This document shows, one piece after another, positions 1 through 64,000 of a stretch of 64,000 bases of DNA. Numbering within the stretch: the first letter of the stretch is position 1; every line of letters starts with the position of its first letter. A program made the position numbers and the translations under genes. The notes below the pieces were generated by a model. It was given only the letters and a program-made list of their open reading frames with translations. It was not told where the DNA came from and made no database searches. The DNA comes from Candidatus Omnitrophota bacterium (GTDB taxonomy: Bacteria; Omnitrophota; Omnitrophia; Omnitrophales; Aquincolibacteriaceae): contig JAZDFE010000007.1 in the NCBI GenBank assembly GCA_043808175.1, forward strand, positions 16,099-80,098, in the 5' to 3' direction.

Positions 1-746
1 AGAAGATCGTGCTTCGTTATCATGGCAAGGGCCCGAAGAAGATCTATATCGACGTCAAGAAACAAGGCCCGGTCAAGGCCGGCGATATCCAAGCGGATGA
101 GACGGTCGAGATTGTGAATCCCGAACTCGTACTCTGCACCCTGAGCAAATCCCACACCTTCAAGATGGAAATGGAAGTGGGCCGTGGCCGCGGTTATGTT
201 CCTGCCGAAAAAAACAAGCAAGAAGGTGCCTCCATTGGCGTGGTGACGGTCGATTCGTGCTTTTCTCCCGTGAACAAAGTGAATTTCTACGTGGAAGACA
301 CCCGCGTAGGGCAAGTGACCGATTATGACCGTCTGGTCCTGGAGATATGGACGAACGGCGCTATGGGCCCGGAAGAAGCGCTCCTTTACGCGTCGAACAT
401 TCTCCAACGGCATCTCGATGTCTTCGTGAACTACGGCGAATTGCCGGAAGAAGAGGAAGAAGAAGAGGTTGAGGACAAAGAATTTTTGGATATGATCCAC
501 AAGCCTATCAGCGAGTTGGAGCTTTCTGTTCGAAGCGCCAACTGTCTTGAGGCCGCTAATATCAAAACGATCGGGGAGCTTATTCAGAAGACGGAAGGGC
601 AAATGCTCAAATACAAAAACTTTGGGAAAAAGTCCCTCAACGAGATCAACGCGATCTTGGTCGGGATGAACCTTCATCTCGGCATGAACATCGAGGACTC
701 TTCACCGAACAAGGGCGCGACGCACGCGGCCTCGGCAGAATCATAA
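1..746 (+). CDS. rpoA: DNA-directed RNA polymerase subunit alpha, C-terminal part. The 5' end lies upstream of the window and the frame runs in from base 3.
   Basis: An alpha-CTD helix-hairpin-helix region is visible in the translation (ELELSVRSANCLEAANIKTIGELIQKTEGQMLKYKNFGKKSLNEINAIL). rplQ follows, as in the alpha operon. Confidence 0.9.
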   Translation, partial: KIVLRYHGKGPKKIYIDVKKQGPVKAGDIQADETVEIVNPELVLCTLSKSHTFKMEMEVGRGRGYVPAEKNKQEGASIGVVTVDSCFSPVNKVNFYVEDTRVGQVTDYDRLVLEIWTNGAMGPEEALLYASNILQRHLDVFVNYGELPEEEEEEEVEDKEFLDMIHKPISELELSVRSANCLEAANIKTIGELIQKTEGQMLKYKNFGKKSLNEINAILVGMNLHLGMNIEDSSPNKGATHAASAES

Positions 747-755
747 GGATTCATC

Positions 756-1307
756 ATGCGCCATCAACGTCGCAGAAGGACATTAGGGGTCGTCACCGCT
801 CATCGCACGGCGAAGCTCAGGAATCTCGTGCGGGCGCTCGTCCTAAAAAAACGGATCGAGACGACGCACGCCAAAGCCAAAGAGACCAGCGCGTTCGCGG
901 ATAAGATGATCACGATCGCGAAGCGCGAGGGGCTTCATGCCCGCCGGCTTTTGATCTCCAAAGTCCGGGATCCGGAGATCGCGCGTGTTTTGATCACCCA
1001 GATCGCCCCGCTTTTTAAGGGCCGCGAAGGCGGCTATACTCGCGTGCTCCGGCTGGGGTATCGTGCCGGGGACGGAGCCCAAATGGCTCTTTTGGAATGG
1101 ACCGCGGTCTTTGAAGCTCCTGCCAAAAAAGCCAAGAAAAAGAAAGCAACAAAACCCGCTGAGAAGGCACCTGCCAAGGAATCTCCCAAGACCGCGGATA
1201 CGAAAAAAGGGTCTGAAGTCGCGGAACAGGCAGAGAAGAAGGATCCGGAGAAAAAAGGCGGTTTTCTCGGGAAACTCCGGAAGTTCTTCAAGGGCGACGA
1301 ATACTAG
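756..1307 (+). CDS. rplQ: 50S ribosomal protein L17 with a Lys/Ala/Pro-rich C-terminal extension of about 60 residues.
   Basis: L17 core sequence is present (RHQRRRRTLGVVTAHRTAKLRNLVRALV...GGYTRVLRLGYRAGDGA). Its position after rpoA fits. The tail AKKAKKKKATKPAEKAPAKE... is low-complexity. Confidence 0.9.
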   Translation: MRHQRRRRTLGVVTAHRTAKLRNLVRALVLKKRIETTHAKAKETSAFADKMITIAKREGLHARRLLISKVRDPEIARVLITQIAPLFKGREGGYTRVLRLGYRAGDGAQMALLEWTAVFEAPAKKAKKKKATKPAEKAPAKESPKTADTKKGSEVAEQAEKKDPEKKGGFLGKLRKFFKGDEY

Positions 1308-1318
1308 GAGTCTGGGGT

Positions 1319-2482
1319 ATGGAACTTTCAAGCAGAGTTCTCGCGGTAAAACCTTCCGTTACGCTTGAGATAGCCGCCAAGGCGAAGGCGATGAAAGCGC
1401 AGGGGATCGACGTAATCTCCTTGAGCGCCGGCGAACCGGACTTTGATACACCGGCCTTTATTAAAAATGCCTGCATCGAATCCCTCAAAAAAGGAAATAC
1501 CAAATACACCCCCGTCCCCGGAACCGTCGAACTCCGCCAGGCCATTTGCCGTAAACTGAAGCGTGATCAGGGCCTTGATTTTACTCCCGAGCAGATCGTA
1601 GTCGGTTGCGGCGCCAAGCATGTGATCTTTAATGTGCTTTTTGCCCTTCTGAACCCGGGCGATGAAGTGCTTATCCCCGTGCCCTACTGGTTGAGTTATC
1701 CCGAAATGGTGACTGTCCTCGGCGGCACAAGCGTTTTTCTCCCGTCGACGGAAAAGACGGATTTCAAGATCACGCCCGAGGTGCTCGCAAAAGCACTCAC
1801 GCCGCGTTCCAAGATCCTCATCCTGAACTCACCGTCGAATCCTACGGGGGCCGTTTATTCCCGGGAAGAGCTCTTGGCGCTTTGCGCGGTGCTTGAGAAG
1901 TTCCCGAACGTGACCGTGCTGAGCGACGAGATCTATGAAAAACTTGTTTTTGACGGCCGTAAACACGTTTCGATCGCGTCCTTGGATCCCGAGATCGCCA
2001 AACGTACGGTGATCGTGAACGGACACAGCAAGGCCTATGCGATGACCGGTTGGCGTTTGGGATATGCCGCATTCCCGGAAAAAACCCTTGCCAAGGCCGT
2101 GGAGAGCATCCAGAGCCACTCGACATCGAATCCGGTCTCTTTTACGCAGCCCGGCGGGGTGGTCGCCCTGGACCAGGGGGACGCAGAAGCCCAAAAGATG
2201 TGCGAAGTATTCCAGAAACGCCGCGACCTTTTCATCGAAAAACTGAAAGCCGTAAAGTCCTTCAAACCGTTCAAATCGAACGGGGCTTTCTATCTTTTCG
2301 TGGACATTCAAGGAACGGGCTTGAGCGGCTTTGAAGTCGCGAAAAAACTCCTTGATGAAGTCCATGTCGCGGTGATCCCTTGCGAGCCTTTCGGCAGTCC
2401 TCATCATATCCGCATGAGTTACGCCACCTCAGAAAAAGACATCGAAACCGCCGTCCAACGCATCGCCTCTATCTTCAAGTAG
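1319..2482 (+). CDS. Class I (aspartate/aromatic) aminotransferase.
   Basis: PLP-fold I motifs are present (NSPSNPTGAVY, SKAYAMTGWRLGY). At 387 aa the length is typical. Confidence 0.85.
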   Translation: MELSSRVLAVKPSVTLEIAAKAKAMKAQGIDVISLSAGEPDFDTPAFIKNACIESLKKGNTKYTPVPGTVELRQAICRKLKRDQGLDFTPEQIVVGCGAKHVIFNVLFALLNPGDEVLIPVPYWLSYPEMVTVLGGTSVFLPSTEKTDFKITPEVLAKALTPRSKILILNSPSNPTGAVYSREELLALCAVLEKFPNVTVLSDEIYEKLVFDGRKHVSIASLDPEIAKRTVIVNGHSKAYAMTGWRLGYAAFPEKTLAKAVESIQSHSTSNPVSFTQPGGVVALDQGDAEAQKMCEVFQKRRDLFIEKLKAVKSFKPFKSNGAFYLFVDIQGTGLSGFEVAKKLLDEVHVAVIPCEPFGSPHHIRMSYATSEKDIETAVQRIASIFK

Positions 2483-2552
2483 TTCCCGCCCGACCAAAAT
2501 CGCTTTTCTTGAAAAAATGAATAAGGCCACTTTGTGTTAAAATATCCCCCCT

Positions 2553-4439
2553 ATGGAGATCAGACGGCTTAGGATCAACGCGCAGATCGGGATCGGGCAG
2601 CTCGAGGAGCTTCTTACCGGGCTCCAATACCAGAAGCGGGAATATGTTGCCCTGCCCGGGGAATTCGCCGTGCGCGGCGGGGTGGTGGACATCTATCCCG
2701 TGACCTACCGGCTTCCGGTCCGCGTTCAGTTCCGGGGCGACACACCCGTCCAGATCCGTGATTTCTCGCTCGCCACCGGCGAAAGCACGGCGACCTTTGA
2801 AGAGGTGTTCCTCATCCAGGTCTCCGAGATGTTCCGGAAAAAACTCCGGCGTATGGAGGAGCGGCTTGAGACCTTCGAACCCGTGGCCGGCACCAAAGAC
2901 CTCGAGCGCGGAGACCTCGTGGTGCACCTCAAGTACGGCATCGGCCGTTTTCTCGGTACCAAGACCATTCAAATGCAGGGGGTCCGCACCCGTTGCATGG
3001 CGATCGAATACGCCGAGCGTGAGATCCTTTACCTTTCCGTTGAAGAGCCCGTGGAGCGTTACATCGGCGGCTCCGGCGCAGGGCCGAAACTTACCAAGCT
3101 CAATACCCAGGAATGGGAGAGGATCAAGCACCGGACGCGAACGGCGCTCCACAAGGTCGCCAAAGACCTTCTTGAGATCCAGGCCAAGCGCAGTCTCTTG
3201 CAAGGGCTGGCTTTCCCGAAGGACACGCCGTGGCAAAAAGAGTTCGAAAAAGAATTCCCTTTTGAGGAAACGCCCGGGCAAAAGCGCGCGATCGAAGAAG
3301 TAAAACGGGATATGGAATCCTCGGGGCCAATGGATCGCCTGCTTTGCGGGGACGTGGGCTACGGTAAGACCGAGGTCGCGATGCGCGCGGCATTCAAGGC
3401 GGTGATGGGAGGCAAGCAGGTGGCCTTCCTGGTGCCGACCACGATCCTTGCCGAACAGCATTATGTTTTACTGAAAGAGCGCGCGAAAAATTTTCCGGCC
3501 ACAGTCGAGCTTCTCTCCCGATTCCAATCCCCGAAAGAACAAAAAGTGATCGTCAGGTCCCTCCAGGAAGGCGCGACGGACGTCGTGATCGGCACGCACC
3601 GCCTGCTTTCCAAGGATATCCGGTTCAAGGATCTCGGACTTGTCATTATCGACGAGGAACAGCGCTTCGGCGTACGACACAAGGAAAAGCTGAAACAGAT
3701 GCGCAAGCAAGTGGATGTCCTGACGCTTACGGCCACGCCCATCCCGAGGACACTCCATATGGCGCTCCTCGGCGTGCGCGATATGTCGGTCATCGATACT
3801 CCGCCCAAGAGCCGGATGCCGATCGAGACCTTTGTCATGGAATATCATGAGACGATTATCAAGCAGGCGATCGAACGGGAACTTACGCGCAAGGGGCAGG
3901 TCTATTTTGTGCACAACCGTGTGCAGTCGATCGAACGAGTCTATGAGCGGATGCAAACAATTTTACCCGACGTGCGGTTTGGGGTCATGCACGGGCAGAT
4001 GCCGGTCGATGGGCTTGAAACCGTGATGAAAGCATTCCTGAAGGGCGAGATTGATTGTCTTATCTCAACCTGCATCGTGGAATCCGGAATCGATATCCCG
4101 AACGTGAATACGCTCCTTGTGGACCGGGCCGATTGCTTTGGGCTCGCGGATCTTTATCAACTGCGGGGCCGCGTGGGGCGTTTCAAGGAAAAGCGGCAAG
4201 CCTACGCTTATTTTCTGATCCCGAAGAACTGGGTGATGACCCAGGACGCCCAAAAAAGGCTTTCCGCCATCGAAAAATTCACCCAGCTGGGCTCGGGTTT
4301 TAAGATCGCGATGGAGGATCTCGAGATCCGCGGCGCCGGGAACCTGCTCGGGCATGAGCAAAGCGGTTTCATTCAGGCTGTGGGTTTTGATCTTTACTGC
4401 CGTATGCTCAAAAAAGCCGTGGAAGAGCAGCGTAAATAA
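2553..4439 (+). CDS. mfd: Transcription-repair coupling factor Mfd. At 628 aa it is a short form that appears to lack most of the N-terminal UvrB-homology module and the C-terminal D7 domain.
   Basis: An RNA-polymerase-interaction region and a superfamily-2 helicase core are present (LLCGDVGYGKTEVAMRAA, DEEQRFGV, LTATPIPRT, LYQLRGRVGR). The ORF is bounded by the aminotransferase stop upstream. Confidence 0.8.
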   Translation: MEIRRLRINAQIGIGQLEELLTGLQYQKREYVALPGEFAVRGGVVDIYPVTYRLPVRVQFRGDTPVQIRDFSLATGESTATFEEVFLIQVSEMFRKKLRRMEERLETFEPVAGTKDLERGDLVVHLKYGIGRFLGTKTIQMQGVRTRCMAIEYAEREILYLSVEEPVERYIGGSGAGPKLTKLNTQEWERIKHRTRTALHKVAKDLLEIQAKRSLLQGLAFPKDTPWQKEFEKEFPFEETPGQKRAIEEVKRDMESSGPMDRLLCGDVGYGKTEVAMRAAFKAVMGGKQVAFLVPTTILAEQHYVLLKERAKNFPATVELLSRFQSPKEQKVIVRSLQEGATDVVIGTHRLLSKDIRFKDLGLVIIDEEQRFGVRHKEKLKQMRKQVDVLTLTATPIPRTLHMALLGVRDMSVIDTPPKSRMPIETFVMEYHETIIKQAIERELTRKGQVYFVHNRVQSIERVYERMQTILPDVRFGVMHGQMPVDGLETVMKAFLKGEIDCLISTCIVESGIDIPNVNTLLVDRADCFGLADLYQLRGRVGRFKEKRQAYAYFLIPKNWVMTQDAQKRLSAIEKFTQLGSGFKIAMEDLEIRGAGNLLGHEQSGFIQAVGFDLYCRMLKKAVEEQRK

Positions 4440-4531
4440 GTCGTACCACGGGACACGATACCACGAGCCACGTGGTACGTGGACCGTGGTGCGTGGAGCG
4501 TATGATTCTTATCTGCGTTGACCGTTGCGCG

Positions 4532-4559
4532 TTGCGCGTTGCGCAATAAGGGTTATAAT
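4532..4559 (+). promoter_or_regulatory. Candidate sigma70 promoter (TTGCGC-N16-TATAAT) immediately upstream of surA. It would give a near-leaderless transcript.
   Basis: TATAAT lies at about 4554-4559 and TTGCGC at about 4532-4537. The -35 overlaps a triple tandem heptamer (cgttgcg x3). Confidence 0.35.
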
Positions 4560-4568
4560 GTGGCCCCT

Positions 4569-5537
4569 ATGATGAAAATCGTTCTATTCTCTCTAATAAT
4601 GACTTTATCCGTGCCATTCGCCCGCGCCGCGGAACAGGAATTGCTGGATCGCGTGGTGGCGGTGGTCAATGACGAGGTCATCACCCAGGCCGAACTGGAT
4701 ACTTTCCTCCGCCCGATCTATGAACAATACAGCAAGGAATACAGCGGCGCGGAATTGGTGAAAGCGATCGACGAGGTTCGCCAAAAGATCCTAGGCCAGA
4801 TGATCGAGGATAAGCTTGTATACCAGGAAGCGGTCCTGATGGGGATCGAGATCAAGGAAGAAGACGAGGAGAAGGAGTTCCAGGAGTTCAAGTCCAAGCT
4901 GGAAAAACCCGGGGACTTGGACGAGATGCTTGAGCGGGAAGGTCTTACGATGAAAGCTCTGCGCGAGCGGCTCAAGAAGCAGGCGATGGTCCGTCAGCTT
5001 CAGGATCGCGAGATCCGTTCCAAGGTGATCGTGTCTCCTGCCGAGATAGAAGCTTTTTTCAAGAATAATCCTGACAAGTTCAAGAGCAAGGAGCGCATCC
5101 GGGTCAAGTCGCTTACGATCAAGAAAAGCGAAGAAGCGCGCGCGAAGGGTTTGACGGACGAAAAAGCAAAGCAACGGATCGGGCTTTTGGCGCAAAAGAT
5201 CCGGCTCGATCGCAATTTTGATCAGATCGTCAAGGATCTTTCCGAAGATAGCCATGCCAAAGAGGAAGGCCTGGGAGAATGGATCGAGCGCGGCGCCATG
5301 ATCGAATCCGTGGATGAAGTGATCTTTAAAACTCCCGTGGGAGCAATCACCGGGGTTGTGGAGACTCCCATCGGGTATCATATTTTTCGTATCGAGGCGA
5401 AAGAGCCTGAGAAGGTTCGGACTTTTGAGGAAGTGAAAGATCAGATTGCGGGATATCTCTTTCAGGAAAAAAGTAACGTGAGGTTCCACGACTGGATGGA
5501 GGAAATCAAGAAGGCGGCCTATATTTCAATCAAATAA
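4569..5537 (+). CDS. surA: Periplasmic chaperone / peptidyl-prolyl cis-trans isomerase of the SurA family. It has a signal peptide, a SurA N-domain and one parvulin domain.
   Basis: The start is refined to MMKIVLFSLIMTLSVPFARA, which is a signal peptide. A parvulin motif is present (GVVETPIGYHIFRIE). surA-pdxA-rsmA synteny is conserved. Confidence 0.75.
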   Translation: MMKIVLFSLIMTLSVPFARAAEQELLDRVVAVVNDEVITQAELDTFLRPIYEQYSKEYSGAELVKAIDEVRQKILGQMIEDKLVYQEAVLMGIEIKEEDEEKEFQEFKSKLEKPGDLDEMLEREGLTMKALRERLKKQAMVRQLQDREIRSKVIVSPAEIEAFFKNNPDKFKSKERIRVKSLTIKKSEEARAKGLTDEKAKQRIGLLAQKIRLDRNFDQIVKDLSEDSHAKEEGLGEWIERGAMIESVDEVIFKTPVGAITGVVETPIGYHIFRIEAKEPEKVRTFEEVKDQIAGYLFQEKSNVRFHDWMEEIKKAAYISIK

Positions 5538-5543
5538 AACAGG

Positions 5544-6644
5544 ATGACGGAGGGCGGAAGGAGGATGACGAAGAAAGACAGGATGAAAAAGGGCAGAAAG
5601 CTAATAACGAAAAACCCAAGACTCCATCCATCCTCCGCCATCCGGCATCCGGTGATCGCAATCACCATGGGCGATCCGGGCGGCATCGGCCCCGAGATCC
5701 TCGTGAAGGCCCTCCAAAAGGAAAAACCCTCCAAGCGCTTGGCCTATCTTCTGATAGGGTCCCGGCAGGCGTTTAAAACACTGTGTCAAAAAACAGGCCT
5801 TTGGCTTCCGTTTCAAACCGCTCCTTCCGTTCTTTCCGGGTCCCTTCGCGCCGGGAATATTTACTTTCTTGATGTTTCACAGGGACCTTCCGGTAACGAG
5901 ACATTTCAAATAGGGAAGTTATACCGCGAAAACGGGCGGCTTGCGCTCTTGGCGATCAAAAAAGCAGCCTCTTTGGCAAAACAAGGGATCATCGATGCGA
6001 TCGTGACCGCGCCGGTGAACAAGACAGCGATCCGCCTTGTCGACGGAAAATTCATCGGCCACACGGAGTTCCTCGCCGGGAAAGCCAAGGTCCGGCGATT
6101 TGCCATGATGTTCATGAGCCCTCGCCTTAATGTGACGCTTGCGACCATTCACGTGCCGCTCAAAAAAGTAAGCGGGCTGCTCACAAAAAAGTCCATCCTT
6201 GAAAAGATCCGCCTGACGAATGAAATGCTTAAAGAAGGGCTCGCCATCAAAAAACCCAGGATCGCGATCTGTGCTTTGAACCCGCACGGCAAAGAATTCG
6301 GGGAGGAAGAGACGAAAGTGATCGAACCTGCAGTCCGTGCGGCATGCCGCGAGGGCATGGACGCTTCGGGGCCGTTTTCGGCCGATCTTCTTTTCCATGC
6401 CGCTTATCAGGGTCGATATGATGCGGTGATCGGTATGTACCATGATCAGGCGCTCGCGCCGTTCAAGCTGATCGCGTTCCACGACGGCGTGAACGTCACA
6501 CTCGGGCTTCCCTATGTCCGCACCTCTCCGGACCACGGCACGGCTTTTGATATTGCTTATCAGGGCAAGGCCGATCCTTCCTCCATGCTTGCGGCGCTCC
6601 GCCTTGCCGAGAAAGCCGTACTTGCGAAATGCTCACGCAGATAG
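5544..6644 (+). CDS. pdxA: 4-hydroxythreonine-4-phosphate dehydrogenase PdxA. The true start is possibly the internal GTG near 5652; the upstream 36 codons encode an RHP-rich leader.
   Basis: PdxA N-terminal signature is present (IAITMGDPGGIGPEI) with downstream PdxA/PdxA2 family sequence. An AGGAGG ribosome-binding site plus ATG lies at about 5560-5568. Confidence 0.85.
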   Translation: MTEGGRRMTKKDRMKKGRKLITKNPRLHPSSAIRHPVIAITMGDPGGIGPEILVKALQKEKPSKRLAYLLIGSRQAFKTLCQKTGLWLPFQTAPSVLSGSLRAGNIYFLDVSQGPSGNETFQIGKLYRENGRLALLAIKKAASLAKQGIIDAIVTAPVNKTAIRLVDGKFIGHTEFLAGKAKVRRFAMMFMSPRLNVTLATIHVPLKKVSGLLTKKSILEKIRLTNEMLKEGLAIKKPRIAICALNPHGKEFGEEETKVIEPAVRAACREGMDASGPFSADLLFHAAYQGRYDAVIGMYHDQALAPFKLIAFHDGVNVTLGLPYVRTSPDHGTAFDIAYQGKADPSSMLAALRLAEKAVLAKCSRR

Positions 6645-7480
6645 AGCTGCTTAAAAAATACGCGCTCCGGATCCGTGGCCATTTTGGCCAGCACCTCTTG
6701 ATGGACCCAAACACGATCCGCAAGATCGTGGACGCCCTGGATCTTCAACCCGGCGAACACGTTTTTGAGATCGGGCCGGGACTGGGGGCAGTGACGCGGG
6801 AGGTCCTGCGGCGGGGGTTTCCTTTGCTCGCGGTGGAAACAGACAAGAAGTTCGTCGAGATCCTGACGCGAGAACTTAGCCCGGAGCATCCCGATCGCTT
6901 CAAATTGATCCAGGGCGATATTCTTAAAAGCGATCCTACGAAAATGATCCGCGAATGGGCCGGTCCCGGGGTCAGGGCAAAGGTGATCGGGAATCTTCCT
7001 TACTACATCAGCACGCCCATTCTTTTTCATTTGATCGAGCACGCCAAAGTTTTTTCGAAAGCCGTGCTCATGCTCCAAAAAGAGGTGGCTGCGCGGCTTA
7101 CCGCGCAAGCGGGGGATAAAGACTATGGACGCTTGAGCGTTACAAGCCGGCTCTACGGAGAAGCGCAGTTCCTTTTCGATGTTTCGCCGAAGTGTTTTCT
7201 CCCGCCGCCCGAAGTTACTTCGCGGGTCGTGCGGTATGCTTTTCGAAGCGATATCAAACCAGGTCACGAAAAATTCCTTCTCGAGATCATCCGGGTCGCG
7301 TTCAGCCAGCGGCGCAAAACCCTTTTGTCATTACTGGCGCATCATTTTAAGTCCGAGCATGGGCGTGAAGATCTTGAGCGTATTTTCGAAAAGCTCGGCT
7401 TTTCCACCAAAATCCGAGGCGAAACCCTTTCTCTCGAGCAATTCGGCCTTCTTGCGGAGGCTTTGGAAACGGCCCGTTAG
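6629..7480 (+). CDS. rsmA: 16S rRNA (adenine1518/1519-N6)-dimethyltransferase.
   Basis: KsgA motifs are present (GQHLLMD, FEIGPGLGAVT, IGNLPYYISTPI). It overlaps the pdxA 3' end, as in the surA-pdxA-ksgA operon. Confidence 0.9.
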   Translation: MLTQIELLKKYALRIRGHFGQHLLMDPNTIRKIVDALDLQPGEHVFEIGPGLGAVTREVLRRGFPLLAVETDKKFVEILTRELSPEHPDRFKLIQGDILKSDPTKMIREWAGPGVRAKVIGNLPYYISTPILFHLIEHAKVFSKAVLMLQKEVAARLTAQAGDKDYGRLSVTSRLYGEAQFLFDVSPKCFLPPPEVTSRVVRYAFRSDIKPGHEKFLLEIIRVAFSQRRKTLLSLLAHHFKSEHGREDLERIFEKLGFSTKIRGETLSLEQFGLLAEALETAR

Positions 7481-7524
7481 CCGTTTCCCGCAGTTGTTTA
7501 TTTGTTGTATAATACCGCCCTCTT

Positions 7525-8532
7525 ATGACCACCACACTGAATCTCGAGACGATTTATGCGCCGGTGCAAGCCAGCATGAGCCGGGTCCCATCGCTTATCC
7601 GGGAGACGCTCGACACTCCCATTCTCAAGATGCAAGAGATGGTGGACCATTTTTTTTCGAAGAACGGGAAGCTCCTACGGCCGGCCTTCGTTTTTCTAGG
7701 AGCCGGTCTTTCAAGGACTTTAAAATACGAACAGGAGATCTCGTCCGAGCGCAACGAAACAGCGGAGCTTCATCTTGCCGCAGCAGCCGAGATCTTCCAT
7801 GCCGCGACGCTCATTCATGACGACATCATTGATTCCGCACCCTTACGGCGGGGTGTTTCAGCCCTTCACATTCGATCAGGGTCCCAGGCGGCGGTTCTCG
7901 CGGGGGATTACTTTCATGACCGCGCCATCGTAACAATCTTTCGTTATGGCGATAACCGGATCATTCCGCTTTTCCTCCGGACGGCCGGCGAGATCTGTGA
8001 AGGAGAGGTTCAGGAGATCAGTGAAAAAAAGAACATCAACATGACCGAAGAGATCCATCTCGAGATCATCCGGAAAAAAACAGCGTCGTTCCTTGCGTGC
8101 GCCCTTCAGACGGGGGCGTTTATTTGGGGGATCGAACCGGAGAAAGCAGAGGCCCTCGGCCGGTTCGGGGAATTTTTCGGAATGGCGTTCCAGATCACGG
8201 ATGACTATCTGGATTTTTCCGGCGAAGAAAGCAAATTCGGAAAAACTCTCGGGTCGGACCTGGAAGAAGGAGTCTACACGCTTCCCGTGATTCATTGCCT
8301 CGCATCGGGAGAGCGGGACAAAGTCGTTCGCATTCTTTATTCCCGCAGCCACAAAAGACGTTTTTCCATACTTCGGGAGACTCTTGAAAAAAACGGGGCC
8401 CTGGATTATGCGCTTGCCAAGGCAAAAGGGTTTATGGACATGGCCAAACGCGAACTCGAGGTTTTCCCGCCGTCCATTTTCAGGACAAGTCTCGAACAGC
8501 TTGCGGATTATGCTCTTGGGCGGAATTGTTGA
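7525..8532 (+). CDS. Trans-polyprenyl diphosphate synthase, IspB-like.
   Basis: Both aspartate-rich motifs are present (LIHDDIIDSAPLRRG and QITDDYLDF). Confidence 0.8.
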   Translation: MTTTLNLETIYAPVQASMSRVPSLIRETLDTPILKMQEMVDHFFSKNGKLLRPAFVFLGAGLSRTLKYEQEISSERNETAELHLAAAAEIFHAATLIHDDIIDSAPLRRGVSALHIRSGSQAAVLAGDYFHDRAIVTIFRYGDNRIIPLFLRTAGEICEGEVQEISEKKNINMTEEIHLEIIRKKTASFLACALQTGAFIWGIEPEKAEALGRFGEFFGMAFQITDDYLDFSGEESKFGKTLGSDLEEGVYTLPVIHCLASGERDKVVRILYSRSHKRRFSILRETLEKNGALDYALAKAKGFMDMAKRELEVFPPSIFRTSLEQLADYALGRNC

Positions 8533-8538
8533 CCGGCC

Positions 8539-9237
8539 ATGTTGACCATTGTCCCGACGCCGATCGGTAATCTTTCAGACATCACGTTCAGGGCGCTTGA
8601 GGTCTTGAAACAGGCGGACATCATCGTCTGTGAGGATACGCGACAGACGCAGAAACTTCTCCAGCATTACGGGATCGTGAAACAGCTGCTCAGCTATCAC
8701 GATCATAGCACTCCGCAGAAGACAGCGGGGGTTGTAGCTCTTCTCAGGGAAGGAAAGCGTCTCGCGTTGGTTTCAGACGGTGGAATGCCGCTGGTATCCG
8801 ATCCGGGGTTCCAGGTCGTTCACGCGGCGCTTGCGGAGCAACTGCCGCTGGAGGTGTTGCCGGGGCCGTCGGCAGTCACAACAGCACTCGTTTTAAGCGG
8901 CCTTCCGACGGACAGTTTCAGTTTTTTGGGTTTTCTCTCCAATAAGGGTGAACGGCGCAAGCATGAGCTCCGGGCGCTCGCAGAGCGGGAAGAAACGCTC
9001 ATTTTTTTTGAGTCCCCCTTCAGAATCGTGAAAATGCTTCAGGATGCAAGCGAGATTTTGGGAGATCGGGAAGCTGCGGTTGCACGCGAACTTACGAAAA
9101 AATTCGAAGAGATTTTGCGCGGCAACCTGTCCGAACTCATCCGGGATATGACGCAAAAGCCCCGCAAAGGTGAGATGGTGGTTCTGATATCGGGCAAGGA
9201 CCGGAAAAGCGTTTTACCCAAGAGGAAAACCCCATGA
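8539..9237 (+). CDS. rsmI: 16S rRNA 2'-O-methyltransferase RsmI (tetrapyrrole-methylase fold).
   Basis: N-terminal sequence matches the family (MLTIVPTPIGNLSDITFRALEVLKQADIIVCEDTR). Confidence 0.8.
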   Translation: MLTIVPTPIGNLSDITFRALEVLKQADIIVCEDTRQTQKLLQHYGIVKQLLSYHDHSTPQKTAGVVALLREGKRLALVSDGGMPLVSDPGFQVVHAALAEQLPLEVLPGPSAVTTALVLSGLPTDSFSFLGFLSNKGERRKHELRALAEREETLIFFESPFRIVKMLQDASEILGDREAAVARELTKKFEEILRGNLSELIRDMTQKPRKGEMVVLISGKDRKSVLPKRKTP

Positions 9238-9812
9238 AGCGTATCGCGTTTTTGGTGTCGGGTTCTGGAACCAATATGGAGAATTTGATCCGACGGATTC
9301 GGGCGGGGGAGATCCATGCCGAAGCCGCGGTCGTGATCTCAAACAAGCCCGGCGTGAAGGCGCTCGAGAAGGCGGCTGCGCTTGGGGTGAAAACGGTCGT
9401 GATCGATCATAAGGTATACGCGGATCGGGCGGCTTTTGATCAGGCCCTTAGCGAATGTCTTGAAAAACACAAGGTCGATATCATTGTGCTGGCTGGGTTC
9501 ATGCGCATCCTGACCGAAGAATTCGTAAAAAAACACCATGGCCGGCTTATTAACATTCATCCCGCGCTTTTGCCGGCATTTCCGGGAGCTCACGCGATTA
9601 AAGACGCCTGGGGCGCGAAAGTGAAGGAGACCGGCGTAACGGTTCATTTTGTCGATGCGGGGGTGGACACCGGCCCCGTTATCCTCCAGCGCAAAGTCCC
9701 GATTCTCCCCAAGGATACGCTTGAGACGCTAGAATCCCGCGTCCACAGACTCGAATACGAAATTTACCCCCAGGCCTTGAATCTCGTATTGTCCGGAAAA
9801 TTAACGATATGA
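9234..9812 (+). CDS. purN: Phosphoribosylglycinamide formyltransferase.
   Basis: PurN sequence is present (IAFLVSGSGTNMENLI ... INIHPALLPAFPG). Its start overlaps the rsmI stop (ATGA). Confidence 0.85.
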   Translation: MKRIAFLVSGSGTNMENLIRRIRAGEIHAEAAVVISNKPGVKALEKAAALGVKTVVIDHKVYADRAAFDQALSECLEKHKVDIIVLAGFMRILTEEFVKKHHGRLINIHPALLPAFPGAHAIKDAWGAKVKETGVTVHFVDAGVDTGPVILQRKVPILPKDTLETLESRVHRLEYEIYPQALNLVLSGKLTI

Positions 9813-9856
9813 GCGGGTTTTAACTGCCCACGGTGCTGGACACCCTCTGGGGATTT

Positions 9857-9865
9857 GTTATAATC
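9857..9865 (+). promoter_or_regulatory. Extended -10 promoter element (TGtTATAAT) upstream of eno.
   Basis: tgttataat lies at about 9857-9865. The ribosome-binding site aaaaggagctct follows 8 nt before the eno ATG. Confidence 0.45.
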
Positions 9866-9908
9866 ATGCTCGAATTCAAGTGGTTTTCTTGCCTGGCATT
9901 CTCTTTAA

Positions 9909-11698
<1,790 letters not shown>

Positions 11699-11762
11699 CC
11701 TGATCCCCAAAAGAAGCTAAAGGTTTCCCAAAAGGCATGCTTTGGGGACCCTTTCAGTCGCG

Positions 11763-11790
11763 TTGACAAGCCAAAGGTTATCCATATAAT
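11763..11790 (+). promoter_or_regulatory. Near-consensus sigma70 promoter (TTGACA-N16-TATAAT) for the 11852 gene.
   Basis: TTGACA lies at about 11763-11768 and TATAAT at about 11785-11790. Confidence 0.55.
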
Positions 11791-11851
11791 AATAACCTCT
11801 TTCATTGCAGCAAGTTACATCAATTTAAGTCCCCACGGGATTGAAGGTCCA

Positions 11852-12907
11852 ATGGAAAACTGTCGCACGAGGGTTTTATTTCTTTTTTTCGCCGTTTTTT
11901 TCATCGCGTTCAGCGTAGCTGTTCGCGCTGAAACGGTTGAAGAAAAAAAAGCCGCAGCGAATTATGACGAGACTTTACCGGCACCTGGGGAAGCCCGGGT
12001 GGTCGAAGGGGCTTCTTCGGTCCCACAAGTTTCCACGGGAGTACAGCCTGCGCAAGTGATCGTTCCGCCGGTCCGAGTAGTCCCGGCAGCCACTCAAGCG
12101 GAGGGGTTTCAAGCGCTTGGAACGGTACAGTCCCCGCCGGCGGCACCAAAATTAGTTTCCCAAAAGATGCCGGAAGCCCAGGTATTCACAGCTTCAAACC
12201 CTTCCGGGCTTGTGGAGGTCAGCGGTTACAAATATCCGGTCTTTTTTTTCGCCCCGAAGGATTACAAGACCGACAGGACCTATGCGATGATCATGATCGC
12301 GCCGGCCAAGGATGCGAAAGCGGAAGAACAGATCGAGTATTTGACGGGGCTCGCTCAAAGAAAGAGCATCTTTATCCTAGCTCCTTATGTTCTCTGGCCG
12401 AAAGCGGGGGACACACCTTATAGGCTGGACGAATGGCTTCTCACAGTGAAAAGAGATATGGTGGAACGCTTCCCCATAAGTAAAGAGCGTGTCTATCTTG
12501 TCGGAAAAGATTTGGGAGCCCACTATGCGGCTTACATGGCGATCAAATATCCCAAAGAATTTGCGGCAGTGGCTTTGCTGGGCCAAGCGTGGGACGGGCC
12601 TTTTTCTCAACTGATCCGGCCCCGCACGGATGCAGCAGACCAGGTTCCCTTTTACATCGCCATGAAAGTGAATGGCGAAGCTCGGTCCCGGAACCAGGCT
12701 TGGTTCGATGAGCTTCAAAAAAAGGGTTATCCGCTCCATCTCGTGGATTACAATCGGGATGAGGAGCTGAATGACCTGGAATTTAAAAAATCAATTTTTG
12801 ATTGGATGGAATCCACGGGGCAGAGTTGGAAAGCTTCCGTGGCTCAGGGCCAAAAGACCTGGAAGGGAAAATTCAAAAAAGGCGTTAAGGATTTCTTCGC
12901 AGTTTGA
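11852..12907 (+). CDS. Secreted alpha/beta-hydrolase-fold protein (esterase-like). The nucleophile elbow reads G-K-D-L-G, with Asp instead of Ser.
   Basis: It has a signal peptide (MENCRTRVLFLFFAVFFIAFSVAVRA). The central region resembles esterase/depolymerase alpha/beta hydrolases. I cannot assign a specific family. Confidence 0.45.
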   Translation: MENCRTRVLFLFFAVFFIAFSVAVRAETVEEKKAAANYDETLPAPGEARVVEGASSVPQVSTGVQPAQVIVPPVRVVPAATQAEGFQALGTVQSPPAAPKLVSQKMPEAQVFTASNPSGLVEVSGYKYPVFFFAPKDYKTDRTYAMIMIAPAKDAKAEEQIEYLTGLAQRKSIFILAPYVLWPKAGDTPYRLDEWLLTVKRDMVERFPISKERVYLVGKDLGAHYAAYMAIKYPKEFAAVALLGQAWDGPFSQLIRPRTDAADQVPFYIAMKVNGEARSRNQAWFDELQKKGYPLHLVDYNRDEELNDLEFKKSIFDWMESTGQSWKASVAQGQKTWKGKFKKGVKDFFAV

Positions 12908-12966
12908 TTTTTCTCCGATTTTTATTCAATGAAATGGCGGCCAAGACTCATCATGGAAAATAGATC

Positions 12967-14652
12967 GTGAAACTTACAGGCGCTCAAATTCTGATCCGGT
13001 GTCTTGAAAAGGAAGGCGTGGAGCACATTTTTGGGCTTCCCGGCGGGGTCATTCTGCCCACTTACGATGCGCTCTATGATTCCAAGATGAAACTGATCTT
13101 GACCAAGCATGAGCAAGGTGCGACGCATATGGCGGATGGGTACGCTCGCGCGACGGGACGTCCTGGCGTTTGTTTGGTGACTTCAGGACCCGCAGCCACG
13201 AACACCGTAACCGGTTTGGCGACCGCTTATATGGATTCCGTGCCTTTGGTCTGCATCACCGGGCAGGTGACTACGAATGCGATCGGGAGTGATGCGTTCC
13301 AGGAAGTGGATATCGTCGGGATCACGCGCCCTATCACGAAACATAATTTTCTGATCAAAGATGTCCGGGACATTGCGCGGATCGTGCGTGAAGCATTCTA
13401 TATCGCGACGACCGGGAAGCCCGGCCCGGTGTTGATCGATTTTCCTGTGGATGTCAGTCGAGCCAAAACAGAGTTTGTCTGGCCGAAAGATGTCTTTATC
13501 CGGAGTTATCAACCGGATGTGGAATGTCCCGGGGTGGAAGAGCAGATTCGGAAGGCCGCCGAGCTGATCCGTGGAAGCAAACGGCCCGTGCTCTATGTGG
13601 GGGGCGGGGCGATCATTTCCGGAGCTGAAAAAGAGATCCGCGAATTCGTGGAAAAAACGGGGATCCCTATTACGACGACGATCCTGGGACTCGGGATCTT
13701 TCCGGAAACGCACGAGTCGTCGCTGAGGATGCTCGGGATGCACGGCACTCATTTCGCGAATTATGCGGTGCAGAATTCCGATGTTTTGATCGGGGTCGGC
13801 GCGCGTTTTGACGATCGCGTGACCGGTAATGTGACGAAGTTCGCACCACACGCCAAGATCATTCATATTGATATCGATCCATCATCGATCTCGAAGACCG
13901 TTCGGGTGCACGTGCCTTTGGTAAGCGACGTAAAGCGAGCGATCGGGAAATTGATCGCGCTTGTTCCGGACAAGCGCTCGGACATGAAAGAGTGGCTCGC
14001 CCGGATCGCGGCTTGGAAGCAAAAGCATCCGATGAAATATGAGAGCACGGGGCCGAAGATCCATCCTGCGTACGTGATCAAAAAGATCGGAGAACTAACG
14101 AAGCACCAGGCGATCGTGGTTACCGGCGTGGGACAGCATCAGATGTGGACGGCGCAATGGTATCAATTCGACCGGTCGCGCACCATGCTCACCTCCGGTG
14201 GGCTTGGGACCATGGGCTATGGTTTTCCCGCCGCGATCGGCGCGCAGCTCGGAAAACCTAAAGATACCGTGGTTTGCATCGAAGGCGACGGGTCGTTCCA
14301 GATGACCATGACGGAGCTTGCAACCGCGGCTTATAACAAAGTGCCGGTCAAGACGTTTATCATGGATAATGGTTACTATGGCATGGTACGCCAATGGCAG
14401 GAACTTTTCTACAAACGGCGCTATTCGGGTTCCGTGATCGGTCCTACCAACCCTGATTTTGTAAAATTGGTGGGCGCTTACGGGATCCTTGCGTTTCGGG
14501 TCTCGCAGGAAAAGGAAGTGGTGCCGGCGATCAAAAAGGCGCTGGCTCACAAAGGCCCTGTGGTCGTGCAATGCCTTGTTTCCAGAGAAGCGAATGTGTA
14601 TCCGATGGTCGCGGCCGGGAATGCCTTGGACCAAATTATGGATATGGCGTAA
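12967..14652 (+). CDS. ilvB: Acetolactate synthase large subunit; the start codon is GTG.
   Basis: ThDP-enzyme motifs are present (GLPGGVILPTYDAL, GTMGYGFPAAIGAQ). It is followed by ilvN and ilvC. Confidence 0.9.
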   Translation: MKLTGAQILIRCLEKEGVEHIFGLPGGVILPTYDALYDSKMKLILTKHEQGATHMADGYARATGRPGVCLVTSGPAATNTVTGLATAYMDSVPLVCITGQVTTNAIGSDAFQEVDIVGITRPITKHNFLIKDVRDIARIVREAFYIATTGKPGPVLIDFPVDVSRAKTEFVWPKDVFIRSYQPDVECPGVEEQIRKAAELIRGSKRPVLYVGGGAIISGAEKEIREFVEKTGIPITTTILGLGIFPETHESSLRMLGMHGTHFANYAVQNSDVLIGVGARFDDRVTGNVTKFAPHAKIIHIDIDPSSISKTVRVHVPLVSDVKRAIGKLIALVPDKRSDMKEWLARIAAWKQKHPMKYESTGPKIHPAYVIKKIGELTKHQAIVVTGVGQHQMWTAQWYQFDRSRTMLTSGGLGTMGYGFPAAIGAQLGKPKDTVVCIEGDGSFQMTMTELATAAYNKVPVKTFIMDNGYYGMVRQWQELFYKRRYSGSVIGPTNPDFVKLVGAYGILAFRVSQEKEVVPAIKKALAHKGPVVVQCLVSREANVYPMVAAGNALDQIMDMA

Positions 14653-14720
14653 TCCAGTTAAGCGGTAAGTTATAAGAAAAAGGTTTACCGCTTATCACTT
14701 ATCACTGAAAAGGAGCTCTT

Positions 14721-15332
14721 ATGCAACATACGGTCTCAGTATTGGTGGAAAACCACGCCGGTGTTTTAGCGCGCGTCGCGGGACTTTTTTCGGCGCGCGG
14801 ATTCAATATCGACAGTCTCGCGGTGGGGGAGACCCAGGATCCGGAAGTGTCGCGCATGACCGTGATCGCGAACGGGGATGACCGCGTGGTCGAGCAGATC
14901 ATGAAGCAGCTGAATAAGCTGGTGGACGTGATCTGTGTGGAAGATCTCACGGCAAAAGATATGATCACGCGGGAGCTTGTGCTGATCAAGATCAGCGCGA
15001 ACGCGTCCAATCGTAACGATATCATGCATGTCGTCAATACGTTCCGCGCGAAGATTGTGGACGTAAGCCCGGAATCCCTGACGATCGAGGTCACGGGAAG
15101 CGAAGGTAAGATCGACGCCATGCTCGAGCTTTTGAAGCCGTTCGATCTCAAAGAGGTTGTCCGGACAGGGCAGATCGCCATGGCTCGCCGGGACGAACTG
15201 AAAGCTCCCTTAAAATGCGGCGAGAAGACCGGCACTTGTAAGACGGCAAAAAAACAAAAAGGAAATAATTTTACAAAGCGCGTAAAGAGCAAAGGGCAAA
15301 GCGCAAGGAAAAACACCGGTCTTGCGCATTGA
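14721..15332 (+). CDS. ilvN: Acetolactate synthase small (regulatory) subunit with a Lys-rich C-terminal tail of about 40 aa.
   Basis: An ACT domain is present (VSVLVENHAGVLARVAGLFSARGFNIDSLAVG). The tail reads KCGEKTGTCKTAKKQKGNNFTKRVKSKGQSARK. Confidence 0.85.
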   Translation: MQHTVSVLVENHAGVLARVAGLFSARGFNIDSLAVGETQDPEVSRMTVIANGDDRVVEQIMKQLNKLVDVICVEDLTAKDMITRELVLIKISANASNRNDIMHVVNTFRAKIVDVSPESLTIEVTGSEGKIDAMLELLKPFDLKEVVRTGQIAMARRDELKAPLKCGEKTGTCKTAKKQKGNNFTKRVKSKGQSARKNTGLAH

Positions 15333-15372
15333 ACTTTGAGCCTTGCGCCAAAGTCAACGAAAGGAAAATAAA

Positions 15373-16374
15373 ATGGCAGTCAAAATCTATTACGACAAAG
15401 ACGCGGATCTAAACCTTTTAAAAGACAAAAAAATCGCCATCATCGGGTATGGGATCCAAGGCCGCGGGCAGGGACTGAATCTTCGTGATTCGGGCGTGAA
15501 TGTGATCGTCTCCGAGCTCTCCGGGACGCCGAACTATGAACAAGCGGTGAAAGACGGTTTCAAGCCTATGGCCGCGAGCGAAGCAGCTCAACAAGCGGAT
15601 ATTATCCAGATCTTGACGCAGGATCATCTTCAGGCCGAGATCTATGAAAAACATATCGCACCGCACATGAAGGCCGGTAAATCGCTTTGTTTCTCTCACG
15701 GGTTCAACATCCACTTCGGCTATATCCAGCCCGCAAAGGAGATCGATGTATTTATGGTCGCCCCTAAGGGACCGGGTTCGCTCGTGCGTTCCCAATTCGT
15801 GGAAGGCGGAGGCGTGCCGTGTCTGGTGGCCGTAAAACAGAATCCCAGCGGTAAAGCACTCCAGATCGGTCTTGCGTATGCCAAGGCGATCGGCGGCGCT
15901 CGCGCGGGTGTGATCGAAACTACTTTCAAGGAAGAGACCGAGACGGATCTTTTCGGCGAGCAAGCGGTTCTCTGCGGCGGTTTGAGCGAACTGATCACGG
16001 CCGGTTTTGATACTTTGGTTGAGGCGGGGTATCAGCCGGAGATGGCGTATTTTGAATGTCTTCATGAAGTGAAACTTATTGTGGACGCGATGTTCGTGCA
16101 CGGGATCAGCGGTATGTATCGACGCGTTTCCGATACCGCGGAATATGGCGGTTATAGCCGCGGGCCACGCGTGATCACGAAGGACACCCGCAAGGAAATG
16201 AAGAAAATGCTGGAAGAGATCATGTCCGGGAAATTCGCGAAGGAATGGATGGAAGAGAATAGAAAAGGGCGCCCCAATTTTAAAAAGATGCGCGAAAATT
16301 GCGACAAACATCTGGTCGAAAAAGTTGGAGCGCAGCTGCGCGGGATGATGGAATTCATCCGCAAAGCAAAATAA
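15373..16374 (+). CDS. ilvC: Ketol-acid reductoisomerase (class I). The start is refined to [12 protein letters not shown].
   Basis: KARI motifs are present ([30 protein letters not shown]). Confidence 0.9.
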
Positions 16375-16397
16375 GAAAGGAAGTTACCAGGACTGTC

Positions 16398-17945
16398 ATG
16401 GCGGGAAAACGGAAGATTCACATATTTGACACCACGCTGAGAGACGGCGAGCAATCACCCGGGGCGTCGCTTACTCCGGATGAGAAGCTGACGATCGCGC
16501 GCCAGCTTGAGCGGTTGAATATCGATGTGATCGAAGCCGGGTTTCCGGCATCTTCACTTGGGGAGATGAAGGCCGTCTCCATGATCGCGGAAAATGTGCG
16601 TAAGCCCGTGATCTGCGGTCTTTCGCGCATGATCCCACGGGATATCGATGCCTGCCGACGGGCCCTTGAAAAGGCCGCGAGAAAACGCCTGCATCTTTTT
16701 CTCGCAACCTCCCAGATTCATCGTGAGTTCAAGCTCAAAAAAAACAAAAGAGAGATCTTAGCGATGGTAGAACAGAACATCAAATCTGCGGCTAAGGATT
16801 TTAAGCAGATCGAATTTTCGCCTGAGGATGCGTCACGTACCGAACGGGACTTTTTGGCGGGGACCGTCCGGGCCGCGATCCATGCGGGGGCCACTTCGAT
16901 CAATATTCCGGATACTGTGGGTTACACGGTCCCGCAGGAATTCACGGAGCTGATCCGTTTCTTGATCAAGAAAAACCCCGAATTGGGCAAAAAGGTCGTG
17001 CTTTCGGTTCATTGTCATAACGACCTCGGTCTCGCGACAGCCAATTCCTTGGCCGCCGTCCTGGCGGGTGCGAATCAGGTGGAGTGTACGGTGAATGGGA
17101 TTGGCGAACGTGCGGGGAACGCTTCGCTGGAAGAGATCGCCATGGCGATCGATACGCGCGCGGATTTCATGAATTGTTACACAGATATCAAACTCTCTGA
17201 GATCACCAAAGCTTCGCGGTTGGTATCTAATTTGACGGGAATGGTCGTTCAGCCTAACAAAGCGATCGTCGGGCGCAATGCCTTCTGGCATGCTTCCGGC
17301 ATCCATCAGGACGGGGTGCTCAAGAAGCGCCAGACCTATGAGATCATGGACCCGAAAAAGATCGGGCTTTCCGGCAACCAGCTGATGCTCGGGAAACTCT
17401 CGGGCAAGCACGCCTTTGAGGTGCGTGTGAAAAAGCTCGGGTTCCGCTTGGGGCTCAAGGAACTCGATCAGGCTTTCGTTCAATTCAAGGCTCTCGCGGA
17501 CAAGAAGAAATATATTTTTGACGAAGATCTCGAGGCCATCTTGCAAAATGAAATCGCCAAGATCCCGGAGACCTGGAAGCTGGCATCCATGAAGGTGGTG
17601 TCTGAAACCGGCGCAAAGCCTCATGCTCAGATCAAGCTTTCTTATGAAGGCAAGGCCAAGCAAGCCGTTTCGAACGGAGACGGTCCCGTGGATGCTTGTT
17701 ACAAGGCCATTGAGAAGATCGTCAATTCCAGGGCACAACTTATTCATTACGGTCTGCAATCGGTCACGAGCGGCAAAGATGCTTTGGGCGAAGTGCTGGT
17801 TAAGCTTGAGATCGGTGGCAAGGAAGTGACCGGTCGCGGCACGAGTACTGACATTATTGAAGCCAGCGTACGCGCCTATCTTTTCGCGATTAATAAAGTT
17901 TCGGCGAACTCTCAACGGGCCGCGAGCCAGTCTTCCCCGGTGTGA
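16398..17945 (+). CDS. leuA: 2-isopropylmalate synthase / (R)-citramalate synthase family. The start is refined to MAGKRKIHIFDTTLRDGEQ.
   Basis: The HMGL-like TIM barrel (HCHNDLGLATANSLAAVLAGA) and a C-terminal LeuA dimerisation/regulatory domain are present. Confidence 0.8.
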   Translation: MAGKRKIHIFDTTLRDGEQSPGASLTPDEKLTIARQLERLNIDVIEAGFPASSLGEMKAVSMIAENVRKPVICGLSRMIPRDIDACRRALEKAARKRLHLFLATSQIHREFKLKKNKREILAMVEQNIKSAAKDFKQIEFSPEDASRTERDFLAGTVRAAIHAGATSINIPDTVGYTVPQEFTELIRFLIKKNPELGKKVVLSVHCHNDLGLATANSLAAVLAGANQVECTVNGIGERAGNASLEEIAMAIDTRADFMNCYTDIKLSEITKASRLVSNLTGMVVQPNKAIVGRNAFWHASGIHQDGVLKKRQTYEIMDPKKIGLSGNQLMLGKLSGKHAFEVRVKKLGFRLGLKELDQAFVQFKALADKKKYIFDEDLEAILQNEIAKIPETWKLASMKVVSETGAKPHAQIKLSYEGKAKQAVSNGDGPVDACYKAIEKIVNSRAQLIHYGLQSVTSGKDALGEVLVKLEIGGKEVTGRGTSTDIIEASVRAYLFAINKVSANSQRAASQSSPV

Positions 17946-18952
17946 AAAAAGACAAGCCCAATTCCCCATCAAAGAATTTAAAGGTCAATTGGACTAGTCC
18001 TGGCAACCTTCAGTCAGGAAAAAATAGATGCCAGGACAAGACCTTCAAGCTTTACGGAATCTTCGGGTACCCCCTTTCGCACACTCTTTCTCCGACCATG
18101 CACGAAGCCGCGTTCCGCAGGCTCGGGATCGACGCCCACTATATCGTTCTGGAATTGATTCCCGCCGATTTCAAAAAGCTCATGCGCCAATCCTCCGAAC
18201 TTTCTCTTTCAGGTTTTAATGTCACAGTGCCCTACAAAGAAACAGTGATGAAAGATCTCGCCGGCATCCGGCCGGAAGCGCGTGTCATCGGCGCGGTCAA
18301 TACGGTTTTCAAACAAGGGAAACGGTGGATAGGTACCAATACGGACATGGAAGGTTTTCTTACGGCGATCATGAAGGAAGGCGGGTTTCGCCCGTCCGGG
18401 AAAAAGGCCGTGATCCTCGGGGCCGGTGGCGCGGCACGCGCGGTGGTTTATGGTCTTTCGAGAGAGGGAATCCGGGAGATCCTGATCGCGGATTGCTTTC
18501 CCCAAAAAGCCCAGAAGATCGCGAGTGACATGCGGAAACTTTTCAAACGGGTGAATTACTATGCTGCAATGGCCGGAACACCGGAGGTCAAGGAGGCTCT
18601 TCAAAAAGCCGATGTTATTATCAACGCGACTCCGATCGGGCTGAAGTCTCAAGACCCAAAGGTGGTCCCGGAAAGATGGATCCCTCGAGCGGGAAGGGCT
18701 CGAGGAACTCCGCGGGGGCGAGCCTCGAAAAGATCAAGCTGCGGCTCGATGCTTTTTATGGATCTTATTTATAATCCGGCCGTGACACCTTTTTTAAAGA
18801 TGGCAAAAAAGAAAGGGCATCGGACCCTAAACGGGCTCGGGATGCTGCTTCATCAAGGCGCTCGGGCTTTGGAGCTTTGGACGGGACGAAAGGCGCCGGT
18901 GGGCGTGATGCGCCGGGCGCTTCTTAACGCTCTAAGCGAACGGGGGAAATGA
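17942..18952 (+). CDS. aroE: Shikimate dehydrogenase carrying two insertions. One is an N-terminal family-1 repeat element of about 30 aa. The other is an internal Arg-rich insert of about 20 aa.
   Basis: AroE signature is present (LYGIFGYPLSHTLSPTMHEAAF ... ILGAGGAARAVVYGL ... NATPIGL ... DLIYNP). The GTG start overlaps the leuA stop (GTGA). Confidence 0.8.
   Translation: MKKDKPNSPSKNLKVNWTSPGNLQSGKNRCQDKTFKLYGIFGYPLSHTLSPTMHEAAFRRLGIDAHYIVLELIPADFKKLMRQSSELSLSGFNVTVPYKETVMKDLAGIRPEARVIGAVNTVFKQGKRWIGTNTDMEGFLTAIMKEGGFRPSGKKAVILGAGGAARAVVYGLSREGIREILIADCFPQKAQKIASDMRKLFKRVNYYAAMAGTPEVKEALQKADVIINATPIGLKSQDPKVVPERWIPRAGRARGTPRGRASKRSSCGSMLFMDLIYNPAVTPFLKMAKKKGHRTLNGLGMLLHQGARALELWTGRKAPVGVMRRALLNALSERGK
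17954..18040 (+). repeat. Family-1 intragenic repeat, copy A. It is about 87-90 bp, lies in-frame in the aroE 5' coding region and translates as PNSPSKNLKVNWTSPGNLQSGKNRCQDKTF.
   Basis: By eye it is roughly 75% identical to copies at about 39917-40005 and 40244-40331. An internal inverted repeat is present: gtcctggca (17996-18004) pairs with tgccaggac (18028-18036). Confidence 0.8.
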
Positions 18953-18953
18953 C

Positions 18954-19742
18954 TTGGATCCAATGACGTCGTGGTTTGTTTTTTTTGTCGGGGCGGTCGT
19001 GGGGAGTTTTTTGAATGTTTGTATTTATCGGATGCCGCGCGATCTTTCGATCGTGCTTCCCCGGTCCTTTTGCCCGCATTGCAAAGCGAAGATACCCTGG
19101 TATGAGAATATACCGCTCGCGAGCTATCTCCTGCTTCGTGGAAAATGTTTCCGCTGCCGAAAACCGATCGCCTTTCGCTATTTTCTCGTGGAATTGGCCG
19201 CGGCCGGGATCGCCTTGTGGTTATGGCAACGGTACGGTCTGTCGGTCGAATTTGTGGCGAGCGCGATCTTTTTTGCCATGATCATTGTAGTCACCATGAC
19301 GGACTTTGAGACCGGGCTGATCCCGGATCAGATCACGTACGCAGGGATGATCTTGGGATTAGGGCTCAGCGTGGCCGGCTACGGGCATTTTACACAAGCA
19401 TTTTGGTATCAAAAACTCCTCGCTTCCGGGGCCGGGCTTTTGACGGGAGGCGGGATCCTTCTCTTGATCGGATGGCTCGGGAAACTGGTTTTTCGCAAGG
19501 ACAGCATGGGAGGCGGGGACGTGAAGCTTTTGGCCATGATCGGCGCTTTTGTGGGAGTGACGAAGGTCGTCCTTATTTTTTTTCTTGCGCCTTTTCCGGC
19601 CTTGCCGCTCGCGATCTGGCAGCGTTTTGTAAAAAAAGAAGAAACGATTCCTTTTGGGCCGTTCCTGGCTCTCACGGGGGCGTTCATTTTTATGGAAGGG
19701 GACGCCGTCCTGAATTTTTTATCAAGAACCTACGGAGTCTAA
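18954..19742 (+). CDS. pilD: Type IV prepilin leader peptidase / N-methyltransferase (A24 family).
   Basis: A zinc-binding Cys tetrad is present (CPHCKAKI...CFRCRKPI). There are multiple transmembrane segments and a DQITYAG...GGGDVKL motif. Confidence 0.75.
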   Translation: MDPMTSWFVFFVGAVVGSFLNVCIYRMPRDLSIVLPRSFCPHCKAKIPWYENIPLASYLLLRGKCFRCRKPIAFRYFLVELAAAGIALWLWQRYGLSVEFVASAIFFAMIIVVTMTDFETGLIPDQITYAGMILGLGLSVAGYGHFTQAFWYQKLLASGAGLLTGGGILLLIGWLGKLVFRKDSMGGGDVKLLAMIGAFVGVTKVVLIFFLAPFPALPLAIWQRFVKKEETIPFGPFLALTGAFIFMEGDAVLNFLSRTYGV

Positions 19743-19802
19743 TACCGCATCACATTTAAATTTAGGGGTATGCGGTATAGTACTGTTAACCCCTAAAATC
19801 AA

Positions 19803-20939
19803 ATGGAGAACAGTGCTAATATGCTCAAATATATTACTGCAGGAGAGTCTCACGGACATTACTTGGCCGCCATCCTGGAAGGTTTTCCAAGCGGCCTTAT
19901 GCTCGACCTTGATTTTATCAACGGAGAGATGCGCCGTCGTCAGGGAGGGTATGGCCGTGGAGGCAGGCAAAAGATCGAAACGGACGGCGTTGAGATCATG
20001 GGGGGCGTGATCAAGAAGGTCACGACCGGCGCGCCGCTGGGCTTTCTTCTTTCGAACAAGGACTTTAAGATCGAAGAAATGCCGGAGCTCTTCCGTCCCC
20101 GGCCCGGCCATGCGGATCTTGCGGGATCTCTTAAATATGATCAGGGGATCCGTGCGGTCCTGGAACGTTCGAGCGCGCGCGAGACCGCCATGCGTGTTGC
20201 GGTGGGTGCGGCCTGCAAACTCTTGCTCAAGACATTCGGGATCGAGATCGCCGCTCACGTGGTCCAGATCGGGAGCGTTCTACTCCCGGCACGGCATATT
20301 ACCGTCGGAGAAATTCGAAAAGGGGCCGAGGATTCACCCGTTCGGTGCGTTGACAAAAAGACCGAAAAAGCCATGATGCAGGCGATCGCGAAAGTCATGA
20401 AGAGCGGGGATTCGCTGGGCGGGAAATACGAGGTCCGTGTCACGGGTCTGCCGATCGGTTTGGGTTCTTACGTTCATTTTGAAAGAAAACTCGATGCACG
20501 CCTTGCCATGATCCTTATGAGCCAGCAGTCCGCGAAGGCGGTCGAGATCGGGGAGGGAGTGGGGCTCGCCGGGATTCCGGGTTCCGAAGCGCATGACGAG
20601 ATCTTCTATGGGAAGACTCGCGGTTATTTTCATAAGACCAATCATGCCGGGGGGATTGAAGGCGGGATGACGAACGGGGCGGATCTTGTGGTGCGTCTCA
20701 CGATGAAACCGATATCGACACTTGCGCGACCTCTCGCGTCGGTGAACATGAAAACGAAAAAAGCGGAAAAGGCTGATTTTGAGCGCAGCGACGTCTGCGC
20801 CGTGCCGGCCGGAAGCGTGATCGGGGAAGCGCTTGTCGCGTACACGCTCGCGGATGCTTTTCTCGAAAAATTCGGCGGCGATTCTCTTGGAGAGATCCGT
20901 CGTAATTACGAAGGTTATTTAAAACACGTCCGTGCCTGA
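19803..20939 (+). CDS. aroC: Chorismate synthase; the start is possibly 19821 (MLKYITAGESHG).
   Basis: AroC signatures are present (TAGESHGHYLAAILEGFPSGL, RPGHADLAG, SARETAMRVA). Confidence 0.9.
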   Translation: MENSANMLKYITAGESHGHYLAAILEGFPSGLMLDLDFINGEMRRRQGGYGRGGRQKIETDGVEIMGGVIKKVTTGAPLGFLLSNKDFKIEEMPELFRPRPGHADLAGSLKYDQGIRAVLERSSARETAMRVAVGAACKLLLKTFGIEIAAHVVQIGSVLLPARHITVGEIRKGAEDSPVRCVDKKTEKAMMQAIAKVMKSGDSLGGKYEVRVTGLPIGLGSYVHFERKLDARLAMILMSQQSAKAVEIGEGVGLAGIPGSEAHDEIFYGKTRGYFHKTNHAGGIEGGMTNGADLVVRLTMKPISTLARPLASVNMKTKKAEKADFERSDVCAVPAGSVIGEALVAYTLADAFLEKFGGDSLGEIRRNYEGYLKHVRA

Positions 20940-21447
20940 CAATATTTATCTGATCGGTATGATGGGTTCGGGCAAGACTGTGACCGGGAAAGCCCTGGCG
21001 GAACGGCTCGGCTACGCGTTCGTGGATTTGGATGTCGAGATCCAAGCAAAAGAAGGACGTTCTATTCCGGAGATCTTTGCGGGATTCGGGGAACCTTATT
21101 TCCGCAATGCGGAGTCGTCGGTCCTGGAGCATTTTTCAAAGCAAGCCAAGCAAGTGATCGCGACGGGCGGAGGCATTGTGCTGCGTGAAGAAAATGTGCG
21201 ACGCATGAAAGAGACCGGAAAGGTCGTACGGCTTGACGCATCCGTCGAATCTTTGTGGCAACGCGTCCGTTATTCGAAGGACCGCCCGCTCCTTAATAAG
21301 CCCGATCCTTTGGGCGCGCTTCGGCAGATCTTAAGCGATCGGGGGGCCTTCTACGAGAAAGCCAGCCATTTTTCCGTACTGACGGATGGCAAAAGAGCCG
21401 AAGACGTCGCCAATGAGATCCTGAAAATGTTGAGGCCTGGAACATGA
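20932..21447 (+). CDS. aroK: Shikimate kinase.
   Basis: A P-loop is present (IYLIGMMGSGKTVTGKALAERLGYAFVDLD). It overlaps the aroC stop and the aroB start. Confidence 0.85.
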   Translation: MPDNIYLIGMMGSGKTVTGKALAERLGYAFVDLDVEIQAKEGRSIPEIFAGFGEPYFRNAESSVLEHFSKQAKQVIATGGGIVLREENVRRMKETGKVVRLDASVESLWQRVRYSKDRPLLNKPDPLGALRQILSDRGAFYEKASHFSVLTDGKRAEDVANEILKMLRPGT

Positions 21448-22541
21448 GAACGATACAAGTAACAAGCTTGAAGGGAAATTACAAGATCTGCGTGGGCCGG
21501 GATCTCTTGGCGCAAACCGGGGCGCGGATTGCCGGGGTTTTTAAGCCCGGGACAAAGCTTATGATCGTTTCCCAGAAGAACCTTGCGCCTTATCTGAAAG
21601 TCATTTCCTCATCGCTTTCCAAAAAAGGTTTCGAGGTCTATGTCCATGTGCTTCCGGACGGTGAGATCGCGAAATCCGGGGCAGAACTGTTCCGGCTCTC
21701 CAACGATCTTCTCGCGAAGGGATTTGAGCGCAAAGACGGGATCGTGGCCGTAGGCGGGGGCGTGGTGAGCGATCTTGCGGGGTTTGCGGCGTCGGTCTAT
21801 CTGCGCGGGATCCGTTATGTAAATATTGCGACAACCTTGCTCGCCCAGGTGGACAGCGCGATCGGAGGGAAGACCGCGATCGACCTCAAGGAAGGAAAGA
21901 ATCTCATGGGCTCTTTTTGGCCCCCAGCCCTTGTGATCTCGGATGTAAGCGTACTTCGTTCACTTCCGCAGCGGGAGCTTTGCGCTTCCCTGGGGGAAGT
22001 CGTGAAATGCGGTGTGATCCGCGATCCCGCCTTGTTCAATTTCCTGGAGAAAAATTTCAAAAAAATACTGCGAAAAGATCTTGGGGCGATCGAGAAGGTC
22101 GTTCTTGCCTGCGCAAAGATCAAAGCCGGGGTTGTGAGCTGTGATGAGTTCGAGACCCAAGGGGAGCGTGCGATCCTTAACTATGGCCATACCTTCGCGC
22201 ATGGGGTCGAAGGGGTGCTGGGTTATAAGGGCCTGGTGCACGGGGAAGCGGTTGCGATCGGGATGATGATGGCGGCGCAGCTTGCTGCGGATCTCGGGCT
22301 TTGCCCGCAAGAACTTCCATGGCGTCAGACGAAGCTTCTTATTTCCATAAAACTACCTGTTTCGATCAAGAAATTCAACCTCAAAGCCGCTGCGATCCTG
22401 AAAACCATGATGACGGACAAGAAGAAAAACAAAGGTGCGTTGCATTTTGTCCTGCCCCGGCGCATCGGTAAAGTCACCGTCGAGAAAGATATCCCCATCG
22501 AAAACGTTCGCAAGATCCTTCGTTTCGCCGGCGCAAAGTAA
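21444..22541 (+). CDS. aroB: 3-dehydroquinate synthase.
   Basis: DHQS motifs are present (GGGVVSDLAGFAAS, LNYGHTFAHGVE). Confidence 0.9.
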   Translation: MRTIQVTSLKGNYKICVGRDLLAQTGARIAGVFKPGTKLMIVSQKNLAPYLKVISSSLSKKGFEVYVHVLPDGEIAKSGAELFRLSNDLLAKGFERKDGIVAVGGGVVSDLAGFAASVYLRGIRYVNIATTLLAQVDSAIGGKTAIDLKEGKNLMGSFWPPALVISDVSVLRSLPQRELCASLGEVVKCGVIRDPALFNFLEKNFKKILRKDLGAIEKVVLACAKIKAGVVSCDEFETQGERAILNYGHTFAHGVEGVLGYKGLVHGEAVAIGMMMAAQLAADLGLCPQELPWRQTKLLISIKLPVSIKKFNLKAAAILKTMMTDKKKNKGALHFVLPRRIGKVTVEKDIPIENVRKILRFAGAK

Positions 22542-22611
22542 CCTCCCGCCAATCCCAGTTCCCATCGCTGCAAAAAGCCTCTTACTGAAAGTTTATTTTA
22601 ATTAAATAAAT

Positions 22612-22628
22612 ATTGATTTTAAATCAAT
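22612..22628. promoter_or_regulatory. Perfect 8+1+8 palindrome (attgattt-t-aaatcaat) in an AT-rich island upstream of dprA. It is a candidate operator or DNA-binding site.
   Basis: The palindrome is read directly from the sequence. The surrounding 60 bp is more than 80% A/T in an otherwise GC-rich window and carries aatcaat direct repeats. Confidence 0.3.
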
Positions 22629-22697
22629 AATCAATTATGCTTCTCCTATGAAAAAACGAAGCTGTCCCAGTCCATAGCGGATGAAAAGAGCCCATCC

Positions 22698-23858
22698 ATG
22701 ACGTCCATTGAGGAGAAGGAGATCCTGGCGTTTTTAGCGCTGAACCGATTGCGGATCGAAGGCCGTCGCAGGGCCTTGGCAATTCTCTCGGAGGGGAAGA
22801 GCGCTCAAGAAGTCGTAGAACGCATACAGTCCGAGGATTTGATAAGAGACTTTCCGGTCCCGGAAAATGCGACGCCCTTCAATGCGGAAAAAGAGGTCGA
22901 ACTTTGTGTTCAAAAAGGGATCGATTTTCTGCTCTACTCCGACAGGGATTATCCAGCCATGCTTAAAGAAGTCGCGGATCCGCCGCTTCTTCTCTATAAA
23001 AAAGGAACCTTAATCGAGAATGACCGGAATGCCATCGCCATCGTGGGGACGCGGCATCCGAGTTTTTATGGGCGGATGCAGACAAGGCGCTTTGCCCAGG
23101 AGTTGGCCGCAAGGGGGCTCACGATCGTGTCCGGGTTGGCGCGTGGGATCGACCAGGTTGCGCACGACGGCGCGCTTCATATCTCTTACGGTCGCACGAT
23201 CGCAGTGATGGGATGCGGGCTCGATGTGATCTATCCCAAGGAGAACGAAAACCTTTTTCAGAGAATTTTGGAAAGGGGCTCGGTTTTAAGCGAATATCCT
23301 TTGGGAACACCACCTCTTTTGGAGAATTTCCCGCGCCGCAACAGGATCCTGTCAGGACTTTCGTATGCCACATTCGTGGTCGAAGCCCATTCACGAAGCG
23401 GATCCCTTATCACGGCGCATCAGGCGGTTGAACAGGGGCGGGAGGTCTTTGCGCTTCCGGGGCCCGTAGACCAGCTGACGTCGCGCGGAGCCCATCAACT
23501 CATTAAAGAAGGCGCGTACCTGGTGGAGACTCCCGAGGATATTCTGCTTGCTCTGGCTGATCGGTTGAAATGGGAAAATAAATTCGAGGCAGCGTTCCAA
23601 GCTCCCGTTGAGGAATCCGATACGGCGAGTCCAGAAGAGATAGCGCTCAAGACAGGTGACGGGCACCTTTTGGGGGACACCCACATGGAAGATGAGTCGA
23701 TTATTTTAGAACTTCTTAAAGATGAGGGTCCTTTGGGTCCGGACGAGATGATGGAGTTTACGGGACTCGAGTCCACAAAATTACCAGTCATTTTGCTGAA
23801 GATGGAGCTGGGCGGAAAGATCAAAAAGGGAAGCGATGGGAAGTATAACAGCAGGTGA
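22698..23858 (+). CDS. dprA: DNA processing protein DprA (Smf).
   Basis: A Rossmann-like DprA core is present (IAIVGTRHPSFYGRMQTRRFAQELAARGLTIVSGLARGIDQVAHDGAL), together with a C-terminal winged-helix-like domain. Confidence 0.85.
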   Translation: MTSIEEKEILAFLALNRLRIEGRRRALAILSEGKSAQEVVERIQSEDLIRDFPVPENATPFNAEKEVELCVQKGIDFLLYSDRDYPAMLKEVADPPLLLYKKGTLIENDRNAIAIVGTRHPSFYGRMQTRRFAQELAARGLTIVSGLARGIDQVAHDGALHISYGRTIAVMGCGLDVIYPKENENLFQRILERGSVLSEYPLGTPPLLENFPRRNRILSGLSYATFVVEAHSRSGSLITAHQAVEQGREVFALPGPVDQLTSRGAHQLIKEGAYLVETPEDILLALADRLKWENKFEAAFQAPVEESDTASPEEIALKTGDGHLLGDTHMEDESIILELLKDEGPLGPDEMMEFTGLESTKLPVILLKMELGGKIKKGSDGKYNSR

Positions 23859-24055
23859 CTTTCACTTGTTTTTCTGGGAATGACGGGTTGGGTGAATTTG
23901 CGCCTATTTCGTCCGTTAAGCTTCGGCATGGGCAGGTCGTTATTGGATAGAGTAGCGCGGGAAAAAAGTTTTGACAGACGGGTCTTTCCTCTATAGAGTT
24001 TTACGTGAGAACCATGTCTTGTTAAAGAAAGTTCTTAAAACGAAAGGAGTCAAAG

Positions 24056-24445
24056 ATGGAAGGATTGGTGCCAGCAAATAAAGGGAAGAGGTTCGCGGCG
24101 GGGCTGATCGATCTGGTTGTTATTCCCATCGTTCTAGGGGTCGTGATCGGTTTGGTTCTTTTGGCGGCTCCGGACATGGTGCGTAGTATCGTGCTTGTGA
24201 TCGTCAACATCCTTTGGTTGGTATTCCGTGACGCGGTCTATTCTCCAGGACGGGCGATGGTCAAGATCAAGCTCATCAGCCTTACGGGGGAAAAGGTGAC
24301 GTGGTTGCAGGCTTTGATCCGGAACATTCTTTTGATTATTCCGTTCGTGCTTGTGGTTGGGTATATCGTCGAGATCGTGATGCTGATCGCCAAAGGGCAT
24401 CGTCTCGCGGACAATTGGGCCAAGACGCAGGTCGTTGAAGCCTAA
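24056..24445 (+). CDS. RDD-family small membrane protein.
   Basis: An RDD-like N-terminus is present (KRFAAGLIDLVVIPIVLGVV). There are 3 transmembrane segments. Confidence 0.65.
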   Translation: MEGLVPANKGKRFAAGLIDLVVIPIVLGVVIGLVLLAAPDMVRSIVLVIVNILWLVFRDAVYSPGRAMVKIKLISLTGEKVTWLQALIRNILLIIPFVLVVGYIVEIVMLIAKGHRLADNWAKTQVVEA

Positions 24446-24472
24446 AGGCTGTCAGGGTTTTGTTAAGTTTTG

Positions 24473-24517
24473 AAGATTCTCCTCCGTGGGCGACCGTGGA
24501 GGAGAATCTTTATTTTC
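24473..24517 (+). terminator. Rho-independent terminator after the RDD gene.
   Basis: A 12-bp stem (agattctcctcc / ggaggagaatct) with a 12-nt loop is followed by ttatttt. Confidence 0.7.
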
Positions 24518-24650
24518 TCCCCGTTAGAGATTCTAAGGGCAAAAAGACGGTTCCTTCATAGTCGTTAAGACGCGAATGTTTTAAACGGTTTTTCTGATAA
24601 CTTGACGAAAGTGTTTCTCAAAACACTTCCTGTCTCTTACGGGGTAAAGC

Positions 24651-25847
24651 ATGAACGACGCTCCCACAATCGGAAACATGATCAAGTTCTCTTGGGCAAA
24701 AAGCCTGAAGATCCTTTTTCCGTTCCATTTCAAACGCTGGCTCAAGATCCTAATCGTCGTCTGGCTCGCGGGTGTGGGCATCCAGGGGTTCAGCACGAAT
24801 TTTAAAGCCCCGGCAAAACCAGCGCAGCCTTTTACTGCGTCTCAAAAAGGCGCTATGCCCGCACTTCCGAAAGACATGCTATCGCAATTGATGGGAAAGG
24901 CATCTCAGGCCCCGGCGTTCGTTAGCTCTCCTACTCCTTCTTCTATGGCGCAAGTCCAAAAGCCGCCTCAAAAGGGGGTGAACTCCTTTTCGATTGCCCA
25001 GGGCGCGGATCGCATTGCGAAACTTGGGGCGAAAGCGGAACGCCCGGAAGCTAAAGCGAAACCTGTTCTTGTGGCGCTGCTTGTGTCCGGAGTGATCGTA
25101 CTTGGGCTTGTTTTTGCGGTATTTTTCATGTGGCTATCGAGTCGGTTCAATTTCGTGCTCCTGGATATGATTCTAGCACAAGAACCGGCGATCAGGGGAC
25201 CGTTCAGAAAGCACGGAGAGGCAGGGAATTCCTATTTTGCATGGACGTTGGCTTTCATAGGGATCGGTCTTGTCGCTTTTTTATCGGCAGGGCTGCTCAT
25301 AGTGCTTTCTTTGGGAATTATGAAATGGAGTTCGGTGATGGGGATCCCTCTCATTGTTCTTGGGGGTCTTTTGGCTCTGGCGGTGATGGTGGCCATAGTC
25401 TTTGTCGGGACCATCATGCGCGACTTTGCTCTTCCGATCATGTATCGTGAAAAGATTCCGGCGATGAGCGCCCTAAATAAATTTTTGAAGGCCGGTACAT
25501 TTACTTTTGGAAAGACATTTCAATATCTTCTTGTGGTCTTCGGTCTATGGCTTCTCGCCATAATTGCTCAGAGCATCGTCGGCATTTTTGCCGTGATCGG
25601 CGGAGTGATCGCAGGCGGTATCGTGGCTATCCCGGGAATCATTCTGTTCAAGGCTCTTCCCCTTCTGAAGATTCCACTTATTATTCTTGGGAGTCTTGCG
25701 GCAACGGCGCTCTTCCTGGCTGTGATCGTGGTGATCGGTATGGTCATGTTGCCGGTGGTGATCTTCTTTCGAGTGTTCGCATTAGCGTATTTGACGCGCC
25801 TTTATCCTGAATACGATCTGCTAGGATTCACCGGCAATAAGTCATAG
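24651..25847 (+). CDS. Hypothetical polytopic membrane protein. It has a Pro/Ala/Ser-rich N-terminal region and 7 or more predicted transmembrane helices.
   Basis: This is a long ORF with codon usage like its neighbours and strongly hydrophobic segments. I recognise no family. Confidence 0.5.
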   Translation: MNDAPTIGNMIKFSWAKSLKILFPFHFKRWLKILIVVWLAGVGIQGFSTNFKAPAKPAQPFTASQKGAMPALPKDMLSQLMGKASQAPAFVSSPTPSSMAQVQKPPQKGVNSFSIAQGADRIAKLGAKAERPEAKAKPVLVALLVSGVIVLGLVFAVFFMWLSSRFNFVLLDMILAQEPAIRGPFRKHGEAGNSYFAWTLAFIGIGLVAFLSAGLLIVLSLGIMKWSSVMGIPLIVLGGLLALAVMVAIVFVGTIMRDFALPIMYREKIPAMSALNKFLKAGTFTFGKTFQYLLVVFGLWLLAIIAQSIVGIFAVIGGVIAGGIVAIPGIILFKALPLLKIPLIILGSLAATALFLAVIVVIGMVMLPVVIFFRVFALAYLTRLYPEYDLLGFTGNKS

Positions 25848-25943
25848 CACAAAGCTCATAGCTTAAAGCCCGAGGGTAGAAATTTTACGTTTTACGCCTT
25901 GTGTTGTTTTATATGTTATGCTTTGATTTGAGAGACAGACATC

Positions 25944-26339
25944 ATGCCCAAGAGAAAACGTTCCAGAAAATCCAGGTCTGTCAGCAAAAGGGGAGGAGGG
26001 GCATTTAAAGAAGTCCTTTCCCTTTATGCGAAGCTCGCGGACTTCAAAAAAGAGGTGGTCAAGGCGGCGGAGGGTGGGGAGCGGGCGAATGATCGCCTGA
26101 CGAGCATGGAAGTTCATCTGAATATCCTGGCTCGGCTTTTGACCACGCTTTGCATTGAGAAACTTGGCATTCGTCTCGGAGCGCTCAGACGTCTGGTTCG
26201 CCGCGTTGAAAGAGAAGCGGTGCGCGATTCCCAGATTATGGAATTAGAGTCCCTTTATAAGCTTTCCCACGGGAACTCAAAGAAAACACCTTCGGCCAAC
26301 ATCAAACCCAAAGACGACCCTTGGGAGCAAATTTCTTGA
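25944..26339 (+). CDS. Hypothetical small basic protein.
   Basis: The ORF has a Lys/Arg-rich N-terminus (MPKRKRSRKSRSVSKRGGG) and a predicted helical remainder. No recognisable motif. Confidence 0.35.
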   Translation: MPKRKRSRKSRSVSKRGGGAFKEVLSLYAKLADFKKEVVKAAEGGERANDRLTSMEVHLNILARLLTTLCIEKLGIRLGALRRLVRRVEREAVRDSQIMELESLYKLSHGNSKKTPSANIKPKDDPWEQIS

Positions 26340-26445
26340 GCCATAGAGATTTTTAAGGAGGTCATCCTTGGAGGGATGCGCTACCTTTGGCAGATGACGT
26401 AATGGTTTACTTAAGCCAAAACGCATTGTCCAATCAATTTCCCTA

Positions 26446-26468
26446 ACCCGTTTTAATAAAACGGGTTA
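26446..26468. terminator. Perfect 10-bp palindromic hairpin (aacccgtttt aat aaaacgggtt). It is a possible bidirectional terminator or protein-binding site.
   Basis: Read directly from the sequence. There is no extended T-run outside the stem, so the terminator call is weak. Confidence 0.35.
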
Positions 26469-26490
26469 CAAGCGTCCGATAAACTTGCCG

Positions 26491-26519
26491 TTTACAATCA
26501 TCCGCATTTTGTTTAGAAT
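26491..26519 (+). promoter_or_regulatory. Candidate sigma70 promoter for topA (TTTACA-N17-TAGAAT). It is followed by a roughly 125-nt leader with two hairpins at about 26535-26558 and 26562-26587.
   Basis: The hexamers and spacing are read from the sequence. The hairpins are cttcgcaaa...tttgcgaag and atccgcc...ggcggat. Confidence 0.4.
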
Positions 26520-26651
26520 CCCTCCACTTTTCGTCTTCGCAAAGGGTTGTTTGCGAAGGACGGATCCGCCGCGCTGTATGGCGGATACGTGGGACTTCTG
26601 ATCTTCCGGTAGGCAATTATTTTGGAACCACGAGTTATTCAGGGAGGCATT

Positions 26652-28751
26652 GTGGTAAAAGCAAAGAAGGGCGTGAAAGCTTCAAAGACTGCGAAGGGAC
26701 CCAAGCATCTGGTGGTCGTGGAGTCACCGGCCAAGGCTAAAACCATCAATAAGTTCCTTGGCAAAGATTTCCATGTTGTAGCGTCCATGGGTCATGTCCG
26801 GGATTTACCGAAGAGCCGAATGGCTGTCGATATCGAACATGGTTTCACCCCGGAATACATCATCATCCGGCGGGCCCTCAAAACGGTCAAACAACTTAAG
26901 AAGGACGCTCAGGATAAGGAAACCATCTATGTCGCGCCCGATCCGGACCGTGAAGGCGAGGCCATCAGCTGGCATCTTGCCCATATCTTTTCAGAGGAAG
27001 GCCACGGCCCGAAGATCCTCCGGGTGGAATTCAACGAGATCACGAAAGAGGCCGTGTTAAAGGCCTTTAACCATCCCCGCAAGATCGACATGAATCTTGT
27101 GAATGCACAACAGGCGCGCCGCATTCTGGACCGCGTGGTCGGATATCAATTGAGCCCGCTCCTTTGGCGCAACGTCGGCCGGGGACTCAGCGCAGGTCGC
27201 GTGCAGTCGGTGGCGCTCAGATTTATCGTGGATCGCGAGCGCGAGATCCGGAAATTCATGCCGCAAGAATACTGGACACTGGACGCAAAGCTTTCCGCTG
27301 CGGAAGGTCCCGAGCAGTCAAAAGTTTTTCTTTCCCGTCTTTCTCAGATCGACAAAGCAAAACCCGAACTCAAGACTCAGGCCGAGATCGACCGAATCAA
27401 GCAAGAACTCCACCAGCTTCCCTTCCAGGTTTCGGATATCGAAAAGACCGAAAAGCGCCGCAACCCGCAGGCGCCTTATTCCACAAGCAAACTCCAGCAG
27501 GAAGCTTACAGCCGGCTCGGGTTCTCGGCGACGAATACAATGCGCATCGCGCAGAAGCTTTATGAGGGCGTGGAGCTCGGAGACGAAGGCAGCGTCGGTC
27601 TTATTACTTATATGAGAACAGATTCCGTGAACGTTGCTGTTTCCGCGCAAGAGGAAGCCGTGCGCTATATTCGGGAGAAATTCGGGAAAGATTATCTTCC
27701 TAAAAAACCGCCGGTCTACAAATCCCGCAAAGGCGCTCAGGAAGCTCACGAAGCCGTCCGCCCGACCTCGGCCTTTCGCATCCCGGATTCGGTGAAGGAT
27801 TTTCTCGAAAGCGACGAGTTGAAACTCTACGAACTTATCTGGAGGAAATTCCTGGCGTCGCAAATGGTGCCTGCGGTCGATGAACACACCGCTATTTCGA
27901 TCCTGGCCGGCGAAAGATACAAATTCCGTACGACCGGCAAGCGCAATCTCTTTCTGGGATTTACCGCTGCCTTCGGCGAGATCAAGATCGAAACAGAGAA
28001 TTCCAAGGAAGCCGAAGAAGACGAAGTTCCGGAAGCGTCTGAGCTTCCTGATCTCAAAGTGGGACAGAAACTGACGCTTCATGAACTCCTGGGCGAGCAG
28101 CACTTTACGAAACCGCCGGCGCGATTCAATGACGCGAGTCTGATCAAACTGCTCGAAGAAAAGGGCATCGGCCGCCCGAGTACCTACGCGCCCACGATCT
28201 CGACCATCCTGGGGCGTATTTATGCCGAGCGTAAGAACGGCGCGCTGATACCCACCGAACTTGGCAAGACGGTCGTGGATATTTTAGTGCGGCATTTCCC
28301 GACGATCCTGGATGTGGAGTTTACGGCGCTTATGGAAGAGGAGCTGGATGAGATCGAAGAAGGGAAAATGGAATGGGTCAAAGTCCTGAAGGATTTTTAC
28401 GGCCCTTTCAGCGAGTTTCTAGCGCGCGCGCAGACCGAAATGAAAAGCGTCAAGCAGGCACCCATCCCCACGGATCACAAATGCGACTTGTGCGGCAAAC
28501 AGGTTTTTATTAAGTTCGGGCGGTTCGGCAAATTCATGGCTTGCTCCGGATTCCCGGAGTGCAAGTATACGCGGTCTCTCCCGACAGGGTTCTTTTGTCC
28601 GGAGCCGGGTTGTGGCGGAGAATTGGTGAAACGCCGGGCCAAAGGTCGCCGGGCGTTCTACGGTTGCTCGAATTATCCGAAGTGCACGTACGTGGTCAAT
28701 GAGCTGCCGAAAAAAGAAGACGCCGCCGAAGCTTCGTCCGAAGCACCATGA
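26652..28751 (+). CDS. topA: DNA topoisomerase I. The start is refined to GTG, giving MVKAKKG after a GGAGG ribosome-binding site.
   Basis: A Toprim domain is present (HLVVVESPAKAKTINKFLG). A type IA core and C-terminal zinc ribbons are also present (CDLCGKQ...CSGFPECKYT...CPEPGCGG...CSNYPKC). Confidence 0.9.
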   Translation: MVKAKKGVKASKTAKGPKHLVVVESPAKAKTINKFLGKDFHVVASMGHVRDLPKSRMAVDIEHGFTPEYIIIRRALKTVKQLKKDAQDKETIYVAPDPDREGEAISWHLAHIFSEEGHGPKILRVEFNEITKEAVLKAFNHPRKIDMNLVNAQQARRILDRVVGYQLSPLLWRNVGRGLSAGRVQSVALRFIVDREREIRKFMPQEYWTLDAKLSAAEGPEQSKVFLSRLSQIDKAKPELKTQAEIDRIKQELHQLPFQVSDIEKTEKRRNPQAPYSTSKLQQEAYSRLGFSATNTMRIAQKLYEGVELGDEGSVGLITYMRTDSVNVAVSAQEEAVRYIREKFGKDYLPKKPPVYKSRKGAQEAHEAVRPTSAFRIPDSVKDFLESDELKLYELIWRKFLASQMVPAVDEHTAISILAGERYKFRTTGKRNLFLGFTAAFGEIKIETENSKEAEEDEVPEASELPDLKVGQKLTLHELLGEQHFTKPPARFNDASLIKLLEEKGIGRPSTYAPTISTILGRIYAERKNGALIPTELGKTVVDILVRHFPTILDVEFTALMEEELDEIEEGKMEWVKVLKDFYGPFSEFLARAQTEMKSVKQAPIPTDHKCDLCGKQVFIKFGRFGKFMACSGFPECKYTRSLPTGFFCPEPGCGGELVKRRAKGRRAFYGCSNYPKCTYVVNELPKKEDAAEASSEAP

Positions 28752-28761
28752 GCCACGAAAT

Positions 28762-29640
28762 ATGAATAAGCGGGTTGAAGATTTTCTGAATTTTCTGACG
28801 ACCGAGAAGGGCGCCTCGGAGCATACGACCAAAAATTACGGGATCGATCTCCGGGAGTTCATGAAATTCATTGCGGAGAAAGAACTCCAGGGCTTGACCT
28901 ATCTTGATATCCGTTCCTTTCTGGCGTTCTTAAAGACCCGCGAATATAGTAAAAGTTCTATTTCCCGCAAACTTGCCTGCCTCCGTTCGTTCTTTAAATA
29001 TCTAGTGCGCGAGAACGTCCTGGCGCAAAATCCCGCGGCGGGGATCGCGACCCCGAAAAAGGAAAAACGACTCCCTTCTTTTATGAATCTTGACGAGATT
29101 ACTAAACTTCTCGACGCTCCGGCCAAGAACTCCTGGGAAGAAAAGCGCGATAAGGCGATCCTGGAGATGCTTTACAGCTCCGGGCTTCGCGTGAGCGAAC
29201 TTGCGGGGCTCAATCATGACGATCTGGATTTTTTCGGAGGCCTGGTCCGGGTGCGTGGCAAAGGGAAAAAAGAACGCATTGTCCCCGTGGGGCAAACGGC
29301 GTTGAACAGCTTGCGCGCCTATTGGGACATGAAGGCGCCGCGAGAAATCGCAAACGTGATCAAAAAGCCTCTTTTTCTCAGCCGGATCGGGAGCCGTCTT
29401 ACCGACCGGAGTGTCCGGCGGATGATCCTGAAATATGTGAAACGGACGGGGCTTGGAAAAGAGATCTCACCCCACACGTTCCGTCACTCCTTCGCGACCC
29501 ACATGCTCGATCGCGGAGCGGACCTGCGGAGCGTTCAGGAGCTTTTGGGACATGCAAACCTCTCGACTACGCAGATCTATACGCATGTGACAACCCAGCG
29601 TCTTAAGGACGCCTATACGGCGGCGCATCCGAGGGCGTAA
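28762..29640 (+). CDS. xerC: Tyrosine site-specific recombinase XerC/XerD. The start is refined to MNKRVEDFLNFL.
   Basis: The catalytic R..HxxR..Y region is present (HTFRHSFATHMLDRGADLRSVQELLGHANLSTTQIYTHV). Confidence 0.8.
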   Translation: MNKRVEDFLNFLTTEKGASEHTTKNYGIDLREFMKFIAEKELQGLTYLDIRSFLAFLKTREYSKSSISRKLACLRSFFKYLVRENVLAQNPAAGIATPKKEKRLPSFMNLDEITKLLDAPAKNSWEEKRDKAILEMLYSSGLRVSELAGLNHDDLDFFGGLVRVRGKGKKERIVPVGQTALNSLRAYWDMKAPREIANVIKKPLFLSRIGSRLTDRSVRRMILKYVKRTGLGKEISPHTFRHSFATHMLDRGADLRSVQELLGHANLSTTQIYTHVTTQRLKDAYTAAHPRA

Positions 29641-29716
29641 ACAATGCGGGCCACGATCCACGCGTCACGCTTTTCGTGGCCCGTAGTTCATGACACAAGG
29701 AACGCGAAGGCAACAA

Positions 29717-31102
29717 ATGATTAGAACCTTTTTATACAATCTGGGGTTCATGGTGTTCGGGGTCTTTTATTTCCCGATTTTCCTGACAAAACTCCGTCAA
29801 GCCGAGGATCCGGGGGCGCTGTGGAAAGAACGCCGTGGGATCTTTCCGAAGGACTGGGCCGGAAAATTTGCCGGAAAAAAGATCGTCTGGCTTCACGCCG
29901 TGAGCGTGGGAGAAGTGATGGCCATTGAAAAGTTCATTCACGAATGGCTTGCCTCCGCGCCGGGATATGAACTGTTGCTAACGACCGTTACGCCGACCGG
30001 GCAGAGGATCGCGAAAAAACTCGCGGGCGAGCGGGTCCATGTCTGTTATTTCCCGTTCGACCTCACCCCGGTCGTGAAACATTTTCTCGATCTTTTCAGG
30101 CCGGTTTGTTTGTTGCTCGTGGAGACCGAGATCTGGCCGAACCTCTTGACCGAAGCCAAGCGACGGAACATTCCGGTGGGTGTAGTGAACGCCCGGCTCT
30201 CGGAACGTTCATTCAAAAGGTATAAGCTTTTTCCATGGCTTTTTAAACCCTTGTGGGAAAAACTAGATTTTGTGCTCACACAATCGGAAGAAGATGCGGC
30301 CCGTTTTCGGAAGTTGGGCGTTACGGAAGGATCCGTGCGAGATATGGGGAATATGAAATTCGATCAGGCAGAATGGGCCGCCGAGGGTGGGGTGGACGTG
30401 GCGGGATTGCGGCAGGCCTGGGGGTATGCCGCCGAAGATCTTGTATGGATCGCGGGCAGCACGCATCCGGGGGAAGAAGAAATGCTCATGGCCGCTTTTA
30501 AAGCGTTGCGCGAACGGTTTCCGGCGCTCAAATTGATCCTCGCGCCGCGCCACATCGAACGTTCGGAGAGTCTTTTGAAGCAATTGGGAAAATATGGTTT
30601 TAACATGGCTTCGTCAACAAGCCCAGTTCTCCATCAAAAAAAAGAAGGCCCGGGACCTGATCTGCAGATCCTGGATCGGCTGGGCATTCTCAAGAATCTG
30701 TACGGAATCGCAGACTTTGTGTTCATGGGCGGGAGCCTGATCCCTCACGGGGGTCAGAATCCGATCGAGCCCGCGCGTTTTAGCAAAGCTATCCTCCATG
30801 GACCACATGTTTTTAACTTTCACAAGATCTACCACCAGCTCGATCATGACGGTGGCGCTTTCAGGATCTCGGCTCCGGACGAACTGTCGTCCGCGGCGGC
30901 GGAGATCCTCGCGAATGAAAGCAGGCGTCATGAAATGGGGCAAAAAGCTTTTCAGATCGTCAACCGTCTACGGGGTGCCAGCAAACGTCAGGCCGGGTGG
31001 ATCCTGACGTTTCTCAGGAGCCGGTACTCTCAAGAAAGGATTACAAGCAATGGACAGCATGAAGAATTACTTTCGTCTCTTGGCAGAGGACAAGCAAAAT
31101 GA
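29717..31102 (+). CDS. waaA: 3-deoxy-D-manno-octulosonic acid (Kdo) transferase.
   Basis: An N-terminal membrane anchor and a GT30 core are present (WLHAVSVGEVMA, TVTPTGQ, LVETEIWPNL, FVGGSLIPHGGQNPIEPA). The 3' end overlaps lpxK by about 50 nt. Confidence 0.85.
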   Translation: MIRTFLYNLGFMVFGVFYFPIFLTKLRQAEDPGALWKERRGIFPKDWAGKFAGKKIVWLHAVSVGEVMAIEKFIHEWLASAPGYELLLTTVTPTGQRIAKKLAGERVHVCYFPFDLTPVVKHFLDLFRPVCLLLVETEIWPNLLTEAKRRNIPVGVVNARLSERSFKRYKLFPWLFKPLWEKLDFVLTQSEEDAARFRKLGVTEGSVRDMGNMKFDQAEWAAEGGVDVAGLRQAWGYAAEDLVWIAGSTHPGEEEMLMAAFKALRERFPALKLILAPRHIERSESLLKQLGKYGFNMASSTSPVLHQKKEGPGPDLQILDRLGILKNLYGIADFVFMGGSLIPHGGQNPIEPARFSKAILHGPHVFNFHKIYHQLDHDGGAFRISAPDELSSAAAEILANESRRHEMGQKAFQIVNRLRGASKRQAGWILTFLRSRYSQERITSNGQHEELLSSLGRGQAK

Positions 31103-32099
31103 TCCGACGAGCGGAGTTCTCTCCGCGCTTCTTTCTCTTGCGGCATGGGGGTACGGGCTCGGGGTCCGGACATTTCGCTGGCTTTATGAGAACAAGGTGT
31201 TGGCGCGCAAACGTCTTCCGTATCCGGTCGTCAGTGTCGGCAATCTGACTTGGGGCGGCACGGGGAAAACGCCTTTTGTGGAATACCTCGCGCGCAAGAT
31301 CGGTATACACCGGCGCGTGCCTCTGGTCCTCACGCGCGGCTACAGTCATGATGAGGCCTTGGAACTTCAGAATCATCTTCCGACCGCGGTGATCGGCGTC
31401 GGCAAGGATCGCGCGAAGGTCGCCGAGCGCGTCAAAACGGAAAAACGGCATGTGGATATCGCCATCCTCGACGACGGACTTCAGCATCAGATCCTTCAAC
31501 GGGACGTCGATATCGTGGTCGTCAACTCCTTGAACCCTTTTGGCAACGGAAAGCTCATTCCGCGCGGCATTTTGCGCGAACCTCTTACCGTCTTGAAGCG
31601 TGCGGCCATCATCGTGCTAACTCACGTGAATCTCGTAAGTCCCGAGGAGCTGGGGAAGCTCAAGGAAAAGATCAAGACCCTGGCACCTCAGGCGCAAATG
31701 GTCGAGACCCTCATGGTAGTGTTGTTCCTTTATCGCGCCAAGAGCTAGGTTCTGACGGCGATCGAGAAGATGACCGGCCGGCGCGTCGCAACTTTCGCAG
31801 CGGTAGGAACACCTAGGTCCTTCCAGCTCGTCTTGCAGCGTTTTCAACTCAAGACCGTCCGGAACTTTGAATTTCTGGATCACTATGAATATACGAAGAA
31901 AGATCTTTTGAAGATCAAGGAAGTCGCGCAGTCGGCCGGCGCCGAGGAGATCATCACAACGGAAAAGGATTTTTACCGTTCCCGCGGGTTAATCACGGAG
32001 ATGCTGAATCCGCTGGTTCTTGCCGCGCGGCTCCGGGTCGTGTCGGGAGAGGAAATCCTCACCGACCGGCTTTTCCGTTTATTAGGAGTGAGAAATTAA
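31050..32099 (+). pseudogene. lpxK: Tetraacyldisaccharide 4'-kinase LpxK, interrupted by a single in-frame TAG at 31746-31748. It splits into two same-frame ORFs, 31050..31748 and 31770..32099. It is either a pseudogene, a functional split gene, a readthrough gene or a sequencing error.
   Basis: An N-terminal P-loop is present (PVVSVGNLTWGGTGKTPFVEYLARKI). A C-terminal LpxK region is also present (RRVATFAAVGTPRSF...FLDHYEY...ITTEKD). Both halves are in frame 0 and are separated only by TAG. Confidence 0.6.
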
Positions 32100-34048
32100 T
32101 GGAAGATCTGCTCGATCGGACCGCTTATCTTGTGGCCCGCATGCTCATTTTTCTTTTTGGCCAAATCCCGCTTGCCGCGGGTCTTCGGATAGGCGATTTT
32201 TTAGGGCACTGTGTGTTTTTTGTCTCAAAAAAACGGCGCATTGCTTATATCAATCTGAAAACGGCGCTTGGAAGCCAATTAACGCCGGCCGAGCGCTGGA
32301 AAACCGTGCGCGATCATTTTGGATTTATGGGGCAATCGGTCGTGGAGGTGATGTCCTTTAAGCGGATGAAACGCAAGCATCACGATCTTAACGTCAAAAC
32401 CCATGACCTCGAGCGGTACGAAGCGCTTCTTCGTTCGGGACACGGCGGCGTTCTGATCACCGCTCATTTCGGGAACTGGGAGCTTCTTCAGGTCTGGTCC
32501 GGGCTTCGCGGTACGCCGATCCATATGCTGACACGCGAGCAGAAATATCCGAGACTCAACGGATTGATCAACGAGCTTCGCGAAAGCCATGGTTCGGTTT
32601 CTATCAGCCGGGGTGCCGGCATCCGTGGGCTGATTCGGGCGCTCCGGGAGGAAAAAATGATTGGGGTCCTGGGCGACCAGTCCGCCGGTAAGACCGAGGG
32701 GATCATCTTGCCGTTCTTGGGCCGGAGGACTACGGTCCCGACTGGGGCCTTCCAGCTGGCTCACCGTACGGATGCCTTGATTATGCCATTTTTTATCGTA
32801 AGGACCGGAGGCCCGGAGCACGAGGTTTATGCCGGGGAAGTTCTGAAAGACGATCCCTCTCTCGCGCCGCAGGCGCGTGTCGAGTTTCAAGCCCGGCAAT
32901 ACCTGAAGGTGCTCGAAGGTTTTATCCGGAAATTTCCGAACCAATGGCTCTGGGAGAACAAACGGTGGAAATACTGTTGGGACAGGAAGATCGTGATCCT
33001 CTCGGACGGCAAGGCCGGGCATTTCAAACAATCCGAGGTTGTGGCGGAAATGCTTGCAGGTTTCAAAGAATTTCACGGACGCCCCGGTCTTAAGTTTGAA
33101 ACGGAAGAGATCCACGTGGAATACCGCTCGGCGCTCCACCGGACGGCTTTATTCTTGACGGCACTTTTGATGAAACCCTGGATCCAGGGAAGACTTCACT
33201 GGCTCGCGCGCTTTTTTACGCCGGAAACTCAAAAGGCGATCGAACAAGCGAACGCGGATTTCATTATTGCGGCGGGTTCCGGGCTCGCGCCGCTTCAGAG
33301 GCTTCTCGCTCAAGAGACCGGCGCGAAGTCGATCGTGATCATGAACCCGCCCTTTCCTTATTCCGTGACGAATTATGATCTCGCGATCGTGCCGGCGCAT
33401 GATGGTGGCAGGGTCCCTAAACGGACGTTCCGCTGCGTGATCATGCCGAGCGGTTACAAGACTTCGGATCGCGAGGAGGATGTGAAACAGCTGCAAGCAA
33501 AACTGGGCGAAGGGGTTCGGCCGACCCTGGCGGTGTTTCTCGGCGGCGCAACACGAAATTATGATCTGACGGTCTCGGACGCGGAAAAACTTTGCTCGAC
33601 CTTAAAGCGTGCCAGCTCGCGCGCGGGAGACTACATGATCACCACGTCGCGGCGGACTTCCGTGCATGTGGAACGATTTCTGAAGAACGCGCTCGCGCGG
33701 GATCCGGCCTGCCGGTTTCTTATGATCGCGAATGAAGACAATCCGTCTTATGCGGCGGGCGGTATGTTAGGGCTCGCGGACCTCCTGATCGTGACGGAGG
33801 ACAGTCTCGCCATGATCTCGGAAGCTGTGGGAACGGGTAAACGCGTGATCGTGCTTAGCCTCGGGGAAGGAGAGCTTCCCAAAAAGCATTACCGTTTTCA
33901 TCAGATCCTTGTCCAACGGGGACTCGTGACCTTGAGTGGTCTGGCGGACCTGGAAAAGAATATCACAGGACTTCTTAAAAAGCCGGCCACGCCAGTCCTT
34001 CAACGTGAAAAAGACGCGCTCATCGAACGGTTGGGAGCTTTAATATGA
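32099..34048 (+). CDS. Two-domain protein. The N-terminal part is a LpxL/HtrB-type lysophospholipid (lipid A late) acyltransferase. The C-terminal part is a DUF1022/ELM1-like domain of about 330 aa.
   Basis: The acyltransferase motif is present (ITAHFGNWELL). The C-terminal half starts IVILSDGKAGHFKQSEV, which is typical of bacterial ELM1/DUF1022 proteins. Confidence 0.65.
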   Translation: MEDLLDRTAYLVARMLIFLFGQIPLAAGLRIGDFLGHCVFFVSKKRRIAYINLKTALGSQLTPAERWKTVRDHFGFMGQSVVEVMSFKRMKRKHHDLNVKTHDLERYEALLRSGHGGVLITAHFGNWELLQVWSGLRGTPIHMLTREQKYPRLNGLINELRESHGSVSISRGAGIRGLIRALREEKMIGVLGDQSAGKTEGIILPFLGRRTTVPTGAFQLAHRTDALIMPFFIVRTGGPEHEVYAGEVLKDDPSLAPQARVEFQARQYLKVLEGFIRKFPNQWLWENKRWKYCWDRKIVILSDGKAGHFKQSEVVAEMLAGFKEFHGRPGLKFETEEIHVEYRSALHRTALFLTALLMKPWIQGRLHWLARFFTPETQKAIEQANADFIIAAGSGLAPLQRLLAQETGAKSIVIMNPPFPYSVTNYDLAIVPAHDGGRVPKRTFRCVIMPSGYKTSDREEDVKQLQAKLGEGVRPTLAVFLGGATRNYDLTVSDAEKLCSTLKRASSRAGDYMITTSRRTSVHVERFLKNALARDPACRFLMIANEDNPSYAAGGMLGLADLLIVTEDSLAMISEAVGTGKRVIVLSLGEGELPKKHYRFHQILVQRGLVTLSGLADLEKNITGLLKKPATPVLQREKDALIERLGALI

Positions 34049-36141
34049 AGGTGATGCAGCTCTTGCCGGCGCTTGAGCTCGGCGGGACCGAGCGCGGGGT
34101 GGTGGATCTTGCGAAAGCCATGAAAAAAGAAGGGCACGCGACCCTGGTCGTTTCATCCGGCGGGGCGCTTGTGGCCGAACTCCAGAAGATCGGGATCCCG
34201 CATTACGGGCTACCCGTGCATCAGAAATCTCTGGCGAGTTTATTCCTGGTCGAAGAGCTGGTGAAGATCATCCAGCGGGAGCGCGTGGACATCATTCACG
34301 CCCGCAGCCGCGTCCCGGCCTGGCTCGGGTGGCTCGCGGCCCGCAAGACCGGCATTCCGTTCATCACGACCTGCCACGGACATTATTCTGTTCATCCGAT
34401 GAGCTTTGTCATGGGGTGGGGGAAGCGTGTGATCGTGGCATCGCATGCCATCGGCCGGAGAATGATCGATGAATTTCATGTTCCGCCGGACAGGATCCGT
34501 TTGGTCCCGCGCGGTGTGGATCTTTCACAGTTCACATTCTCATTCGCGAAATTCGAAAAGCACAAGGGGCCGATGAGGATCATCCATATCGGACGGTTCT
34601 CGCCGGCCAAAGGCCAGGTGGAATTCCTTAAGGCCGTTCATTTATTGCGTAGCCGGCTCCCTCATTTTGAAGTTTGGATCGTCGGCTCCGAAGCCCGCGG
34701 CAGGCACCGTTACACAGATCTGATGAAAAAAACGGTGCAACAGTTCGGGCTTGAGACCTGCGTCAAGATCCTCCCGCCGACGCGTGACGTCGCAGGACTT
34801 TTGGCCCAGTCCGATCTTCTGGTGCTTTCCTCGCTGATCCCGGAGCCTTTTGGGCGGGTGGTCATTGAGGCCGGTGCCGTGGGAACCCCTGTGGTCGCGA
34901 CCTGGTTGGGCGGCGTGCGGGATATTATTGATCACAACGAGACAGGCCTTCTATTCCCTCCAAGAAATATTCCCGCGATGGCCGAGGCCATGTACGAACT
35001 TTTGACGGACCGGGAAAAGGCCAAAGCATTCGCGGTAAAGCTTCGAAAAAAAGTAGAAGAGCAATTTAATCTGGAACAAATGGTCCGGAAAACGCTCGAG
35101 ATCTATGAGGAAGTCCGCAAGCGGCGGAGGATCCTCGTGATCAAGCTTGGGGCCATGGGAGATCTCATCCTGGTCGTGCCGAGTTTAAGGATGCTCAAGG
35201 AGCGCTTCCCGGATGCGGTGATCACGCTCCTGGTCGATCGCAAACTCGCGCCGATCGTGTCGGCATGTCCTTACCTGGACGATATGATCCTGGTGGACCG
35301 GAAAAAACTTTCGAACATTTTTTATCTTTTAAAGACCGCCCGGCGCATCCGCCGGGAAGGATTTGACATGTCCATCGATCTCCATAACAACAAATGGACG
35401 CATCTTCTGGCGTATCTCGGCGGCGCGGTCCAGCGTTTCGGTTTTGAGCGCGGGAGATGGGGATGGCTTTTGAACCGTCCCGACAGGACCTTTGAGGTCG
35501 GGGATTCGCCTCTCCGCCATCAATTCCGGGTGCTGTCCAAGGCCGGGGTCATCAAATTCGATGACATGTTGGAGCTTTGGGTGAAATCCGAGAGCCTTGA
35601 AAAAGCACGCCAGATGATCGGTACGCTCGAGCCCAAAGAATCTACCCGGATCGTCGGGTTCGTGATGGGGTCCAGCCCCAACTGGCCGAGCAAACGCTGG
35701 CCTTCGGAGCATTTTGTCGATTTGGCAAAAAGGCTCTTTGAAAAATATGACGCGCGGATCGTCCTTATCGGCTCTCCTGAAGAAACGGATCTCGGGACTC
35801 CTTTTTATTCTTTCGGGTCCGGCAAGATCCTCGATCTCATCGGGAAAACAGCGTTGGAGGAACTGCCGGCTTTTTTCAAACAGCTTCATTTGGTGGTAAC
35901 AGGGGATACGGCGCCGCTTCACATGGCTGCGGCCATGAATGTCCCGGTCGTGGCCTTGTTTGGCCCGACGGACGCCAAACGTCATATTCCTCCCGGAAAA
36001 AAGATCGACGCGCTCTCACATCATCTGCCATGCCAGCCCTGCTACGAGGGTGTCTGCAAAGCCAAAGAAACGAAGGCCTGTCTTACGCATATTTCCGTGG
36101 AAGAAGTTTTCGAACATTGCCAAAGAGCGCTCGTGCCATGA
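34045..36141 (+). CDS. Fusion of a GT4 (GT-B, RfaG-like) glycosyltransferase of about 370 aa to a GT9 heptosyltransferase-like domain of about 330 aa.
   Basis: GT4 motif is present (EPFGRVVIEAGAVGTPVVATWLGGVRDII). The GT9 part reads RILVIKLGAMGDLILVVPSLRMLKERFPDA and GDTAPLHMAAAMNVPVVALFGPTD. Confidence 0.75.
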   Translation: MKVMQLLPALELGGTERGVVDLAKAMKKEGHATLVVSSGGALVAELQKIGIPHYGLPVHQKSLASLFLVEELVKIIQRERVDIIHARSRVPAWLGWLAARKTGIPFITTCHGHYSVHPMSFVMGWGKRVIVASHAIGRRMIDEFHVPPDRIRLVPRGVDLSQFTFSFAKFEKHKGPMRIIHIGRFSPAKGQVEFLKAVHLLRSRLPHFEVWIVGSEARGRHRYTDLMKKTVQQFGLETCVKILPPTRDVAGLLAQSDLLVLSSLIPEPFGRVVIEAGAVGTPVVATWLGGVRDIIDHNETGLLFPPRNIPAMAEAMYELLTDREKAKAFAVKLRKKVEEQFNLEQMVRKTLEIYEEVRKRRRILVIKLGAMGDLILVVPSLRMLKERFPDAVITLLVDRKLAPIVSACPYLDDMILVDRKKLSNIFYLLKTARRIRREGFDMSIDLHNNKWTHLLAYLGGAVQRFGFERGRWGWLLNRPDRTFEVGDSPLRHQFRVLSKAGVIKFDDMLELWVKSESLEKARQMIGTLEPKESTRIVGFVMGSSPNWPSKRWPSEHFVDLAKRLFEKYDARIVLIGSPEETDLGTPFYSFGSGKILDLIGKTALEELPAFFKQLHLVVTGDTAPLHMAAAMNVPVVALFGPTDAKRHIPPGKKIDALSHHLPCQPCYEGVCKAKETKACLTHISVEEVFEHCQRALVP

Positions 36142-36174
36142 TTTTCCTTAATCAAAAAAATAAATGGGTGATCA

Positions 36175-36307
36175 TGATAGCCCAAACTTTTCATTTATTT
36201 TCCAAAACGGTAGTTTGGACAGCCCCAATTTCAACTCCGTTGAAATTGATAGATATTGGGACAGTCCAAGTCACCATCCATGAAGAACAAAGGAAGACTT
36301 GGGCGCT
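36175..36307 (+). repeat. Family-2 intergenic repeat, copy R3. It is hairpin-rich and ends at the start codon of the next heptosyltransferase.
   Basis: It shares the gtccaagtc...agacttgggcg module with the copy at 63150-63192. Hairpins: caatttcaa/ttgaaattg and ccaagtc/gacttgg. Confidence 0.6.
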
Positions 36308-37330
36308 ATGAAGATCCTCGCCGTGATGAAAAATTGGCTTGGGGACCTGCTTTTCCAGATGCCCGCGCTAGATTTGATCAAACAAAAATACCCCGAAGCC
36401 TCGATCGTTTGTATCGCACCCGAAAGGTGCCGGGAAATCCTCGAGGCTTACCCGGTGGTTTCGGAGGTCCTGAGCTTTGACGAAAAAAGCACGCACCGTT
36501 CCTGGCTCGCGAGAATGCGATTCGTTCTGGAACTGAGAAAGCGCGGACCCTGGGACCAGGGCTATCTCTTTCATCGTTCCCGTTCGCGAGCGGCGTTTCT
36601 CGCGCTCGCTGGAGTGAAAGAACGCATCGGTTACGGAAAAGGGAGAAAAGGATTCTTGTCGTGGGCGGTCGAAGAGCCCGCGTTGCCGATGCACCAGCTG
36701 GATTATTTTTTTAATATGATGAAAAGGGCCGGATTTGAGCTTCCCGCGGAAAGGGAATACCGGTTTTTTTACAAAGAAGAAGATGAACAAGTCGCGGGTG
36801 AGATTCTCGAGATGTATGGTATCGGAAAGAGCACGAAATACATTTGCTTTCATTTAGGTGCGAATTGGGAGCCCAAGCGCTGGCCGGTCGCGCATTTTGC
36901 CGCGCTCGCAGAGAAGATCGAAGCGAAATGGCAACTTCCGGTCGTAGTAACCGGCTCTCAAAATGACGAGCCCCTCTTTGAAGATTTCCTATCCAGGGTC
37001 CGTCGTGCGAAGATCATTTCTTTGATCGGAAAAACAGGACTACGCATTTCCGCCGTGATCTACAAGCATGCGGGATGTCTTGTGACCGGAGATTCCGGGC
37101 CTATGCACATCGCTTCCGGAGTCGGCGCCCCGGTCGTTGCCCTTTTTGGTCCCACGGACCCGAAACTCACCGGACCCCGCGGGAGAGGCGAGAGCATCGT
37201 GTTGCAATATGTTCCGTCAGGTTACATGGTCCCTTTTTTCGGCAAGGAACTTCCGGCAGAAGGCTGGCTTTCGCGCATCACTCCGAAGGAGGTTTTGAAT
37301 GCGGTCGAGAAAATCTTGAGAAAAACATGA
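36308..37330 (+). CDS. GT9 ADP-heptose:LPS heptosyltransferase (WaaF/WaaC family). The start is refined to ATG, giving MKILAV.
   Basis: GT9 motifs are present (MKILAVMKNWLGDLLFQMPALDLIKQKYPEA and GDSGPMHIASGVGAPVVALFGPTDP). Confidence 0.8.
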   Translation: MKILAVMKNWLGDLLFQMPALDLIKQKYPEASIVCIAPERCREILEAYPVVSEVLSFDEKSTHRSWLARMRFVLELRKRGPWDQGYLFHRSRSRAAFLALAGVKERIGYGKGRKGFLSWAVEEPALPMHQLDYFFNMMKRAGFELPAEREYRFFYKEEDEQVAGEILEMYGIGKSTKYICFHLGANWEPKRWPVAHFAALAEKIEAKWQLPVVVTGSQNDEPLFEDFLSRVRRAKIISLIGKTGLRISAVIYKHAGCLVTGDSGPMHIASGVGAPVVALFGPTDPKLTGPRGRGESIVLQYVPSGYMVPFFGKELPAEGWLSRITPKEVLNAVEKILRKT

Positions 37331-38289
37331 ATATTCTTGTCGTGACGTTGAGCAATTTCGGGGACGTGATCCTGACGACCCCCGTGATCATGGCACTTGC
37401 CCGGAAATATCCCGAGGCTCGGATCACGGTGGTGGTGGGGCCGCGCGCGAGAAGTGTTCTTCAGAGAAGCCCCGATATCCATAAGATCGTGATCTACGAC
37501 AAGAAGGCTTCTTTCCTGGAAAAATTAAAATTCATCGCAGAACTTCGCAAAGTAAAATATCACTGCGTCGTGGACCTGCGTAATACCGCCATTCCGTTCC
37601 TGGTCTCCTGCGGCAAGAAAACCCCTCTTTTCAGGAAATTCACCAAGGTCAACATGCGGGATCGTCACCTCGAAATGCTCGCGACAGTGGAACCCGGCAT
37701 TCCCCATCCCTCTCCTTTTCATTTTTTTAACCAAGAGGATGAGATCTTTGCGATGCGCACTCTGGATGCTGCGGGGATCACGGAAAAGAAAGGATGGATC
37801 CTGGTGGCGGCAGGGGCGGCCAGCGAGAGAAAACGGTGGCCGGTTCAATCCTTTAAGGAAGTGATCCAAGCGCTTCACGAGAGGACCGGCAAGAAGATCC
37901 TCCTGGTGGGAACCCTTAATGAAAGACCGGTGGCCGACAGCATTCTGAAAAAACTTCCAGGAATCGTCGGGATCCTTTGCGGTGACCTTGTTTTGCCCGA
38001 GACGGCAGCGCTTATCGCGAACGCTTCGCTTGTGATCGCTAACGACAGCGCGATCATGCATCTTGGGTTCGAATTGGGCACGCCGACTGTCGGGATCTTC
38101 GGACCGACAGACCATGAGAAATACGGACACGAAGGTCCGAAATTCCGCATTGCGCGGGAAAAGGCCCAAGGTTGTGCCTGCAGGTCCGATCAATTGCCTC
38201 GCGCCGAGCGGAGTTGTTTTCACGGACTTAAACCCGAAAAAGTGATCGGACTTTCTTTGGAGCTTCTGAATGCCACTCAATCTTCCTGA
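37327..38289 (+). CDS. GT9 heptosyltransferase. The true ATG start, MNILVVTL, overlaps the upstream stop (ATGA). The listed 404-aa ORF from 37075 is an out-of-register extension.
   Basis: GT9 motifs are present (MNILVVTLSNFGDVILTTPVIMALARKYPEA and NDSAIMHLGFELGTPTVGIFGPTDHEKYG). Confidence 0.8.
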   Translation: MNILVVTLSNFGDVILTTPVIMALARKYPEARITVVVGPRARSVLQRSPDIHKIVIYDKKASFLEKLKFIAELRKVKYHCVVDLRNTAIPFLVSCGKKTPLFRKFTKVNMRDRHLEMLATVEPGIPHPSPFHFFNQEDEIFAMRTLDAAGITEKKGWILVAAGAASERKRWPVQSFKEVIQALHERTGKKILLVGTLNERPVADSILKKLPGIVGILCGDLVLPETAALIANASLVIANDSAIMHLGFELGTPTVGIFGPTDHEKYGHEGPKFRIAREKAQGCACRSDQLPRAERSCFHGLKPEKVIGLSLELLNATQSS

Positions 38290-40666
38290 CACTCCGCGCA
38301 TTCTCATCACGCGCACCGATCGCATCGGGGACCTCGTCCTCACCACGCCGCTCTTCAAAGCCTTGCGGGAAAAATTCCCGAAAGCCTGGATCGCGGCGGT
38401 TGTGTTCCTCGAACACCGCGAAATCGTACAGGAAAATCCTTTTCTGGATGAGGTGATCCTCTATGATAAAAAAGGGAGCGAGCGCGGTCTTTGGGGGCAG
38501 TTCTGTTTTAGCCAAAAACTCCGGAACAAAAAATTTAATGTGGTGATCCATGCCCATGGTACGAACAGGATGCATCTTGCCGCGTGGTTCGCGGGGATCC
38601 CCCTGCGCATAGGTTACGCGCGCCGCGCGCCGTGGACGCTCACGCATGTTCATCCTTATAATAAAAAAGAAGGAAAAAAACAGGAGGCCGAATATCTCTT
38701 TGAGCTTCTGGATCTTTTGGGCGTGACCCCTCCCAAAGAGATCGAGACTTTTTTCCCCATCACGGACCGATCCGTCCGCTCTTTCGAGAGTTTGCGTGTG
38801 TTTCGCAAAATCCCGTACGATCGGCCCTGGATCGTTCTCAATCCCTCGGCGAGCGATGTGACCAAAATGTGGCCGGCGGAGCGCTTTGCCGAACTTGTGA
38901 CCCGGATCCAAAAGAATCATCCAAGCGTTTTTATTGCGATAGGGACCGTCCAGGACCGTTCTCTCATCGAAAGATTGATCAAAAACACTCCGGTTCCGGT
39001 CTTTGATCTGAGCGGAAGACTTTCCCTTGGAATGCTAGGCGCGCTTTTGAAGCGATCGGCCCTGCTTGTCTCCAACGATTCCGGGCCCGTGCATATCGCG
39101 ACGACGGTTGGCACGCCGGTGGTTTCCATTTTTGGGAGGTATGAGGCAGGTCTTGGGCCCAACCGCTGGCAACCGCTTGGGGAGCGTTCGCGCGTGGTCG
39201 CGAAGGATGTTTCGCGCATTCCGGAAGCCGTGCGGAAGTTCACCTACATCGATGAGATCACGGTGGATGAAGTTTTTCGGACCGCAAATGATCTATTGGG
39301 TAGTAGCGGCAAAAAGTTTTTGCGTGAAGAGGAGCCTTCCACGAAAGGGATATCGGGTGGAGGAGGGAGGATGGCAGAAACGGTTCCTCGCCATCCGCCA
39401 TCCGTCATCCGCCATCCGCAAAAGATCCGCAGGGTTTTGATCGTGCACCCCTACGGAATCGGGGATCTTCTCTTTGTGACGCCAGTTATGCGGGCGCTTC
39501 GTCTCGTCCCGACGGTCGAGACCGTCGATCTTCTTTTGGGATCCCGCACGCGGGAGGTCGTGGAGAATAATCCTCACATCAATGATATTTTCGTCGTGGA
39601 TAAGGACCGCGCTCATCGTCAGACTTGGCTCGAAAATCTTCGCGACCACTGGAAACTGGGCCGGAAACTCCGGGCCAAGCATTACGACCTGATCCTGGAT
39701 TATTCGCTGCAGCGCGAACATGCTTTTTGGGGTCGGTTCTTTCTCGGTATTCCGAAATGCGCGGGGTTTGCGTATAAAAAGCGCGCGACATTCCACAATA
39801 TCCGTTTTCCACTTCCAGAGGGGTTCTGGAAACGGCATGCCGTGGATTTTTATTGTGATCTTGCGGAGGCAGCCAGGATTCCCGTGGAAGACCGTTTTCT
39901 GGAATATTTTTTTCCCAAGCCCCATTCTCCATCAGAAGGATCAAAGGTTAATGGGACTAGCCCTGGCGACCTTTTAGGAAAAGAAAATAGATGCCAGGGC
40001 AAGCACGAATCTTTGATCGAAGCAGAGATTGCCGGAAAGTTAAAACTTCTGCCGGAACGTTTTCTCGCGGTCGCTCCCGGCGGCGGGGATTCGTGGGGGA
40101 AGGAAGCTTCTTTCAAGCGCTGGCCTGTGAAGTATTTCGCGGCATTGATCGAAAAACTTCAAATGGAACGAAACATCCGCGGCGTCGCCATCCTGGGCAG
40201 TCGTTCCGAGCGGGCGCTGTGTGAAGAATTGCAGGCGATGATCGAGCCCCATTCTCCATCAAAAGCATCAAAGGTTAATGGGACTAGTCCCGGCAACCTT
40301 TTAAGAAACGAAAATAGAAGTCAGGACAAGCCACCCTCAGTCGTGCTGGCGGGGGAGACAAGCCTCACGCAAACGGCCATGGTCCTCAAAAAGTCCGCGC
40401 TTTTTGTCGGCAACGACGGAGGCCTGGTTCATTTGGCGCATGCGCTTCATGTGCCGCTCCTGGCTTTTTACGGGCCCGTGCCGCCCGAAGTGTACGGACC
40501 CTACCCGCCATCGCCTGATGCGATCGCCATCTTCAAACGAGGATTAAAATGCCGTCCGTGTTACTACAAATTCCGCTATCATAAAAAGTGTCCAACGATC
40601 GCGTGTCTTACAGATTTAAAGCCGGAAGAGGCGCTTGAACAGACAAAGGGTCAGGTGCCTTTTTGA
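38270..40666 (+). CDS. 798-aa ORF with two complete GT9 heptosyltransferase domains in tandem. The second begins at an in-frame AGGAGG ribosome-binding site plus ATG at 39371. The second domain carries two family-1 repeat insertions.
   Basis: Domain 1 reads ILITRTDRIGDLVLTTPLFKALREKFPKA ... NDSGPVHIATTVGTPVVSIFGR. Domain 2 reads RVLIVHPYGIGDLLFVTPVMRAL ... GNDGGLVHLAHALHVPLLAFYGP. There is no stop between the two domains. Confidence 0.7.
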   Translation: MPLNLPDTPRILITRTDRIGDLVLTTPLFKALREKFPKAWIAAVVFLEHREIVQENPFLDEVILYDKKGSERGLWGQFCFSQKLRNKKFNVVIHAHGTNRMHLAAWFAGIPLRIGYARRAPWTLTHVHPYNKKEGKKQEAEYLFELLDLLGVTPPKEIETFFPITDRSVRSFESLRVFRKIPYDRPWIVLNPSASDVTKMWPAERFAELVTRIQKNHPSVFIAIGTVQDRSLIERLIKNTPVPVFDLSGRLSLGMLGALLKRSALLVSNDSGPVHIATTVGTPVVSIFGRYEAGLGPNRWQPLGERSRVVAKDVSRIPEAVRKFTYIDEITVDEVFRTANDLLGSSGKKFLREEEPSTKGISGGGGRMAETVPRHPPSVIRHPQKIRRVLIVHPYGIGDLLFVTPVMRALRLVPTVETVDLLLGSRTREVVENNPHINDIFVVDKDRAHRQTWLENLRDHWKLGRKLRAKHYDLILDYSLQREHAFWGRFFLGIPKCAGFAYKKRATFHNIRFPLPEGFWKRHAVDFYCDLAEAARIPVEDRFLEYFFPKPHSPSEGSKVNGTSPGDLLGKENRCQGKHESLIEAEIAGKLKLLPERFLAVAPGGGDSWGKEASFKRWPVKYFAALIEKLQMERNIRGVAILGSRSERALCEELQAMIEPHSPSKASKVNGTSPGNLLRNENRSQDKPPSVVLAGETSLTQTAMVLKKSALFVGNDGGLVHLAHALHVPLLAFYGPVPPEVYGPYPPSPDAIAIFKRGLKCRPCYYKFRYHKKCPTIACLTDLKPEEALEQTKGQVPF
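39917..40005 (+). repeat. Family-1 intragenic repeat, copy B. It is in-frame in GT9 domain 2 and translates as PHSPSEGSKVNGTSPGDLLGKENRCQGKHE.
   Basis: It is homologous to copies A and C. The internal inverted repeat is gccctggcg (39960-39968) pairing with tgccagggc (39992-40000). Confidence 0.8.
40244..40331 (+). repeat. Family-1 intragenic repeat, copy C. It is in-frame in GT9 domain 2 and translates as PHSPSKASKVNGTSPGNLLRNENRSQDKPP. Its hairpin arm is degenerate.
   Basis: By eye it is about 80% identical to copy B over some 88 bp (cccattctccatca...aaggttaatgggactag...aaaatagaag). Confidence 0.8.
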
Positions 40667-40723
40667 AAAAAGGTGTCCGATTCCTTTAACAACACTTGAC
40701 GGAACTATCCGGAACTGATCCCC

Positions 40724-41515
40724 ATGAAAAAATCCGCGTTCTTTCTTCTAGCGCTGGTCTTTCTTATTCCGATGAGTTCTGCCCAAGAGACGGAAAAGAT
40801 CTTCTCCTACTCCGAAAAATCCGCTACGAAGATCTTTCTGGGAGAGAAAATAAAATTCGAAATCAATTATCTCGGGATCATCGTGGGGGAAGCGGAGTCT
40901 GAGGTCAAAGGAATCGTTAAAGTGAATGGTCGCGACGCCTATCACATAGAGATCAACATTCGCTCGCGAGCGGTGATCGATTGGATCTACAAGGTTCGGG
41001 ACACACATCATACCTATATCGACGCCGAGCATTTTTACTCCCTCCGATATAAAAAGAAGATCAAGGAGGGCCGCTACTGGACGGACGAGTCAATGGAATA
41101 CGACCAGGACGAACACATCGGCCGCTTTCATTCCCGCAAGGACAACAGCCGAAAAGAGATGTTCATCCCCAAACACGTTCAGGATCAGATCTCCTGTTGC
41201 TACTGGCTCCGGCTCCAGGATCTTAAACCCGGTTCCAAGACCCTGATCCCGGTGAATGCGGACGAGAAGAACTGGGATCTTGAAGTCATTACGCATGGCG
41301 TCAAGGAAATGAAGATTGACCCTGTAGGCGTTTTTCAGGCGGTTGAGATCGAGCCGATCATTTTGTTCGAAGGTTTTTTTGTCCGGCGCGGAAAAGTCCG
41401 TGGCTGGATGAGCATGGACGAGCGTCGCATCCCGCTTGTGATGAAGGTCAAGGTTCCCGTTCTCGGCGAAGTCGTCGCCACGCTCGCCGGCTACGAACCC
41501 GGCGTCAGTTCCTAG
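40724..41515 (+). CDS. Secreted DUF3108-like protein.
   Basis: It has a signal peptide (MKKSAFFLLALVFLIPMSSAQE). The DUF3108 call rests on my recollection of that family's Tyr/Trp-rich beta-rich composition. Confidence 0.45.
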   Translation: MKKSAFFLLALVFLIPMSSAQETEKIFSYSEKSATKIFLGEKIKFEINYLGIIVGEAESEVKGIVKVNGRDAYHIEINIRSRAVIDWIYKVRDTHHTYIDAEHFYSLRYKKKIKEGRYWTDESMEYDQDEHIGRFHSRKDNSRKEMFIPKHVQDQISCCYWLRLQDLKPGSKTLIPVNADEKNWDLEVITHGVKEMKIDPVGVFQAVEIEPIILFEGFFVRRGKVRGWMSMDERRIPLVMKVKVPVLGEVVATLAGYEPGVSS

Positions 41516-41644
41516 CCGGACTCCGTTGCTTGCAAGGTTCTCCCCCCGTAAATTAACCCGTTCTTTCTTGTGTCTCACGTGATAAAATCCAACTCGCTTT
41601 AAACACAAGTATGAATCCCAAGGGAGATCGCAAGGCGTCATCGC

Positions 41645-43180
41645 TTGCGAAAAGGGGCTGGATCCATGAAGAAGACCGGTTTTGATAACGAAAAATATCT
41701 AAAAGAACAGTCCGAAGCCATTCTCAAACGGGTCAAGAAATACAGCAACAAACTTTATATCGAGTTTGGCGGAAAATTGCTTTTTGATCATCATGCCGCG
41801 CGGGTCCTGCCCGGGTACGATCCGAACGTCAAGATGAGGCTTCTTCAAAAGCTTAAGGACAAGATCGATATCATCCTTTGCATTCACGCCGGGGATATCG
41901 AACGGCGGAAATTGCGGGCGGATTTTGGCATCACCTATGATGCCGATGCCTTTAAAATGATCGATGATCTGAAGACCTGGGGGCTTGCGATCACGGCGGT
42001 GGTAATCACGCGGTTCAATGAGCAGCCGGCCGCCACGATCTTCAAAAATAAGCTGGAAAGGCGCGGTATTCGCGTCTATACGCACCGGTTCACCAAAGGA
42101 TATCCCACGGACGTGGAGATGATCGTCAGCCCTGCGGGTTATGGGGCGAACGAATACATTGAGACCAAAAATCCGATCGCGATCGTAACCGGGCCGGGGC
42201 CCGGAAGCGGAAAACTTGCGACCTGTCTTTCCCAGCTTTACCACGATCACACACGGGGCCTCGAAAGCGGCTACTCGAAGTTCGAGACTTTTCCAATCTG
42301 GAATCTGCCGCTCAAGCATCCCGTGAACGTGGCGTATGAAGCTGCGACTGCGGACCTGGGCGATATCAACATGATCGATTCGTTCCATCTGGAGGCCCAC
42401 AAAAAGACCACGGTCAATTACAACCGTGATCTCGAGATATTCCCGGTGCTTCAACGCATCCTGAAAAAGATCATGGGGAAACGCTCGATCTACAAGTCGC
42501 CCACGGATATGGGAGTCAACTGCGCCGGTTTCGGGATCGTGGATGATGAAGTGGTCCGGAAGGCCGCTGTTCAGGAAGTCATCTCGCGGTATTTCCGCTA
42601 TTCTTGCGAATACGTCATGGGGTTTGTAGAAAAAGAAGCGGCGCAGAGGACGGAACTTTTGATGAAGGAGCTGGATGCGAAGATCGAGGACCGGCGCGTG
42701 GTACTCCCCGCGCGGGAAATGGCCCAGGAATCGCAACGTCTCGGAGAGGGCAATAAAGGGATTTATTGTGGAGCAGCGATCGAGCTTCACGATGGGTCCA
42801 TTGTGACCGGGAAGAATACGCCGCTTATGCACGCAGCCTCGAGTCTCGTGTTGAATGCCGTCAAGAAGCTCGCCGGTATCCCCGACAGCATTCATCTCCT
42901 ATCACTGGGCGTGATCGAATCCATCGGACGTCTCAAACAGGATATTATGGGGTCTCACGCGGTGAGCCTGAACCTGGATGAGATCTTAGTGGCCTTGAGT
43001 ATCAGCGCCGCAACAAATCCCTCGGCCGAGGCCGCCATGGCGAAACTGAAAGAATTAAGCGGGTGCGAAGCCCATATGACCCATATTCCGACCTCCGGGG
43101 ATGATAAAGGGCTTAAACGTCTTGGGATCAATGTCACTAGCGATACGGATTTTTCTACCGTGAGTCTTTTCGACGCGTAA
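41645..43180 (+). CDS. UPF0371 / DUF1846 family protein of unknown function. The start is possibly 41666 (MKKTGF).
   Basis: N-terminal region matches my recollection of UPF0371 proteins (KLYIEFGGKLLFDHHAARVLPGYDPNVKMRLLQKLK...VTGPGPGSGKLATCLSQLYHD...FETFPIWNLPLKHPVNVAYEAATADL). Confidence 0.7.
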   Translation: MRKGAGSMKKTGFDNEKYLKEQSEAILKRVKKYSNKLYIEFGGKLLFDHHAARVLPGYDPNVKMRLLQKLKDKIDIILCIHAGDIERRKLRADFGITYDADAFKMIDDLKTWGLAITAVVITRFNEQPAATIFKNKLERRGIRVYTHRFTKGYPTDVEMIVSPAGYGANEYIETKNPIAIVTGPGPGSGKLATCLSQLYHDHTRGLESGYSKFETFPIWNLPLKHPVNVAYEAATADLGDINMIDSFHLEAHKKTTVNYNRDLEIFPVLQRILKKIMGKRSIYKSPTDMGVNCAGFGIVDDEVVRKAAVQEVISRYFRYSCEYVMGFVEKEAAQRTELLMKELDAKIEDRRVVLPAREMAQESQRLGEGNKGIYCGAAIELHDGSIVTGKNTPLMHAASSLVLNAVKKLAGIPDSIHLLSLGVIESIGRLKQDIMGSHAVSLNLDEILVALSISAATNPSAEAAMAKLKELSGCEAHMTHIPTSGDDKGLKRLGINVTSDTDFSTVSLFDA

Positions 43181-43231
43181 GACTTTTTAAGGAAAAAGTC
43201 ATTCTTGAAAACCAGGGTCCGCGCAGGACAC

Positions 43232-43260
43232 GGAAGCCGCGGAGGCTTTCCGTTTTTTTA
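43232..43260 (+). terminator. Rho-independent terminator after the UPF0371 gene.
   Basis: The stem cggaagcc/ggctttccg has a 1-nt bulge and is followed by ttttttt. Confidence 0.6.
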
Positions 43261-43313
43261 GTAATGATAGGGCTTATTCTATGGAACCGTTCCAAGCAAA
43301 GGAGAAATAATGT

Positions 43314-43601
43314 ATGCCGACTTATGAGTATGAATGCGGGGCGTGCGAGCACCGGTTCGAGAAATACCAGTCCATGAGCGACAAGCCCATCAAGAAATGT
43401 CCGAAATGCGGAAAAGCCAAGGTCCGGCGCGTGATCTCTGGAGGGGCGGGGGTGCTTTTCAAAGGAAGCGGCTTTTATCAGACCGATTACTGCTCCAAGG
43501 GTTACAAGGAGTCAGCCAAGAAGGATGTTCCCAAAAAAGATGCTCCCCCGGCCCCAGCCTGTCCCAGCGATTGCTCGTCCTGCGATGTAAAGAAGAAATA
43601 A
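43314..43601 (+). CDS. FmdB-family zinc-ribbon protein.
   Basis: Two CxxC pairs are present at the N-terminus (MPTYEYECGACEHRFE...CPKCG). Confidence 0.7.
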   Translation: MPTYEYECGACEHRFEKYQSMSDKPIKKCPKCGKAKVRRVISGGAGVLFKGSGFYQTDYCSKGYKESAKKDVPKKDAPPAPACPSDCSSCDVKKK

Positions 43602-43664
43602 GATTTTTCGCCACGAATCATTTCTAACCCACCATATTTAAAAGACTTATAGAGATTTCCTTTC

Positions 43665-43693
43665 ATTGACACGGCCTCTCTCTGATGTTAGAA
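43665..43693 (+). promoter_or_regulatory. Candidate sigma70 promoter (TTGACA-N17-TAGAAT) upstream of the heptose kinase gene. A terminator-like hairpin plus T-run follows at about 43721-43763.
   Basis: Hexamers are read from the sequence. The hairpin is ggacaggc / gcctgtcc followed by tctttttt. An alternative pairing partner, ggacaagc, lies inside the loop. Confidence 0.4.
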
Positions 43694-43780
43694 TGCGCCC
43701 CTATAATTCTGAATTATTAAAGGACAGGCGGGTTGCAGAGAAGGACAAGCCTGTCCTCTTTTTTGGTATGAGAGGAATCT

Positions 43781-44796
43781 ATGAAGACCACATCCTTGCC
43801 GCTGAGTAATTTGGAAAAAAGACGTTTTCTCGAAATCCTTGAAAGATTCCAGGAGGTCCGCATCCTCGTGATCGGGGATTTCATTCTGGATCAATTTGTC
43901 TGGGGGAGCGTGAAACGTATTTCCCCCGAGGCGCCGGTTCCGGTAGTCAAGGTCGAGAGGGAATCTTTTATGCCCGGGGGATCGCTTAACGTGGCTAATA
44001 ATATCCGGTCTCTTCGAGGTCAGGTTTGTCCTTGCGGAGTGGTAGGCCGCGATTTTTATGGGCGTATGTTGCTTAGAGCAATGCGCAAACAGGGGATCGA
44101 GACAGGCGGGATCGTTTATGATCCGGCGCGTCCGACGTCCCTTAAAACCCGCGTGATTGCACATTCCCAGCAGGTGGTCCGTTTTGACCGTGAAAAAACA
44201 GATGACGTCGCCAAGGCATATCTTTTAAAGATCCTGAAATTTGTCCGCGAGAACATCAGCCGAATGGATGTGGTGGTTCTTGAAGATTACGGGAAAGGTG
44301 TGATGCAACCCTTTCTTTTAAAAGAGATTGTCCGCCTTGCCAAGAAGTTCAAAAAACCCGTGCTTGTAGATCCAAAGGAAAAACATTTCGTCTATTACCA
44401 GGGCGTGACCTGCATCACCCCGAACCGTAGTGAAGCCTACACAGGCTATGAACGCACGCATGGTTCCTGTTACAAAACGCCGGGGCTCGAAGAGGTGGGG
44501 TGGGGCCTGATGAAAAAATTGAAACTTGATTCCGTGCTGATCACGCTCGGCGAGGATGGCATGGCGCTTTTTGAAAAAAATAAAAAACTAACCCTAGTCC
44601 CGACCGCTGCGCGCGAAGTCTATGATGTCTCCGGCGCCGGGGATACGGTGATTGCGACACTTGCGGTTGCATTGGCGGCGGGCGCGAAAATGCAAGAAGC
44701 CGCGAAGATTTCGAACCTTGCCGCTGGTATTGTGGTCGGAAAACTTGGCACTGCAACGGTCGCTCCCGACGAACTTGAAGAAGCGATCCGGAAGGC

Positions 44797-44800
<4 letters not shown>
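43781..44800 (+). CDS. D-glycero-beta-D-manno-heptose-7-phosphate kinase. This is the RfaE/HldE domain I only (HldA-type, ribokinase/PfkB fold).
   Basis: PfkB motifs are present (RILVIGDFILDQFVWGSVKRISPEAPVPVV ... DVSGAGDTVIATLA). Confidence 0.8.
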
Positions 44801-48066
<3,266 letters not shown>

Positions 48067-48070
48067 GACT

Positions 48071-49042
48071 ATGAAAACGTCGAATGTGATACGAATTGCC
48101 AAAGAGGTTCTCAGGATGGAAGCCCGAGCTATCTCGCGGCTTCGCTCCGGGATCGGCAAGAATTTTGAGACGGTGGTTCAATGGATGGCGAATTGCAAAG
48201 GACGCGTGATACTTACCGGGATAGGAAAACCCGGTTTTATTGCCCGCAAGATCGCCGCGACCATGGCCTCAACGGGGACACCCGCTTTTTTTCTTCATCC
48301 TGCCGAAGCGGTGCACGGTGATTTTGGGATGGTGACTTCCAAGGACCTTGTGATTGCGATCTCGCAAAGCGGGGAAAGCGAAGAGATCGTGAGGCTTCTC
48401 CCTCTAATGAAGAAAAAAGGCGTGAAACTTGTCGCGCTGACGAGTGTCCCGGGATCCGCTCTTGGGAAAAATGCGGACATGGTGCTTGATCTCGGCGTGC
48501 GGCGCGAAGCGTGCCCTTTGAATTTGGCGCCTTCCGCTTCGACGACCGCTTCGCTTGCGATGGGGGACGCGCTCGCGCTTTCACTTCTTAAGAAAAAAGA
48601 TTTTTGCTCCGAAGATTTCGCAGCGCTGCATCCGGCGGGAAGTCTCGGAAGACGGTTGCTGAAGGTCGGGGAGATCATGCGCACCGGGAAGGCCAATCCG
48701 CTCGTAGGGGTGAAGACCACGGTGCGTCACGCGCTTCTTAAGATCACGGCCTCAAGGGCCGGCAGTTGTACGATCGTCGACGGGCAGGGAAAATTGATGG
48801 GCGTCTTTACAGACGGAGATCTCCGGCGTCACCTGAGATCCCAGGGCGAAAAGATCCTGAACCGGCCTGTGGTCCAATTAGCCACCCTCAAACCCCGCTA
48901 TATTCGGAAGGAAAAACTCGCGGAAGAAGCGTTCCATATCATGGAGTCTCTCCGCATCGATGAATTGCCGGTGGTGGACAAAGCCCGGCGCGTCGTAGGT
49001 CTCCTGGACGTTCAGGACCTCATGAGGGCGGGACGGGTTTGA
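48071..49042 (+). CDS. kdsD: Arabinose-5-phosphate isomerase (KpsF/GutQ; SIS domain plus 2 CBS domains). The start is refined to MKTSNV.
   Basis: An SIS domain (ILTGIGKPGFIARKIAATMASTGTPAFFLHPAEAVHGDFG) and a CBS pair are present. Confidence 0.85.
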   Translation: MKTSNVIRIAKEVLRMEARAISRLRSGIGKNFETVVQWMANCKGRVILTGIGKPGFIARKIAATMASTGTPAFFLHPAEAVHGDFGMVTSKDLVIAISQSGESEEIVRLLPLMKKKGVKLVALTSVPGSALGKNADMVLDLGVRREACPLNLAPSASTTASLAMGDALALSLLKKKDFCSEDFAALHPAGSLGRRLLKVGEIMRTGKANPLVGVKTTVRHALLKITASRAGSCTIVDGQGKLMGVFTDGDLRRHLRSQGEKILNRPVVQLATLKPRYIRKEKLAEEAFHIMESLRIDELPVVDKARRVVGLLDVQDLMRAGRV

Positions 49043-49049
49043 TCCGCCT

Positions 49050-49994
49050 ATGGCCAAGCGCAAATTCTATCGCTATCCGCTTTATCTTTTAACAAGGCTC
49101 GGAGCGGAGCTTCTGCTGGTTCTGCCTCGAAGTTGGGCATTGGCGCTCGCGAAGGGGGTCGGGTATTTAGGATACCGGGTCGTTTCGCGCCAAAGAACAA
49201 AGATCCTTGAAAATCTGAAGTTTGCGTACGGCAACACGGAAAGTCCTGCGGCATTGGAAACGACTGGCCGTCGGGTGATGGGACATATGCTCCAGACGGC
49301 TGTGGATTTCCTGCGTTTTGCCACGCTTTCACGTGACCTGGCGGCCTTGTTTGTGGAGGCGGGTGATGCCTATTCTTTTTGCAAAGATATTTTGCAAGAA
49401 GGGAGAGGGCTCATTATAATGACGGCGCACATGGGCAACTGGGAACTTTTAGCCGGGATTTTTGGCCTGCAGGGTTTCCGGGGCGCCGTCGTCGGTCGAC
49501 GCATCTATTATGAGCCGTACAATCGGTGGATCGTAGGTTTGCGGAGCGCCGTAGGGGTCCGGACCATCTATCAAGATGAGGCGGTCAGGCAAGTTCATGC
49601 TTGTTTGAAGGCGGGCGAGATCGTCGGGCTTTTGCCGGATCAGGATCGAGATAATGTCCGTGGTATTTTCGTGGATTTTTTTGGAAAGCCGGCTTATACG
49701 TCCGTGGCGCCAGTGAAATTTGCCATGGCTTCAAAAACGCCGATCCTTCCGGCTTTTATGATCCGGATGCCCGGGAATCGCTACAAGCTCTTTTTAGGTA
49801 ACCTGATACGGCCGAAGATCGAAGGCAATGACCGGACGGCCTCGATCCGAAAATACACAGAAGCCTGGATGAAAGATTTTGAAGAAGTGATCCGCCATTA
49901 CCCGGAGCAATGGGGATGGATGCATGACCGCTGGAAAACGAAGCCTGACGAGGTTGCCGCGGCGGAACTTAAGGAGACAGTGAAACACTCATGA
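49050..49994 (+). CDS. Lipid A biosynthesis late acyltransferase (LpxL/HtrB family).
   Basis: The motif IIMTAHMGNWELLAGIF (HX4E) is present, and the protein is about 310 aa. Confidence 0.75.
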   Translation: MAKRKFYRYPLYLLTRLGAELLLVLPRSWALALAKGVGYLGYRVVSRQRTKILENLKFAYGNTESPAALETTGRRVMGHMLQTAVDFLRFATLSRDLAALFVEAGDAYSFCKDILQEGRGLIIMTAHMGNWELLAGIFGLQGFRGAVVGRRIYYEPYNRWIVGLRSAVGVRTIYQDEAVRQVHACLKAGEIVGLLPDQDRDNVRGIFVDFFGKPAYTSVAPVKFAMASKTPILPAFMIRMPGNRYKLFLGNLIRPKIEGNDRTASIRKYTEAWMKDFEEVIRHYPEQWGWMHDRWKTKPDEVAAAELKETVKHS

Positions 49995-50875
49995 TCAAGC
50001 GTCTTGTTTTTATCTTTGTCGTGCTTGTGGTGTTCTATGTGTTTTTCGTGCAGATGCAGGTGGTGATCGCCCGCAAGCAAAGGGCCGAACAAGGGGCCGT
50101 GCAACCCTCCGAACAGAAACCGCAGAAAGTCCTCTCTTTTTCATTCACCAAGTACACGACCGAAGGGCAACGCGAAATCGAGATCGAAGGCGATTCCGCA
50201 AATATTCTCTCTAATACGGTGCAGCTGATGAATGTGATGGCCAAGGCGTATGCCGAAGAAGTCCCCGTGACCGTCACGGCAGATCGCGGCAATTACGACA
50301 AGAAAAAGAACAAGATCCATCTTGAAAAAAATGTTGTGGCTACGACCGATGACGGGACGCGCCTCATGACCGAGGCTCTGGACATGAGTCCTTCGGAGCA
50401 CATTGTGGAAACCGATCTACCGACACAGGTCAAGAAGGACAATATTAATGTGGAGGGCACCGGCGCTCGGGCAGAGACGAACCTGAAAAAAGTGAAATTT
50501 CAAAAAAATGTGACGGTAGTAGTACAGAATAACGAGGATAAAGAAACCGGGCCGACGACCATCACTTGCGACGGGCCCCTTGTGGTCGACTACGAAAAGA
50601 ATATCGCGCATTTCAGAGACAACGTCGTGGCGCAGGATTCCCGCGGGAAGCTTACGGCCGATACGATGGATGTTTATTACAACCGCGTGAGCCGTCGCGT
50701 TTCAAAGATCGTGTCCGCGGGCGACGTGGTGATCGAGAACCCCGACGGGAATAAGACCTACTCGGATAGCGTGATCTATCTGGCGGACGAAGGGCGGATC
50801 ATTTTGGGCGGGGACACGGAAGCCCTTTATTTTGGCGGGGATGCTCCCAACGGTCTTGGAAAGGGAGTGGTCTGA
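49991..50875 (+). CDS. lptC: LPS export protein of the LptC/LptA (OstA-N) fold. It has an N-terminal membrane anchor and appears to contain both an LptC-like and an LptA-like module.
   Basis: It has a transmembrane helix (LVFIFVVLVVFYVFFV). Its position upstream of lptB fits. An OstA-like repeat segment is present (TITCDGPLVVDYEKNIAHFRDNVVAQDSRGKLTADTMDVYYN). Confidence 0.55.
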   Translation: MIKRLVFIFVVLVVFYVFFVQMQVVIARKQRAEQGAVQPSEQKPQKVLSFSFTKYTTEGQREIEIEGDSANILSNTVQLMNVMAKAYAEEVPVTVTADRGNYDKKKNKIHLEKNVVATTDDGTRLMTEALDMSPSEHIVETDLPTQVKKDNINVEGTGARAETNLKKVKFQKNVTVVVQNNEDKETGPTTITCDGPLVVDYEKNIAHFRDNVVAQDSRGKLTADTMDVYYNRVSRRVSKIVSAGDVVIENPDGNKTYSDSVIYLADEGRIILGGDTEALYFGGDAPNGLGKGVV

Positions 50876-50877
50876 TC

Positions 50878-51603
50878 GTGAATTTACTTGAGACGAAACA
50901 GCTGACGAAAAGTTACAAAGGTCGCACGGTCGTAAACAATGTGAATATCCAGATCTCACGTGGCGAGATCGTGGGACTTTTGGGTCCCAACGGCGCCGGA
51001 AAGACCACGTCATTCTACATGGTGGTCGGGGTCATCCGTCCGGAATCCGGACAAATCTTTTTCCAGGGCGAGGAGATCACGAACCTTCCGATGTTTGAGC
51101 GGTCGCGGCTCGGAATCGGTTATCTTTCCCAGGAGCCTTCGATTTTTCGCAAATTGACCGTGGAAGAAAATATCATGGCCATCCTGGAGACTTTAGAGAT
51201 CCCTCAGGAGGAACGCGACCGTCGCCTCAAACGGCTCTTAAACGATCTCGATATCGCCTATCTTGCGAAGAACAAAGCCTACACGCTTTCCGGAGGCGAA
51301 CGTCGACGACTTGAGATCACGCGCGCGCTCGTGACAAATCCGTCTCTTATTCTTTTGGATGAACCTTTTAGCGGTGTGGATCCCATTGCGGTTTTTGAGG
51401 TGCAGAAGATCCTCCAACGGCTCAAGGCTCAGGGTCTTAGCATTTTGTTGACGGATCACAGCGTTCGCGAAACGCTTTCCATTACCGACCGTTCTTATCT
51501 TCTTTTCGAGGGCAAAATCGAGGTTTCCGGAACCTCGGAGTTTCTTGCCTCCGATTCCAAAGCTAGAGAGATCTATCTTGGGGAGAGGTTCACCTTAGCT
51601 TGA
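50878..51603 (+). CDS. lptB: LPS export ABC transporter ATP-binding protein; the start codon is GTG.
   Basis: Walker A (GPNGAGKTT), the ABC signature (LSGGERRRLEI) and Walker B (ILLDEPFSGVD) are all present. Confidence 0.9.
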   Translation: MNLLETKQLTKSYKGRTVVNNVNIQISRGEIVGLLGPNGAGKTTSFYMVVGVIRPESGQIFFQGEEITNLPMFERSRLGIGYLSQEPSIFRKLTVEENIMAILETLEIPQEERDRRLKRLLNDLDIAYLAKNKAYTLSGGERRRLEITRALVTNPSLILLDEPFSGVDPIAVFEVQKILQRLKAQGLSILLTDHSVRETLSITDRSYLLFEGKIEVSGTSEFLASDSKAREIYLGERFTLA

Positions 51604-51652
51604 TCCGGCATCCGCGTTTTACATCCATTCACCCAAGACCCTCAAGGAGGAA

Positions 51653-52210
51653 ATGACAGTGGATATTCGTTTTTCGGGGCAGAATCTTAAGATCACCGCG
51701 GGGATGAAGGAGCATTTGGAGGAAAGACTTCCCAAATTCGAAAAGTACGCTCCGCGAATCATAGAAGCCCATGTATTCCTTAAAAAAGAGAAATACGTCT
51801 TTAAGGCGGAGATCACGCTTGCGGCCAAGGACTTTCATGCTTTCGGGATGGGTGAAGCTAAAGATAATATCTTTGCGGCGATCGACGAGGCCTATGAGCG
51901 CGTTGTGAAACAGTTGAAAAAATTCCGCTCGAAATCAAAGGGGCATCATAAAAAAAATGCCAAAGCTTCAGCGAAGGTCGCCCGGGCGCTCGGAATGATC
52001 GAAACGGAAAGCATTTTGCCCGAAGATCATCCGAAGATCGTTCGTTCCTCAGTGTTTGCACTCAAGCCGATGTCTGCCGAAGAGGCCAGTCTTCAGCTTG
52101 AGATCTCTCCTGAGACCTTCCTTGTTTTTTTAAACCAAAATACCAACAGTGTGAATGTGATCCATAAGCGCAAGGACGGGAATCACGGGCTGATCGAGCC
52201 GGGATTCTAG
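51653..52210 (+). CDS. hpf: Ribosome hibernation promoting factor (long form, with a C-terminal dimerisation domain).
   Basis: The N-terminal sequence matches the RaiA/HPF fold (MTVDIRFSGQNLKITAGMKEHLEERLPKFEKYAPRIIEAHVFLKKEK). Confidence 0.85.
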   Translation: MTVDIRFSGQNLKITAGMKEHLEERLPKFEKYAPRIIEAHVFLKKEKYVFKAEITLAAKDFHAFGMGEAKDNIFAAIDEAYERVVKQLKKFRSKSKGHHKKNAKASAKVARALGMIETESILPEDHPKIVRSSVFALKPMSAEEASLQLEISPETFLVFLNQNTNSVNVIHKRKDGNHGLIEPGF

Positions 52211-52350
52211 TCCCAATTTTTATCAATTGAAGCGAAGCGGTCCCAATCCCAATCAATCGAAGCGTAGCTGAGATTGGGGCCGTCTCGACTACCATAAATG
52301 AAAAGAAAATAAAAGTCGCGACGGAAATTGGGGCAATCCTGATTACCATT
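52209..52350 (+). repeat. Family-2 intergenic repeat, copy R1, between hpf and ptsN.
   Basis: It shares two modules with copy R2 at 63085-63230: gtcccaa-N4-tatcaatt...agcgg and ca(t)aa(a)tgaaaagaaaa-aaaag...cggaaattgggg. Confidence 0.6.
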
Positions 52351-52412
52351 CATCAAAAAAAATGAAAGTCAGGATAGTTCCACAACCTTTTTCAATCAGG
52401 AGGAATACATCC

Positions 52413-52877
52413 ATGAAGATTACCGATTTTCTCAACGTCAAAGGCATCAAGGTTGATCTGGAAGCGACCGACAAAGAAAGCATTCTCAAAGAAATGGTCG
52501 ATCTTCTGGCCGAGGTCAAGGACGTGGGGGATAAAAAAAATATCCTTCGTGCTCTGATTGAGCGCGAGAACCTGGGTTCTACGGGTATCGGGCAGGGGAT
52601 CGCGATCCCGCACGGAAAGACCGATAAGGTGGACGGACTCGTGGCTGTGCTCGGCGTAAGCCGCAAAGGAGTGAACTTTGAAGCATTGGACGGCGAACCC
52701 GTCTATATCCTGTTCCTTCTTGTCGCACCCAAGGACACCGCCGGACCGCATCTCAAAGCGTTGGCACAGATATCAAGACTTCTCCGGGACACTTATTTTT
52801 GCGAACTTATCAGAAAGTGTAAAACCCCAAAGGATATTTTCGACTTGATCGCAAAAGAAGAGAACCGCAAGGTCTGA
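52413..52877 (+). CDS. ptsN: Nitrogen-regulatory PTS enzyme IIA (IIA-Ntr). The start is refined to MKITDFL after an AGGAGG ribosome-binding site.
   Basis: A PTS EIIA type-2 domain with its His loop is present (GIGQGIAIPHGKTD). Confidence 0.8.
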   Translation: MKITDFLNVKGIKVDLEATDKESILKEMVDLLAEVKDVGDKKNILRALIERENLGSTGIGQGIAIPHGKTDKVDGLVAVLGVSRKGVNFEALDGEPVYILFLLVAPKDTAGPHLKALAQISRLLRDTYFCELIRKCKTPKDIFDLIAKEENRKV

Positions 52878-52904
52878 TCCGGACCGTCTTCGCGACAGCC
52901 TTCT

Positions 52905-54164
52905 ATGAAATTCTTTAAATGGCTTTATCCTGGCATCGGAATCAAGCGGTGGATCTTTCTCTGCGCGTTGGGGCTCGGATTTATCGTATTGGTGGCTCTT
53001 TTGACCGTGCAGACCATGGCCAAGACGAGTGTGTTATTGGCCTCGTTCGCAACGGCATTTTTGATTCTTGGGATCTTTCTTATCTATACCTCGATAAAAA
53101 ACATGGTCCGGATCTTCGTGCGCGCGCTGATGCCTTTGAACGGGAACGATTCGCTTGTGGATATTGTTTACCAGAAACGCCGGGTGGAGTCTCTGTTGCA
53201 TGGACCGCGCGTTGTGGCGATCGGAGGCGGGACCGGCTTGAGCACCATGCTTTCAGGTGTCAAGGCGTTTACGAGTAATATCACTGCGATCGTGACGGTG
53301 ACGGACACAGGTGGAAGTTCCGGCCGTTTGCGCGACGAAATGGACATGCTGCCACCGGGCGATATCCGTAACTGTCTGGTGGCGCTCGCCGATGCAGGGC
53401 CGCTCATTCGCGATCTATTTCAGTACCGTTTTGAACTCGGGGAAGGACTGAAGGGACACAGCTTTGGGAATCTTTTTATTACCGCGCTTTCGAAGGTGAC
53501 GGGAGACTTTGAAAAAGCGATCGCGGAATCCAGCAAGGTTCTGGCTATCCGAGGACGGGTGCTTCCGTCGACGCTTGAAAAAGTGACGCTTGTGGGCGAA
53601 TTCATGGACGGGACTTCGGTCGAAGGCGAGACGAACATTACGGATCTGAAAAGACCGCTTCGCAGCATCCGTCTCCGGCCGGACGATTGCAAGGCGTGTC
53701 AGGAAGCCCTGGACGCGATCGAGATCGCAGACCTTATTCTCATGGGCCCGGGAAGTCTTTACACCAGTATTTTGCCGAATCTTTTGATCAAGGATATTCG
53801 TGATGCCGTGCTTCGGTCCGATGCGTACAAGGTTTATATCATGAACGCGATGACGCAGCCTGGTGAGACTATGGGGATGAGCGCATGGGATCATTTGAAC
53901 GTAATTCTGGACCATACGGACCCAAGGATCGTGGATGCTTGTTTTGTGAATACGGCGATCATTCCGGCGGCGATGCTTCAACGTTATGCTAAACAAGGCG
54001 CGATGCCAGTGAAATTGGATGTCGAGAAGATCCGGGAAAAAGGCTACCAGATCATCCAAGGGGATGTGCTTCAGGAGGGCGAGCAGGTTCGCCATAATTC
54101 TGAGCTTTTGATGAAATTTATTTTGGAACATTACAGGGAATATGCCGAGCGAACGGAAGAATGA
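52905..54164 (+). CDS. YvcK / UPF0052 (CofD-like) gluconeogenesis-factor family protein with an unusual N-terminal two-helix membrane anchor of about 90 aa.
   Basis: YvcK signature is present (VVAIGGGTGLSTMLSGVKAFTSNITAIVTVTDTGGSSGRLRDE). The extension reads IFLCALGLGFIVLVALL ... FLILGIFLIY. Confidence 0.75.
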   Translation: MKFFKWLYPGIGIKRWIFLCALGLGFIVLVALLTVQTMAKTSVLLASFATAFLILGIFLIYTSIKNMVRIFVRALMPLNGNDSLVDIVYQKRRVESLLHGPRVVAIGGGTGLSTMLSGVKAFTSNITAIVTVTDTGGSSGRLRDEMDMLPPGDIRNCLVALADAGPLIRDLFQYRFELGEGLKGHSFGNLFITALSKVTGDFEKAIAESSKVLAIRGRVLPSTLEKVTLVGEFMDGTSVEGETNITDLKRPLRSIRLRPDDCKACQEALDAIEIADLILMGPGSLYTSILPNLLIKDIRDAVLRSDAYKVYIMNAMTQPGETMGMSAWDHLNVILDHTDPRIVDACFVNTAIIPAAMLQRYAKQGAMPVKLDVEKIREKGYQIIQGDVLQEGEQVRHNSELLMKFILEHYREYAERTEE

Positions 54165-54255
54165 TGGGGCCATGATGTTCAAGTCTTTATTTTTTTCATG
54201 AATGGCGACTTGGACCGCCATGATTTTCGATTCGTTTTTTTAATTAAGGAAAATC

Positions 54256-54552
54256 ATGACAAAACGACCTAAAAAAATCAAGCAAGAGACGATCGAACGG
54301 ATTTTTATGATTGGCAACAAACTGGGCCTTCACGCCCGGCCCGCCGCTGTTTTTGTCCAGACGGCAAATCGGTTTGAGGCGTCGGTCGAGGTTCAAAAAG
54401 ATGATATCAAGATCGATGGTAAATCGATCATGGGCATCATGACGCTTGCGGCTGAAATGGGTTCGTCGATCGCGGTGCGCGTGACCGGCAAGGACGCTGC
54501 GGAGGCCATGGAAGCGTTGGCCAAACTCATAGGATCTAATTTCGGGGAATAA
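54256..54552 (+). CDS. ptsH: Phosphocarrier protein HPr/NPr.
   Basis: The active-site His region is present (GLHARPAAVFV). Confidence 0.8.
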   Translation: MTKRPKKIKQETIERIFMIGNKLGLHARPAAVFVQTANRFEASVEVQKDDIKIDGKSIMGIMTLAAEMGSSIAVRVTGKDAAEAMEALAKLIGSNFGE

Positions 54553-54556
54553 ACCA

Positions 54557-56305
54557 ATGAAAGAGTACAAAGGGATCGGGGTATCGCCCGGCATTGCGAT
54601 CGGCAAGGTGTTTATCCTGCATAGCGGGGGATCTTTCAATCTTCCCAAACGTCCCGTGGGTCCCGAGCAGATCTCCAACGAGATCGCCCGGTTCGAAGAA
54701 GCCCTTACGCGCACCCGCACCGAGATCCTTGGCATTCGCCGGAGACTTTCGGGCCAGATCGGCCGGGAGAGTTCGGATATCTTTACGGCACATCTTCTGA
54801 TCCTCGAAGACCGGACCCTGATCGAAGATGTGATCGAAGTCATCAAGAGCGAGAAAGTCGGTGCGGAGTACGCCTTCGCGGCTGTGATCCAGCGTTACTT
54901 TCAGGCCTTTTCCCAGATCAATGATGAATATCTCAAAGAGCGCATTTCGGACATTCGCGATGTGGGCAAGCGTCTTCTCGCAAATCTTTGCGGCGAAGAG
55001 AAAAAACGCCTTGAGGAATTCCAAGGGAAAGTGATCATCGCTTCCCATGATCTTTCGCCGTCGGATACGGCTTCACTTGATCGGAACAAAGTCATAGCGT
55101 TCGTGACCGAGATCGGCGGGGCGACGTCACACACGGCGATCCTCGGACGTTCACTTGAGATCCCGGCCGTCGTGGGACTTGAAAAGATCATCAATGAATT
55201 CCAGGATGACGACACGATCATCGTAGATGGGACGCATGGGGTTGTGATCATCAATCCCGATCAAGCGACCATTGACAAATTTAATTCTCAGGGGAGCCGT
55301 CTTATCCAACTCACCGGAGAGCTGGATAAATTGCGCGACCTTCCGGCCGAAACACTGGACGGAAAACGCATCATACTGGCCGCCAATATCGAATTTTATC
55401 ACGAGGCATCGTCCGTCATTTCTCACGGCGGCGAAGGGGTCGGGCTTTTCCGCACGGAATATTTTTACATGAACCGGGCGACGCTTCCGACCGAACAGGA
55501 ACAATACGAGGCGTATCGCAATATCGCGCAAGCGATGCATCCGCATTCGGTGGTTATTCGCACGCTCGATCTTGGAGGCGATAAGTTCGCTTCCACGCTC
55601 GAGATCCCCCATGAGATGAATCCTTATCTTGGCTGGCGCGCCATTCGCTTCTGTCTGACGCGCACGGACATCTTTAAGACCCAGCTTCGGGCGATCCTCC
55701 GGGCGAGTGCCCACGGAGATTTGAAGATCATGTATCCCATGATCACGGGTGTTTACGAGATTCGTGACGCGTGTAAAATATTAAACGAGGCAAAAGCCGA
55801 ACTTGAAAATGAAGGCATGCCGTTTAACAAGAACATTCCTGTCGGGGCTATGATCGAGATCCCTTCGGCAGCGTTGGCCAGCGACGTGTTGGCCAAAGAA
55901 GTGGATTTCTTTTCTCTCGGGACAAACGATTTGATTCAGTATGTGCTCGCGATCGACCGCATGAACGAGAAGATAGCGCATCTTTATGAGCCGACCCATC
56001 CGGCGATCATCCGCCTGATTGATCTGACGATTCGGAACGGTCACGGTCACAACATCTGGGTGGGAAGTTGCGGAGAAATGTCCTCAGATCCGGCGATCGC
56101 CATCCTCTTGGTGGGGCTCGGGATCGACGAGATCAGCGCCAGTCCTGTCATGCTGCCCAAGATCAAGAAAGCGATCCGTTCGATCCGCTATTCCGACGCC
56201 AAGGAGATCGCCCAAAAGGCTCTCGCGTTCCACACTGGTAAAGAGACCTATGCTTTTCTGAAGGAAAAGCTCAAAGACGTTTGCGCGGAGCTTGCCGACG
56301 AATAA
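54557..56305 (+). CDS. ptsI: Phosphoenolpyruvate-protein phosphotransferase (PTS enzyme I).
   Basis: The phosphohistidine domain (TEIGGATSHTAILGRSLEIPAVVG) and a PEP-utilising TIM barrel are present. Confidence 0.9.
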   Translation: MKEYKGIGVSPGIAIGKVFILHSGGSFNLPKRPVGPEQISNEIARFEEALTRTRTEILGIRRRLSGQIGRESSDIFTAHLLILEDRTLIEDVIEVIKSEKVGAEYAFAAVIQRYFQAFSQINDEYLKERISDIRDVGKRLLANLCGEEKKRLEEFQGKVIIASHDLSPSDTASLDRNKVIAFVTEIGGATSHTAILGRSLEIPAVVGLEKIINEFQDDDTIIVDGTHGVVIINPDQATIDKFNSQGSRLIQLTGELDKLRDLPAETLDGKRIILAANIEFYHEASSVISHGGEGVGLFRTEYFYMNRATLPTEQEQYEAYRNIAQAMHPHSVVIRTLDLGGDKFASTLEIPHEMNPYLGWRAIRFCLTRTDIFKTQLRAILRASAHGDLKIMYPMITGVYEIRDACKILNEAKAELENEGMPFNKNIPVGAMIEIPSAALASDVLAKEVDFFSLGTNDLIQYVLAIDRMNEKIAHLYEPTHPAIIRLIDLTIRNGHGHNIWVGSCGEMSSDPAIAILLVGLGIDEISASPVMLPKIKKAIRSIRYSDAKEIAQKALAFHTGKETYAFLKEKLKDVCAELADE

Positions 56306-57297
56306 TGGAAGTTTATCTGAAGGATCTCGCCAATCAGGTCGTGAAGGCCCGTGCGATCGCCGGAGGCATCAGCCTCCCGTCCTCGTTCATTAAAAGGCCG
56401 GAAAAAGTCCTTTATTGCGGGATGGGCGGTTCTGCCATCAGCGGAGATATCCTTGGGACCATTGCCCAGAGTCGTTCGCGTATCCATTGGACGGTGAACC
56501 GGACTTCGCGGCTTCCCGAATGGGTCGATTCTAAAACGATCGTGATCCTTTCGAGCTACTCCGGCAACACGGATGAAGTCGAATCGATCTTTGAACAAGC
56601 GGTTGCGCGCAAAGCACATTTTCTTGTCGTGGCGTCCGGGGGACGGCTCGCGGAGGAAGCTCTCAAGAGAAAGATCCCGTTTTTCCGTTTGCCCCAGGGG
56701 TACCCGCCGCGTTTTGCGATCGGGTACACGACTTTTTCGCTTCTTTTTCTTTTTATGCGCTACCGGTGGTTCTCGGTCTCCGACAAAGAGATCAGGGAAG
56801 CGCTTCGTGGGATCCGTCATTTTCCTGAAGCAGAAGCACGCAAACTCGCGAAGCTGCTTTTCGACAAGAATATCGCGATCTACGGCGGCGGTCTGATGCA
56901 ATCCGTGGCGCTTAGGTGGCGCACCCAGTTCGCGGAGAACGCAAAGACACTGGCATCTTGCGAAGCACTGCCTGAGATGTTCCATCATGAGGTCGAAGGT
57001 TGGCATTTCCCGAAGTTCAAGGTCAGGCGCTCAGTGGCTGTTTTTCTGACGGATCGGAACGAACCCGAGTGGCTTCGCAGGAAAAAGAAGGTCGCGATGG
57101 AGGCGATCCGGGAACATGGCGCCAAGGTTGTGGAGGTCAAGGCCCGGGGCGAGGGGGTTCTTGCCCGGATTTTTTCTATGATCATGCTGGGGGATTGGAC
57201 AAGTTGCGGGTTGGCAAAACTTTACAAGGTCGATTCCATGTCGGTCGAGGTGATCGACCGGATCAAAAAGGCCTGCCCCGTTAGAGACCGACGGTAG
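56305..57297 (+). CDS. Bifunctional phosphoglucose/phosphomannose isomerase family (SIS domain). The start is refined to MEVYLKDL, overlapping the ptsI stop (TAATG).
   Basis: An SIS motif is present (VLYCGMGGSAISGDILG) and the protein is about 330 aa. Confidence 0.65.
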   Translation: MEVYLKDLANQVVKARAIAGGISLPSSFIKRPEKVLYCGMGGSAISGDILGTIAQSRSRIHWTVNRTSRLPEWVDSKTIVILSSYSGNTDEVESIFEQAVARKAHFLVVASGGRLAEEALKRKIPFFRLPQGYPPRFAIGYTTFSLLFLFMRYRWFSVSDKEIREALRGIRHFPEAEARKLAKLLFDKNIAIYGGGLMQSVALRWRTQFAENAKTLASCEALPEMFHHEVEGWHFPKFKVRRSVAVFLTDRNEPEWLRRKKKVAMEAIREHGAKVVEVKARGEGVLARIFSMIMLGDWTSCGLAKLYKVDSMSVEVIDRIKKACPVRDRR

Positions 57298-57396
57298 CAT
57301 GCTTGGGTTTGATAAGAAAACAGGGAGAGAGGTACGGATGAGATTTTTCGGATCATACGGAAGCGCCGCAGGCGTTTCCTGTAACGGGGTGAACTT

Positions 57397-58155
57397 ATGA
57401 AGGTCATCATTCTTTGCGCGGGATATGCGACGCGTCTTTATCCGCTGACCGAGAATATGCCGAAGCCCCTGCTCTCGGTGGGCAATAGGCCCATTCTGGA
57501 GTGGATCCTGGAGCGTGTCCAGAAAGTTCAAGGCGTTCAGACCGTTTATCTCGTGAGTAATCAAAAATTCGCCGGGCATTTTGAAACTTGGGCGGCGAAG
57601 ATGAAATATCCCTGGCCGATCGAGGTCGTGAACGATCACACTACGAGTAATGAGACGCGTCTTGGAGCTATCGGGGACCTGGCGTACGTGATCGAAACGA
57701 AGAAGGTCAGTCCTTGCGACCTTTTAGTGATCGCGGGAGATAATTTCTTCGATTTTGACCTGGCGTCGTTCGTTCATTTTGGAACAAAGAAACGGCCGCA
57801 CGGAGTGATCGCGGCCTATGATGTTGGGGATAAAGAGCTGGCCAAACGCTACGGTCTTGTCAGAATCGATGCGCAGGGAAAGATCCTGGAATTTCAGGAA
57901 AAACCACCCCAACCGACCACCACGCTGGCCTCGAGTGGTATTTATTGGCTTCCCCAGGAAATTTGGAGCCTGCTTGACAGGTATATCACAAGCGGCCATA
58001 ATACCGACCAACCCGGCCATTATATGCGTTGGCTGGCTGAAACATCGGGTCTCTTTGCTTTTTCTCTTAAGGGAAAATGGTTGGATATCGGTGACCTCGA
58101 CTCTTATCGGAAAGCCAACGCCATTGTTAATACCCCAACAAATCCAAAGGAGTAA
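57397..58155 (+). CDS. Sugar-1-phosphate nucleotidyltransferase.
   Basis: The NTP-transferase N-terminus is present ([39 protein letters not shown]). Confidence 0.75.
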
Positions 58156-58162
58156 CACCACT

Positions 58163-59350
58163 ATGAAAAAAGGGCATTATTTCTTCACATCTGAATCTGT
58201 TTCCGAGGGACATCCGGACAAGGTTTGCGACCAGGTTTCGGACGGGATCCTGGACGCCTACCTTGCGGGAGATCCTACGTCGCGCGTGGCCTGCGAATGT
58301 CTGGCCACGACTGACCGCTTGACCATTGCCGGCGAGATCACGAGCAAAACCAAGGTCGATGCCGAAAAAGTTGCGCGAAACATCATCCGGAAGATCGGTT
58401 ATGTGGATCCCAAGATCGGTTTCGATTATAAGACCTGCCGGGTGGATATTGCGCTCCATACCCAGTCGCCCGATATCGCGATGGGCGTGGATACGGGCGG
58501 CGCCGGGGACCAAGGCATGATGTTCGGGTTTGCGTCAAATGAGACAAAAGAACTTATGCCGCTTCCGATCATGCTCGCTCAAAAACTCGTCCGTTATTTG
58601 ACCGCCGTTCGTAAAAGCGGCAAGATCAAGTATCTTCGGCCGGATTCGAAGAGCCAAGTTACGGTGGAATACGATGGCGATGTGCCGGTGCGCGTGGATG
58701 CCGTGGTGCTTAGTTCTCAGCATGATGGGGATGTGACGCTTCCGACGATCACCAAGGACCTGACCGAAAAAGTCATCAAGAAGGTCATCCCGGCCAACTT
58801 GATGGACAAGAACACCAAGATATTCATCAATCCGACCGGACGTTTCGAGGTAGGCGGACCACATGGAGACACAGGTCTTACGGGTCGCAAGATCATCGTG
58901 GACACCTATGGCGGCATGGGCCGTCACGGGGGCGGCGCGTTCAGCGGTAAGGATCCTTCCAAAGTGGACCGCTCGGCCGCGTATTTTGCCCGTTATGTCG
59001 CAAAAAATATCGTTGCCGCCGGCATCGCCAAGCGTTGTGAGATCCAGGTTTCCTACGCGATCGGCGTGGCAGAACCCGTTTCGATCCGCGTGGAAACATT
59101 CGGGACCAGCAAGTTCGACAACGAAGAGATCGTGGAAGCGGTCCGGAAAGTTTTTGATTTTACGCCTAAAGGCATCATCGCGACCTTGGATCTTCGCCGT
59201 CCTATCTACAATAAGACCGCCGCGTACGGGCATTTTGGCCGTTCGGAAGCCGGTTTTACATGGGAAAAAACGGATGCGGTCGATCAACTTCGAAAAGCGC
59301 TGAAGCTCAAAGACAACTGTGGTTGCAGAAAAGTCGTCTGTGCAGCTTAA
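58163..59350 (+). CDS. metK: S-adenosylmethionine synthetase. The start is refined to [20 protein letters not shown] after an AAAGGAG ribosome-binding site.
   Basis: MetK signatures are present ([31 protein letters not shown]). Confidence 0.95.
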
Positions 59351-59366
59351 CTTAGAAGAAAAGACC

Positions 59367-60806
59367 ATGACAAAAAAAGGCAAAAAGAAAGTCCATGCTT
59401 TCAAAGTGAAGAACGATTTCAAGGTCGCGGACCTTTCGCTTGCCGACTGGGGCCGTAAGGAACTCGATATGGCCGAGAAAGAAATGCCGGGGCTGATGGC
59501 GACCCGCAAGAAGTACGGGCCCAAGAAACCTCTTCAGGGCAAGCGGATCATGGGCAGTCTCCACATGACGATCCAGACCGCAGTACTGATCGAGACTTTG
59601 ATCGAGCTTGGGGCCGATGTTCGTTGGTGCTCCTGTAATATTTTTTCCACACAGGACCATGCCGCGGCCGCTTTGGCCGTGAAGGGCATTCCGGTGTTCG
59701 CTTGGAAAGGAGAGACTCTGGAAGAATATTGGTGGTGTACGCTCCAGGCGCTCAACTTTTCGGGCGGCAAGGGCCCGAATCTTATCGTGGACGACGGGGG
59801 CGATGCGACGCTCATGATCCATTTGGGTTATGACGCGGAGAAAGATCCGAAGATCCTCGACAAGAAGGTCGGCACTCAGGACGAGATCGAACTTTTCAAA
59901 CTTCTGAAAAAGGTCATGAAGGACGATCCCAGGAAATGGCACAGAGTGGTCAAGGAATGGGAAGGCGTTTCCGAGGAAACGACGACGGGCGTTCATCGCC
60001 TGTACAAAATGCAGGAACAGGGGAAACTTCTGGTCCCGGCAATCAACGTGAACGATTCTGTGACCAAATCCAAATTTGATAATCTCTACGGGTGCCGCGA
60101 ATCCCTGGCGGATGGCATCAAACGAGCGACCGATGTAATGATCGCGGGCAAGGTTGCCGTGGTGTTAGGCTACGGGGACGTGGGCAAAGGCAGCGCCCAG
60201 GCCATGCACGGTTTCGGAGCTCGCGTCATCGTGACCGAGATCGATCCGATCTGTGCGCTCCAGGCGACAATGGCCGGTTTTCAAGTCGCGCGACTGGAGG
60301 ATGTGCTTGATATCGGGGATATCTATGTGACCACGACGGGCAATATCGACGTCATCACCGCCGAACACATGTCCAAGATGAAGGACGAATCTATCGTCTG
60401 CAACATCGGACATTTTGATCATGAGATCCAGGTCGCTCAGCTTCAAAAGTGGCCGGGCATCAAAAAGATCAACATCAAACCGCAGGTCGATAAATATGTT
60501 TTCCCGGACGGGCATTCGATCATTCTTCTTGCGGAAGGCCGTCTCGTGAACCTTGGCTGTGCCACGGGCCATCCGAGCTTTGTGATGTCGAACTCCTTCA
60601 CGAATCAGACGCTCGCGCAGATCGATCTGGTGATGAACCCTAAAAAGCCCGGCGTTTATCGCCTTGAGAAGAAGCTTGATGAGGAAGTGGCCCGGCTCCA
60701 TTTGGAAAAACTGGGCGCCCGGCTCACAAGGCTTACGAAAAAACAATCCGAGTATCTTGACGTTCCTCTCGATGGTCCCTACAAACCCGAGCATTATAAA
60801 TATTAA
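59367..60806 (+). CDS. ahcY: Adenosylhomocysteinase. The start is refined to MTKKGKKK.
   Basis: AhcY sequence is present ([28 protein letters not shown]) with an NAD-binding region ([14 protein letters not shown]). Confidence 0.95.
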
Positions 60807-60892
60807 ACAGGCGGGTTGTCGCGGTGCCTCATCCTGAGCTAGCCCTCCGGCAATGGTTTGTGGCTTTGCGTCCACTTTGATAGGAGCTATTC

Positions 60893-62035
60893 ATGCAAAA
60901 TTTTATTTACAAAAATCCCACCGAGGTCCTTTTTGGCAAAGGCATGATCCGCGAGATCACGGGACGTGTTCCCAAAGATCTCGGCGTGCTTTTTCTTTAT
61001 GGCGGTGGATCGATCAAAAAGAACGGCGTCTACACGCAGGTCAAGGCCGCGCTCAAAGGCCATCGCGTGACCGAATTCGGCGGTGTCGAACCCAACCCGC
61101 TCTATGAAACCTGCCTTAAAGCCGTCGAGGTTGTTAAAAAGGAAAAGATCGGTTTTATCATGGCGGTGGGGGGTGGCTCGGTCCTGGACGCCGCGAAATT
61201 CATCGCGGCCGCAGCGTGCTTCAGCGGAGCAGATCCATGGACTATTCTTCTGGAAGACGGCGCCAATGTCAAAACAGCGCTCCCGATCGGCACCGTGTTG
61301 ACGCTTCCCGCGACGGGCTCCGAAGTGAACGGAAATTCTGTGATCTCCCGGGGGGCGACCCGGGAAAAGCTTTATTTTTTTTCGCCTCACGTGTTTCCCC
61401 GGTTCTCTGTCTTGGATCCCGAAACGACATTTTCATTACCCGTCAAGCAAGTGCGCAATGGGATCGTGGACGCGTTCGTGCACGTGATGGAGCAGTACAT
61501 GACATATCCGGCGCATGCTCCGCTCCAGGACCGGATGGCGGAATCGCTTCTTCAAACCTTGATCGAAGTGGCGCCTTTGGCCTTGAACAAGCCCAAGGAC
61601 TATGAGGCCCGCGCGACATTCATGTGGAGCGCGGCGCTTGCGTTGAATACTTTGATCGGTTGCGGCGTGCCGCAGGATTGGTCGACACACATGATCGCCC
61701 ACGAGTTGACCGCTTTTTACGGGCTTGATCACGCGGAAACCCTGGCGATTGTTCTTCCGGGGGTCTGGCAATATAAATTGACCGCAAAAAAGAAAAAACT
61801 GGAACAGTATGGGCAACGCATTTGGAATGTTAAGACCGCGAAAGAGGCCATCCTGAAAACCGAAACGTTTTTTCATTCCATGAAGATGCCGACGCGTCTT
61901 GGCGACTACAAGATCTCCGCCAAGGAGGCCGCTCGCAAAGTGCGTGAACGCTTCAAAGAGAGAGACTCTGTTTTTGGTGAACACGGCGACATTACGCCTG
62001 ATGCCGTGGCAAAGATCATTGCTTCCCGCGTCTGA
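60893..62035 (+). CDS. Iron-containing (group III) alcohol dehydrogenase.
   Basis: Fe-ADH motifs are present (GGGSVLDAAKFIAAA, GTGSEVN, and metal-binding His residues HMIAHELTAFYGLDHAETLAIVL). Confidence 0.85.
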   Translation: MQNFIYKNPTEVLFGKGMIREITGRVPKDLGVLFLYGGGSIKKNGVYTQVKAALKGHRVTEFGGVEPNPLYETCLKAVEVVKKEKIGFIMAVGGGSVLDAAKFIAAAACFSGADPWTILLEDGANVKTALPIGTVLTLPATGSEVNGNSVISRGATREKLYFFSPHVFPRFSVLDPETTFSLPVKQVRNGIVDAFVHVMEQYMTYPAHAPLQDRMAESLLQTLIEVAPLALNKPKDYEARATFMWSAALALNTLIGCGVPQDWSTHMIAHELTAFYGLDHAETLAIVLPGVWQYKLTAKKKKLEQYGQRIWNVKTAKEAILKTETFFHSMKMPTRLGDYKISAKEAARKVRERFKERDSVFGEHGDITPDAVAKIIASRV

Positions 62036-62059
62036 GTTTTCTACCCAAGGAGCATCTCC

Positions 62060-63079
62060 ATGACGAGCACAAAGATCATTTGCACGCTGGGTCCCGCTTC
62101 AAGCCGGGCCAATGTCCTGCGGCAGATGATGCGTGCGGGAATGGATGTGGTACGGCTTAATTTTTCCCACGGAACGCTTGCGGAGCACCGGGAGAAGATC
62201 TGTCTCATCAGAGCGCTGAACAAAAAATATCGCCGCCGCATCCAAATCCTGGGAGATCTCGAAGGTTATCGAATGAGGATTGGTGAGCTGAAGGGGCAGA
62301 AGCCGGTCGAGGTCAAGAAGCGGCAGATTCTCTGGCTCACGACGGAAAACACGGTCGGAGAAAATTCCCATATTCCCTTTGATTGGGTGGGTTCTTTGCG
62401 ACCTATCAAACCAGGCCAGCTTATCTACATTGACGACGGTCTTATTGCCCTCAAAGTCGAGGCTCGTGATCAAAAAAATCTCAAGACTCGCGTGATCGTT
62501 GGAGGTGCGATCAAAGAACGCAAAGGAATCAATATGCCTGGCGTGCAATTGGATGTCACGGGGCTGACCCGGAAGGACAGGGAGGACATTCATTTTTGCA
62601 TCGAGCATAAAGTGGATTATATCGCACAATCTTTCGTACGGAATAAAAGGGATATTTTAGATCTCCGGTCTCATCTGAAAAGCCACTCCCACGAATGCGA
62701 CGTGATCGCCAAGATTGAGAACCGGGAAGGGATCCGAAATATCGATGAAATCATAAGCGTTTGCGAAGGGATCATGGTCGCACGCGGGGATATGGGGATC
62801 TCTGTTCCGATTTATGAAGTGCCCTCGATTCAGAAGAAGATCATTAAGAAATGCAATAAGGCGAAGAAATTCGTGATCACGGCGACCCAGATGCTTGAGA
62901 GCATGACGGAACATCCCATCCCGACCCGCGCCGAAGTCAGTGATGTGGCGAACGCAATTCTCGATGGAACGGACTACGTGATGCTTTCCGCCGAATCTGC
63001 CGCTGGCCTTTATCCCGTTCAATGCGTTGAAATGATGAGCCAGATCATTAAATTTACCGAAAAAAATCTTAGACAATGA
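62060..63079 (+). CDS. pyk: Pyruvate kinase, short form (339 aa; TIM-barrel plus lid domains only). The C-terminal allosteric domain of about 120 aa is absent.
   Basis: PK signatures are present ([53 protein letters not shown]). The ORF ends at TGA 63077-63079, exactly at the edge of a repeat insertion. Confidence 0.8.
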
Positions 63080-63084
63080 CTGTC
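63058..63084 (+). repeat. Left copy of a roughly 26-bp direct repeat (gaaaaaaatcttagacaATGActgtc). It contains the pyk stop codon. The right copy at 63221-63247 contains the ABC-F start codon.
   Basis: A 16-bp exact core, aatcttagacaatgac, is present in both copies. Flanks differ at 2 positions. Confidence 0.75.
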
Positions 63085-63230
63085 CCAACACCTATCAATT
63101 TCTACGTAGCGGCACTTGATTCTGTTTCAAAATGAAGGTAATCAGTGCCGCCCAAGTCGCCATTGATTAAAAGAAAACAAAGACTTGGGCGGAAATTGGG
63201 CGGTTATCATCAACCCTAATGGAAAAGAAT
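63085..63230 (+). repeat. Family-2 intergenic repeat, copy R2. It has an 11-bp perfect stem (ccgcccaagtc/gacttgggcgg) and a second hairpin (gcggcacttgatt/aatcagtgccgc).
   Basis: It is homologous to R1 (52209-52350) and R3 (36175-36307); see the shared modules listed there. Confidence 0.65.
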
Positions 63231-63238
63231 CTTAGACA

Positions 63239-64000
63239 ATGACCGTCTTATTACAAGTCAATGAATTGCACAAGGCCTATGGCGCTGTAACGATCCTCGA
63301 TAACGCCACCGCGTCATTCGGAGATGATCAAAAGATCGGTGTGATCGGCCGCAACGGGGCCGGGAAATCCACGCTTTGCCGTATCATCACCGGACACGAA
63401 TCGGCTGAAAGCGGTACCGTCACGCGCAACGCTGCGTTGCGCCTCTCCTATCTCGAACAGCATGATACGTTCAAGCCCGGGGAGCGGGTGGTGGACTTCC
63501 TGATGCGCACCACGCGGAGCGAGCATTGGGAGTGCGGGCAGATCGCCGCGCGGTTCCAGCTTGAAAATGAGATCCTTGAAGAATCCGTACGGAATCTTCC
63601 GGGAGGTTTTCAGACGCGCGTGAAGCTTGCGGCAATGCTTTTGGGCGACCCCAATTTCCTGATTCTTGACGAACCTAGCAACTATTTAGATTTGAGCACG
63701 TTGATCCTTTTAGAAAATTTTCTGCTCGATTTCAAAGGCGGGTATCTGGTCGTCTCCCACGATCGGGAATTCTTGAAGCGGACCTGTGATCACACGCTTG
63801 AGGTCGAGAACGGAGGGCTTGCCCTTTATCCCGGGGACATTGAAGAGTATTTCGAATTCAAGGAGGAGCAACTCGCCCAGAAACAGGCCTATAACCGCGG
63901 TCTCGACAAGAAACGGGAACAACTCCAGATCTTCATTGACCGGTTCAAGGCGAAGGCTTCCACGGCGACGCGTGCACAGTCGAAAATGAAACAACTCGCA
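63239..64000 (+). CDS. ABC-F family ATP-binding protein (N-terminal part; continues beyond the window).
   Basis: The start reads MTVLLQVNELHKAYGAVTIL. Walker A (GRNGAGKST), the signature (LPGGFQTRVKLA) and Walker B (LILDEPSNYLD) are present, then the inter-domain linker begins. Confidence 0.8.
   Translation, partial: MTVLLQVNELHKAYGAVTILDNATASFGDDQKIGVIGRNGAGKSTLCRIITGHESAESGTVTRNAALRLSYLEQHDTFKPGERVVDFLMRTTRSEHWECGQIAARFQLENEILEESVRNLPGGFQTRVKLAAMLLGDPNFLILDEPSNYLDLSTLILLENFLLDFKGGYLVVSHDREFLKRTCDHTLEVENGGLALYPGDIEEYFEFKEEQLAQKQAYNRGLDKKREQLQIFIDRFKAKASTATRAQSKMKQLA

What the first reader, a model, noticed from the sequence alone, without database searches (positions are those of the whole stretch)
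39917..40331. Short (~90 bp) repeat element inserted in-frame into protein-coding genes (family 1, three copies)
**What the sequence shows.**
- The same roughly 88-90-bp sequence occurs three times and is always inside an ORF: 17954-18040 (aroE N-terminus), 39917-40005 and 40244-40331 (both in the second GT9 domain of the 798-aa heptosyltransferase ORF).
- The consensus contains cccattctccatca...aaggttaatgggactagYccYggcRacctt...gaaaatagaWgYcaggRcaag.
- All copies have the same orientation, are a multiple of 3 long and contain no stop codon.
- They therefore translate as 30-aa inserts (PNSPSKNLKVNWTSPGNLQSGKNRCQDKTF, PHSPSEGSKVNGTSPGDLLGKENRCQGKHE, PHSPSKASKVNGTSPGNLLRNENRSQDKPP).
- The flanking host sequence is conserved enzyme core. 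In the heptosyltransferase the inserts sit between recognisable GT9 motifs, where loops are expected.

**Interpretation.**
- In-frame intragenic spread of a short repeat is the hallmark of Rickettsia palindromic elements (RPEs). Neisseria Correia elements and enterobacterial REP/ERIC repeats are the better-known small mobile repeats, but they are typically intergenic.
- The element also carries an inverted repeat (see the separate finding).
- This looks like a mobile-element family that is tolerated inside proteins and that I do not recognise as a named family.
Basis: seen in the sequence. Interest (0 to 1): 0.85.

Follow-up and report, generated by a model that had tools for sequence, protein, structure and literature searches.

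The report
In-frame 84-base mobile repeat, Omnitrophota
An 84-base selfish DNA repeat has inserted, in reading frame, into many unrelated housekeeping genes of the uncultured bacterial phylum Omnitrophota, adding a 28-residue loop to each protein, much as the Rickettsia palindromic elements do.

Summary
The window holds three copies of one repeat, at 17957-18040, 39920-40003 and 40247-40330. The true unit is 84 nt (28 codons), not about 90. All three copies lie in frame inside coding sequence: aroE after codon 5, and twice in a GT9 heptosyltransferase.

The repeat is a dispersed, structured, nucleotide-level element. Strict-pattern scans found it in 26 loci from about 17 genome bins, those with a taxon name all Omnitrophota, and in 37 metagenome contigs. 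That gives 57 unique full copies at about 34 sites in at least 16 unrelated gene families. Close orthologues show clean 28-residue presence/absence. Forty-five of 50 bounded copies are exactly 84 nt, and 44 of those are open and in the sense frame. Five untranslated copies at gene starts are 86 nt.

Third codon positions are the least variable, and His/Asn covaries with Gly/Trp because the two DNA positions base-pair. So selection acts on the DNA, not on the peptide.

The element has no terminal inverted repeats. It folds into two hairpins. It inserts just after an AGGRCAWG-like motif that mimics its own 3' hairpin arm, and the variable positions of that motif are copied between flank and element end.

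The mobilising enzyme is unknown; a hairpin-dependent, single-strand mechanism is my favoured inference. No paper describing the element was found.

The parts
17957..18040 (+). Element copy 1 (84 nt, 28 codons). It is inserted after codon 5 of aroE and encodes PNSPSKNLKVNWTSPGNLQSGKNRCQDK.
   Evidence: Orthologous filled copies are L036 and L047.
17949..17956 (+). Left-flank target motif AAGACAAG. It matches the element's own 3' end, AGGACAAG (18033-18040), at 7 of 8 positions.
   Evidence: Sequence; flank statistics.
17942..18952 (+). Host gene aroE (shikimate dehydrogenase). Its GTG start at 17942 overlaps the stop of the upstream cimA/leuA-like ORF.
39920..40003 (+). Element copy 2 (84 nt) in the second GT9 heptosyltransferase unit. 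Among the 20 aligned orthologues, this site is filled only in the window.
   Evidence: The empty site in L027 reads CCTAAG|CCCACATCTTTG.
39921..39955 (+). 5' hairpin A of copy 2: CCCATT (39921-39926) pairs with AATGGG (39950-39955). In the aroE copy the arms are CCAATT and AATTGG, a compensatory change.
   Evidence: Pair 4-36 is A:T in 24 copies, C:G in 19 and G:T in 2, with 3 copies unpaired at that position.
39957..40003 (+). 3' hairpin B of copy 2: CTAG-C-CCTGGC (39957-39967) pairs with GCCAGG-G-CAAG (39993-40003) across an A-rich loop. The stem reaches the last nucleotide of the element.
   Evidence: Variant stems CCTAGC/GCTAGG (L033) and CCTCGC/GCGAGG (L038) are.
40247..40330 (+). Element copy 3 (84 nt) in the same GT9 unit. 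The site is also filled in P0004, P0005 and P0006 and empty in 16 other aligned orthologues.
   Evidence: The empty sites in L027 and L028 read ATGATCAAA|CCNCC.
38270..40666 (+). Host ORF of 798 aa: two GT9 heptosyltransferase units in one reading frame. In relatives these are two adjacent genes of about 360 aa each.

Best explanation
This is a family of 84-nt non-autonomous mobile DNA elements specific to Omnitrophota. It behaves like the Rickettsia palindromic elements (RPEs): it lands inside unrelated housekeeping genes and survives there because it adds 28 stop-free codons.

Shown: The element is dispersed across many genomes and genes. Occupancy is polymorphic between close orthologues, and the indels are exactly 28 codons. 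Conservation is at the nucleotide and secondary-structure level, not at the peptide level. The element has no terminal inverted repeats and folds as two hairpins whose stems reach nt 2 and the last nt. It always lies immediately 3' of a sequence resembling AGGRCAWG. Those same eight bases form the 3' arm of its own terminal hairpin and are complementary to an internal CTAGYCCT. The variable positions of this motif (-2 and -5) are the same in the flank and in the element end, copy by copy.

Inferred: The element is mobilised in trans. Integration is target-specific and uses folded single-stranded DNA. The target is either recognised by pairing with the internal CTAGYCCT or must match the element's own end, as with the guide and cleavage-site logic of IS200/IS605 TnpA or REP/RAYT HUH enzymes. 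A recombinase acting on folded single strands is the other option. The last 5 or so bases of the element are copied from or homogenised with the target.

Purifying selection then removes every insertion that is not sense-oriented, in phase with the AAG/ATG codon and a multiple of three. This explains why intragenic copies are all 84 nt and in one frame, while untranslated copies at gene starts can be 86 nt or contain stops. The 28-residue hydrophilic insert is tolerated as a disordered surface loop. No benefit to the host is implied.
For: Spread: the strict 26-nt pattern found 26 loci from about 17 genome bins, the named ones all Omnitrophota and the rest labelled 'uncultured bacterium'. It found 37 metagenome contigs and no viral contigs. 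An nhmmer search of 537 kb gave 71 full hits, 57 of them unique, at about 34 distinct sites.

Presence/absence: the GT9 alignment shows three different occupied sites, each a 28-residue indel. AroE orthologues at 93% identity lack the insert.

Length and frame: 45 of 50 bounded copies are 84 nt and 44 of those 45 have no stop. All 44 sit in long ORFs in the same frame. Five 86-nt copies lie at start codons and are out of frame.

Hosts: histidine kinase, UbiD, UvrA, PFK, FtsK, acyl-CoA dehydrogenase, homoserine dehydrogenase, ValRS, GluRS, a tyrosine recombinase, helicases, a NuoL/M-like subunit and others.

Nucleotide-level selection: mean entropy by codon position is 0.50, 0.44 and 0.30 for positions 1, 2 and 3. 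The H/N and G/W alternatives are a base pair, A:T in 24 copies and C:G in 19. Frameshifted copies keep the sequence. A peptide profile finds only 11 proteins among 1.84 billion representatives.

Structure: the two-hairpin model is 96.8% paired, and 0 of 500 shuffles reach the observed covariation score. The related family 2 has a 3' hairpin that is 91.4% paired, with 7 of 10 pairs showing compensatory changes, including the terminal pairs.

Target: the left flank matches the element's own end at positions -1 to -8 in 83, 91, 96, 91, 65, 72, 48 and 63% of copies, then drops to 9-15% at -9 and -10. Copy-specific identity is 31/34 at -2 (0 of 5000 permutations reach this) and 21/34 at -5 (3 of 5000). 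Family 2 shows the same at -3 and -2. L007 and L054 carry related copies 6 nt apart in the same gene, and each ends in its local target tetranucleotide, CATG or CAAG.

The IS608 guide and cleavage-site logic is taken from PMC3201880.
Against: No transposase or autonomous partner was found. There was no IS200-type TnpA hit in the 537 kb held, using a probe sequence recalled from memory. No long element carries the same ends.

The IS200/IS605 model predicts no target duplication. Here the flank and the element end covary at -2 and -5, which looks like a duplication. At -5 the internal partner does not covary (10 of 48 copies unpaired). The CATG copies break two of the four terminal pairs. There is no room for a separate left guide between the left end and hairpin A.

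Copy number per genome is unknown, because only 8-kb loci around hits were seen. The search pattern fixed part of the core, so conservation of those columns is partly by construction. Some copies are orthologous and not independent; this was handled by using site representatives.

Translation of the inserts is inferred from frame conservation only. The AlphaFold model is poor (mean pLDDT 56.5).
Confidence: 0.8

Rival explanations
1. It is a classical MITE. A DDE transposase mobilises it in trans and makes a staggered cut, giving a fixed target-site duplication of about 5 bp (RCAWG). The hairpins are incidental or serve another role.
For: The flank and the element end are identical at the variable positions -2 and -5, copy by copy. 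Six independent sites have CATG on both sides, against one mixed site. L007 and L054 end in their local target. Some family-2 variants have a 3' arm GTTGGGA(C/T) that is the reverse complement of the 5' end TCCCAA, which resembles a terminal inverted repeat.
Against: Family 1 has no terminal inverted repeat: 5' YCCMATTCTCC against 3' ...GATGCCAGG. Flank similarity extends to -8, into the hairpin arm, which a 5-bp duplication does not explain. The duplicated bases are paired with internal bases and show compensatory changes (L021 7268-7351 with CACG and an internal T-to-G change; L020 6336-6419 with TAAG and an internal G-to-A change; family 2). No insertion sequence with these ends was seen.
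Confidence: 0.25
2. It is a conserved 28-residue protein module or linker, kept by selection on the peptide and spread by domain shuffling. It is not a mobile DNA element.
For: Nearly all copies are translated in one frame, and some residues (VN.TSPG) are invariant.
Against: Third codon positions are the least variable. The H/N and G/W covariation is a DNA base pair. Frameshifted, stop-containing and 86-nt untranslated copies keep the nucleotide sequence. A second element inserts inside the first. The insert is a predicted low-confidence coil. The peptide profile finds only 11 of 1.84 billion representative proteins.
Confidence: 0.03
3. It spreads without a dedicated transposase. Replication template switching or microhomology-mediated recombination copies one unit from a tandem or circular copy, primed by a nascent strand ending in ...AGGRCAAG.
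For: Head-to-tail arrays have an exact 84-nt period: L002 with 3 copies and L009 with 2, plus an 86-nt variant with 3 copies in L033. There is one-sided microhomology of variable length (4-9 nt) between the flank and the element's 3' end, and the unit length is fixed. Mismatch correction against the target would explain why the end matches the flank.
Against: This does not explain the conserved 5' hairpin. It does not explain compensatory maintenance of both stems across two families that share termini. It does not explain the repeated precise nesting of family 2 at the same position of family 1.
Confidence: 0.1
4. It is primarily a functional cis-acting RNA or DNA signal recruited by the host, for example an mRNA stability or translation-pausing hairpin, or a protein-binding palindrome.
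For: Hairpins are conserved, and the GGACTAGTCC core is nearly invariant.
Against: There is no Rfam match, even at E<=1. The central palindrome shows no covariation. Occupancy is polymorphic among close relatives in unrelated genes, with no common pathway.
Confidence: 0.05

Closest known systems
Rickettsia palindromic elements (RPE; Ogata et al. 2000; summarised in PMC2229807 and PMC10969869)
   Same: Both are short non-coding repeats found fused in frame inside many unrelated, conserved protein genes. Both add a hydrophilic peptide that the host protein tolerates. Both also occur outside genes. In both cases the mobility mechanism is unknown and no cognate transposase is known.
   Different: RPEs are 105-146 bp, have about 12-bp terminal inverted repeats and fold as one long stem-loop formed by the two ends. 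This element is 84 nt, has no terminal inverted repeat and folds as two separate hairpins. It also has a defined 8-nt target motif repeated at its 3' end. It occurs in Omnitrophota, not in Rickettsiales. No sequence relation is known, and none was tested directly.
IS200/IS605-family ends and their gene-less derivatives (PATEs), mobilised by the HUH Y1 transposase TnpA (IS608 paradigm, PMC3201880; PATE, PMC3119063)
   Same: Neither has terminal inverted repeats. Both have hairpins at or near both ends. Both insert in one orientation immediately 3' of a specific short sequence. In both, the bases just 5' of the foot of the 3' hairpin are complementary to the element's terminal (cleavage-site-like) bases, and an unpaired A sits within that stretch. 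The combined minimal left and right ends of IS608 come to about 80 nt by my own sum of the distances given in PMC3201880, which is comparable to 84 nt.
   Different: IS608 makes no target duplication, and its left and right cleavage sites differ (TTAC and TCAA). Here the flank and the element end are the same and covary. The cleavage-site-like bases here abut the stem, instead of lying 10-19 nt away. There is no separate left guide. No tnpA gene was found.
REP/BIME sequences with RAYT (TnpA-REP) (PMC8266576, PMC3479197; the REP properties listed here are from my own knowledge, because I saw only the abstracts of these papers)
   Same: Both are short, high-copy, hairpin-forming repeats with a conserved short motif next to the stem. 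Both are proposed to be moved in trans by an HUH enzyme acting on single-stranded DNA.
   Different: REPs are 20-40 nt, extragenic and not translated. This element is 84 nt, has two hairpins and is mostly intragenic and in frame.
Intragenic bacterial MITEs (ERIC, the 107-bp Correia element, Coxiella QMITE; PMC2229807, PMC10969869, PMC5896051)
   Same: Both are small non-autonomous repeats that carry an open frame and are sometimes fused in frame to host genes.
   Different: Most of those MITEs have terminal inverted repeats and TA or other fixed target duplications, and they are mainly intergenic. Here about 88% of bounded copies (44 of 50) are intragenic and in frame, and there is no terminal inverted repeat.

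Membership tests
Rickettsia palindromic elements (RPE) | Repeat found fused in frame within many unrelated protein-coding genes | tested here: met
   44 of 50 bounded copies are in frame in long ORFs. They fall in at least 16 host families. Indels in orthologues are clean.
Rickettsia palindromic elements (RPE) | Terminal inverted repeats of about 12 bp, forming one long stem-loop from the 5' and 3' ends (PMC2229807) | tested here: not met
   The ends YCCMATTCTCC and ...GATGCCAGGRCAAG are not complementary. The supported fold is two separate hairpins.
Rickettsia palindromic elements (RPE) | Size 105-146 bp and occurrence in Rickettsia or Rickettsiales | tested here: not met
   The unit is 84 nt. 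Every genome hit that carries a taxon name is an Omnitrophota bin; the rest are labelled 'uncultured bacterium'.
MITE (classical, DDE-mobilised) | Terminal inverted repeats matching a parent insertion sequence | tested here: not met
   Family 1 has no terminal inverted repeat. No long element has the same ends in the 537 kb held. Only some family-2 variants have TCCCAA...TTGGGA.
MITE (classical, DDE-mobilised) | Target-site duplication of fixed length | tested here: inconclusive
   The flank and the element end are identical at the variable positions -2 and -5. However, similarity extends with variable length to -8 and overlaps a stem arm.
IS200/IS605-derived element (PATE-like) | No terminal inverted repeats; hairpins at or near both ends | tested here: met
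   Hairpins A and B have covariation support. The family-2 3' hairpin does too.
IS200/IS605-derived element (PATE-like) | Oriented insertion 3' of a specific tetra- or pentanucleotide, recognised by pairing with a guide 5' of the hairpin foot | tested here: inconclusive
   Insertion is always just 3' of ..RCAWG. The internal CTAG just 5' of hairpin B pairs with the terminal CAAG, with compensatory changes in two family-1 copies and across family 2. The CATG copies and position -5 do not fit.
IS200/IS605-derived element (PATE-like) | No target duplication; left flank and right end need not match | tested here: not met
   The flank equals the element's own right end at -2 in 31 of 34 sites, with 0 of 5000 permutations reaching this.
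IS200/IS605-derived element (PATE-like) | Cognate Y1 HUH transposase present in the same genomes | not testable with these tools
   Whole genomes were not available. A tblastn search with an IS200 TnpA probe recalled from memory found nothing in the 537 kb held, which is weak evidence.
Known RNA families (Rfam 15) | Match to a curated covariance model | tested here: not met
   There was no hit at gathering score in the window. There was no hit at E<=1 in 39800-40450.

The most novel reading that the evidence does not exclude
The 84-nt unit, together with its sister family 2, is a minimal self-targeting single-strand transposon. It folds as a two-hairpin dumbbell, and an internal 4-8-nt guide (CTAGYCCT) both closes its own 3' end and selects the genomic target by base pairing. 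Target specificity would then be written in the element and would evolve with it. This would make it a natural, ultra-compact, programmable insertion module, and the first explanation of how RPE-type in-frame elements move.
Probability: 0.25. Interest if true: 0.85.

Novelty: new variant of a known kind. Interest (0 to 1): 0.68.

Why it matters
In-frame 'selfish DNA inside proteins' has been described almost only for Rickettsia and a few relatives, where it was called a unique feature, and how it moves has never been explained.

Here the same behaviour appears in an unrelated, uncultured phylum of ultra-small, probably host-dependent bacteria. This suggests the phenomenon recurs where selection is relaxed.

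This family is unusually informative. It has a fixed 28-codon unit, a defined 8-nt target that mimics its own hairpin arm, covariation among flank, element end and internal bases, and nested insertions by a sister family. These features make the insertion mechanism testable.

The element also matters for annotation. It inflates and splits gene calls in metagenome bins (several callers started AroE inside or after the element). It also adds 28-residue disordered loops to enzymes such as AroE, UvrA, FtsK and aminoacyl-tRNA synthetases.

Tried and rejected
1. A profile of the 28-residue peptide against the 5.8-billion-protein index gave only 3 hits. The full HMMER scan of 1.84 billion representatives gave 11 hits. 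Protein searches are therefore a poor way to count copies, because cluster representatives often lack the insert.

2. It is 82% paired, with no double changes and no excess over shuffles.

3. I looked for terminal inverted repeats and for a long autonomous element bounded by the same ends. None was found.

4. A tblastn search with an IS200 TnpA probe recalled from memory found nothing in the loci held.

5. Rfam gave nothing at gathering score or at E<=1. tRNA and tmRNA scans found none. The viral contig scan found none.

6. The AlphaFold2 model of the GT9 unit from 20 close homologues had mean pLDDT 56.5. I used it only to note that insert 2 is a low-confidence coil between a confident helix and strand. 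I ran no fold search on it.

7. I tried to map the element one-to-one onto the IS608 left and right ends (cleavage site, 19 nt, guide, hairpin). This failed because no separate left guide can be placed.

8. Integron attC-like and tyrosine-recombinase core models were considered. The core motifs do not match GTTRRRY, and there is no inverted arm symmetry around the junction. They are kept only as a generic 'folded single-strand recombinase' alternative.
Full report
**Observation.** The three copies are real. The 30-nt core occurs three times in the window with up to 3 mismatches, against 0.00 expected in shuffles.

Aligning them with further copies fixes the unit at exactly 84 nt: 17957-18040, 39920-40003 and 40247-40330. 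Each unit follows an AAG or GAG codon and ends in AAG. All three are in frame and free of stops. One lies in the 336-aa aroE ORF and two lie in a 798-aa ORF made of two GT9 heptosyltransferase units. No Rfam family, tRNA or tmRNA matches.

**Distribution.** I scanned one genome per species with the pattern GGTNAATNGGACTAGNCCNGGCNACC. It returned 26 loci from about 17 genome bins, those with a taxon name all Candidatus Omnitrophota. The metagenome collection returned 37 more contigs and viral contigs returned none. An nhmmer profile over the 537 kb held found 71 full-length hits, 57 of them unique, plus fragments.

Of 50 copies with clear boundaries, 45 are exactly 84 nt. Of those 45, 44 have no in-frame stop and lie inside long ORFs in the same sense frame. 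The other five are 86 nt. They sit at start codons, are out of frame, and are therefore untranslated. The copies occupy about 34 distinct sites.

The host genes are unrelated housekeeping genes. They include histidine kinases, UbiD, UvrA, phosphofructokinase, FtsK, acyl-CoA dehydrogenase, homoserine dehydrogenase, ValRS, GluRS, a tyrosine recombinase, Ski2-like and UvrD/AddA helicases, a NuoL/M-like subunit, CMD and DUF3108, in addition to GT9 and AroE. Head-to-tail arrays with an exact 84-nt period also occur, in L002 and L009.

**Presence/absence.**
- Twenty GT9 orthologues at 71-87% identity were aligned. Site 40247 is filled in the window and in P0004-P0006 and empty in 16 others. Site 39920 is filled only in the window. 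A third site (VADK|LKLL) is filled in P0008, P0009 and P0011. Every case is a 28-residue indel.
- At the DNA level the empty alleles carry one copy of the target: ATGATCAAA|CCN and CCTAAG|CCC.
- AroE orthologues without the element, including one at 93% identity, begin M/V-K-K-D-K-x-F-K-L-Y-G. Filled ones read MKKDK[28 aa]xFKLYG.
- The inserts coincide with breaks in the alignments to solved GT9 structures 1PSW and 3TOV. In a poor AlphaFold model (mean pLDDT 56.5), the second insert is a low-confidence coil between a confident helix and strand.

**Conservation is at the nucleotide level, not the peptide level.**
- Among 41 in-frame copies, mean column entropy is 0.50, 0.44 and 0.30 bits at codon positions 1, 2 and 3. 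This is the reverse of what purifying selection on a peptide produces.
- The peptide alternatives His/Asn and Gly/Trp covary because their first codon bases pair: A:T in 24 copies, C:G in 19 and G:T in 2, with 3 copies unpaired there.
- Frameshifted and stop-containing copies keep the nucleotide sequence.
- A profile of the peptide finds only 11 proteins among 1.84 billion representatives.

**Anatomy.** There is no terminal inverted repeat. The supported fold has two parts. Hairpin A pairs nt 2-7 (CCMATT) with nt 31-36 (AATKGG). Hairpin B pairs nt 42-48 with nt 74-80 (YCCTGGC with GCCAGGR). Together they are 96.8% paired, and 0 of 500 shuffles reach the observed covariation score.

Hairpin B continues to the very last base. 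Internal C-T-A-G (nt 38-41) faces the terminal C-A-A-G with one A·A mismatch. Two copies with unusual ends carry the matching internal change: L021 7268-7351 has CACG with T to G, and L020 6336-6419 has TAAG with G to A.

**Target.** The element always lies directly 3' of a sequence resembling its own last eight bases, AGGRCAWG. The flank matches the element end at positions -1 to -8 in 83, 91, 96, 91, 65, 72, 48 and 63% of copies. The match collapses to 9-15% at -9 and -10.

At the two variable positions the match is copy-specific. It is 31 of 34 sites at -2, where permutations average 20.3 and 0 of 5000 reach the observed value. It is 21 of 34 at -5, where 3 of 5000 reach it. Six independent sites have CATG on both sides.

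In the acyl-CoA dehydrogenase gene of L007 and L054, closely related copies sit 6 nt apart. Each ends in its own local target, CATG or CAAG. At least the last five or so bases therefore behave as a target duplication or are homogenised with the target.

**A sister family.** A second 84-nt repeat (family 2) shares the 5' end, the complementary ATTGGG and the plan of the 3' end. Its consensus is TCCCAATAC..CAATTTCCAC.GTGGAAATTGGGGC..ATCCTGAC..A-rich..GTCAGGATAG.

Family 2 nests inside family 1 after AAAATAG|, AAAATGG| or ACTAG|, again ending in the local target. It adds 28 more residues to AroE and GT9 in some species.

Its 3' hairpin is 91.4% paired, and 7 of 10 pairs show compensatory changes, including the terminal pairs. 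Its flank equals its own end at -3 and -2 in 21 of 23 copies each, with 1 and 0 of 5000 permutations reaching those values. Copies in the window at 36183-36261 (-), 52241-52318 (+) and 52322-52377 (+) are intergenic.

**Interpretation.** The element is a non-autonomous mobile element that behaves like an RPE but is not a member of that family. Its intragenic copies share one length, orientation and phase, and I attribute this to selection acting after insertion: only insertions that follow an in-phase AAG or ATG codon and add 84 stop-free bases survive. Untranslated copies are free to be 86 nt or to contain stops.

For the insertion chemistry I favour a mechanism that depends on single-stranded hairpins, with target choice linked to the internal CTAGYCCT. 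This parallels the guide and cleavage-site pairing of IS608 TnpA, where four bases 5' of each hairpin foot pair with the cleavage site, one A stays unpaired, and changing the guide changes the target (PMC3201880).

That model is only partly met. It predicts no duplication, it leaves the CATG copies and position -5 unexplained, and no transposase was found. A DDE-type MITE with a 5-bp duplication, and transposase-free template switching from tandem or circular copies, both remain open.

**Novelty.** I found no paper linking Omnitrophota to such repeats. Known in-frame repeats (RPE, ERIC, the 107-bp Correia element, QMITE) differ in size, termini and fold (PMC2229807, PMC10969869). I rate this a new variant of a known kind.

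Noticed in passing
window 36183-36261 (-), 52241-52318 (+), 52322-52377 (+); L013 1278-1361; L017 404-487; L011 3215-3412: A second 84-nt repeat family (family 2, TCCCAATAC...GTCAGGATAG) shares its termini with family 1. In the window its copies are intergenic. In other genomes it is nested inside family-1 copies and is translated as SPNTxQFPHxGNWGNPDYH..KSQD in AroE and GT9. Its 3' hairpin shows extensive compensatory variation.
   Followed up: partly
window 38270-40666, junction about 39300-39450: In relatives the two GT9 genes are separate (about 363 and 362 aa, stop and start adjacent). In the window they form one 798-aa ORF. The usual MRTLRR start of the second gene is replaced, and a GGAGG-ATG (MAETVPRHPPSVIRHPQ...) lies in frame upstream. 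It is unclear whether this is a true fusion or two overlapping genes. L052 holds a 90% match to the junction.
   Followed up: partly
window about 39385-39420; P0147 C-terminus: The peptide PRHPPSVIRHPQ at the GT9 junction resembles YRHPPSTLRHPR in a C-terminal extension of an AroE orthologue (P0147). This may be a third short repeat family that lands in coding sequence.
   Followed up: no
window about 18690-18740 (aroE): A further indel of about 15 residues (RARGTPRGRASKRSS) in AroE is present in some orthologues and absent in others. The DNA is GC-rich and partly palindromic (GGGCTCGAGG...CCTCGA). It was not found elsewhere in the loci held.
   Followed up: partly
window 36134-36185, 54160-54261, 63059-63262, 52292-52332: Additional inverted and direct repeat pairs link these intergenic stretches (I1, I2, I4, I5, D7, D8). 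They probably belong to family 2 or to further small repeat families.
   Followed up: no
L033 4643-4900; L038 (minus strand, near 7549-7658): Two variant forms were seen. L033 has a tandem triple of an 86-nt relative whose hairpin B is CCTAGC/GCTAGG. L038 has a copy whose central palindrome is replaced by TTGCCTGCCTGCCGGACAGGCAGGGGCAAG and whose hairpin B is CCTCGC/GCGAGG.
   Followed up: partly
L023 4629-4725: A family-1 copy ends ...AAAATAAAAGTCAGGATAG|AGGCCAGGGCAAG. It carries only the last 13 or so nt of a family-2 element at the usual nesting site. This may be an imprecise deletion or an excision footprint.
   Followed up: no
window 1-64000: GC skew is positive in almost every 2-kb bin of the window and cumulative skew rises almost throughout. 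The ORFs examined here are also on the + strand. The window therefore seems to lie on one replichore with the + strand leading. Element orientation cannot be separated from gene orientation here.
   Followed up: no
P0135, P0158, P0188 (AroE orthologues): Public gene calls for AroE start inside the element (MKVNWTSPGNL...) or downstream at MHEAAF. The repeat appears to disturb automatic start-codon calling in these bins.
   Followed up: no

Follow-up and report, generated by a model that had tools for sequence, protein, structure and literature searches.

The end of a pyruvate kinase gene (pyk) and the start of an ABC-F gene, neighbours on the forward strand of the 64,000-nucleotide stretch of Omnitrophota DNA analysed here (the window), lie in two nearly identical 26-bp sequences, and the question is how one sequence came to close a gene and to open the next. 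The first-pass annotation read the junction as a former ATGA overlap between pyk and the ABC-F gene, into which an element had been inserted with duplication of about 26 bp of target. Our analysis favours another answer: with a probability of roughly 0.7, the junction is a short array of a modular hairpin repeat family, and the 26-bp repeat is a boundary between units of that array, not a target-site duplication.

The first copy of the repeat (GAAAAAAATCTTAGACAATGACTGTC, 63059–63084, + strand) contains the end of pyk, whose TGA stop lies at 63077–63079, and the second (GAAAAGAATCTTAGACAATGACCGTC, 63222–63247, + strand) contains the ABC-F ATG (63239–63241). The two agree at 24 of 26 positions and start 163 bp apart; the positions reported earlier were right to one base. 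Their exact 16-base core (AATCTTAGACAATGAC) occurs twice in the 64 kb, still only twice when up to two mismatches are allowed, and on average 0.03 times in the shuffled window (0 of 100 shuffles reached two occurrences). The copies are separated by 137 bp (63085–63221; about 135 bp in the earlier estimate) that are rich in hairpins, as had been described, while the gap between the two genes is 159 nt; the RNA fold of 161 nt across the junction has z = -3.0 relative to shuffles. All sequences used in this study are metagenome assemblies, and misassembly at the repeat seems unlikely, since the longest exact repeat is 16 nt.

The repeat family has a unit of about 83–87 bp in which two modules, here called core and M2, alternate. 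The core is a hairpin composed of GTCCCAAT-N4-ATCAAT, a variable apical stem and then ATTGGGGC; it ends in ATTGGGRC, and the unit as found extends past that end with M2. In the M2 hairpin a stem of 9–12 bp, whose sequence changes from copy to copy in a compensatory manner, encloses a conserved loop, rich in A and about 23 nt long (AACCnTTnnnGGAAAAGAAnnTTA). M2 was searched for with a covariance model, R1, which replaced loop-only fuzzy patterns found to be too noisy. Twelve M2 matches were obtained in the window at E < 0.01 and 55 in 837 kb comprising the window and related loci, the latter with flanks of at most 10 kb to either side of a matched gene; every one of the 55 falls in the window itself or in a locus from a close relative. 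The family is restricted to a single Omnitrophota clade. Across the M2 stems 94.5% of cells are paired, a figure of about 95% that is partly built in, the copies having been gathered by methods that favour pairing, and nine of nine pairs have changed on both sides among copies. Both modules recur in the window at 36180–36305, 52210–52375 and 54177–54260, and arrays of core and M2 were found at 52210–52375 and 63059–63248 of the window, in L020 (6021–6312) and in the metagenome contig L052 (703–914), where a tandem unit of period 87 is present in 2.4 copies with 92% matches. Rfam 15 returned no match at the gathering score in the whole window and none at E <= 1 in 62950–63350, a search for tRNA and tmRNA found none, and a full-text literature search on repeats or palindromes in Omnitrophota turned up nothing relevant to the family, which may not have been described previously.

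Read in terms of these modules, the junction can be followed from pyk to the ABC-F gene almost base by base. Copy 1 begins with the PK-native GAAAAAAAT, a microhomology with the M2 loop according to comparison and alignment of the PK 3' ends of relatives, and continues with an M2-type loop end and 3' arm, CTTAGACAATGAC(TGTC). Next comes the left half of a core (63082–63109, + strand), given by the motif census as GTCCCAAC-ACCT-ATCAAT-TTC-TACGTAG and homologous to the cores of L046 and L014. Alignments show the apical loop of this core to be interrupted by a nested insert, about 80 nt long (±3; 63110–63189, no strand assigned), that carries two extra M2 hairpins. The first of these is reversed (63112–63148, - strand; arms 63109–63121 and 63140–63151; R1 22.2 bits, E = 0.0035, and seen in the fold), and the second is forward (63150–63190, + strand; R1 47.4 bits), its arms CCGCCCAAGTC and GACTTGGGCGG (63148–63158 and 63182–63192) forming an 11-bp perfect inverted repeat. 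The nested insert is not found in L046, L014, L010 or L052, and the window core otherwise corresponds to the un-nested core of L046, its closest counterpart in the alignment. The right half of the core (63190–63203, + strand; CGGAAATTGGGCGG) pairs with ATCAATTTC at 63094–63102, as seen in both fold and alignment.

The last part is an M2 that holds the ABC-F start (63198–63248, + strand; R1 38.1 bits at 63203–63243), with a 5' arm at 63198–63211, an A-rich loop at 63212–63234 and a 3' arm at 63235–63248 that includes the ATG. The 5' arm, missed in the earlier note, is an inverted copy of the end of copy 2; therefore copy 2, which consists of the 3' half of the loop and the 3' arm, forms the 3' arm of a third hairpin containing the ABC-F start codon. 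This hairpin is degenerate in the window (9 of 11 pairs by reading) and its fold there is weak (-12.6 kcal/mol, z = -0.97). Folding predicts a hairpin at the start codon for the window and for five of the six element-bearing relatives examined in this way, and the arms as read carry orthologous compensatory changes in L008 (CATTG/CAATG to CATGG/CCATG) and in L014 (C–G to T–A). Both copies of the 26-bp repeat are thus M2 loop end plus 3' arm and not locus-specific DNA, contrary to the claim that a target had been duplicated, and their gene-specific part is limited to ATGACN. They are successive copies of one M2 module, not the footprint of a single recent insertion. Copy 1 of the window matches copy 2 of other species at 20 of 23 positions and its own copy 2 at 21 of 23; concerted evolution of the two is not claimed, the within-genome mean being 18.2/23 against a between-genome mean of 16.9/23, with L010 alone standing out.

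The same site in related genomes supports this reading. The order M2 3' half, core, and M2 with the ABC-F ATG is present in at least eight relatives (L007–L011, L014, L046 and L052), of which L007, L009, L010, L011 and L046 have no pyk there. Since the layout precedes the ABC-F gene even in genomes whose upstream gene is Fe-ADH in place of pyk, the duplication needs no overlap between pyk and the ABC-F gene, and the idea that the filled site derives from such an overlap fails. Remnants of a fuller M2 are visible at copy 1 in some of these genomes: in L046 copy 1 includes the whole M2 loop (AACCTTAATGAAAAGAAAATTTTAGACCATGACTGTC), R1 matches the copy-1 loop alone in L046 and L052, and in L010 a degenerate 5' arm precedes copy 1. 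The core is absent from the site in L013, where M2 still covers the ABC-F start, and many relatives lack the element altogether. One genome, L001, does have the single ATGA overlap that the first-pass annotation had expected of a relative: its pyk (1765–2784) and its ABC-F gene (2781–4589, with a full-length product of 602 aa) overlap on a single copy, GAAAAACATCTTAGGCAATGACTGTC. L001 is nevertheless not a naive empty site, because a core/M2 unit sits upstream of its pyk.

Flanking repeats elsewhere in the family tell the same story. When the flanks of 27 core copies were tested, long repeats turned up solely at ABC-F loci or in the interior of arrays, so a long flanking repeat is rejected as a family-wide property; an equally long one (score 22 over 28 bp) lies in the intergenic array of L020, an unrelated site. 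The earlier suggestion that other copies might be flanked by duplications of about 26 bp is not borne out: clean empty sites have flanking repeats of 6–10 bp, with about 6–8 bp in the heptosyltransferase gene and 9–10 bp at the ahcY and 77-aa-ORF sites. Short ATGAC(N) duplications of 6–10 bp flank single units at ahcY (L008, L010), the 77-aa ORF (L002) and pyk (L001), and duplications of the same size flank units at two sites inside the heptosyltransferase gene. Because single units carry such duplications, an insertion process that duplicates flanking bases may exist. The heptosyltransferase II gene of the window holds in-frame units at 39920–40005 and 40245–40335, and a third site is used in proteins P0124 and P0125; the inserts at these three different sites are 28–29 aa long and are missing from orthologues of 359–365 aa.

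The tail of pyk is a further product of the repeat. The gene (62060–63079, + strand) encodes a protein of 339 aa without the C-terminal domain, ending in FTEKNLRQ, and its last three codons and stop (CTT AGA CAA TGA, 63068–63079) are repeat-module sequence. The protein scores 453 bits against NCBIfam TIGR01064, over model positions 2–338 of 476; an exact look-up in the assembly index gave no record, and an identical protein, P0001, is present in the protein collection. Its length had been thought unusually short, but nearly all full-length PK homologues in the clade are 337–349 aa long, and truncation is therefore rejected. The accompanying suspicion that the junction had been remodelled was well founded, since of 120 PK homologues none but those of the window and L001 has the LRQ tail, the L001 PK being 90% identical and ending in EKHLRQ. 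In the remaining PKs an EKNPSV-like end precedes a spacer, after which comes an M2-like leader.

Taken together, the junction comprises an M2 3' half fused to pyk, a core with two nested M2, and a complete M2 carrying the ABC-F ATG, and the 26-bp direct repeat represents the 3' halves of two M2 modules that follow one another and belong to one stem subtype (GACAATGAC). These observations suggest the following history. The ABC-F start would long since have been located in an M2 arm, with recombination or slippage between the repeated modules adding and removing units. Before the pyk alleles of the window and L001 diverged, some 36 nt may have been deleted, so that the PK codons GAAAAAAAT came to abut the M2-loop sequence GAAAAGAAA, which resembles them; the usual PK tail (NPSV-stop and spacer) would thereby have given way to NLRQ-stop, and the ATGA would have arisen. 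As a consequence, the ABC-F AUG would lack a good Shine-Dalgarno sequence and lie in a weak stem beside the unpaired A-rich loop. The element itself is most likely selfish or neutral DNA, tolerated, we infer, because its units have no stop codons in one frame.

The competing account that survives best, although we think it improbable, starts from an L001-like ancestor and has the window acquire core and M2 by homologous or microhomology-mediated recombination at the M2 half, with the homology tract duplicated; the donor could have been a relative's allele or an excised unit. It is attractive in that pyk and the unit are mosaically distributed, all four combinations of presence and absence occurring within about 15% DNA divergence, in that flanking repeats ranging from about 6 to about 36 bp are what one expects if the available homology sets their length, and in that the core of the window is most like that of L046. 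Parsimony on the tree of flanking genes, however, favours an ancestral unit in the clade of the window, L010, L011, L008 and L009, and an excised or circular unit was not seen. A gain in the window and a loss in L001 fit the present data alike.

A somewhat less probable possibility is that the junction is a regulatory leader, in which copy 1, the inverted copy at 63198–63211 and copy 2 pair alternatively and, together with an upstream ORF, control ABC-F translation. Leader-peptide attenuators control antibiotic-resistance ABC-F genes, and the ABC-F orthologue of L001 barely reaches the cut-off of NCBIfam NF000355 ('ribosomal protection-like ABC-F'; 380.9 bits, cut-off 380). The ABC-F gene of the window (63239–64000, + strand, beginning MTVLLQVNEL) continues past the window end; that its start codon falls within a stem, as it does in the five folded relatives mentioned above, would suit such control. 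Two upstream ORFs are candidates. The 7-codon mini-ORF MEKNLRQ-stop that had been pointed out before is indeed present (63219–63242, + strand), with its ATG in the M2 loop and its TGA overlapping the ABC-F ATG; by reading it also occurs in L007, L008 and L014 and is absent from L009–L011. A second ORF starts at the copy-1 ATG (63076–63135, + strand) and encodes a 19-residue peptide, shortened in the window by the nested insert. In 6 of 10 element-bearing loci this ORF is intact: it either overlaps the ABC-F ATG or ends no more than 6 nt short of it, and in those six its frame has the fewest stops of the three, alone or tied. Coding constraint on it is suggestive, yet cannot be separated from conservation at the nucleotide level: where the peptide is conserved, the underlying nucleotides are conserved in non-coding copies as well. 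Against a leader, moreover, modules in either orientation are scattered over many unrelated sites, coding sequence included; the copy-1 ORF is interrupted in the window and in L009, L010 and L056; the element is missing from many relatives; and the hairpin in the window is weak. A scan of 62800–63500 found no terminator-like site and one promoter-like site, not above shuffles.

About as doubtful is the idea that the M2 hairpins, with their ..GAC(A/C)ATGAC arms, are preferred points of recombination or insertion at ATGAC starts, that the loop is a binding site for translational control, or both. An AUG lies inside an M2 arm in five genes (ABC-F, ahcY, HPr, pyk and a small ORF). Were the hairpins preferred points, 85-nt units and even whole genes would move in and out with stop and start rebuilt each time, pyk, which stands between two M2 halves in L001 and varies in its presence among close relatives, being one candidate; were the loop a binding site, M2 would place these five genes under one translational control.

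Very unlikely, in our view, is the model with which we began, in which one mobile element of about 137 bp entered a pyk/ABC-F ATGA overlap through a 26-bp staggered cut and rebuilt both stop and start. The single-copy ATGA junction of L001 and the near identity of the copies (24/26), with both differences silent in the frame relevant to each copy, speak for it; the long target-site duplication is nevertheless not supported. The duplicated sequence is that of a family module and recurs in relatives without pyk, the 137 bp are a composite of an old core and a later nested insert of about 80 nt, clean empty sites yield flanking repeats of 6–10 bp only, and the unit of L001 is on the opposite side of pyk. 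The insert would also need to have carried with it both a 5' arm able to pair with its target and precisely the half of the loop that was lacking. The second option offered in the first-pass annotation, that the end of the element was duplicated together with the junction, comes close to the data.

Integron attC sites combine R' and R'' core sites (GTTRRRY / RYYYAAC) with a nearby IntI integrase. That the M2 hairpins are attC-like sites of site-specific recombination and pyk a cassette moved by a dedicated recombinase is scarcely credible, for although two M2 3' halves bracket pyk in L001 (19/22 positions matching), close relatives either have or lack pyk between the same neighbours and hairpin structure is conserved while sequence varies, the GTTRRRY core site is absent (the conserved motifs, ATTGGGR / YCCCAAT, are without GTT), no integrase is among the neighbouring genes with listed Pfam families, the modules are dispersed and not gathered in one cassette array, and in all other pyk-bearing genomes (L001 apart) pyk is preceded by a simple spacer of 24 nt that includes a Shine-Dalgarno sequence.

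Returning to the preferred reading, a modular hairpin repeat array, we find partial parallels among known systems. ATGA stop/start overlaps are a means of translational coupling, and ABC-F resistance genes have leader ORFs. The overlap in L001 is a classic one, and in relatives the short ORF ends at the ABC-F ATG or at most 6 nt from it; in the window, however, coupling from pyk is broken by the 159 nt, the longer ORF is interrupted, and the arrangement results incidentally from a dispersed repeat and is not a locus-specific leader. Like miniature inverted-repeat elements such as Correia, ERIC, BOX and RUP, the family is small and non-autonomous, may have inverted ends (GTCCCAAT / ATTGGGAC), is modular in the manner of boxA-B-C with nesting possible, and can give neighbouring genes expression signals; unlike them, it is without a known parent insertion sequence, and its flanking duplications are not fixed in length (about 6 to about 36 bp).

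REP and BIME sequences of Enterobacteria and Pseudomonas are short extragenic palindromes and their mosaic arrays (PMC3733652, PMC2817692), a REP being an imperfect palindrome of 20–40 bp with a conserved stem and, at one end, an unpaired GTAG or CGTC tag (PMC3733652). The family resembles them in consisting of short hairpin repeats that lie mostly between co-directional genes, with some copies inside genes, in combining few module types into mosaics and tandem arrays clustered between genes, and in the likely transcription of its copies as RNA hairpins. It differs in that M2, of about 41–50 nt, conserves its loop of about 23 nt while all nine pairs of its stem vary, where REP has a conserved stem and a small loop; in that there is no constant unpaired GTAG/CGTC tag, the conserved flank being the GTC of GTCCCAAT and CGTC or GTAG occurring in some copies only; in that array units are mostly in one orientation; and in that hairpin arms contain gene start codons. 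Rickettsia RPEs are palindromic, lie in frame in unrelated protein genes, add a peptide and are present or absent among related species (PMC10969869). The 28–29-aa heptosyltransferase II inserts, missing from orthologues, and the module-built last three codons and stop of pyk recall them, whereas the unit is about 85 nt against roughly 100–150 bp for RPE, the phylum is another, most copies are intergenic, and a relation in sequence is not expected.

What seemed an exceptional 26-bp target-site duplication is on this evidence an ordinary unit boundary in a repeat array, and with such an ordinary cause no new transposition chemistry is needed. Modules of this kind, when they go unrecognised, lead gene callers and genome comparisons in Omnitrophota to misplace starts, ends and 'insertions'. 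For the genomes that carry it, the family builds the last codons and stop of one gene, carries the start codons of at least five, inserts peptide segments of 28–29 aa within an enzyme, and marks the spot where a glycolytic gene is gained or lost between close relatives.

We found that the junction between pyk, the pyruvate kinase (PK) gene, and the ABC-F gene does carry a 26-bp direct repeat. Copy 1 (63059-63084, GAAAAAAATCTTAGACAATGACTGTC) and copy 2 (63222-63247, GAAAAGAATCTTAGACAATGACCGTC) are spaced 163 bp apart and share 24 of their 26 bases. Their exact 16-base core, AATCTTAGACAATGAC, is found twice in the 64 kb, in these copies only, even allowing two mismatches (mean in shuffles, 0.03). 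Copy 1 encodes the final PK codons (…FTEKNLRQ) and the stop (63077-63079), the ABC-F ATG (63239) lies inside copy 2, and the 7-codon ORF MEKNLRQ-stop reported by the first-pass annotation is present at 63219-63242, with an ATGA overlap with the ABC-F ATG at its end. The 137 bp separating the copies folds into hairpins (z = -3.0); in the junction region there was no Rfam family, tRNA or terminator-like site, and promoter matches were not above chance.

BLAST of the junction region against the window, together with inspection of all intergenic regions, placed this sequence in a repeat family with relatives at 36180-36305, 52210-52375 and 54177-54260, in which two modules, core and M2, recur. In the core, GTCCCAAT-N4-ATCAAT is followed by an apical stem that varies and then by ATTGGGGC; a loose pattern matched 42 times in 767 kb (window plus related loci), and about 36 of the 42 were clear copies by reading, all in the window or close relatives. 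M2 forms a hairpin whose A-rich loop is conserved and whose stem differs between copies. In a 31-copy M2 alignment pairing was 95.7%, with both-side changes at 9/9 pairs, and R1, the covariance model built from it, found 12 copies in the window (E < 0.01) and 55 in 837 kb, in the window and close relatives only, with 94.5% of cells paired and both-side changes in 155 cells; because both collections reward pairing, these high values are partly built in, and the informative point is that the loop is kept while stems differ.

At the junction, R1 matches 63203-63243 (38.1 bits). Copy 2 consists of the loop 3' half and 3' arm of an M2 hairpin whose 5' arm lies at 63198-63211, so that the ABC-F ATG falls within the stem. 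This hairpin is degenerate in the window (-12.6 kcal/mol, z = -0.97); it is also predicted in the related loci L007, L008, L010, L011 and L014 (z down to -3.9), and by reading its arms hold two orthologous compensatory changes. Between the copies lie the core left half (63082-63109), two nested M2 hairpins matched by R1 (63112-63148, minus strand; 63150-63190, plus strand) and the core right half (63190-63203).

The comparison set comprised 39 loci from species representatives, taken around a neighbouring gene, and 80 from metagenomes, taken around ABC-F. A start-like copy (...ATGACNGTC), a core and an M2 with the true ATG precede ABC-F in L007, L008, L009, L010, L011, L014, L046 and L052. Among these, L007, L009, L010, L011 and L046 have no pyk, an Fe-alcohol dehydrogenase gene lying upstream of ABC-F, and L008, L014 and L052 have pyk with the usual PSV-type tail and copy 1 in the spacer. 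The core of L046 (ATCCATTTCTACGCAGTGGAAATTGGGG), whose ABC-F is 97% identical to that of the window, is the window core without the nested 80 nt, and its repeat reaches about 36 bp because its copy 1 takes in the whole M2 loop. L052 carries an 87-bp (29-codon) core+M2 unit in tandem between pyk and ABC-F (703-914; 2.4 copies, 92% identity), and in an ordinary intergenic array in L020 an equally long repeat flanks cores with no gene start involved. L013 has no core at the ABC-F site, yet an M2 covers the ABC-F start. Window copy 1 matches copy 2 of other species at 20/23 positions and its own copy 2 at 21/23. The occurrence of this layout with or without pyk, the L052 and L020 arrays and these copy similarities argue that the 26-bp repeat is the unit boundary of an old array common to the relatives.

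Scored against the NCBIfam model 'ribosomal protection-like ABC-F', the ABC-F orthologue barely meets the cut-off. Of 10 element-bearing loci, 6 have an ORF that begins at the copy-1 ATG and either overlaps the ABC-F ATG or stays open until at most 6 nt before it; in the window the nested insert interrupts this ORF. The L052 array has an ORF open through both full units (56 codons), with an internal TAG -> CAG and a stop 6 nt before the ABC-F ATG. Five different genes, all starting ATGAC, have their start codon in an M2 arm. M2 arms with ATGAC starts of unrelated genes were seen at HPr (window 54217-54260, start 54256), ahcY (L008 15478-15561; L010 16423-16505) and a 77-aa ORF (L002 7955-8041); at the latter two the core is preceded by a second start copy (9-10 bp), the layout seen at ABC-F. 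A regulatory role for the element is possible but unsupported; against it stands the occurrence of modules within coding sequence and at the ends of genes, as well as in either orientation. We prefer to view the element as tolerated selfish DNA, its units being free of stop codons in one frame.

A Candidatus Omnitrophota MAG encodes a protein identical (100%) to the window PK. The first-pass annotation had called this PK unusually short and taken that as a hint that the junction may have been remodelled. The length is normal, since nearly all full-length homologues among the best 120 have 337-349 aa, the form without the C-terminal domain; the tail is the unusual feature, in that among those 120 only one relative (EKHLRQ) shares the LRQ ending of the window (EKNLRQ), the remainder ending in EKNPSV, EKHRxF and similar. 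L047 reads ACCGAAAAAAATCCTTCGGTTTAA, a spacer, then GAAAAGAAACTTTAGACAATGACC (the type of the relatives' pyk end). A deletion of about 36 nt may have joined the PK codons GAAAAAAAT to the similar M2-loop sequence GAAAAGAAA, and would yield ACCGAAAAAAATCTTAGACAATGA, the tail of the window and L001, ATGA included. Given such a joint, the left 9 nt of copy 1 would be PK-native microhomology and about 17 nt truly module-derived.

The empty site predicted in a relative was found in L001 (GCA_041643255.1; PK 90% identical to the window's), where a single copy, caccGAAAAACATCTTAGGCAATGACTGTCttatta, holds the ATGA overlap of pyk with ABC-F; the more distant pyk carriers L002 and L005 have a PSV-type stop and then a 26-39 nt spacer. 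L001 also has a core+M2 unit upstream of pyk (1683-1769), with the pyk ATG in the M2 3' arm, ...GAAAAGAATCTTAGACAATGACGAAAACG (R1 29.7 bits), where all other pyk-carrying genomes have a plain spacer of 24 nt that includes a Shine-Dalgarno sequence. Its pyk is thus bracketed by the M2 halves GAAAAGAATCTTAGACAATGAC and GAAAAACATCTTAGGCAATGAC, and the junction is not a naive empty site. Flanking-gene trees place the window beside L012 (no pyk, no core), then L010, L011 and L001, and all four pyk/unit combinations occur within about 15% DNA divergence. Judged from these sequences, parsimony favours an ancestral unit lost in L001 and L012; it may instead have been gained by recombination, a less likely alternative. 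Close relatives differ in whether they have pyk between the Fe-alcohol dehydrogenase and ABC-F genes (window 62036-63238 versus L007, L009-L013, L015, L016 and L046), and L012, nearest to the window by flanking genes (about 10% DNA divergence), has none, which suggests repeated loss or exchange of pyk at this repeat-rich spot.

The first-pass annotation had read the junction as an insertion with a target-site duplication of about 26 bp, and proposed looking for similarly long duplications at other copies. Across 27 core copies, long flanking repeats occurred only at ABC-F loci and within arrays. Single units at other gene starts (ahcY in L008 and L010, the 77-aa ORF in L002, pyk in L001) have ATGAC(N) on both sides, 6-10 bp, and the repeats are about 6-8 bp, CAAGCC, at two intragenic units whose empty sites are clean. 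These short repeats suggest that a process duplicating a few flanking bases, or using microhomology, may exist; it would not be a 26-bp stagger. We replace the long-duplication reading by that of an array unit, to which we give a probability of about 0.7.

The two intragenic core+M2 units flanked by CAAGCC lie in frame within the heptosyltransferase II (GT9) gene (39920-40005 and 40245-40335; ORF 38270-40666), adding 28-29 aa (HSPSEGSKVNGTSPGDLLGKENRCQGKH and HSPSKASKVNGTSPGNLLRNENRSQDK); neither insert is found in orthologues of 359-365 aa, some orthologues have the second only, and a third insertion site is used in other species. Another core-like + M2 unit (17950-18040; R1 40.6 bits, 17997-18037) lies where ORF 17942-18952 has its 5' end; it is an in-frame N-terminal insert, or else the true ORF start is further downstream. 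Upstream of a ptsN-like gene, an intergenic array (52210-52400; core-core-M2-M2) terminates beside the ribosome-binding site with a degenerate 5' half of a core (TTCCACAACCTTTTTCAAT), and L017 has such a half-module alone at the same place; partial modules thus flank arrays there too.

The closest known kinds, of the same general type of object, are REP/BIME mosaics (PMC3733652, PMC2817692), Rickettsia palindromic elements (RPEs) and bacterial MITEs. RPEs are known for in-frame insertion within genes (PMC10969869), as in heptosyltransferase II here. Unlike REPs as defined by sequence, this family has no GTAG or CGTC tag and conserves the loop rather than the stem; nor does it have the target-site duplication of fixed length seen in MITEs. 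Its novelty is that of a new family within the general kind of REP/BIME, RPE and MITE.
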